Below are positions 1 to 25,331 of a stretch of DNA of 25,331 nt, in pieces; position 1 is the first letter of the stretch, and every line of letters starts with the position of its first letter. Both the position numbers and the translations under genes were made by a program. Origin of the DNA: Gemmatimonadota bacterium (GTDB taxonomy: Bacteria; Gemmatimonadota; Gemmatimonadetes; Gemmatimonadales; GWC2-71-9); NCBI GenBank assembly GCA_039586365.1, contig JBDHKN010000068.1, forward strand, positions 2,857 to 28,187, written 5' to 3'. The notes beneath the pieces are model-generated. The model was not told the origin of the DNA. It searched no databases and was given only the letters and a program-made list of their open reading frames with translations.

Positions 1-2
1 TT

Positions 3-1127
3 GGCGTGAGAAAGAAAGAGGATATTGATGTGGTGATGGCGGAAGTGGAAAAGCTCTCGGTGCCGTCAGACGCGGTAATCGTGGAGCATGATCCTAATGT
101 GATGAGAGGTAGCACAGACTCACTGCGGGGTACCGTGCGGCCGGTTGTCGGCGGCGTTCAGATACAGAGTCCATACTTTACGTGCACACTCGGGTATAAT
201 GTCGACCATTCAAGCAGCAATTACTGGTATTTCGTAACGAACTCACACTGCACGAGTCAGTTTGGCAAATCCTGGGGAGATGACGTTGGGCAGCCGACCT
301 CAGGCAGTAAGATTGGAGATGAGGTTGCAGACCCTGACTTGTTCGACCACGACGATGACGACGACTGTCCGCCTGGGGTTAACTGCCGGAGATCGGACGC
401 GGCTCTGATCAAGTACTCGACCAGCGACTGGAAACACGGTCGCGTCGCGTGGCCGGGGGACACTGGTACTTTGGTCTTCTCGTCGACGGCGGAGATCACA
501 TCCGATGGCACCCCAGTTCAGGGGTATTGGGTTTTCAAGGTCGGACGTACTACCGGTCTGACATACGGCCAAGTCACAGACGTGTGTTGGACTGGCCCTG
601 TGGGATACCAGGATAGGTTTGAGCAGTGGTATTACGTAACTCTGATCTGCCAGGCGAGGGCCCAATACAGCCAGGGACTGGGAGACAGCGGATCACCGGT
701 CGTCTGGCCATACTACGCCGGGCACGTTGTGGCTGTAGGCCTCCACTGGGGGGGCAGTCCAGACACCGCAGGCTTCAGCCCGGGCGCCGCATGGCGAGAC
801 GAATTGGGCGAAGAGGTAGGCGCCACCTTGTATACGGACTATGGTCACTCTCCACCGCCAAGTGTTACGATCGACGACGGCCCCAGCATAGTTCATCCGG
901 ACTGGTACTGTACCTGGCATGCTTCCGCTTCTGGCGGGTCTCCGCCATATTCCTATACATGGTCGGGTGTGCTTTCCGGAACAGGTAGCACGGTTGGTGG
1001 TATCCTGTCGAGTTCTGGCGATCTGAGGGTGACCGTAGAAGATGACGCAGAGAACACCGACACTGAGTACAAGTACATAACCGTCAGCGAAAGCGCACCA
1101 TACCATCCGAATTGTGCTGAAAAGTAG
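3..1127 (+). CDS. S1 (chymotrypsin/alpha-lytic-like) serine protease with C-terminal Ig/PKD-like domain; probably 5'-truncated by window edge
   Basis: Catalytic triad motifs CTLG...TNSHC (His), RRSDAALI (Asp) and GDSGSP (Ser); GRTTG motif; C-terminal ASGGSPPYSYTW...VTVED beta-sandwich signature; frame open to the window start. Confidence 0.88.
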   Translation, partial: GVRKKEDIDVVMAEVEKLSVPSDAVIVEHDPNVMRGSTDSLRGTVRPVVGGVQIQSPYFTCTLGYNVDHSSSNYWYFVTNSHCTSQFGKSWGDDVGQPTSGSKIGDEVADPDLFDHDDDDDCPPGVNCRRSDAALIKYSTSDWKHGRVAWPGDTGTLVFSSTAEITSDGTPVQGYWVFKVGRTTGLTYGQVTDVCWTGPVGYQDRFEQWYYVTLICQARAQYSQGLGDSGSPVVWPYYAGHVVAVGLHWGGSPDTAGFSPGAAWRDELGEEVGATLYTDYGHSPPPSVTIDDGPSIVHPDWYCTWHASASGGSPPYSYTWSGVLSGTGSTVGGILSSSGDLRVTVEDDAENTDTEYKYITVSESAPYHPNCAEK

Positions 1128-1140
1128 CTGGAGGCGTCCT

Positions 1141-1569
1141 ATGAAGACGCGCTTTCTTATGCTCGTACTACTTGCGGCCGCGTGTGGCAGCAACCCCGTC
1201 GAGCAACTGGGGACCGGAGTGGTACGCGGTGTCATCAAGTTCCAGGGCCAGGTCGTCATCAACGTACCTGAGACTGCTGAGGTTGGCGAGCCCGTGACGA
1301 TCTCAGTGAGGTCTTGGGGTGTGGAGGACTGTTACATCACAAGGGGGCCAACCCGCGTCACAGACTCGGGGCATTGGGTGCTTGTAGAGCCATTTGACAC
1401 CGCTTCCCAGTTGCCACGTGCTGGAGTATGCGGTGGCCCCATATACCATTTTGCCCACGAGGCGACCGTCGTGTTCTCTGAGCAAGGAATGGTGTTCGTT
1501 GAGTTCCGGGGTCGAGAGTGGCCTGAGAACAAGCCGTACTCCACACGGCGGAGAATCTTGGTGCGCTGA
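1141..1569 (+). CDS. Hypothetical lipoprotein (two-Cys beta-sandwich type)
   Basis: GGAGG at 1129-1133 before ATG 1141; signal peptide with lipobox MKTRFLMLVLLAAAC; starts 13 bp after the protease stop. Confidence 0.8.
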   Translation: MKTRFLMLVLLAAACGSNPVEQLGTGVVRGVIKFQGQVVINVPETAEVGEPVTISVRSWGVEDCYITRGPTRVTDSGHWVLVEPFDTASQLPRAGVCGGPIYHFAHEATVVFSEQGMVFVEFRGREWPENKPYSTRRRILVR

Positions 1570-1608
1570 CGCCACCCACAAATAGGCGGTGGCAGTACAA
1601 GTAGGCTT

Positions 1609-1644
1609 GGGGCGCGGGACCGGTCATTGCGGTCCCGCTGCCCC
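1609..1644. terminator. GC-rich hairpin between convergent ORFs
   Basis: GCGGGACCG (1613-1621) / CGGTCCCGC (1630-1638), extended by GGGGC/GCCCC; weak T tail. Confidence 0.5.
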
Positions 1645-1825
1645 TTCATAGCAGTTCCAGCGAAGCTCACCCCGGAAATCCGAAGAGTTCGATCGAGAAG
1701 CCGCCGACGTACGCGCTCCCACCGCCGACGGCGAGTGTCGTGTTCTCCTGGGCGACGCCGGCGACGAAACCCGAGTGTGGTTGGCCCGCACGAACCGTCC
1801 TGAGCACGCCGTGCTCTCGTTCCGA

Positions 1826-2050
1826 TTAGAGATCGGCCCAGCCGAATCCGACCACTTTTATGATTGCCGCTCGGCGGCCCGGTTGGCACCTGACGTGCCA
1901 CGTAACGCTCATAACGCTCGCCATCGAAGATTCAGCCACGAGGTCACGGCCGCACACGGGACAGACCGGACACTCTCCCGGTGTTCTGAGCATCTCACGG
2001 ATCTTCTGGATTTCCTCGGGTGAGAACGGGACGGGAGTGTCGTGTGGCAT
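1826..2050 (-). CDS. Small putative zinc-ribbon protein (74 aa)
   Basis: MPHDTPVPFSPEEIQKIREMLRTPGECPVCPVCGRDL...WHVRCQPGRR; coding-like codon usage; the second CxxC reads CQPG. Confidence 0.55.
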   Translation of the reverse strand: MPHDTPVPFSPEEIQKIREMLRTPGECPVCPVCGRDLVAESSMASVMSVTWHVRCQPGRRAAIIKVVGFGWADL

Positions 2051-2151
2051 GACGGAAAGCTGTGCAGCGGCACCTGTGGTCACAATGGTGCTGCGTCTTG
2101 AGGCGCGAGACAAGCTGCAACTTCAGGAGCCAAACGAACGTATCTAAGTAT

Positions 2152-2248
2152 GGGCTGTAGCGAGTGGGGCGCCCTGCTCTCCGCAGGGTTCTCGCAGGGA
2201 GGGGCGAGCGGGAACCATGCCAATGCCCGGCTCTGCCTGCTGCAGTCC
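2152..2248 (+). ncRNA. Unassigned four-way-junction structured RNA, copy 1
   Basis: 19-bp closing stem 2152-2170/2230-2248 (G-U rich, which favours the + strand) enclosing hairpins CCCTGC/GCAGGG, CTCGC/GCGAG (loop AGGGAGGG) and CGGG/CCCG (loop AACCATGCCAATG); homologous to 3991-4082. Confidence 0.65.
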
Positions 2249-2255
2249 CACTTCA

Positions 2256-2284
2256 GGAGGGGGCCGGTTGGCCGGCCCTTTCTC
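2256..2284 (+). terminator. Intrinsic terminator-like hairpin after RNA copy 1
   Basis: AGGGGGCCGG-TTGG-CCGGCCCTTT then CTCGTT. Confidence 0.55.
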
Positions 2285-2323
2285 GTTGCGTGTTATCAGG
2301 AGCGTCGTCAGGTTCCATGGTTG

Positions 2324-2676
2324 ATGACGGTGATCCGTATCCACGACACGGACGAAGAGCCGATCTACTGCGACCAGTGTCGGAAAGAGCGGAAACGGAC
2401 GCTTGCCCAGTTCGAAGTCGCGGAGATGGTCGTATGCGCTGAGCACGTTCCAGAAGAACCTCTGGATCAGGTCCAGCCAAGGCGAACATTCCCAAGAAGA
2501 AGTCGAAGAAAGTACGCAAGAAGACCAAGCGGCGGAAATCGAAAAAGCAGAAGCTGGAGGAGCACTACCTACAGGATCCGGTCCGCGCTCGTGACCAGGC
2601 ACATCTCAAGGAGATCAAGGAGTCACGAAAAGGCAGGTGTGGCGTTGGTACGGTAACTGGTACGGTTGGGGAGTAG
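2324..2676 (+). pseudogene. Frameshifted small basic protein: CxxC...CxxH Zn finger plus Lys-rich tail
   Basis: MTVIRIHDTDEEPIYCDQCRKE...CAEHVPEEPLDQVQP, after which coding-like codons continue in the -1 frame from ~2479 (KANIPKKKSKKVRKKTKRRKSKKQKLEEHYLQDPVRARDQAHLKEIKES...) to TAG 2674-2676. Confidence 0.5.
2646..2666 (+). repeat. Direct repeat TGGTACGGT x2 (12-bp period); candidate integrase arm-type site
   Basis: TGGTACGGT at 2646-2654 and 2658-2666, ~125 bp before the recQ breakpoint. Confidence 0.45.
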
Positions 2677-2791
2677 CGTCACGCGCGGAACCGCTGAGGC
2701 GGCAACGCAGGCTGTGCTGAAAAGCCACAGAAACCGGGCGGATTGCGCAGGGGCGGTCACAGATCCCCCTCATACCGTGGCCGCAACTTCT

Positions 2792-3129
2792 TGGGGATCG
2801 ACAAGCCGGACGTGCGCTTGGTGGCACACCTTGGTGTCCCGCCCCGTCCGGAGGCCTATTTTCAAGAGGCCGGGCGCGCCGGTCGTGATGGCCTACCGTC
2901 TCGCTGCGAGATGTTGTGGATGCGGGGTGACCTGGCCCTGGCGACGCACATGGTGGCTGTGAATCACGAGGCGATCCATCGCGACTCCGCAGTGCACGCC
3001 GAAGCGAAGCGGCGCGGTCTCGCGACGATGAAGAAATACGTCAGCACACGAAGCTGCCGCCGTCGAGTGCTGCTGGAATACCTGGGTGACCGGTTGGAGC
3101 AATGCTCTGGGTGCGATCGCTGTGGGTAG
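2792..3129 (+). pseudogene. recQ: 3' fragment of RecQ-family helicase (end of motif V, motif VI, Zn-binding domain)
   Basis: GIDKPDVRLVAH...YFQEAGRAGRDG...CRRRVLLEYLG...CSGCDRCG; similarity starts abruptly inside the conserved ATxAFGMGIDK motif; no helicase motifs upstream. Confidence 0.88.
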
Positions 3130-3180
3130 TGTCAGCATTGGCGCGTGCCGCGGCGCCACGAGGCTGAGCAGAATCGGATG

Positions 3181-3348
3181 TTACTGGATCTCCTCGTTGT
3201 CGCGGCGCTCAGCCACCCGTCGATCCTTACCACTGCGACGGTCCACAGCCACCGAGAGCCTCTCCCCGCGGCGCTGTGCGACTCGCCGATCCTGACCCGA
3301 CCCGCGATGAGGTTGAATGCGAGGCTGCGTCTTGCGGTGCTGCTCCAT
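3181..3348 (-). CDS. Small Arg-rich protein with repeated (D/E/Q)RR motifs (55 aa)
   Basis: AGGAGG 9 nt before ATG 3348; MEQHRKTQPRIQPHRGSGQDRRVAQRRGERLSVAVDRRSGKDRRVAERRDNEEIQ. Confidence 0.65.
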   Translation of the reverse strand: MEQHRKTQPRIQPHRGSGQDRRVAQRRGERLSVAVDRRSGKDRRVAERRDNEEIQ

Positions 3349-3407
3349 GATCTCTCGCCTCCTGCGATCTGATCTCGGGATATCTCGCTGCCGCGAATCG
3401 CCTGACA

Positions 3408-3435
3408 ACAGTACAAAGGAACTTCCGGCTGGCAA
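3408..3435 (-). promoter_or_regulatory. Possible sigma70 promoter for the Arg-rich small protein
   Basis: TTGCCA-N16-TACTGT on the minus strand. Confidence 0.25.
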
Positions 3436-3957
3436 AGCAATGCACGTTCAACCGTGCAGTTGCTCAGTTTGGCCGTCAGGGCCCGACCGGTTTCAGACAC
3501 CCGGTCTGAAGGGAAACCTGCAGTCGCCTTGATCTGCTGTGCGTGCCACAGGCGCCGTCGCTCATGGGCGGCCCCGATAGCGAAGATTGCACCCAATTTC
3601 AGCTGAAGCAATGCCGCCGCTGGCGAGCGCACCTTCACACCTGCCAGATTCAGTTCACTAGCTATCCCCAGACACCCTTCCCATTCCTCCCCTGTTGCCT
3701 GTAACTCCCGGAGCAGGTCTGCAGCGTCGTGGTTTGCCGCGGGGGGCGAGTCGAGCTACCAGGGGCTCCATCGCGCGTATGAACCAGTGCGAGGGCCAGC
3801 CGAGACGGAAGGGACCAAGGGCCACAAGCCCGCCCAGGGCATCCGTCCCCAAAAGTGAACACTAATTTCCCGCCAACAGGCATTTTGCGGCCGGGAGAGA
3901 TCCAGTGTAGTTACGATATGTTGCTGATAGACAACGAGTTACCGGAGTGAAAGCCGG

Positions 3958-3973
3958 TGGCACGGATCTTCCT
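3958..3973 (+). promoter_or_regulatory. Sigma54-like -24/-12 promoter
   Basis: TGGCACG-GATC-TTCCT vs consensus TGGCACG-N4-TTGCW (one mismatch, in the conserved -12 GC); predicted +1 ~3984, just before RNA copy 2. Confidence 0.45.
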
Positions 3974-3990
3974 AATATGAGAAAAAAATA

Positions 3991-4089
3991 CTGCGGTGTG
4001 TCGAACATCTTGCTGCCCAGCAAGCTAACTCGTCGGGAGGGGACGAGCGGGACCACGCCTAGCCCGGTTCAACACACCGCAGGTTTTTT
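3991..4089 (+). ncRNA. Unassigned four-way-junction structured RNA, copy 2
   Basis: Closing stem 3991-4006/4067-4082 (15/16 paired) followed by TTTTTT; hairpins CTTGCT/AGCAAG, CTCGTC/GACGAG (loop GGGAGGG) and CGGG/CCCG (loop ACCACGCCTAG). Confidence 0.7.
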
Positions 4090-4279
4090 GTGTTCGTGTT
4101 ACAAAGATTGCGAGCCACCGCGAGTCCGGCAATAGCAATATGCAATACCAAGTTAACTATGTCCGGCCGGATGTTACTTGCTGCGGCTCCGGTCGACAGC
4201 GTTGCCGCCCTCCTCTCCACCAGCCCCACAAACTCTTATCTTACTATTCATACCCAGATCTCCTGTACCTGGAGGGACC

Positions 4280-5644
4280 GTGATTCGAAGGTCTTCACTC
4301 CTTGCTCTCGCCGTGTTGGCTGTTCCGATGGTTATCACGCCGGCACAAGAGGCCTCTGGGCAACGAGCCATGGTGAGTAGCTCACCCGTCTATCGCATAA
4401 CTGTGACGGGAACGATTGAACTGGGCCTGGCACCCTACGTACGCAGGGCAGTCCGTGAAGCCAATGATGTCGGTGCGCTCGCTATCGTATTGGATATCGA
4501 CACCTTTGGTGGTCGGGTGGATGCGGCTCAGCAAATCGTCACGGCTGTTGGGGAGAGCGAAATCCCAGTCTACGCCTTCGTGCGTCACAACGCCTGGAGT
4601 GCTGGTGCGATGATTGCGCTCGCGGCCGATTCGATCTTCATGACGCCCGGGTCCTCCATTGGAGCTGCCACGCCTGTGGGAGGTGCCGGGGAGAAGCAAC
4701 CGGAGAAGATCGTGAGTGCAATGCGTGCTGAGTTTCGCGCACTCGCGGAGCGGCGTGGGCTCGATCCTCGGGTTGCCGAGTCGATGGTAGACGAATCGAT
4801 TGAGATCGAGGGTGTTATTGAGGCAGGGAAACTGCTCACTCTAACCGGTCGCGAGGCCATCGAGTTGGGAGTCGCCGCTGGTGAGGTGGACGATCTGGAC
4901 GCCCTGCTGGCGCTGCTGAACTTGGACGGGGCCGGGCTCGAGACTGTATCGGTGAACTGGGCCGAGGGATTGGTGCGGTTCCTGTCGAATCCCATCGTCG
5001 CACCTATTCTCCTTTCCATCGGGACACTGGGAATCATCATCGAGATAAAGACGCCATCGTTTGGGCTCGCCGGTTTGACCGGTCTCGTCGCTCTGGGGGC
5101 ATTCTTCGGAAGTCACCTCATCGTCGGCCTGGCCGGGATGGAAGAGATCATCCTGCTTGGTGCGGGACTGATCGCGTTGGGAATCGAGGTGTTTATTGTT
5201 CCTGGGTTCGGCATTGCCGGCGTAGTCTCGATTGTGTGTATCACAACCGCGACTTTCATGGCCTTGATCGGCGCCTTGCCCACATGGTCTGAGGTGGCTC
5301 GAGCTAGCGGTATCATGATCGTGGCTGCTGGGATCGTGGCCGGTGCCGTGTTCGCTATTGTTAAGAACCTGCCTACCAGCGGCAGGTGGCGCGGCATCTT
5401 CCTCAGGGACACGACCGATCGGGCGGCGGGCTATATCGCGGAACCGGTCCGTGAGGATCTCATTGAGGTCGAGGGAATCGCAGTCACGGACCTGAGGCCT
5501 TCCGGAACGGCAAGGTTTGGGGACGAACGTCTGGATGTCGTGTCCGACACAGGATATGTGTCCAAGGGCACGCGCGTTCGGGTAATACGATCCGAGGGAT
5601 ACCGCCATGTAGTCGAGCCGGTGGAAGGGGAACCGGTGGAGTGA
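4280..5644 (+). CDS. nfeD: NfeD-family membrane-bound serine protease (YqeZ-like)
   Basis: GGAGG before GTG 4280; signal peptide; ClpP-like domain (DTFGG, AWSAGA, IGAA, EK), GKLLTLT, TM bundle, C-terminal OB fold (TDLRPSG). Confidence 0.92.
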
Positions 5645-5669
5645 CAACCACGCAAGAAAGGGAAAGACA

Positions 5670-6665
5670 ATGGAAGGACTGATCGAAGTAGCCCCGTGGC
5701 TCCTACCTGTGCTGCTTCTACTCGGCGTGATCCTGGTCGCGTCGCTGTTCTCCTTCGTTCCCATGCGTCTGTGGATCGAAGCATGGTTCTCCGGTGTGCG
5801 TATTGGACTTGGCAGCCTGGTGGGCATGCGGCTCAGGAAAGTGAGCCCGCCGGCGGTAATCCGGCCGCTCATCGCGGCGACCAAGGCAGGACTGGCACTC
5901 CGCACCAATGAACTGGAGGCCCACTACTTGGCTGGCGGAAGCGTCGATCGCGTGGTTCGCGCACTGATCTCAGCGGACAAGGCGGGCATCGAACTTCCAT
6001 TCCAGAAGGCCGCGGCCATAGACCTCGCGGGTCGTGACGTACACGAGGCGGTACAGGTGTCGGTGAACCCCAAGGTGATCCAGACACCTAAAGTGGCTGC
6101 GATGGCGAAAGACGGCATTCAGTTGATAGCCCTGGCCAGGGTGACGGTACGGGCCAATATCAGTCGGCTCGTCGGGGGTGCCGGTGAAGAAACAATCTTG
6201 GCCAGAGTGGGTGAGGGTATCGTGTCCACGATCGGATCGTCCGAGTCACACAAGGCGGTGTTGGAGAATCCCGACAACATTTCCAAGACCGTTCTCGCAA
6301 AAGGGCTCGACAGCGGCACCGCCTACGAGATCCTCTCGATCGACATCGCCGACGTTGACGTGGGCAAGAACATAGGTGCGGAGCTTCAGACCGATCAGGC
6401 GGAAGCCGACAAACGTGTAGCGCAAGCTCAGGCCGAGAAACGACGCGCCATGGCGGTGGCGGCCGAGCAGGAGATGTTGGCGAGGGTACAGGAGATGCGC
6501 GCGCGGGTGGTAGAGGCAGAGGCTCAGGTACCGCTCGCTATCTCTGAGGCGTTCCGCGAGGGGAACCTCGGGGTAATGGATTACGTTCGCTATCGCAACG
6601 TCGAGAGCGATACCGCCATGCGACGGAGTATTGCCGGCGGTGAAGAGCCAAAGGAAGAGAGCTAG
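5670..6665 (+). CDS. floA: Flotillin-like protein FloA (YqfA family)
   Basis: [66 protein letters not shown]; directly follows nfeD. Confidence 0.95.
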
Positions 6666-6668
6666 CCC

Positions 6669-7205
6669 GTGGACGATCTGGGCCAGCTCGTCTTCTTCGG
6701 CCTCCTCATTCTGTTCGCACTGCTGTCCGGCAGGAGAAAGAAGAAGACGCCACCCGTACAGACTCGAGCCAGACCGCGCACGCCGCCGGCTACATCTCGG
6801 CCGGAGCGAGCCAGTGTGCCGTCACCACGCGAGAGCGCTGCCGCCGACCAGCGAGGCTCCATTGCACCAGTTCGTGCAGAGCCGCCACCGCGACCGCGCG
6901 ACCTGGCACAAGAGCTGTTCGAGCTACTGCAGGGGCGCGGTCCTGCGCAGACCAGCGAGCCGCCGCAGGCAGTGGCCGTGGTCGAACCGGAGCCCGAAGA
7001 GGCAGTAAGTCTGGAAGTGCTCCAGCCCGACACCGCAGAGCGACACCAGAGATTCCACGATCTCTACGTCGGGCAGCCACTGGGGGAGAAGCCGAGTGAA
7101 CCTAAGGTCTTCCGCAGGGCGCAGCTCGAGCTGAGCAAGCGAAGTCTGAAACAGGCGTTTGTGATGAAGGAAGTGCTGGGGCCGCCCAAGGGACTCGAAG
7201 AGTGA
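6669..7205 (+). CDS. Hypothetical membrane-anchored protein, YqfB-like by position
   Basis: N-terminal TM helix, Pro/Arg-rich linker, C-terminal LKQAFVMKEVLGPPKG motif; third gene of the nfeD-floA operon. Confidence 0.75.
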   Translation: MDDLGQLVFFGLLILFALLSGRRKKKTPPVQTRARPRTPPATSRPERASVPSPRESAAADQRGSIAPVRAEPPPRPRDLAQELFELLQGRGPAQTSEPPQAVAVVEPEPEEAVSLEVLQPDTAERHQRFHDLYVGQPLGEKPSEPKVFRRAQLELSKRSLKQAFVMKEVLGPPKGLEE

Positions 7206-7243
7206 GCAGCACGACGGGAGCAGTGAGCCGTGACCGGTGAGCA
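7202..7243 (+). repeat. Tandem heptamer array (consensus GKGAGCN)
   Basis: GTGAGCA GCACGAC GGGAGCA GTGAGCC GTGACCG GTGAGCA. Confidence 0.55.
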
Positions 7244-7290
7244 TCCGACCTAACTCATCGGTCGCCGCCCAAGCAACACTCCATCAAACC

Positions 7291-8523
7291 ATGCACAGTA
7301 ATGACATGACCGATCTGCCATATTTCACAAAAGAACATCATCAAGTCCGCGATCTCGTACGAGATTTCGCGGAATCTGAGATAAAGCCTGTCGCACGGCA
7401 ACTCGACCTCGAGTCCAAGTTCCCCTGGGAGAACGTGAAAAAGATGGGTGAATTGGGTCTGCTCGGATCTACCTGGCCGCTCGAGCTCGGCGGCTCTGGG
7501 ATGGACTATATATCGTACATCATCCTGGTGGAGGAGCTAGCAAGAGTCGATGGCAGTCATGCCATAACCTGCTCTGCCCACACTACGTTGGGCACGTCAC
7601 CCATTGTGCATTTTGGCACACCAGAGCAACAACAAAAGTACGTCACGTTGCTGGCAACGGGACAGGTGCTTGGTGGATTTGGGCTCACCGAGCCGGGCGC
7701 CGGCTCTGACGCAGGCGGTACCGAGACGTTTGCAGAAGACAAAGGCGATCACTACGTGATTAACGGCTCCAAGATATTCATCACACATGCTGGAGTGGGC
7801 GAGATCTTCGTGATAACGGCTCGGACGGAGAAGGCCCCGGCAAGACGGACCGATGGGATTACTTCTTTCATAATCACCAAGGACACCACCGATCTCGAGG
7901 CAGCCGCGGAGGTCGGAGTCGGGCATGCTGCAGACCTACCCAAGACTCCCGGCGTTCATGCGGGAAAGAAAGAAGACAAGCTGGGCTGGCGTGCTTCGGA
8001 TACTCGGGAGTTGATCTTGGAGGACGCCATAGTTCCCAAGGAGAACATGCTGGGAGAGCCGGGGAGAGGGTTCATCAACTTTCTGAAGACACTGGACTCA
8101 GGTCGGATCGGAGTCGGTGCTCTCTCGCTCGGAGTGGCTCAGGGCGCATATGAGGAGTGCCTGCGTTACACGGCAGAACGCAAGCAATTCGGCAAGACAA
8201 TAGCCTCTTTTCAAGCCACACAGTTCGCACTTGCGGACATGGCCACCGAGATACAAGCGGCGCGGCACCTCGTCTATCATGCCGCTTGGCTCTACCAAAA
8301 CGGCGAAGCGCATACGACGGCTGCCGCGATGGCGAAACTGTACGCTTCCGAGTTGAGCATGCGGGTTACCACGAAGGCCGTGCAGTTACACGGCGGCTAC
8401 GGCTACACGACAGAGTACCCAGTCGAGCGAATGATGCGTGACGCAAAGGTCAACGAGATCGGGGAGGGCACCAGCGAGATTCAGAGAATGGTGATTGCGC
8501 GGAGTCTGCTGCACCAACCGTAA
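7291..8523 (+). CDS. Acyl-CoA dehydrogenase (start 7291 or 7306)
   Basis: FGLTEPGAGSDA, INGSKIFIT, KEDKLGWRAS, RKQFGK, QLHGGYGY, IGEGTSEIQRMVIAR. Confidence 0.95.
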   Translation: MHSNDMTDLPYFTKEHHQVRDLVRDFAESEIKPVARQLDLESKFPWENVKKMGELGLLGSTWPLELGGSGMDYISYIILVEELARVDGSHAITCSAHTTLGTSPIVHFGTPEQQQKYVTLLATGQVLGGFGLTEPGAGSDAGGTETFAEDKGDHYVINGSKIFITHAGVGEIFVITARTEKAPARRTDGITSFIITKDTTDLEAAAEVGVGHAADLPKTPGVHAGKKEDKLGWRASDTRELILEDAIVPKENMLGEPGRGFINFLKTLDSGRIGVGALSLGVAQGAYEECLRYTAERKQFGKTIASFQATQFALADMATEIQAARHLVYHAAWLYQNGEAHTTAAAMAKLYASELSMRVTTKAVQLHGGYGYTTEYPVERMMRDAKVNEIGEGTSEIQRMVIARSLLHQP

Positions 8524-8525
8524 GC

Positions 8526-8555
8526 CGACCGGCCGCTCAGGGGTCGGTCGACCCC
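8526..8555. terminator. Hairpin between convergent genes
   Basis: CGACCGGCC-N7-GGTCGGTCG. Confidence 0.45.
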
Positions 8556-8575
8556 ATCGTCTGGTTTTGTCCCGT

Positions 8576-10111
8576 CTACTGTCCGACGTGAACCGTCAGC
8601 ACCCGGAGCGGCAGCTGATTTGGATCGACCCGCTCGAATGTCTGACTCACTCTGCCCTCAGCTCCAAGCAAGGTGACCTCGACGTCGACCCTGTCCACTC
8701 CAACTGGCAGCCCGACGTGAACCGGCATCACGTTCTGCGAACAATAGCCACCTCCAGTGTCAACCAACCTGCTACCGATGAGCCGGTCGCGTCCCGCAGC
8801 AAACACCCTGACTTCCGCTCCCGCGAACACGTGAATGCCGTTAGGGTCCACGACCTTGATTTGGATCGACCGACTCGCGGCTTCCTCTGGCAGGAGATTG
8901 CGGTACACGGGATGGCTGCTCTCCAAGTTGTTGTTGGTGAGTGCCAGGTCGAGATCGCCGTCGGCATCGAAATCAGCCCATTGAACCCCGTGACTTGCCC
9001 CGCGCTGGAGGAACAGGGCAGGAATGACGTCCACGAGCTGGCCCGCCACATTGCCGTACAGGTGATCTCGTGCTTCAGGCTCATCACTCATGTAGGACAC
9101 CACATAGAGATCGGGCCAACCGTCGTTGTTGAAATCACCCCACGCCGCTGCCGTGGAGTGGAAGTCCGCTGCCACGGGGGTTCCTGCAGCTACTTCCATG
9201 AACCGGCCAGCACCGTCGTTTTCCCACAGCGCGTCCGGTCCGTAGTTGGCCACGAACAGATCGAAGTCGCCGTCGTTGTCGTAGTCCGTTACGGCCGGGC
9301 CGACCCCGCCGTATTCCTCAGTCCTGTCCGGTGAGTGCATCCCCAGGTCTGCTGCGATATCGGTGAACCGCCCGCCATCATTTCGGAAAAAGCCGTCCTG
9401 ATCGCCGTTCTGGTTGGCCACGAATGCATCAAGATCTCCATCCATATCCATGTCGAACCAGGCTACGCCAACGGTCCTACGCGGATCTGCGATGCCAGAG
9501 TTCTCCGAGACGTCGGTGAATGTGGCTCCATCGTTGCTGAACAGTCGGTTCGGCCGGTCTCTGAATGCGATGAAGAGGTCGACGTCTCCATCATTGTCGT
9601 AGTCGATCCAAGAGGTTTGGCGGGTCGTACCAATCAGGTCAACGCCAAACTGCCCGGCAACATTGGTAAAGTGGCGTCCGTCACCCTCATTGTGGAACAG
9701 CCGGTTGGGAGTCTCTGCGGCTGCTGGGAAGCCGACGTACAGGTCCAAGTGGCCATCTCTGTCGTAGTCACCCCAGGCAGCCACGCGCGTCTCCTCTTCG
9801 TTGGCCAGTCCCACATCCAGTGCCACATCCGTGAACACACCGGCGTCGTTGCGATAGAGTCGGTCAGCGGCCCCGCGGAATCCCACGAAGAGATCCAAAT
9901 CGCCGTCGTTATCGTAGTCAGCCCAGGCGTTGGGCTGACCCCCAGGTGCTGCAAAGAGATCCTGCTGGGCCGGCTCGAAACTCGGTGCGATGTCTTCACT
10001 TGACACAGTTCCATCGACGCAGCCGACGACCAAGGACAGCGCCGCCAAGAGTTGTAGGGTCGACAGCTGGATTACAGTGGGGATTCTCTGAGTCTGTTGG
10101 CAGTTGATCAT
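8576..10111 (-). CDS. FG-GAP/VCBS repeat protein with C-terminal ASPIC/UnbV domain (CRTAC1-like), probable lipoprotein
   Basis: Six DxDxDGxxDL repeats, each followed by L(Y/F/W)xN; C-terminal GGGYCSQN..VHVGL; lipobox-like LVVGC; start uncertain. Confidence 0.9.
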   Translation of the reverse strand: MINCQQTQRIPTVIQLSTLQLLAALSLVVGCVDGTVSSEDIAPSFEPAQQDLFAAPGGQPNAWADYDNDGDLDLFVGFRGAADRLYRNDAGVFTDVALDVGLANEEETRVAAWGDYDRDGHLDLYVGFPAAAETPNRLFHNEGDGRHFTNVAGQFGVDLIGTTRQTSWIDYDNDGDVDLFIAFRDRPNRLFSNDGATFTDVSENSGIADPRRTVGVAWFDMDMDGDLDAFVANQNGDQDGFFRNDGGRFTDIAADLGMHSPDRTEEYGGVGPAVTDYDNDGDFDLFVANYGPDALWENDGAGRFMEVAAGTPVAADFHSTAAAWGDFNNDGWPDLYVVSYMSDEPEARDHLYGNVAGQLVDVIPALFLQRGASHGVQWADFDADGDLDLALTNNNLESSHPVYRNLLPEEAASRSIQIKVVDPNGIHVFAGAEVRVFAAGRDRLIGSRLVDTGGGYCSQNVMPVHVGLPVGVDRVDVEVTLLGAEGRVSQTFERVDPNQLPLRVLTVHVGQ

Positions 10112-10318
10112 TGTCTCGTTCGCTCGTGGGGCTCGGTGACATTCCAATCGTAGTTGGCAGCGTAACGGTGCGTGATCGAGTCCGATTGTGCAAGGAGCCT
10201 ACAAGCCGGGATCGGATGGCGGCTCCGGGAACCTTATCGGACAGCCGTGCGTTCTGGGATCGTGGCGCGCTTCGGCGTCACCAGGATTCCAGCTATTCGA
10301 CCAGAGGGGACTGACGCA

Positions 10319-10834
10319 ATGAGACCTGCTATTGGCATGCTTCCGATTGTAGTGGTTCTTGGTCTTGGGTGTGCGCAGGAGCAGCAGCCTCCGGCTGAGG
10401 AGATGTCTACGATGAAGGCGGCGCAGCCTGACACCACCGCGCCCGTGCTCTGGGCCTACCTGGAGGATGCAAGTTATAGGAGTTGGCCCATGTGGCCCGG
10501 CAAGGAGGCGTTCTACACCGGCACCGAACCGCATGGAATGCTTCTCACAACTTACGTGAATGAGCTTGCGCTCGATGCCATCACCAACAGGTCCGGCCGG
10601 ATGCCGGCGGGTGCAGTGGTGGTAAAGGAGAACTACATGCCGGATAGAATGCTCGCAGCCGTCACCGTAATGTACAAGTCCGGGGGGTACAACACGGAGT
10701 ATGGTGATTGGTTTTTCGTGAAGCGTCTAGCGGACGGCACCTTCGAGGCATCTGGTCGCGTCGCAATGTGCCAAGGGTGTCATGCTCAGAGAGCGGCAAA
10801 CGATTACCTGTTCACAGGCTCACTGAGCCAATAG
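10319..10834 (+). CDS. Cytochrome P460 / c'-beta family protein, lipoprotein
   Basis: Signal ending LGLGC; YRSW, TYVN, GAVVVKENY, VMYK, GDWFF, C-terminal CQGCH and DYLF. Confidence 0.85.
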   Translation: MRPAIGMLPIVVVLGLGCAQEQQPPAEEMSTMKAAQPDTTAPVLWAYLEDASYRSWPMWPGKEAFYTGTEPHGMLLTTYVNELALDAITNRSGRMPAGAVVVKENYMPDRMLAAVTVMYKSGGYNTEYGDWFFVKRLADGTFEASGRVAMCQGCHAQRAANDYLFTGSLSQ

Positions 10835-10844
10835 CGGCTGCGAG

Positions 10845-10875
10845 TGCGGGGAAATCACCGAGCGATTTCCCCGCA
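10845..10875. terminator. Perfect 12-bp inverted repeat between convergent genes
   Basis: TGCGGGGAAATC-N7-GATTTCCCCGCA. Confidence 0.6.
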
Positions 10876-10899
10876 GCAGGCTGGCCTGCTGTGGGCTCG

Positions 10900-11100
10900 T
10901 CAGTCGTGGTGTTCCGCAGGTGTCAGCTTCTCAGCGCCGGGCAACCTGCCGATCAGCTGCGCGGGGTCGTGGATCAGCACCGGTAGATGTTGGGGGCAGA
11001 TCCAGAATCCGGTGTTCATGTAGTCCAGCGAGATCAGTGGAGTTTGGTCGGGCCCTCTGTGACAGGCCAGGCACTGTTTGATCGATGGCTCGTGCGACAT
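10900..11100 (-). CDS. Small putative Zn-binding protein (CxxC...CxxH), 66 aa
   Basis: AGGAGG RBS; CLAC...ICPQHLPVLIHDP. Confidence 0.75.
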   Translation of the reverse strand: MSHEPSIKQCLACHRGPDQTPLISLDYMNTGFWICPQHLPVLIHDPAQLIGRLPGAEKLTPAEHHD

Positions 11101-11121
11101 GCAGCTGCAACCTCCTGAATG

Positions 11122-11149
11122 GGAAGCAGTGAGCGGGGAGCGGGGAGCC
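11122..11149 (+). repeat. Tandem heptamer array
   Basis: GGAAGCA GTGAGCG GGGAGCG GGGAGCC. Confidence 0.55.
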
Positions 11150-11190
11150 GTTGGTTGTCGAGTCGCCTCGCCCGATTCATATCCTACGAC

Positions 11191-11778
11191 TCAGCGGCGG
11201 AACAGTGGGATGATTCTCCCTGTGATTGCCATGTAGGACGCGTACTCATCACCAAAACAATCCAGCAGTTGACGCTCCTCACGTGGAACCCGCCAAAGGT
11301 ACCCTGGCAGGAGAGTAAGCAACATACCCCAGCCAGCAATCCAGTTCTGCAGCAACATGGGCTGGGCGATACCCCACAGAAAGTGCGCCGCGTACATGGG
11401 GTGTCGCATGTGCTGGTAAACACCTCGTGTTACCAGCGAATGGTCCTCCCTCAGTTGAACCGTCGGGGACCAATTGAGCCCGAGGTCAACATGCGATCTC
11501 CACAGCAGCCAGAGTGCCAGGGCAAACGTCACTATGCCCAGCCAACCCACCCAAGTAGGCAGATGGTAGTCAGCAAAATCGAGTCGCGCTGATAGCGCGT
11601 TGACCAGTGGCAAGATGAACATCCCAATGGCCGGAAGGGTCATCAGGACCGCGTCGAGCGTCGACTTTCTGTCGTCCACTATCTTGTTGTGCCTGTGAGG
11701 GCGGGTATAGCTGCCCCGGATGATCGATCCAACGATCAATCCACCGAAGTAAGACCACTGGAAGAAGTCGTCTGTCAT
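11191..11778 (-). CDS. Isoprenylcysteine carboxyl methyltransferase (ICMT/PEMT)-family membrane protein
   Basis: LGLNWS, HSLVTRGVYQHMRHPMY, EERQLLDCFGDEYASY; AAGGAG before ATG 11778. Confidence 0.9.
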   Translation of the reverse strand: MTDDFFQWSYFGGLIVGSIIRGSYTRPHRHNKIVDDRKSTLDAVLMTLPAIGMFILPLVNALSARLDFADYHLPTWVGWLGIVTFALALWLLWRSHVDLGLNWSPTVQLREDHSLVTRGVYQHMRHPMYAAHFLWGIAQPMLLQNWIAGWGMLLTLLPGYLWRVPREERQLLDCFGDEYASYMAITGRIIPLFRR

Positions 11779-11809
11779 GATCCGAATGACTCCTTTGCCC
11801 GGCATCCCA

Positions 11810-12361
11810 TCAGAACGATAGCGCGACTGAAATCGGTAGAGTAGAAGAACCGGAGACAGCGCTCGATAGCAGCACGTCGAGCCGCACGTGGACCCAGCGC
11901 TCCCTTGCGATGAGCCGAGTCAGCATTCCCATTAGGATCGCTCCACCTGCGGCACCTACGACAACGTCCGGCACTTCTTTGGTGCAGTCAACTACGTCAG
12001 CGTATCCCAGTTTGCATTGCTCCGGCTCCGTAATGAGAACGGGACCCGCGAGGGCTCCGATCGCGGCCCCGATTGCCGGCACGCCGTAGATGAGCTTGGG
12101 ATCCCGCCCAATACTTACCCGCAGTTGGCCAATGCTGGCAACAGATACATCTACGAGCCCTGTGGGGTTGACGAACATGGTGATCGTGTCACGGCCGAGA
12201 AACCGCAACTGCCCGATAGTCGCGCCTTCGACCAGCTCGCGCGATACGACATAGATCCGAGATCCCGATCTGAGAGGTGGTTGGCTCTGGGCAGCGGTGG
12301 TGCAGGCCCCGAGCGACAGCGTTGCGAGCACCGCAATTGTTACACGGGTCGGCAGTATCAT
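11810..12361 (-). CDS. Hypothetical lipoprotein with Gly-zipper-like hydrophobic segments
   Basis: MILPTRVTIAVLATLSLGAC lipobox; AIGAAIGALAG and GAAGGAILMG segments. Confidence 0.75.
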   Translation of the reverse strand: MILPTRVTIAVLATLSLGACTTAAQSQPPLRSGSRIYVVSRELVEGATIGQLRFLGRDTITMFVNPTGLVDVSVASIGQLRVSIGRDPKLIYGVPAIGAAIGALAGPVLITEPEQCKLGYADVVDCTKEVPDVVVGAAGGAILMGMLTRLIARERWVHVRLDVLLSSAVSGSSTLPISVALSF

Positions 12362-12422
12362 CGTTTGCTGTCTAGAACAGTTGCCTGTCGCTTCGTGCCA
12401 GCATGGCGGCGAAGCACGACCA

Positions 12423-12658
12423 CTATCGAGCCCCCAGCTCTTCGGGCACACGTAAGGCGTTGCGATTTCTCGGATTGAGCTCCAGCGAGCGCCGGTGGTT
12501 CTCGATCGCGAGCTGTCCGTTGCCGTTCTGCGTGTGAGCCCGACCCAGCGGTCGCACACCCTGAAGGGCTCTGGGTACTAACTCGTATTGCGCTGAGAGG
12601 TAGCCAGGGCGCTAGCGACATCGTTCTGCTCGAGATCGGCGTGACCTTCATCGTTCAA
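12423..12658 (-). pseudogene. Degraded C-terminal TPR module
   Basis: LNDEGHADLEQNDVASALATSQRNTS*YPEPFRVCD, then a frameshift to AHTQNGNGQLAIENHRRSLELNPRNRNALRVPEELGAR*; in-frame TAG at 12578-12580. Confidence 0.7.
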
Positions 12659-12963
12659 CTGGCGCTACCGTCGGCGGGCGGCGCTGACGAGCAGCGAGAA
12701 ACCACGCTGCGATCCCACCTTGGTTCGACTCCTCGAGGCATTAGAGCGGTTGGAGGTCATGGGGCTGCCCCCGGTTGATGGATGACTGAGTCGGAACATC
12801 GGGAAGACCGGAGCGCTTTGCAAGCGCCGCCAGGTCTGCGCCTTGACACCGTCCGTGATCCCGGAGAACCTGGAGACTCTGACAGCAGTGCTGCCATCGC
12901 GTTAGTGGCTACTCAAAGCATCCATGGCAGAACTGATGGTTGCCCACTTCTGGACGTGAGTCC

Positions 12964-13950
<987 letters not shown>

Positions 13951-13992
13951 GGAGAGCAATTGCCCAGTTGGCGTGCATTAGCTCTGCGGGCC

Positions 13993-14022
13993 CTTCCCCC
14001 CCACGAATCTCCGTGGGAGGAG
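13993..14022 (+). terminator. Hairpin after the aldo/keto reductase gene
   Basis: CCCACG-N6-CGTGGG extended by CTTCC/GGAG; no T tail. Confidence 0.35.
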
Positions 14023-14203
14023 TGCGACCTGGCCTTGGAACCGGGCCGGTGCCTGTAGTGTTTCAAACCGATGCCGCCGCACCATTTCTGAAGATTAAAT
14101 GAAGGCACATGACACGGAATGTGCGGGAAGACCGGTGTATATTCGGTATGGCGCAGAGGGGAGCCTAGCGAAAGTATACCCGTAGGATGGTTCGGGTAGT
14201 GAC

Positions 14204-14232
14204 TTGTCAAGGAATTGTCCTGATGCTAAATT
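14204..14232 (+). promoter_or_regulatory. Sigma70-type promoter for the efflux operon leader
   Basis: TTGTCA-N17-TAAATT with extended -10 TG. Confidence 0.55.
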
Positions 14233-14461
14233 GCAAGGTTAGACAACGTTTAGACACAGATCAAGGACTCACATCATATGGAGGTCAGACCGTTGGTACG
14301 TCCAGCACTGCAGCCGACCGTGTTCGTTGGGAGCCCGGAGGCGTCCGCACTCGTTGGTCTGCACCGAGTCATGGTGCAGAACGAGGACGGACGCGAGGGT
14401 CCGGAGTGTAGGGAAAGAGACAGGTATTCCGGCGGCCGTTAGTCCCAGTTGCAGGAATCTT

Positions 14462-14502
14462 CCCCGGTAAGGAACCAGGCTGTGGTCCGGACCGGGGTTT
14501 TT
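14462..14502 (+). terminator. Intrinsic terminator in the leader of the RND operon
   Basis: CCCCGGT (14462-14468)/ACCGGGG (14491-14497), inner ACCA/TGGT, then TTTTT; 38 nt before the RND start. Confidence 0.6.
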
Positions 14503-14540
14503 GAATGTCACCACCTCGCAACTCAGATGGGTGATTTGAT

Positions 14541-17500
14541 TTGAAGCTTTCGGATATCTCAATCCGTCGCCCGGTGCTCACGAGTATGATGAGCGTCGCG
14601 CTCGTGCTGTTCGGGGCCATAGCATTTCTGCGTCTGCCGGTACGTGAGTTCCCCGATGTGGATCCGCCGGTCGTTTCGGTCTCCACTTTCCTGCGAGGTG
14701 CCAATCCGCGCGTCATGGAGTCGGCAGTGACGGATATCCTGGAGGAGGAGCTGAGTACGATACCCGGCCTGCGGACTCTGACCAGCGCGAGTGCGGAACA
14801 GTCTAGCTCAATCACCCTGGAGTTCACGCTCGACCGAGAACTGGAATCGGCAGCACAGGACGTGCGGGACAAGGTGTCGCGAGTGAGGGGACGGTTGCCG
14901 CAGGACATAGAAGAGCCCGTCGTGAGCAAGCAGGACGCGGACGCCAGTCCATTCTTCTGGTTGGCTCTCTCGGGCGCGAACTACGATCTGCTGCAGCTAT
15001 CGGATATCGGCGATAGGGAGGTCAAGACCAGGTTACAATCCCTGTCGGGTGTCGGTAGGGCACAGATCTTTGGCGAGCGCCGTTACTCGATGCGCATCTG
15101 GCTCGATTCGGAAGCCTTGGCTTCCAGAGGGCTCACTGTACAGGACGTCCAGAATGCCGTGCGGAGTCGTAACGTCGAAATACCTGCGGGGCGGATCGAG
15201 TCAGACCGACGCGAGTTCACCGTCCGATCGCTGGGAGAGCTCAAGACACCTGAAGAGTTCCAGAATCTGACAGTGGCCAACCAAGATGGGCAGTTGGTCA
15301 AGCTGCGTGACCTGTCGCGGGTGGAACTGGGGCCCGAGAACGATCGGGCGGCCCTGCGCTACAACGGTACCTCGGCGGTTGCGATCGGAGTTGTGCGCCA
15401 ATCGAAATCGAATCTCATAGAGGTGTCGGACGCGATTCGGGAGGAACTCCCACTCATTCAGGCAGCGCTCCCACCCGGAGTCGACATCTCGATAGCGTTC
15501 GATGGGGCGGTGTTCGTACGACGCTCGATTCAAGAAGCGGAAGAGACTCTGCTCCTCGCAGGTGCGCTCGTGATTGTGATCATCTTCGTTTTCCTGCGGA
15601 ACCTCCAGGGTACCATTATCCCTGGGCTGGCAATCCCGACATCGATCGTCGCTGCTTTCGGACTGTTGTACTTCTTTGGGTTCACGATAAACAACCTGAC
15701 CCTGCTAGCCCTGATCCTGTCAATAGGAATCGTGGTTGACGATGCCATCATCGTCATGGAGAACGCGTATCGACATCAGGAAAAGCTCGGTGAGGATCCT
15801 GAACAGGCAGCTGCGAAGGGTACCAGCGAGATCGCTTTTGCAGTCATAGCAACCACTGTGGCGCTGGTTGCGGTCTTCTCACCACTCACCTTCCTGCGGG
15901 GAACGACTGGTCGGTTGTTCAACGAGTTCGCTATCGCAATGGCTGGTGCGGTGGTCATATCCAGTTTCGTAGCGCTCACGCTCACACCGATGCTGTGTGC
16001 CAAGATCTTGCGCGTTCCCAAGAGCCACGGGCCGATCTTCAACTTGTTCGAACGAACTTTCGAGACCATAACCGACTGGTACGGCAGTGCCCTGGCCTGG
16101 GCACTGCGGCGCCGGTGGGTGATTCTTGCTGGTGGTGTGACGACTCTTCTGGTCGCAGTCGTGACCTTCCAGAACCTAAGACGAGAATTCGTGCCGCCCG
16201 AGGACCGCGGTTTCTTTGTCACGATAACCGTGGCGCCGGAAGGAGCCTCGCTGGCCTACTCCGACGACTATCAGCGGCGTGTAGAGGAGATCCTGTCCCG
16301 TACCGAGGACGTGGAGGCTTATTTCAGCATCGTGGGCTTTGGAGGGCGGGTCAACAGCGGGATAGTGTTCTCTCGGCTCGCTGATTGGACCGAACGGCAT
16401 CGTTCGGTTCAGGACATCATCGGCGAGGTGCAGCCGCAGTATTTTGGGATCCCAGGCATCTTCGCATTCGCCAACAATCCGTCGGCGTTTGGCGGCTTCG
16501 GCAGTCCCGTTCAATTCGTGGTGCGACATCCCAATTTCGACTCGCTGGCTGTCGGCATGCAGTCGCTTGTGGCGAGCGCTCGCGGTATCAACGGATTGAT
16601 CAATGTGGATACCGACCTCCGGGTCAACAAACCCGAACTGACCGTCTCCTACGATCGCGATCGCGCGGAGGATCTAGGCGTGCCCATTCGGGACATCTCA
16701 AGTACGCTCCAGACAATGTTGGGTGGTCAACGCATCAGCACCTTTACCCGCGACAACAAGCTGTACGATGTCATCGCCCAACTCGAGGCGCCTGAACGAG
16801 CTACTCCGAGTGACATGACGGGCATCTATGTGCGAGGTCGCGAAGGGACTCTGGTCCAGTTGGTCGCCGTTGCACAGATAGGCGAGGGAGTCGGTCCACG
16901 GCAGCTGAGTCACTTCAATCGGGTGCGTTCGGCGACCTTGACTGCCAATCTCGCTCCAGGCTTTGCGTTGGGTGAGGCGCTCGATTCTCTGAACGCGGCG
17001 GCAGCAGCGGTCCTCCCGACGGGTAGCAGTCTGGCGCTGGCGGGGGAATCACGCGAGCTGGTTGAGAGCGGCAACGCACTGTACTTCGCGTTCATTCTGG
17101 CGCTAGTAGTTGTATTCATGGTGCTCGCCGCGCAATTCGAGTCACTGATACATCCGTTCACCGTAATCCTCGCTGTCCCGCTGGCGGTCACCGGAGCACT
17201 CCTCGCACTGTTGGTGACCGGCTCGACTTTGAACCTCTACAGCCAGATCGGGATGATCCTGCTCATCGGTCTGGTCACCAAGAACTCGATTCTCCTCGTA
17301 GAATACGCCAATCAGCTCAAGAGGAGGGGAATGAGCAGCGTGGAAGCAGTACTGGAGTCCGGCAAGATACGGCTCCGACCGATCGTGATGACCTCGGTGG
17401 CGACGATCATGGGCGCAATGCCGATCGCACTGGGGTTGGGGGCCGGGTCGACCAGTCGTAGGCCGCTCGGCTACGCTATCGTCGGTGGGCTGTCATTCTC

Positions 17501-17612
17501 TACGTTACTAACGCTGTTCTTGGTACCGGTCGTGTACGTGCTGCTGGACTCCCTGACGGCGCGGTTGGGAAGCCGAAGCAAGGTGTCAGCGCTCGAACCG
17601 GCGGAGGCATAG
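14541..17612 (+). CDS. RND efflux permease (HAE1/AcrB-MdtC-like)
   Basis: 1023 aa; RRPV N-terminus, LPVREFPDVDPP, GIVVDDAI, KNSIL, RLRPIVMT. Confidence 0.95.
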   Translation: MKLSDISIRRPVLTSMMSVALVLFGAIAFLRLPVREFPDVDPPVVSVSTFLRGANPRVMESAVTDILEEELSTIPGLRTLTSASAEQSSSITLEFTLDRELESAAQDVRDKVSRVRGRLPQDIEEPVVSKQDADASPFFWLALSGANYDLLQLSDIGDREVKTRLQSLSGVGRAQIFGERRYSMRIWLDSEALASRGLTVQDVQNAVRSRNVEIPAGRIESDRREFTVRSLGELKTPEEFQNLTVANQDGQLVKLRDLSRVELGPENDRAALRYNGTSAVAIGVVRQSKSNLIEVSDAIREELPLIQAALPPGVDISIAFDGAVFVRRSIQEAEETLLLAGALVIVIIFVFLRNLQGTIIPGLAIPTSIVAAFGLLYFFGFTINNLTLLALILSIGIVVDDAIIVMENAYRHQEKLGEDPEQAAAKGTSEIAFAVIATTVALVAVFSPLTFLRGTTGRLFNEFAIAMAGAVVISSFVALTLTPMLCAKILRVPKSHGPIFNLFERTFETITDWYGSALAWALRRRWVILAGGVTTLLVAVVTFQNLRREFVPPEDRGFFVTITVAPEGASLAYSDDYQRRVEEILSRTEDVEAYFSIVGFGGRVNSGIVFSRLADWTERHRSVQDIIGEVQPQYFGIPGIFAFANNPSAFGGFGSPVQFVVRHPNFDSLAVGMQSLVASARGINGLINVDTDLRVNKPELTVSYDRDRAEDLGVPIRDISSTLQTMLGGQRISTFTRDNKLYDVIAQLEAPERATPSDMTGIYVRGREGTLVQLVAVAQIGEGVGPRQLSHFNRVRSATLTANLAPGFALGEALDSLNAAAAAVLPTGSSLALAGESRELVESGNALYFAFILALVVVFMVLAAQFESLIHPFTVILAVPLAVTGALLALLVTGSTLNLYSQIGMILLIGLVTKNSILLVEYANQLKRRGMSSVEAVLESGKIRLRPIVMTSVATIMGAMPIALGLGAGSTSRRPLGYAIVGGLSFSTLLTLFLVPVVYVLLDSLTARLGSRSKVSALEPAEA

Positions 17613-17614
17613 AG

Positions 17615-18913
17615 ATGCGCCAACAGATCGCTGCCACCCTACTCTTGGCTTCCGGTTGGCTCACCCCGATGCCTGCGGTGGCTCAAGATGACATGCCGCA
17701 GGTCACTTTGGCGGAAGCACTGCAGCGAGCGACCCGGCTCGATCCCAATTACGTGGCTGCGATGCGGCAGGTGGTGGATGCGGAGTGGGGTAGGAGGTCG
17801 GCCTGGTCAGTGTTCGTACTGCCCGCTGTCTCAACGCAGCTCAACGCAACCAAGTATTCGAGTGCGTCTTTCAACATCGGCACGGGTGCGCCCGCGTCCC
17901 AGATCGTCGACGCGCGGTTGGAGGCACGCTACAATCTGTTCCGCGGTCTCGGCAAGTTCGCCGATCTGGCCCGGGCCCAGGCGGAAGTCGAGGGAGCGCG
18001 GGCCGACGAGCTGGGCTCCCGCTTCCACACCGCGCTGTTCACCGAGGCCGACTACTTCGATGTAGTGGCGCAGCGGGAGCTAACCGGGGTGGCATCGGAA
18101 CGGGTGCGCCGGGCGGAAGAACAGCTCGCTGTGGCGCGAGCGCGCGTCATTTCGGGCGCAGCCGTGCAAACCGACTCGCTGCAACTCCTCTTGGAGCTGA
18201 CCACGGCCCAGGTCGAGCTGATCCGTCAAGAGGCCCGCCTCAAAGTCGCGCGCTACCAGCTGGGGCGCCGCGTCGGGTCACCGGGGCCGGTGGACGCCGC
18301 CGCGCTGGACACCCTCGCTGAGCCGGCTCTGCCGATCACCGAAGAGGAGGCGATCGCCGAGGCTGTGAGTGAGAGCCCGGACGCCGTCTTGGCCAGGGCG
18401 AATGAGCGAGCCGCTGTTGCTCAGGTTCGCGCGGCTCGCGGATCCTACTTGCCGCGGATCGATCTGTTCGGGCAGCTCTCAGCGTTTGACGACAAGTTCT
18501 TCCCCACTGCGACGACACGATCCGCGTTCGGCCTGTCGTTGAGTTGGCCCATATGGGACAACGCCGTCAGGGAATTGAGTCTCTCTCGCGCTACGACGGC
18601 TCGAGATGTATCGAGAGCCGCGCGCAATGACACTGAGCTGGCGCTGCAGCGTGATGTCGTGGAAGCATACGAAGCGTACAACGCGGCCCGTGCTGCAGCC
18701 GATCTCGCGGCCAAGGCAGTAACGGTGGCGGATGAGAACCTACGGGTGCAGCAACAGCGCTATCGCGCGGGGGCCACTACAATCATCGATCTGATCACAG
18801 CTCAAGTGAGTCTCTCTGAATCCGAAGCAGGATTGGTCCAGGCTCGTCAGGCGACTCGTCTTGCCCTATCCGGCCTCGAAGCGATTCTGGGTCGCCGCCT
18901 CTTTCAATTATGA
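17615..18913 (+). CDS. TolC-family outer membrane efflux protein
   Basis: Signal peptide, LAEALQRA, YLPRIDL, RYRAGATTIIDLITAQ. Confidence 0.92.
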   Translation: MRQQIAATLLLASGWLTPMPAVAQDDMPQVTLAEALQRATRLDPNYVAAMRQVVDAEWGRRSAWSVFVLPAVSTQLNATKYSSASFNIGTGAPASQIVDARLEARYNLFRGLGKFADLARAQAEVEGARADELGSRFHTALFTEADYFDVVAQRELTGVASERVRRAEEQLAVARARVISGAAVQTDSLQLLLELTTAQVELIRQEARLKVARYQLGRRVGSPGPVDAAALDTLAEPALPITEEEAIAEAVSESPDAVLARANERAAVAQVRAARGSYLPRIDLFGQLSAFDDKFFPTATTRSAFGLSLSWPIWDNAVRELSLSRATTARDVSRAARNDTELALQRDVVEAYEAYNAARAAADLAAKAVTVADENLRVQQQRYRAGATTIIDLITAQVSLSESEAGLVQARQATRLALSGLEAILGRRLFQL

Positions 18914-20001
18914 GAGTGTCACAAGTGAAGCGTAACGTCATCTATTCGATCGCAACTGTTACAGCCATCGGCTGCGGGGGTAGCGGAGAGCCAGACTCGG
19001 CTGTGGGTAGGGGTGGGGGACCTGGTGGGCCGCCTGCGATGCCTGTCGAGGTCGCTGCTGCCATGACCGATACGGTCATCGACGCGATCCTCGCTACCGG
19101 CACCATTGATGCTGTGCAGTCCGTCGAGCTACGTCCCGAGGTGCAAGGTCGTTTGACCGAGATCCTGGTGCGGGAGGGAAGGGAAGTCGCAGCAGGAGCT
19201 CCCCTGTTCAAGGTCGATGATGCTGAACTATCGGCCCAGGTCGAACAACTCCGCGCAGAGCGGGATAGGGCGATCCAAGCGTTGCAGCGGACTCGCGAGT
19301 TGATCAGGCAGAAAGCCTCATCTCAAGCCGATTTGGAGGAGGCCGAGGCCAACGCCCGCAGTAGGCAAGCGCAACTGGATCTATTGGAGGTCCGACTCGA
19401 CCGTACCCTCGTCAGAGCTCCGTTTGCTGGCGTCGTGGGAGAACGCTTCGTCAGCTTGGGTGATTACGTCAACACCGCCAGCCGACTCACTACGCTGCAG
19501 ACCGTCGATCCCCAGCGGGCGGCCTTCCAAGTGCCGGAGCGCTTTGCGGAGCGTCTCGCTGTGGGACAGCGCGTGACCTTCCGTGTCGCCGCGGTCGACC
19601 GGGAATTCAGCGGCACTGTTGACTTCGTTGATCCGGTGGTTCGCGTCCCAGCCCGCACCATCCTAGTCAAAGCGAGAGTGCGCAATCCCGACAGGTTCCT
19701 CAAGCCTGGAATGTTCATAGAAGCGCGCTTGGCTACGGAGACCCGTCCTGATGCCGTAGTCATACCTGAAGACGCAATCCTACCGCTCGAAGGTGCGACC
19801 TATGTCTGGGTTGTCAGTGACGACCAGGCGTCACGCCGTCAAGTTGAACTGGGCGTACGCACTCCTGGATTTGTCGAGATAGCGAATGGATTAGCGGCTG
19901 GAGAGTTCGTTGTAGTAGGTGGCCAGGAAAGACTGTATGAGGGTGCGGCGGTAAGGTCTACGGTGGTGGAAAGGATCGCCAGTGGCTCCGTGATGCCCTG
20001 A
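18910..20001 (+). CDS. RND periplasmic adaptor (MFP)
   Basis: Lipoyl halves (EVQGRL..V.EG..V.AG; VRAPFAGVV), alpha hairpin, LKPGMF, VIPEDAI; ATGA overlap with tolC. Confidence 0.93.
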   Translation: MRVSQVKRNVIYSIATVTAIGCGGSGEPDSAVGRGGGPGGPPAMPVEVAAAMTDTVIDAILATGTIDAVQSVELRPEVQGRLTEILVREGREVAAGAPLFKVDDAELSAQVEQLRAERDRAIQALQRTRELIRQKASSQADLEEAEANARSRQAQLDLLEVRLDRTLVRAPFAGVVGERFVSLGDYVNTASRLTTLQTVDPQRAAFQVPERFAERLAVGQRVTFRVAAVDREFSGTVDFVDPVVRVPARTILVKARVRNPDRFLKPGMFIEARLATETRPDAVVIPEDAILPLEGATYVWVVSDDQASRRQVELGVRTPGFVEIANGLAAGEFVVVGGQERLYEGAAVRSTVVERIASGSVMP

Positions 20002-20040
20002 ATGGCACTGGAGTCCCGCTAGTCCTGTCGACTGGCTTCC

Positions 20041-20077
20041 GGCGGGCGGCGTCCAAAGACGCTGCCCGCCCTTTGTT
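20041..20077 (+). terminator. Intrinsic terminator of the efflux operon
   Basis: GGCGGGCGGCGTC-CAAA-GACGCTGCCCGCC then CTTTGTT. Confidence 0.7.
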
Positions 20078-20088
20078 GCAGGCTAGCC

Positions 20089-21258
20089 TCAAGTCAGGAG
20101 ATGACAGAGGTACGCCGTTGCCACACCCAGGTAGTTGCCGAGTCCGTATCCGAGTAGCGCTAGCATGATTGAGATGGGCACCAGCTCCTCACGGTGAAAT
20201 CCTGCAGCGACTGGAGCGGAAGCGGCACCACCTACTGCGGCAACGCTTGCAGTGGCTGCCATGCTCACATCAACGCGGAACAGTCGGGCACCAATCGTAA
20301 TGAAGCCGAAGTGAACCAGGATACACACGATGCCGGCTACGAGGAACCACTGGGCACCACCGATATTACTGAGATCCGCCTGGGCACCCATGGTCGTCAT
20401 GTAGATGTAGACGAATGTCATGGAAAGCGGTTCGGTGCCGGGTATGTCCTTCAAGGGAGTGGCGGAAAGAGCGATCCCGAAGGTCGTGACCAACAGAATC
20501 GCCCAGGTACTCTCCGTCAGCACGGGCGGTAGAGTGGGAACCAGCGTGGCCAGTTGGTTTGCAGCGAAAATGGTGACGAAACCAAATCCAAGGAGGACCA
20601 GTACGTCACGGTAGTGCAGTTCGTGGGTCTTCTTTTCGACCTGTGCACTTGCCTCGGCGATGCGATCCATCTGCTCTTGCGTTACACCCGTGAAGCGATT
20701 GAAGCCGGCAGCCCAGCGCTTGCAGGTCAGTATGATCGGGAAATAGAGCACATAGACGAAGTTGTCGACGAGGACTACCATGCCCACCATCTCACCAGGC
20801 GTCTCAATCGCGTCGGCCACGGCTGCCAGGTTGCCGGTTCCACCGATCCAGCTTCCGGCAAGTGCGCCATAACCTCGCCACGTGTCTGGTGGCAGGCCAC
20901 TCTTGAAGATGTAGTACGACAAGGTGGCCCCTGCGACGATTCCAACTGCGCCGATTACCAGCACTCCGGCACCGCGCCATGCCACCCTGATGGCTTGCTT
21001 GATATTGATGTCCAGCAGCATCAACACGATGAACATGGGCACGGCAAACGACCTGAACGTCGTGTAGATATCACTTGACTTCGGAATGACGTTCAGGTTG
21101 CTGAGGAATATCGGCGTGAGAAAGATCCAGATGATGGCCGGCAAGATGTTGAACACCTTCCACTTCGTCTTCTTCTCCAGCCAAATGAAGAACACCGGGA
21201 TCATCGTGATCACGGCCAGCACGCCAATCAGATCATTGAAGAGAGGTTCCGAACTCAT
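20089..21258 (-). CDS. DUF819-family multi-pass membrane protein (putative transporter)
   Basis: LAGSWIGGTGNL, VDN, SVAAVGGAASAP, LGYGLGNYLG; ~10 TM segments. Confidence 0.85.
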   Translation of the reverse strand: MSSEPLFNDLIGVLAVITMIPVFFIWLEKKTKWKVFNILPAIIWIFLTPIFLSNLNVIPKSSDIYTTFRSFAVPMFIVLMLLDINIKQAIRVAWRGAGVLVIGAVGIVAGATLSYYIFKSGLPPDTWRGYGALAGSWIGGTGNLAAVADAIETPGEMVGMVVLVDNFVYVLYFPIILTCKRWAAGFNRFTGVTQEQMDRIAEASAQVEKKTHELHYRDVLVLLGFGFVTIFAANQLATLVPTLPPVLTESTWAILLVTTFGIALSATPLKDIPGTEPLSMTFVYIYMTTMGAQADLSNIGGAQWFLVAGIVCILVHFGFITIGARLFRVDVSMAATASVAAVGGAASAPVAAGFHREELVPISIMLALLGYGLGNYLGVATAYLCHLLT

Positions 21259-21472
21259 CGGGTCTCCGGTCGGTTGTGACTGTTCAGAGTCATGAAGAGA
21301 CGCAGGGTTCTTTTCTCCCCAGCCTGCGGATCCTCAATTGAGCAGTGGTGAATCCGGCAGATGATACGTACCACCTGACGGTATTCGAGGTGAGCTCCAC
21401 TAGCTCGTCAGTGAGACTAGACACGCGTGTCTGCGACCCGGACGCTATGGTCTCTGACGAGCCACAGTGCGG

Positions 21473-22267
21473 CTACCGAGCTTTTTCACACTTCAGATCG
21501 GTGACAAACATGTGCCCGGGCATGTGAGTAATCATGAGATCCGGCTTCGCCTGCATCGCTGCCGCCTGGGGGGTCACCCCGCAGGCCCAGAACACCGGGA
21601 GTTCGTCCGACCGCACAGCGACCTTGTCGCCAAAATCAGGCCGCTCCAGATTGGCGATGCCGATCACTGCGGGATCACCTATGTGAACCGGCGTGCCATG
21701 CGCGAGCGGGTAGCAGGCGGTGACACCGACCGCTCGGTCGACCAGGTGGCGTGGGATGGGTCGCATTGAGACGACGAGAGGTCCCGCGAAGGGCCCGGCA
21801 GGTTGGCACGGTAAGTTGGTGATATACATGGGGACGTTCTTGGCCTGCTCCAGGTGGCGGAGTGGAACCCCAGCATCGAGCAATGCGGCCTCAAAAGTGA
21901 AGCTGCATCCCAACAAGAACGCCACCAGGTCGTTGTTCCAGATATGCAGCAGATCGTGCAATTCAGTTTCGACCACACCGCTGCGATACAGTAGGTACCG
22001 CGGCACGTCGGTCCGCAGATCGGCACCCGGTGCCGATCTGCGCGGTTCGAACTCACCAGGGTCGGTTTGCTCGATGATAGGGCACGGTTGAGGATTGCGC
22101 TGGCAAAATGTGAGGAAATCGGTTGCGTGTGCGCCAGGCACGACCACGAGGTTGGCTTGCACGTAGCCGTCGCAGCAACCGGTCGTGGGTCCTTGCCACT
22201 TCCCATCCCGGGCCCACTGGCGCAGCTGCTTGGGTGAGATCTGATCTGAATCGCACCTAGGCTCCAT
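21473..22267 (-). CDS. D-glutamate cyclase-like putative hydro-lyase (DUF1445/YcsI family)
   Basis: GYVQANLV, FCQRNPQPCP, DLRTDVPRY, FLLGCSFTFE, VVSMRP, FWACGVTPQ, ITHMPGHM. Confidence 0.92.
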   Translation of the reverse strand: MEPRCDSDQISPKQLRQWARDGKWQGPTTGCCDGYVQANLVVVPGAHATDFLTFCQRNPQPCPIIEQTDPGEFEPRRSAPGADLRTDVPRYLLYRSGVVETELHDLLHIWNNDLVAFLLGCSFTFEAALLDAGVPLRHLEQAKNVPMYITNLPCQPAGPFAGPLVVSMRPIPRHLVDRAVGVTACYPLAHGTPVHIGDPAVIGIANLERPDFGDKVAVRSDELPVFWACGVTPQAAAMQAKPDLMITHMPGHMFVTDLKCEKAR

Positions 22268-22297
22268 AGATCCCGACTCCGAGCTCCCTTTCGGCCG

Positions 22298-23827
22298 TTA
22301 CGGTAGCGGCGCCTGCTTCCTCGGCAACATCTCATCGCGCATTGCGAGCTGGTATGCGGTAGCGGCTACAACCACTGCCGACTGCATGAGGTCTTCGATC
22401 AGCATGTGGTCGTACGTATCGAGATAGGTGTGGTGGTGCCGCGGCGTGTACTCAACGGGGTCCTGGATGAACTGGAATCCCGGAATCCCGGCGCCGTCGA
22501 ACGCTAGATGGTCTGTGCCTCCGGTGTTGCGGTGCCACACCGAGACGACCCCGAGATCGCGGAACGGCCACAGGATCTGCTCGAAGATGGGGATCACGGC
22601 TTCGTTCATCTGAGTGTATATGCCGCGGATCTTTCCGGTGCCGTTGTCGTAGTTGAGATACGCCGAGATTCTGTCGTGCAATTCCTCATGGTTCTGCACC
22701 CAGCCTCGTGAACCCAGCAATCCCTGCTCCTCACCGCTCCACAGTCCGATGCGGATGGTCCGTCTGGGTTGCAGGTCCAAGGTCTTGAGGATCCGCATCG
22801 CCTCCATCATCACGAGTGTGCCGGCGGCATTGTCGACGGCGCCGGTTCCCATGTACCAGGAGTCGAGGTGGCCGCCGATCATCACGTACTCGTCAGCCTT
22901 GTCACTACCGGGAAGGTCGGCCAGCACGTTGTATCCGTTGAGGTCATCTGGATGGAACCGGTTCTTGACATCGATTTCGACTTGGACGGGTATTCCGCGC
23001 TCGACGTTGCGGTAGATCTGACCGTACTGCTCCGCCGAGACGATCAACTGTGGTAATGGTTCAGGATTGGTGGGGTCGAGTCCTGCGCGATTGTAGGTGC
23101 TGCGGAGAATGCCGTAGTTGCGTGATGAGCGAGACAGCAGTGCCGCAACACCCTCTTCGCGGAACATCTCATCCCGCGCGGCTTGCACCTCTCGCATCCG
23201 GCGGCGCATCTCCATCATTCTTTCGCGTTGCGCCGGATCGAAATCGCGGCCTGGGCTCGGCGCGATCGGCGTGAGCAACTCCTCGACTGAGAATCGCCGA
23301 TCCCACTGCTCCCACTCCGGCTCGATGTCCGCCGGCTCATCGAGTAGCACAAACGCATTCCTGAGTTGGCCGCGGTATTGTGCTAGGTCGCTCACGCTGT
23401 CGGCCTTTACGATCAGCACTGGTCCCGAGACGGCGCCGTTCGTGCTCCCTGTCCAAGCCGCCGGTTGTCCGTGGAGTGGTTGAATGTACGGTGTGAGAAT
23501 CTGACCACTGTAGTGCTCGCGGGACCAGCCCTGCCCGAACTCTCCCCAGGGTTCGACGGTGATGCTCTCCAGGCCCCACTCCTGGAATTTCTGCGTGATC
23601 CATTCCCTCGCATGCCGTATTCCTGGTGAAGCGGTGAGCCGGGGTCCAACGACGTCGGTCAAGTACTGGGCCATGGGATCCATCTCGGACTGTGCCAGAC
23701 CTACCTCGCGGATCTGGTCGATCACAGACAGATCGACAGCTTCCTGAGCAACCTGAGCAGACGTGACGCAAGGAGCTGCTAGCAGGCTGGTGAGCGCAGT
23801 GGCTATGGTCAGAGGACGGAGGGACAT
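22298..23827 (-). CDS. Secreted M28 metallopeptidase (carboxypeptidase Q-like)
   Basis: Signal peptide; GPRLTAS, GGHLDSW, GAVDNAAG, WSGEEQGLLGS, GGTDH, HHTYLDTYD. Confidence 0.92.
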   Translation of the reverse strand: MSLRPLTIATALTSLLAAPCVTSAQVAQEAVDLSVIDQIREVGLAQSEMDPMAQYLTDVVGPRLTASPGIRHAREWITQKFQEWGLESITVEPWGEFGQGWSREHYSGQILTPYIQPLHGQPAAWTGSTNGAVSGPVLIVKADSVSDLAQYRGQLRNAFVLLDEPADIEPEWEQWDRRFSVEELLTPIAPSPGRDFDPAQRERMMEMRRRMREVQAARDEMFREEGVAALLSRSSRNYGILRSTYNRAGLDPTNPEPLPQLIVSAEQYGQIYRNVERGIPVQVEIDVKNRFHPDDLNGYNVLADLPGSDKADEYVMIGGHLDSWYMGTGAVDNAAGTLVMMEAMRILKTLDLQPRRTIRIGLWSGEEQGLLGSRGWVQNHEELHDRISAYLNYDNGTGKIRGIYTQMNEAVIPIFEQILWPFRDLGVVSVWHRNTGGTDHLAFDGAGIPGFQFIQDPVEYTPRHHHTYLDTYDHMLIEDLMQSAVVVAATAYQLAMRDEMLPRKQAPLP

Positions 23828-23897
23828 ATGGATCTCCTGTTCGGTAGGGGCTTAAACTACTTGTCTGAGAAGGAGGCGACAACAAGACTGGGTGGGC

Positions 23898-23932
23898 AAT
23901 TCTCAGCTCCCCGCTCTCAGCTCCCTGCTCCC
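23898..23932 (-). repeat. Tandem heptamer array
   Basis: Minus strand GGGAGCA GGGAGCT GAGAGCG GGGAGCT GAGAATT. Confidence 0.55.
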
Positions 23933-24020
23933 CTTACCCCCATCCTTGCGACTCGTCGGTAACGGCCGCAGTTTGGCCGGGTACCCAGATGACTTCGTTA
24001 GCAGCTCCGAGGAGTGTCCG

Positions 24021-25331
24021 ATGACAAGGCAATGCACAAGAACCCGAATAGCTCCGGTACTTCTATTTCTTCTCCTGTGCGGCCCGGTACTCACGGCCCG
24101 AGCCGGCAAAGTGCAGGGGCAACAGGTCACGTCCCCCGAGGAGTTCTTTGGATTCCAGATGGGTGCCGACCGCATGATTGCCCGGTGGGACAGGATGGTC
24201 GAGTACTACAAGCTACTGGAGAGTTCCAGTTCCAAGATCAAGGTAGTCGAGATGGGCCCCAGTACGTTGGGCAATCCATTCCTCGCGCTGTTCATTTCAG
24301 CGCCAGCCAACCTGGCTCGACTGGAGGAGCTGCGACAGATCAACGTACAGCTCAGTGATCCGCGGGACATAGCCGCAACGCAGCTCGACCGGCTCGTGGC
24401 TGATGGCAAGGTGGTCATCATCCAGACAATGAGTCTTCACGCCACGGAAATCGGTGGCAGCCTAATGGCGGTCGAGTTGGCCTACGATCTAGTGAGCCGC
24501 AGCGACGAAGAGACTCAGGGGATCCTGGACAACGTGATCTTTATTATGATCCCGAGTTTCAACCCCGACGGTCAGATCATGGTTACCGACTGGTACCGGG
24601 AGACAGTTGGAACCGAATATGAAGGCGTAGGTTACCCTTCGCTGTACCACCACTATACAGGGCACGATAACAACCGTGACGCATTTCAGACCAACACGGT
24701 CGAGTCCCAATACGTCGCCCAGCTCATGTTCCGCGACTGGATACCACAGGCGTACATCGACCACCACCACATGGGGAGTTACACAGCGCGGCTCTACGTG
24801 CCGCCCTACGCCGAGCCGATTCGTCCATTTTCCGATCCGTTGGTGTGGAGAGAGATGAGTTGGTACGGTGCCCATATCGCATACAAAGAGGAAGAGGCCG
24901 GCCTATCGGGCATCGTGAACGCAGCGATATATGGTGGCTGGGGCCATTTCGGTTTCCACTGGATCACGCCGTTTCACAACATCGCCGGAATGCTCACCGA
25001 GTCTGCCAGTGCCAGACTGGCCAGTCCGCTGTACATCCATCCCGATCAGCTCGAGGGTGGTAGACGGCAACTACCGGAACATGAGGCACAGACGACGTTC
25101 CCCAACCCTTGGCAGGGCGGCTGGTGGCGGCTGCGCGATATCGTCGAGCGTCAGAAGGTTTCCGCATGGGCTGCGCTCGACATAGCGGCGCGGAACAAGG
25201 AAACGGTGCTTCGTAATGCCTATCTCAAGGCCAAGCATCAGACAGAACGTGGGGCCGCCGGCAAGCCTGCCGCATTCGTGATCCCGGCCGCACAGCACGA
25301 TCCGCTCACCGCAACGGTGATGGTCAACAAG
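24021..25331 (+). CDS. Secreted M14 zinc carboxypeptidase; runs off the right edge (absent from the ORF track)
   Basis: GAGGAG before ATG 24021; MTRQCTRTRIAPVLLFLLLC...VTSPEEFFGFQMGAD; HATE (HxxE), NPDG, GHDNNRD, DHHHMG. Confidence 0.9.
   Translation, partial: MTRQCTRTRIAPVLLFLLLCGPVLTARAGKVQGQQVTSPEEFFGFQMGADRMIARWDRMVEYYKLLESSSSKIKVVEMGPSTLGNPFLALFISAPANLARLEELRQINVQLSDPRDIAATQLDRLVADGKVVIIQTMSLHATEIGGSLMAVELAYDLVSRSDEETQGILDNVIFIMIPSFNPDGQIMVTDWYRETVGTEYEGVGYPSLYHHYTGHDNNRDAFQTNTVESQYVAQLMFRDWIPQAYIDHHHMGSYTARLYVPPYAEPIRPFSDPLVWREMSWYGAHIAYKEEEAGLSGIVNAAIYGGWGHFGFHWITPFHNIAGMLTESASARLASPLYIHPDQLEGGRRQLPEHEAQTTFPNPWQGGWWRLRDIVERQKVSAWAALDIAARNKETVLRNAYLKAKHQTERGAAGKPAAFVIPAAQHDPLTATVMVNK

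Follow-up and report, generated by a model that had tools for sequence, protein, structure and literature searches.

A stretch of Gemmatimonadota DNA of 25,331 nt, analysed as a whole and called the window here, contains two segments that an initial annotation described as diverged copies of one unassigned structured RNA. This raises the question of whether they belong to a functional non-coding RNA family and, if so, of what kind and acting in what manner. The results point to a genuine and apparently undescribed family of structured RNAs, which has a new fold and whose general type, sibling small RNAs, is known. Both copies (Table 1) fit the same four-way-junction fold, which is the minimum-energy fold of the plus strand in each, and the coordinates and the numbers of paired P1 positions reported earlier were correct, as were the compensatory changes in hairpins A and B and the loop motifs GGGAGGG and ACCAYGCC. 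Copy B folds stably (z -4.71, 0/200 shuffles, most helix pairs at p>0.9). The fold of copy A rests on homology, because it is marginal when folded alone (z -1.89, 8/200 shuffles, a centroid that differs and upper P1 pairs at p~0.3); copy A is 64% identical to copy B and scores 64 bits (E 9e-13) against the refined covariance model R2, which was itself built with copy A included. The terminator-like elements noted after each copy are there in the letters, as a U6 tail after P1 of copy B and a hairpin with a short U run after copy A, but a terminator scanner called neither.

Table 1. Features of the window around the two RNA copies (positions in the window).
Feature	Position	Strand	Basis or remark
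Small zinc-ribbon gene, 74 aa, CxxC...CxxC, divergent from copy A	1826..2050	-	Candidate partner
ECF-sigma-like motif of copy A, TGCAAC-N17-CGTA	2116..2142	+	Sequence; predicted start about 2149-2152
Copy A (RNA)	2152..2248	+	Predicted fold and homology to family
Copy A P1	2152-2170/2230-2248	+	18/19 paired
Copy A P2	2172-2177/2183-2188	+	
Copy A P3	2191-2195/2204-2208	+	Loop AGGGAGGG
Copy A P4	2209-2212/2226-2229	+	Loop AACCAUGCCAAUG
GC-rich hairpin with short U run, possible copy A terminator	2256..2283	+	Predicted fold
recQ 3' remnant (last ~112 codons), edge of variable region	2791..3129	+	tblastn; Pfam RecQ_Zn_bind
IHF-like A+T-rich boxes upstream of copy B sigma54-like motif	3908..3941	n/a	Consensus match
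Sigma54-like -24/-12 motif of copy B, TGGCAC-N5-TTCC	3958..3972	+	Predicted start about 3984
Copy B (RNA, A-rich leader included)	3984..4089	+	Predicted fold and homology to family
Copy B P1	3991-4006/4067-4082	+	15/16 paired
Copy B P2	4009-4014/4019-4024	+	Loop GCCC
Copy B P3	4029-4034/4042-4047	+	Loop GGGAGGG
Copy B P4	4048-4051/4063-4066	+	Loop ACCACGCCUAG
Copy B U6 tail	4084-4089	+	Directly 3' of P1
TANCTT hexamer downstream of RNA	4237..4242	+	Possible -10 of nfeD's own promoter
nfeD (NfeD1b), conserved neighbour	4280..5644	+	Pfam; start inferred from SD and GTG
floA, conserved neighbour	5670..6665	+	Pfam, NCBIfam

A covariance model and a search of related genomes, as the initial annotation had proposed, recovered homologues in which P1 and P2 covary. 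Among 150 genomes of the same taxonomic family, 39 carry 1-6 matches to R2 in a genus-coherent pattern, two of the 39 (G255 and G258) by weak matches (E ~2e-4); the genome scans scored only 26 candidates per genome, so that "not found" does not equal absence. The source genome (5.44 Mb, 86% complete) has five copies, two in the window and one each on contigs C92, C49 and C3, with a weak extra match on C72 disregarded; the two copies first described are therefore real, but are not the genome's total. Outside the taxonomic family, model R1 matched 2/78 genomes, one of them unconvincingly, and R2 matched 2/120, one being a weak match in an unpublished genome that was left unused; with almost none outside, the RNA family is nearly confined to one taxonomic family of Gemmatimonadota. 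An exact pattern scan of GTDB contigs gave 51 loci, of which 39 Gemmatimonadota-titled and one Myxococcota-titled score with the covariance model; the Myxococcota-labelled contig is probably mis-binned, because its gene context is shared with Gemmatimonadota, and the remaining 11 loci, all non-Gemmatimonadota and with no covariance-model score, were dropped. A pattern confined to the loop and 3' strand of P3 plus the first letters of P4 identified 50 metagenome loci, 50/50 of which score as the full RNA at E<=1e-5, and since this pattern contains no P1 or P2 letters it serves as a largely independent test of both helices. The counts of gene context and motifs given below refer to 121 distinct loci pooled from alignment A3 and the best 78 of 84 rows of alignment A6 (the six weakest rows dropped and duplicates merged), and they overstate independence because the loci are related to one another.

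The aligned homologues preserve the structure. In a 58-row alignment pairing is kept in 96% of cells, against 88% after shuffling, and among 84 distinct rows, with a structure that includes three tested pseudoknot pairs, 93% of cells pair vs 83% (0/500 shuffles equal the observed value and slid controls reach 35-50%), both alignments being model-fitted and so biased towards the model. Parsimony counts on a tree gave at least three compensatory events in 13 of the 15 P1 pairs, with a maximum of seven, and up to six for one pair of P2, against a background in which just 71 of 5076 other column pairs attain three. P1 and P2 likely serve as a scaffold that tolerates sequence change. P3 and P4 are near-invariant (0-2 compensatory events per pair); as they hardly vary, covariation says little about them, and these two helices rest on energy and compatibility. 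Their loops are similarly fixed, the P3 loop (L3) ending in GAGGG in 82/83 rows and the P4 loop (L4) starting with ACCA in 72/83, as counted in alignment A5 only. On the plus strand G-U pairs number 134 vs 46 A-C pairs (p 4e-11), an excess that fixes this strand and argues for selection at the RNA level. The pairing of loop A with loop B suggested in the initial annotation did not hold up: two base pairs are compatible in 83 and 81 of 84 rows, but there are 0 two-sided changes and a third pair is broken in 44/84 rows.

Since P1 forms a long inverted repeat able to fold from either strand, since an integrase gene is found close to two A-type copies, and since further paralogues are located in variable regions, the element might be read as a selfish or structural DNA repeat, whether a REP/MITE, a bidirectional terminator or a transposon end. 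The scattering throughout a genome that would mark a REP/MITE was not seen with 1-6 copies per genome, and flanking 6-mer direct repeats, as left by target-site duplication, occur at 3/121 loci vs 2 in controls. The viral contigs and phage records searched gave no RNA match and the plasmids a single 26-nt match at chance level. Together with the strand-specific G-U bias, synteny across genera and promoter motifs at a fixed distance, these results led us to reject a REP/MITE and make a DNA repeat of any of these kinds scarcely credible.

The earlier statement that the RNA belongs to no assigned family was supported by Rfam in the window and in 12 diverse homologous loci. An Rfam 15 scan of the window gave 0 matches at gathering threshold and, at E<=10, a sole overlap with a 25-nt hairpin model (20.9 bits vs a cut-off of 32), and no match overlapped the RNA in the 12 loci. 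Known classes were also considered one at a time. ARAGORN found 0 tRNA or tmRNA genes in the window and the loop inventories are without required tRNA features, which include a T-loop, a 7-nt anticodon loop with U33 and an acceptor stem ending in NCCA; on these grounds both were rejected. 6S RNA was not found in the source genome, where SRP RNA was found, and the fold differs from its ~180-nt rod with a central bubble. A Y RNA (YrlA) was set aside given that TROVE/Ro60 was not found in the source genome and that P1 is without the conserved bulge or motif, and a C4/CI antisense RNA given that neither flanking complementary sites nor a phage context was found. A Csr/Rsm decoy was rejected on its loops, there being one G-rich loop, no repeated ANGGA loops and an AGGGAG form in 4/84 rows; CsrA was not found in the source genome and occurs in 4/39 RNA-bearing vs 16/111 other genomes (p 0.6). 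Hfq and ProQ were likewise not found in the source genome, which is 86% complete, so that missing chaperones may be unassembled. A compact junction with an invariant core would also suit a catalytic or small-molecule-binding RNA acting in trans, but Rfam ribozymes and riboswitches are all unmatched, and its own promoter and gene context offer no substrate logic, which makes this explanation highly improbable. Literature titles and abstracts yielded no description of the RNA family and none of a lineage-specific regulatory RNA for Gemmatimonadota. A term search of bioRxiv 10.64898/2026.10.21.760802 gave 0 matches, although its cluster database or supplements may hold the family; outside the supplements, which are relevant to novelty, Gemmatimonas has 0 occurrences in PMC11109978 and Gemmatimonadetes 0 in PMC5737381.

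The RNA positions are syntenic across genera. Of the 121 loci, 32 share the recQ/nfeD-floA position of copy B. A convergent gene faces the RNA in 23, namely argH in 13 and a PBP1A gene in 10; a further 6 are flanked by an efflux adaptor gene on one side and an ABC ATPase gene on the other, and the remaining 60 have mixed contexts. The recQ/nfeD-floA and efflux/ABC contexts, the aptamer-like invariant core and leaky U tails would fit a cis-acting leader that controls nfeD-floA, or other genes downstream, as an attenuator or riboswitch. However, in 23 loci a convergent gene is the sole downstream gene, which favours action in trans, and the downstream complements able to form an antiterminator are not enriched. 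floA is present in 33/39 RNA-bearing genomes and also in 51/111 without an RNA match. Among 20 further nfeD loci are two (L265 and L268) in which recQ abuts nfeD directly, and these lack both the RNA and the sigma54-like motif described below. None of the 20 has this motif <=400 nt from the estimated nfeD start, with the qualification that one locus contains an N gap and that the alignment of three others starts late in nfeD; the 19 searched for the RNA have no match at E<0.2. The TANCTT hexamer is found ahead of nfeD in 26/28 RNA-bearing loci (2.1 expected) and also in 11/17 other nfeD loci (0.9 expected). As promoter and RNA are missing together and TANCTT is kept, they appear to form one cassette placed beside nfeD and not a leader of nfeD, and their joint absence from RNA-less nfeD loci fits a stand-alone RNA gene better than a riboswitch. 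A riboswitch or cis leader was accordingly rejected on the convergent loci and mixed contexts, and we regard it as very unlikely.

Upstream motifs were tested after the locus classes had been assigned by neighbouring genes, and they were scored with the sigma54 -24/-12 consensus and the IHF consensus. The results showed a sigma54-like motif upstream of 31 of the 32 recQ/nfeD-floA (type I) loci vs 0/96 control windows, and an IHF-like match with up to 2 mismatches in 27/32 vs 8/96. The -12 element of the 31 motifs is TTCC in 19, TTTC in 9 and TTGC in 3; this mostly non-canonical form, with TTCC/TTTC instead of TTGC, is an oddity of its own and showed no genome-wide enrichment. The source genome has an RpoN gene. 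All 23 convergent-gene copies carry GAAAC-N16-18-CGT(A/T) upstream (0/69 in controls), and 18 of the 23 have a second motif, GCAAC-N17-C(G/A)T(C/A). The motif of copy A ends 13-15 nt ahead of the modelled P1 start in 7 loci, and TGAAAC-N17-CGTA peaks genome-wide at the N17 spacing (35 vs 3-13 at others). At the level of the motif, GAAAC/GCAAC...CGT matches the ECF consensus given in PMC5758882 (-35 AAC and -10 CGT, with TGAAAC/CGTA for sigmaW). Overall, an alternative-sigma motif lies <=70 nt away in 72/121 loci, with a sigma54-like motif in 0/353 and an ECF-like motif in 1/353 control windows; in the other 49/121 loci a recognised promoter motif is absent. Downstream, at least 5 U occur within 12 nt of the RNA in 60/121 loci, which leaves about half with a weak tail, so that transcription could continue into nfeD. 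Different paralogues thus carry different promoter motifs, and from these we infer transcription and sigma assignment: each RNA is predicted to be a stand-alone gene transcribed from its own alternative-sigma promoter. Sibling small RNAs are characterised by several homologous non-coding copies, each with its own promoter, and the family agrees with this, its promoters being motif-level predictions. Taken with the Rfam result, the covariation of P1 and P2, the strand bias, the synteny and the fixed distance of the motifs, this agrees with the initial proposal of a functional, unassigned non-coding RNA family.

The initial annotation further suggested that copy A, lying in an apparent island, could be a paralogue or a mimic of a host RNA. 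The region around copy A is indeed variable, with the 5' three quarters of recQ replaced; tblastn with an intact relative's RecQ covered just aa 350-461 at this locus and did not find the N-terminal part in the source assembly. The mimic is unsupported, because copy A clusters (support 0.97) with four copies of three other genomes (G003, G006 and G228; 79-82% identity), and a GCAAC-N17-CGT(A/C) motif is shared by 4/5 members of this group, with neighbours that differ; the source genome itself has three further copies beyond the window. Judged on this comparison, copy A is an established paralogue that seems to have moved with its promoter.

How such siblings act is a matter of weighing readings. 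The one we favour, tentatively and with a little less than even confidence, is that of a paralogous family of ~100-nt stand-alone RNA genes whose four-way junction acts in trans by binding, and so titrating, a protein. Copy B would be switched on by sigma54 with IHF, and copy A and the argH and PBP copies by ECF-type factors, so that several stress signals would feed one RNA pool through a different sigma factor for each paralogue. The binding surface would be the near-invariant P3-P4 face, CUCG..GAGGGGACGAG-CGGGACCACGC..GCCCG, and the RNA would titrate the bound protein in trans. Protein titration best accounts for a fixed two-helix face that sits on a scaffold of free sequence and recurs behind different sigma motifs. 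If so, a conserved and repeatedly duplicated RNA behind different stress-sigma motifs would constitute a post-transcriptional hub built of undescribed parts.

Two other trans-acting readings draw on the same loops. Chaperone-independent base-pairing sibling sRNAs could pair the G-rich P3 loop or the ACCACGC loop with C-rich targets, or sponge C-rich sRNAs; the loops are near-invariant, and there are precedents among the multi-copy loop-seed sRNAs under stress sigma factors (LhrC, CcsR/cuckoo, csRNAs). However, the stems vary no more than the loops do, and complements of the core are enriched neither in the flanks of the RNA loci nor genome-wide (11-mers, 115 vs 150 in the control, in a weak search of exact 11-13-mers in one genome), which points to a protein surface rather than a seed. 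One 16-nt match, on C84, is located a short way upstream of a divergent gene, and its fold is not that of a copy. We consider base-pairing unlikely. The continuous invariant G-rich stretch is one that would suit base-pairing too. Alternatively, a GGAGG loop could mimic a Shine-Dalgarno sequence and dock on the 16S 3' end under stress. GGAGGG is present in most L3 loops, and a start codon follows the SD-like motif in just 5/83 rows, so that the ribosome site of a small ORF was rejected; but the loop never reaches GGAGGU, GGAGG is missing in about 12/83 loops, and diverged copies have GGAAGG or CAAGGG. Such ribosome binding is improbable, to about the same degree as the cis leader.

For protein titration, the best candidate partner suggested by the gene neighbourhood and distribution is the product of the small zinc-ribbon gene divergent from copy A. 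Family searches assigned it to no named family, a sub-threshold Rad50 hook match being the only one, and among the 1.84 billion representatives searched there were 269 homologues; a receiver domain, as in response regulators, is fused in 12 of the 27 longer homologues scanned. The structure model has a helix and three strands (pLDDT 83), and a fold search with it found nothing at E<=0.001, Pol I and NrdR zinc ribbons ranking highest. The source genome has 16-18 members, and a member gene lies <=1 kb from 7/121 RNA loci, in three orientations and including 2/5 copies of the source genome. The zinc ribbon occurs in 37/39 RNA-bearing genomes vs 15/111 others (14/110 without the unpublished genome G204), an association with the RNA that is looser for floA. 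RNA and zinc-ribbon copy numbers correlate (rho 0.62), which was not counted as support because both track genome size (0.64 and 0.68). Five zinc-positive genomes without an RNA match gave no credible one when re-searched more deeply, so the protein can do without the RNA. Common descent, or variable regions that both have in common, could account for the association, in keeping with one complete genome that has 10 zinc-ribbon members and no RNA match. A partnership of zinc ribbon and RNA is thus putative and decidedly doubtful, and equally so is a new RNA-protein regulatory system in which the ribbon would bind the P3-P4 face and the sibling RNAs would titrate it. If true, the zinc ribbon would act free or as a response-regulator output domain, and the sigma54- and ECF-driven siblings would integrate envelope stress around the NfeD-FloA membrane system.

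The RNA can be set beside the known Csr/Rsm, 6S, Y, C4, Qrr, LhrC, cuckoo, Pxr and ANTAR systems by the features that characterise each. CsrB/RsmX-Y-Z and CrcZ/CrcY are decoy sRNAs with several paralogues per genome and their own regulated promoters, that of CrcZ being sigma54-driven. The new RNA resembles them in its paralogues with own promoters, its purine-rich loop and its predicted titration logic, whereas CsrB/RsmX-Y-Z have repeated GGA hairpins where the new RNA has one G-rich loop on a compact four-way junction, and co-occurrence with CsrA is lacking. Qrr1-5, LhrC, CcsR/cuckoo and Pxr are similar in being multi-copy and about 100 nt long, with alternative-sigma promoters and conserved loops; in contrast to them, the new siblings use different sigma motif classes, a G-rich rather than C-rich loop and invariant P3/P4 stems, with Hfq not found in the source genome and no Rfam match. 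C4 antisense RNA and P4 CI RNA share the cloverleaf of a closing stem and three hairpins, but these are phage-borne, and the new RNA is chromosomal and syntenic, without flanking target sites or an Rfam match. YrlA and tRNA-like RNAs share the long closing stem and three-hairpin head, and the CGGG/CCCG of P4 resembles a T stem, but the new RNA has no T-loop, D-loop GG or Ro-binding bulge motif, in keeping with the TROVE and ARAGORN results. ANTAR regulators are comparable solely if the zinc ribbon binds RNA, as a receiver-fused RNA-binding output domain; their targets are cis antiterminators, whereas the candidate here is an unrelated zinc ribbon and a predicted partner. The putative RNA/zinc-ribbon system would therefore be analogous to Csr/Rsm and ANTAR, and unrelated to either.

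Outside the two copies of the cloverleaf RNA, an exact 16-nt match to the RNA core was seen on contig C84 of the genome of the window (G000), placed immediately upstream of a divergent gene and without the fold of a copy. It may represent the remains of a copy or a target site, or have arisen by chance. Closely spaced pairs of RNA copies occur at three of the loci fetched for comparison (L125, L101 and L214), where the two copies lie in tandem, converge, or flank a BTAD/TPR gene at a distance of 3.6 kb. In two different genera, the locus carrying the RNA plus an integrase is near-identical (L187 in genome G228 and L194 in genome G003), reflecting either recent transfer or bin contamination. 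A search with the Rfam model found no 6S RNA in G000, which is 86% complete.

The unnamed zinc-ribbon family is expanded, with 16-23 copies per genome in the four scored genomes of genus g1. An ATTGTG(A/G)C...GCAG(C/T)TTTC motif lies upstream of several members, some adjoin a second floA paralogue (on C94 of G000 and in the related genomes G173, G225, G237 and G006), and homologues of the protein are found fused to receiver domains.

Locations of the features discussed
Feature	Location	Strand	Remarks
Secreted peptidase-like genes, two in tandem	window 6-1127; L016:958-2211
Unnamed zinc-ribbon gene	window 1826-2050	-	further members on G000 C3, C10, C21, C59, C82, C94, C130
Lys/Glu-rich stretch	window 2473-2560		between copy A and recQ remnant
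recQ remnant	window 2791-3129
Sigma54-like promoter	window 3958-3972	+	precedes copy B
RNA core match	G000:C84:355-370
RNA copy pair	L125:347-708
RNA copy pair	L101:349-800

Only the C-terminal ~112 codons of recQ are left in the window, and the G000 assembly yielded no complete gene of this recQ type. The low-complexity Lys/Glu-rich stretch reads KKKSKKVRKKTKRRKSKK in one frame, and no homologue of it was found among the fetched loci. The tandem peptidase-like genes have a C-terminal domain in common (76% identical), the second gives a weak Nal1_C match, and an N gap immediately precedes the start of the window.

The -12 element is TTCC or TTTC, not TTGC, in 28 of the 31 sigma54-like promoters compared (that of the window and those of 30 homologous loci); this departure could point to an altered RpoN specificity.
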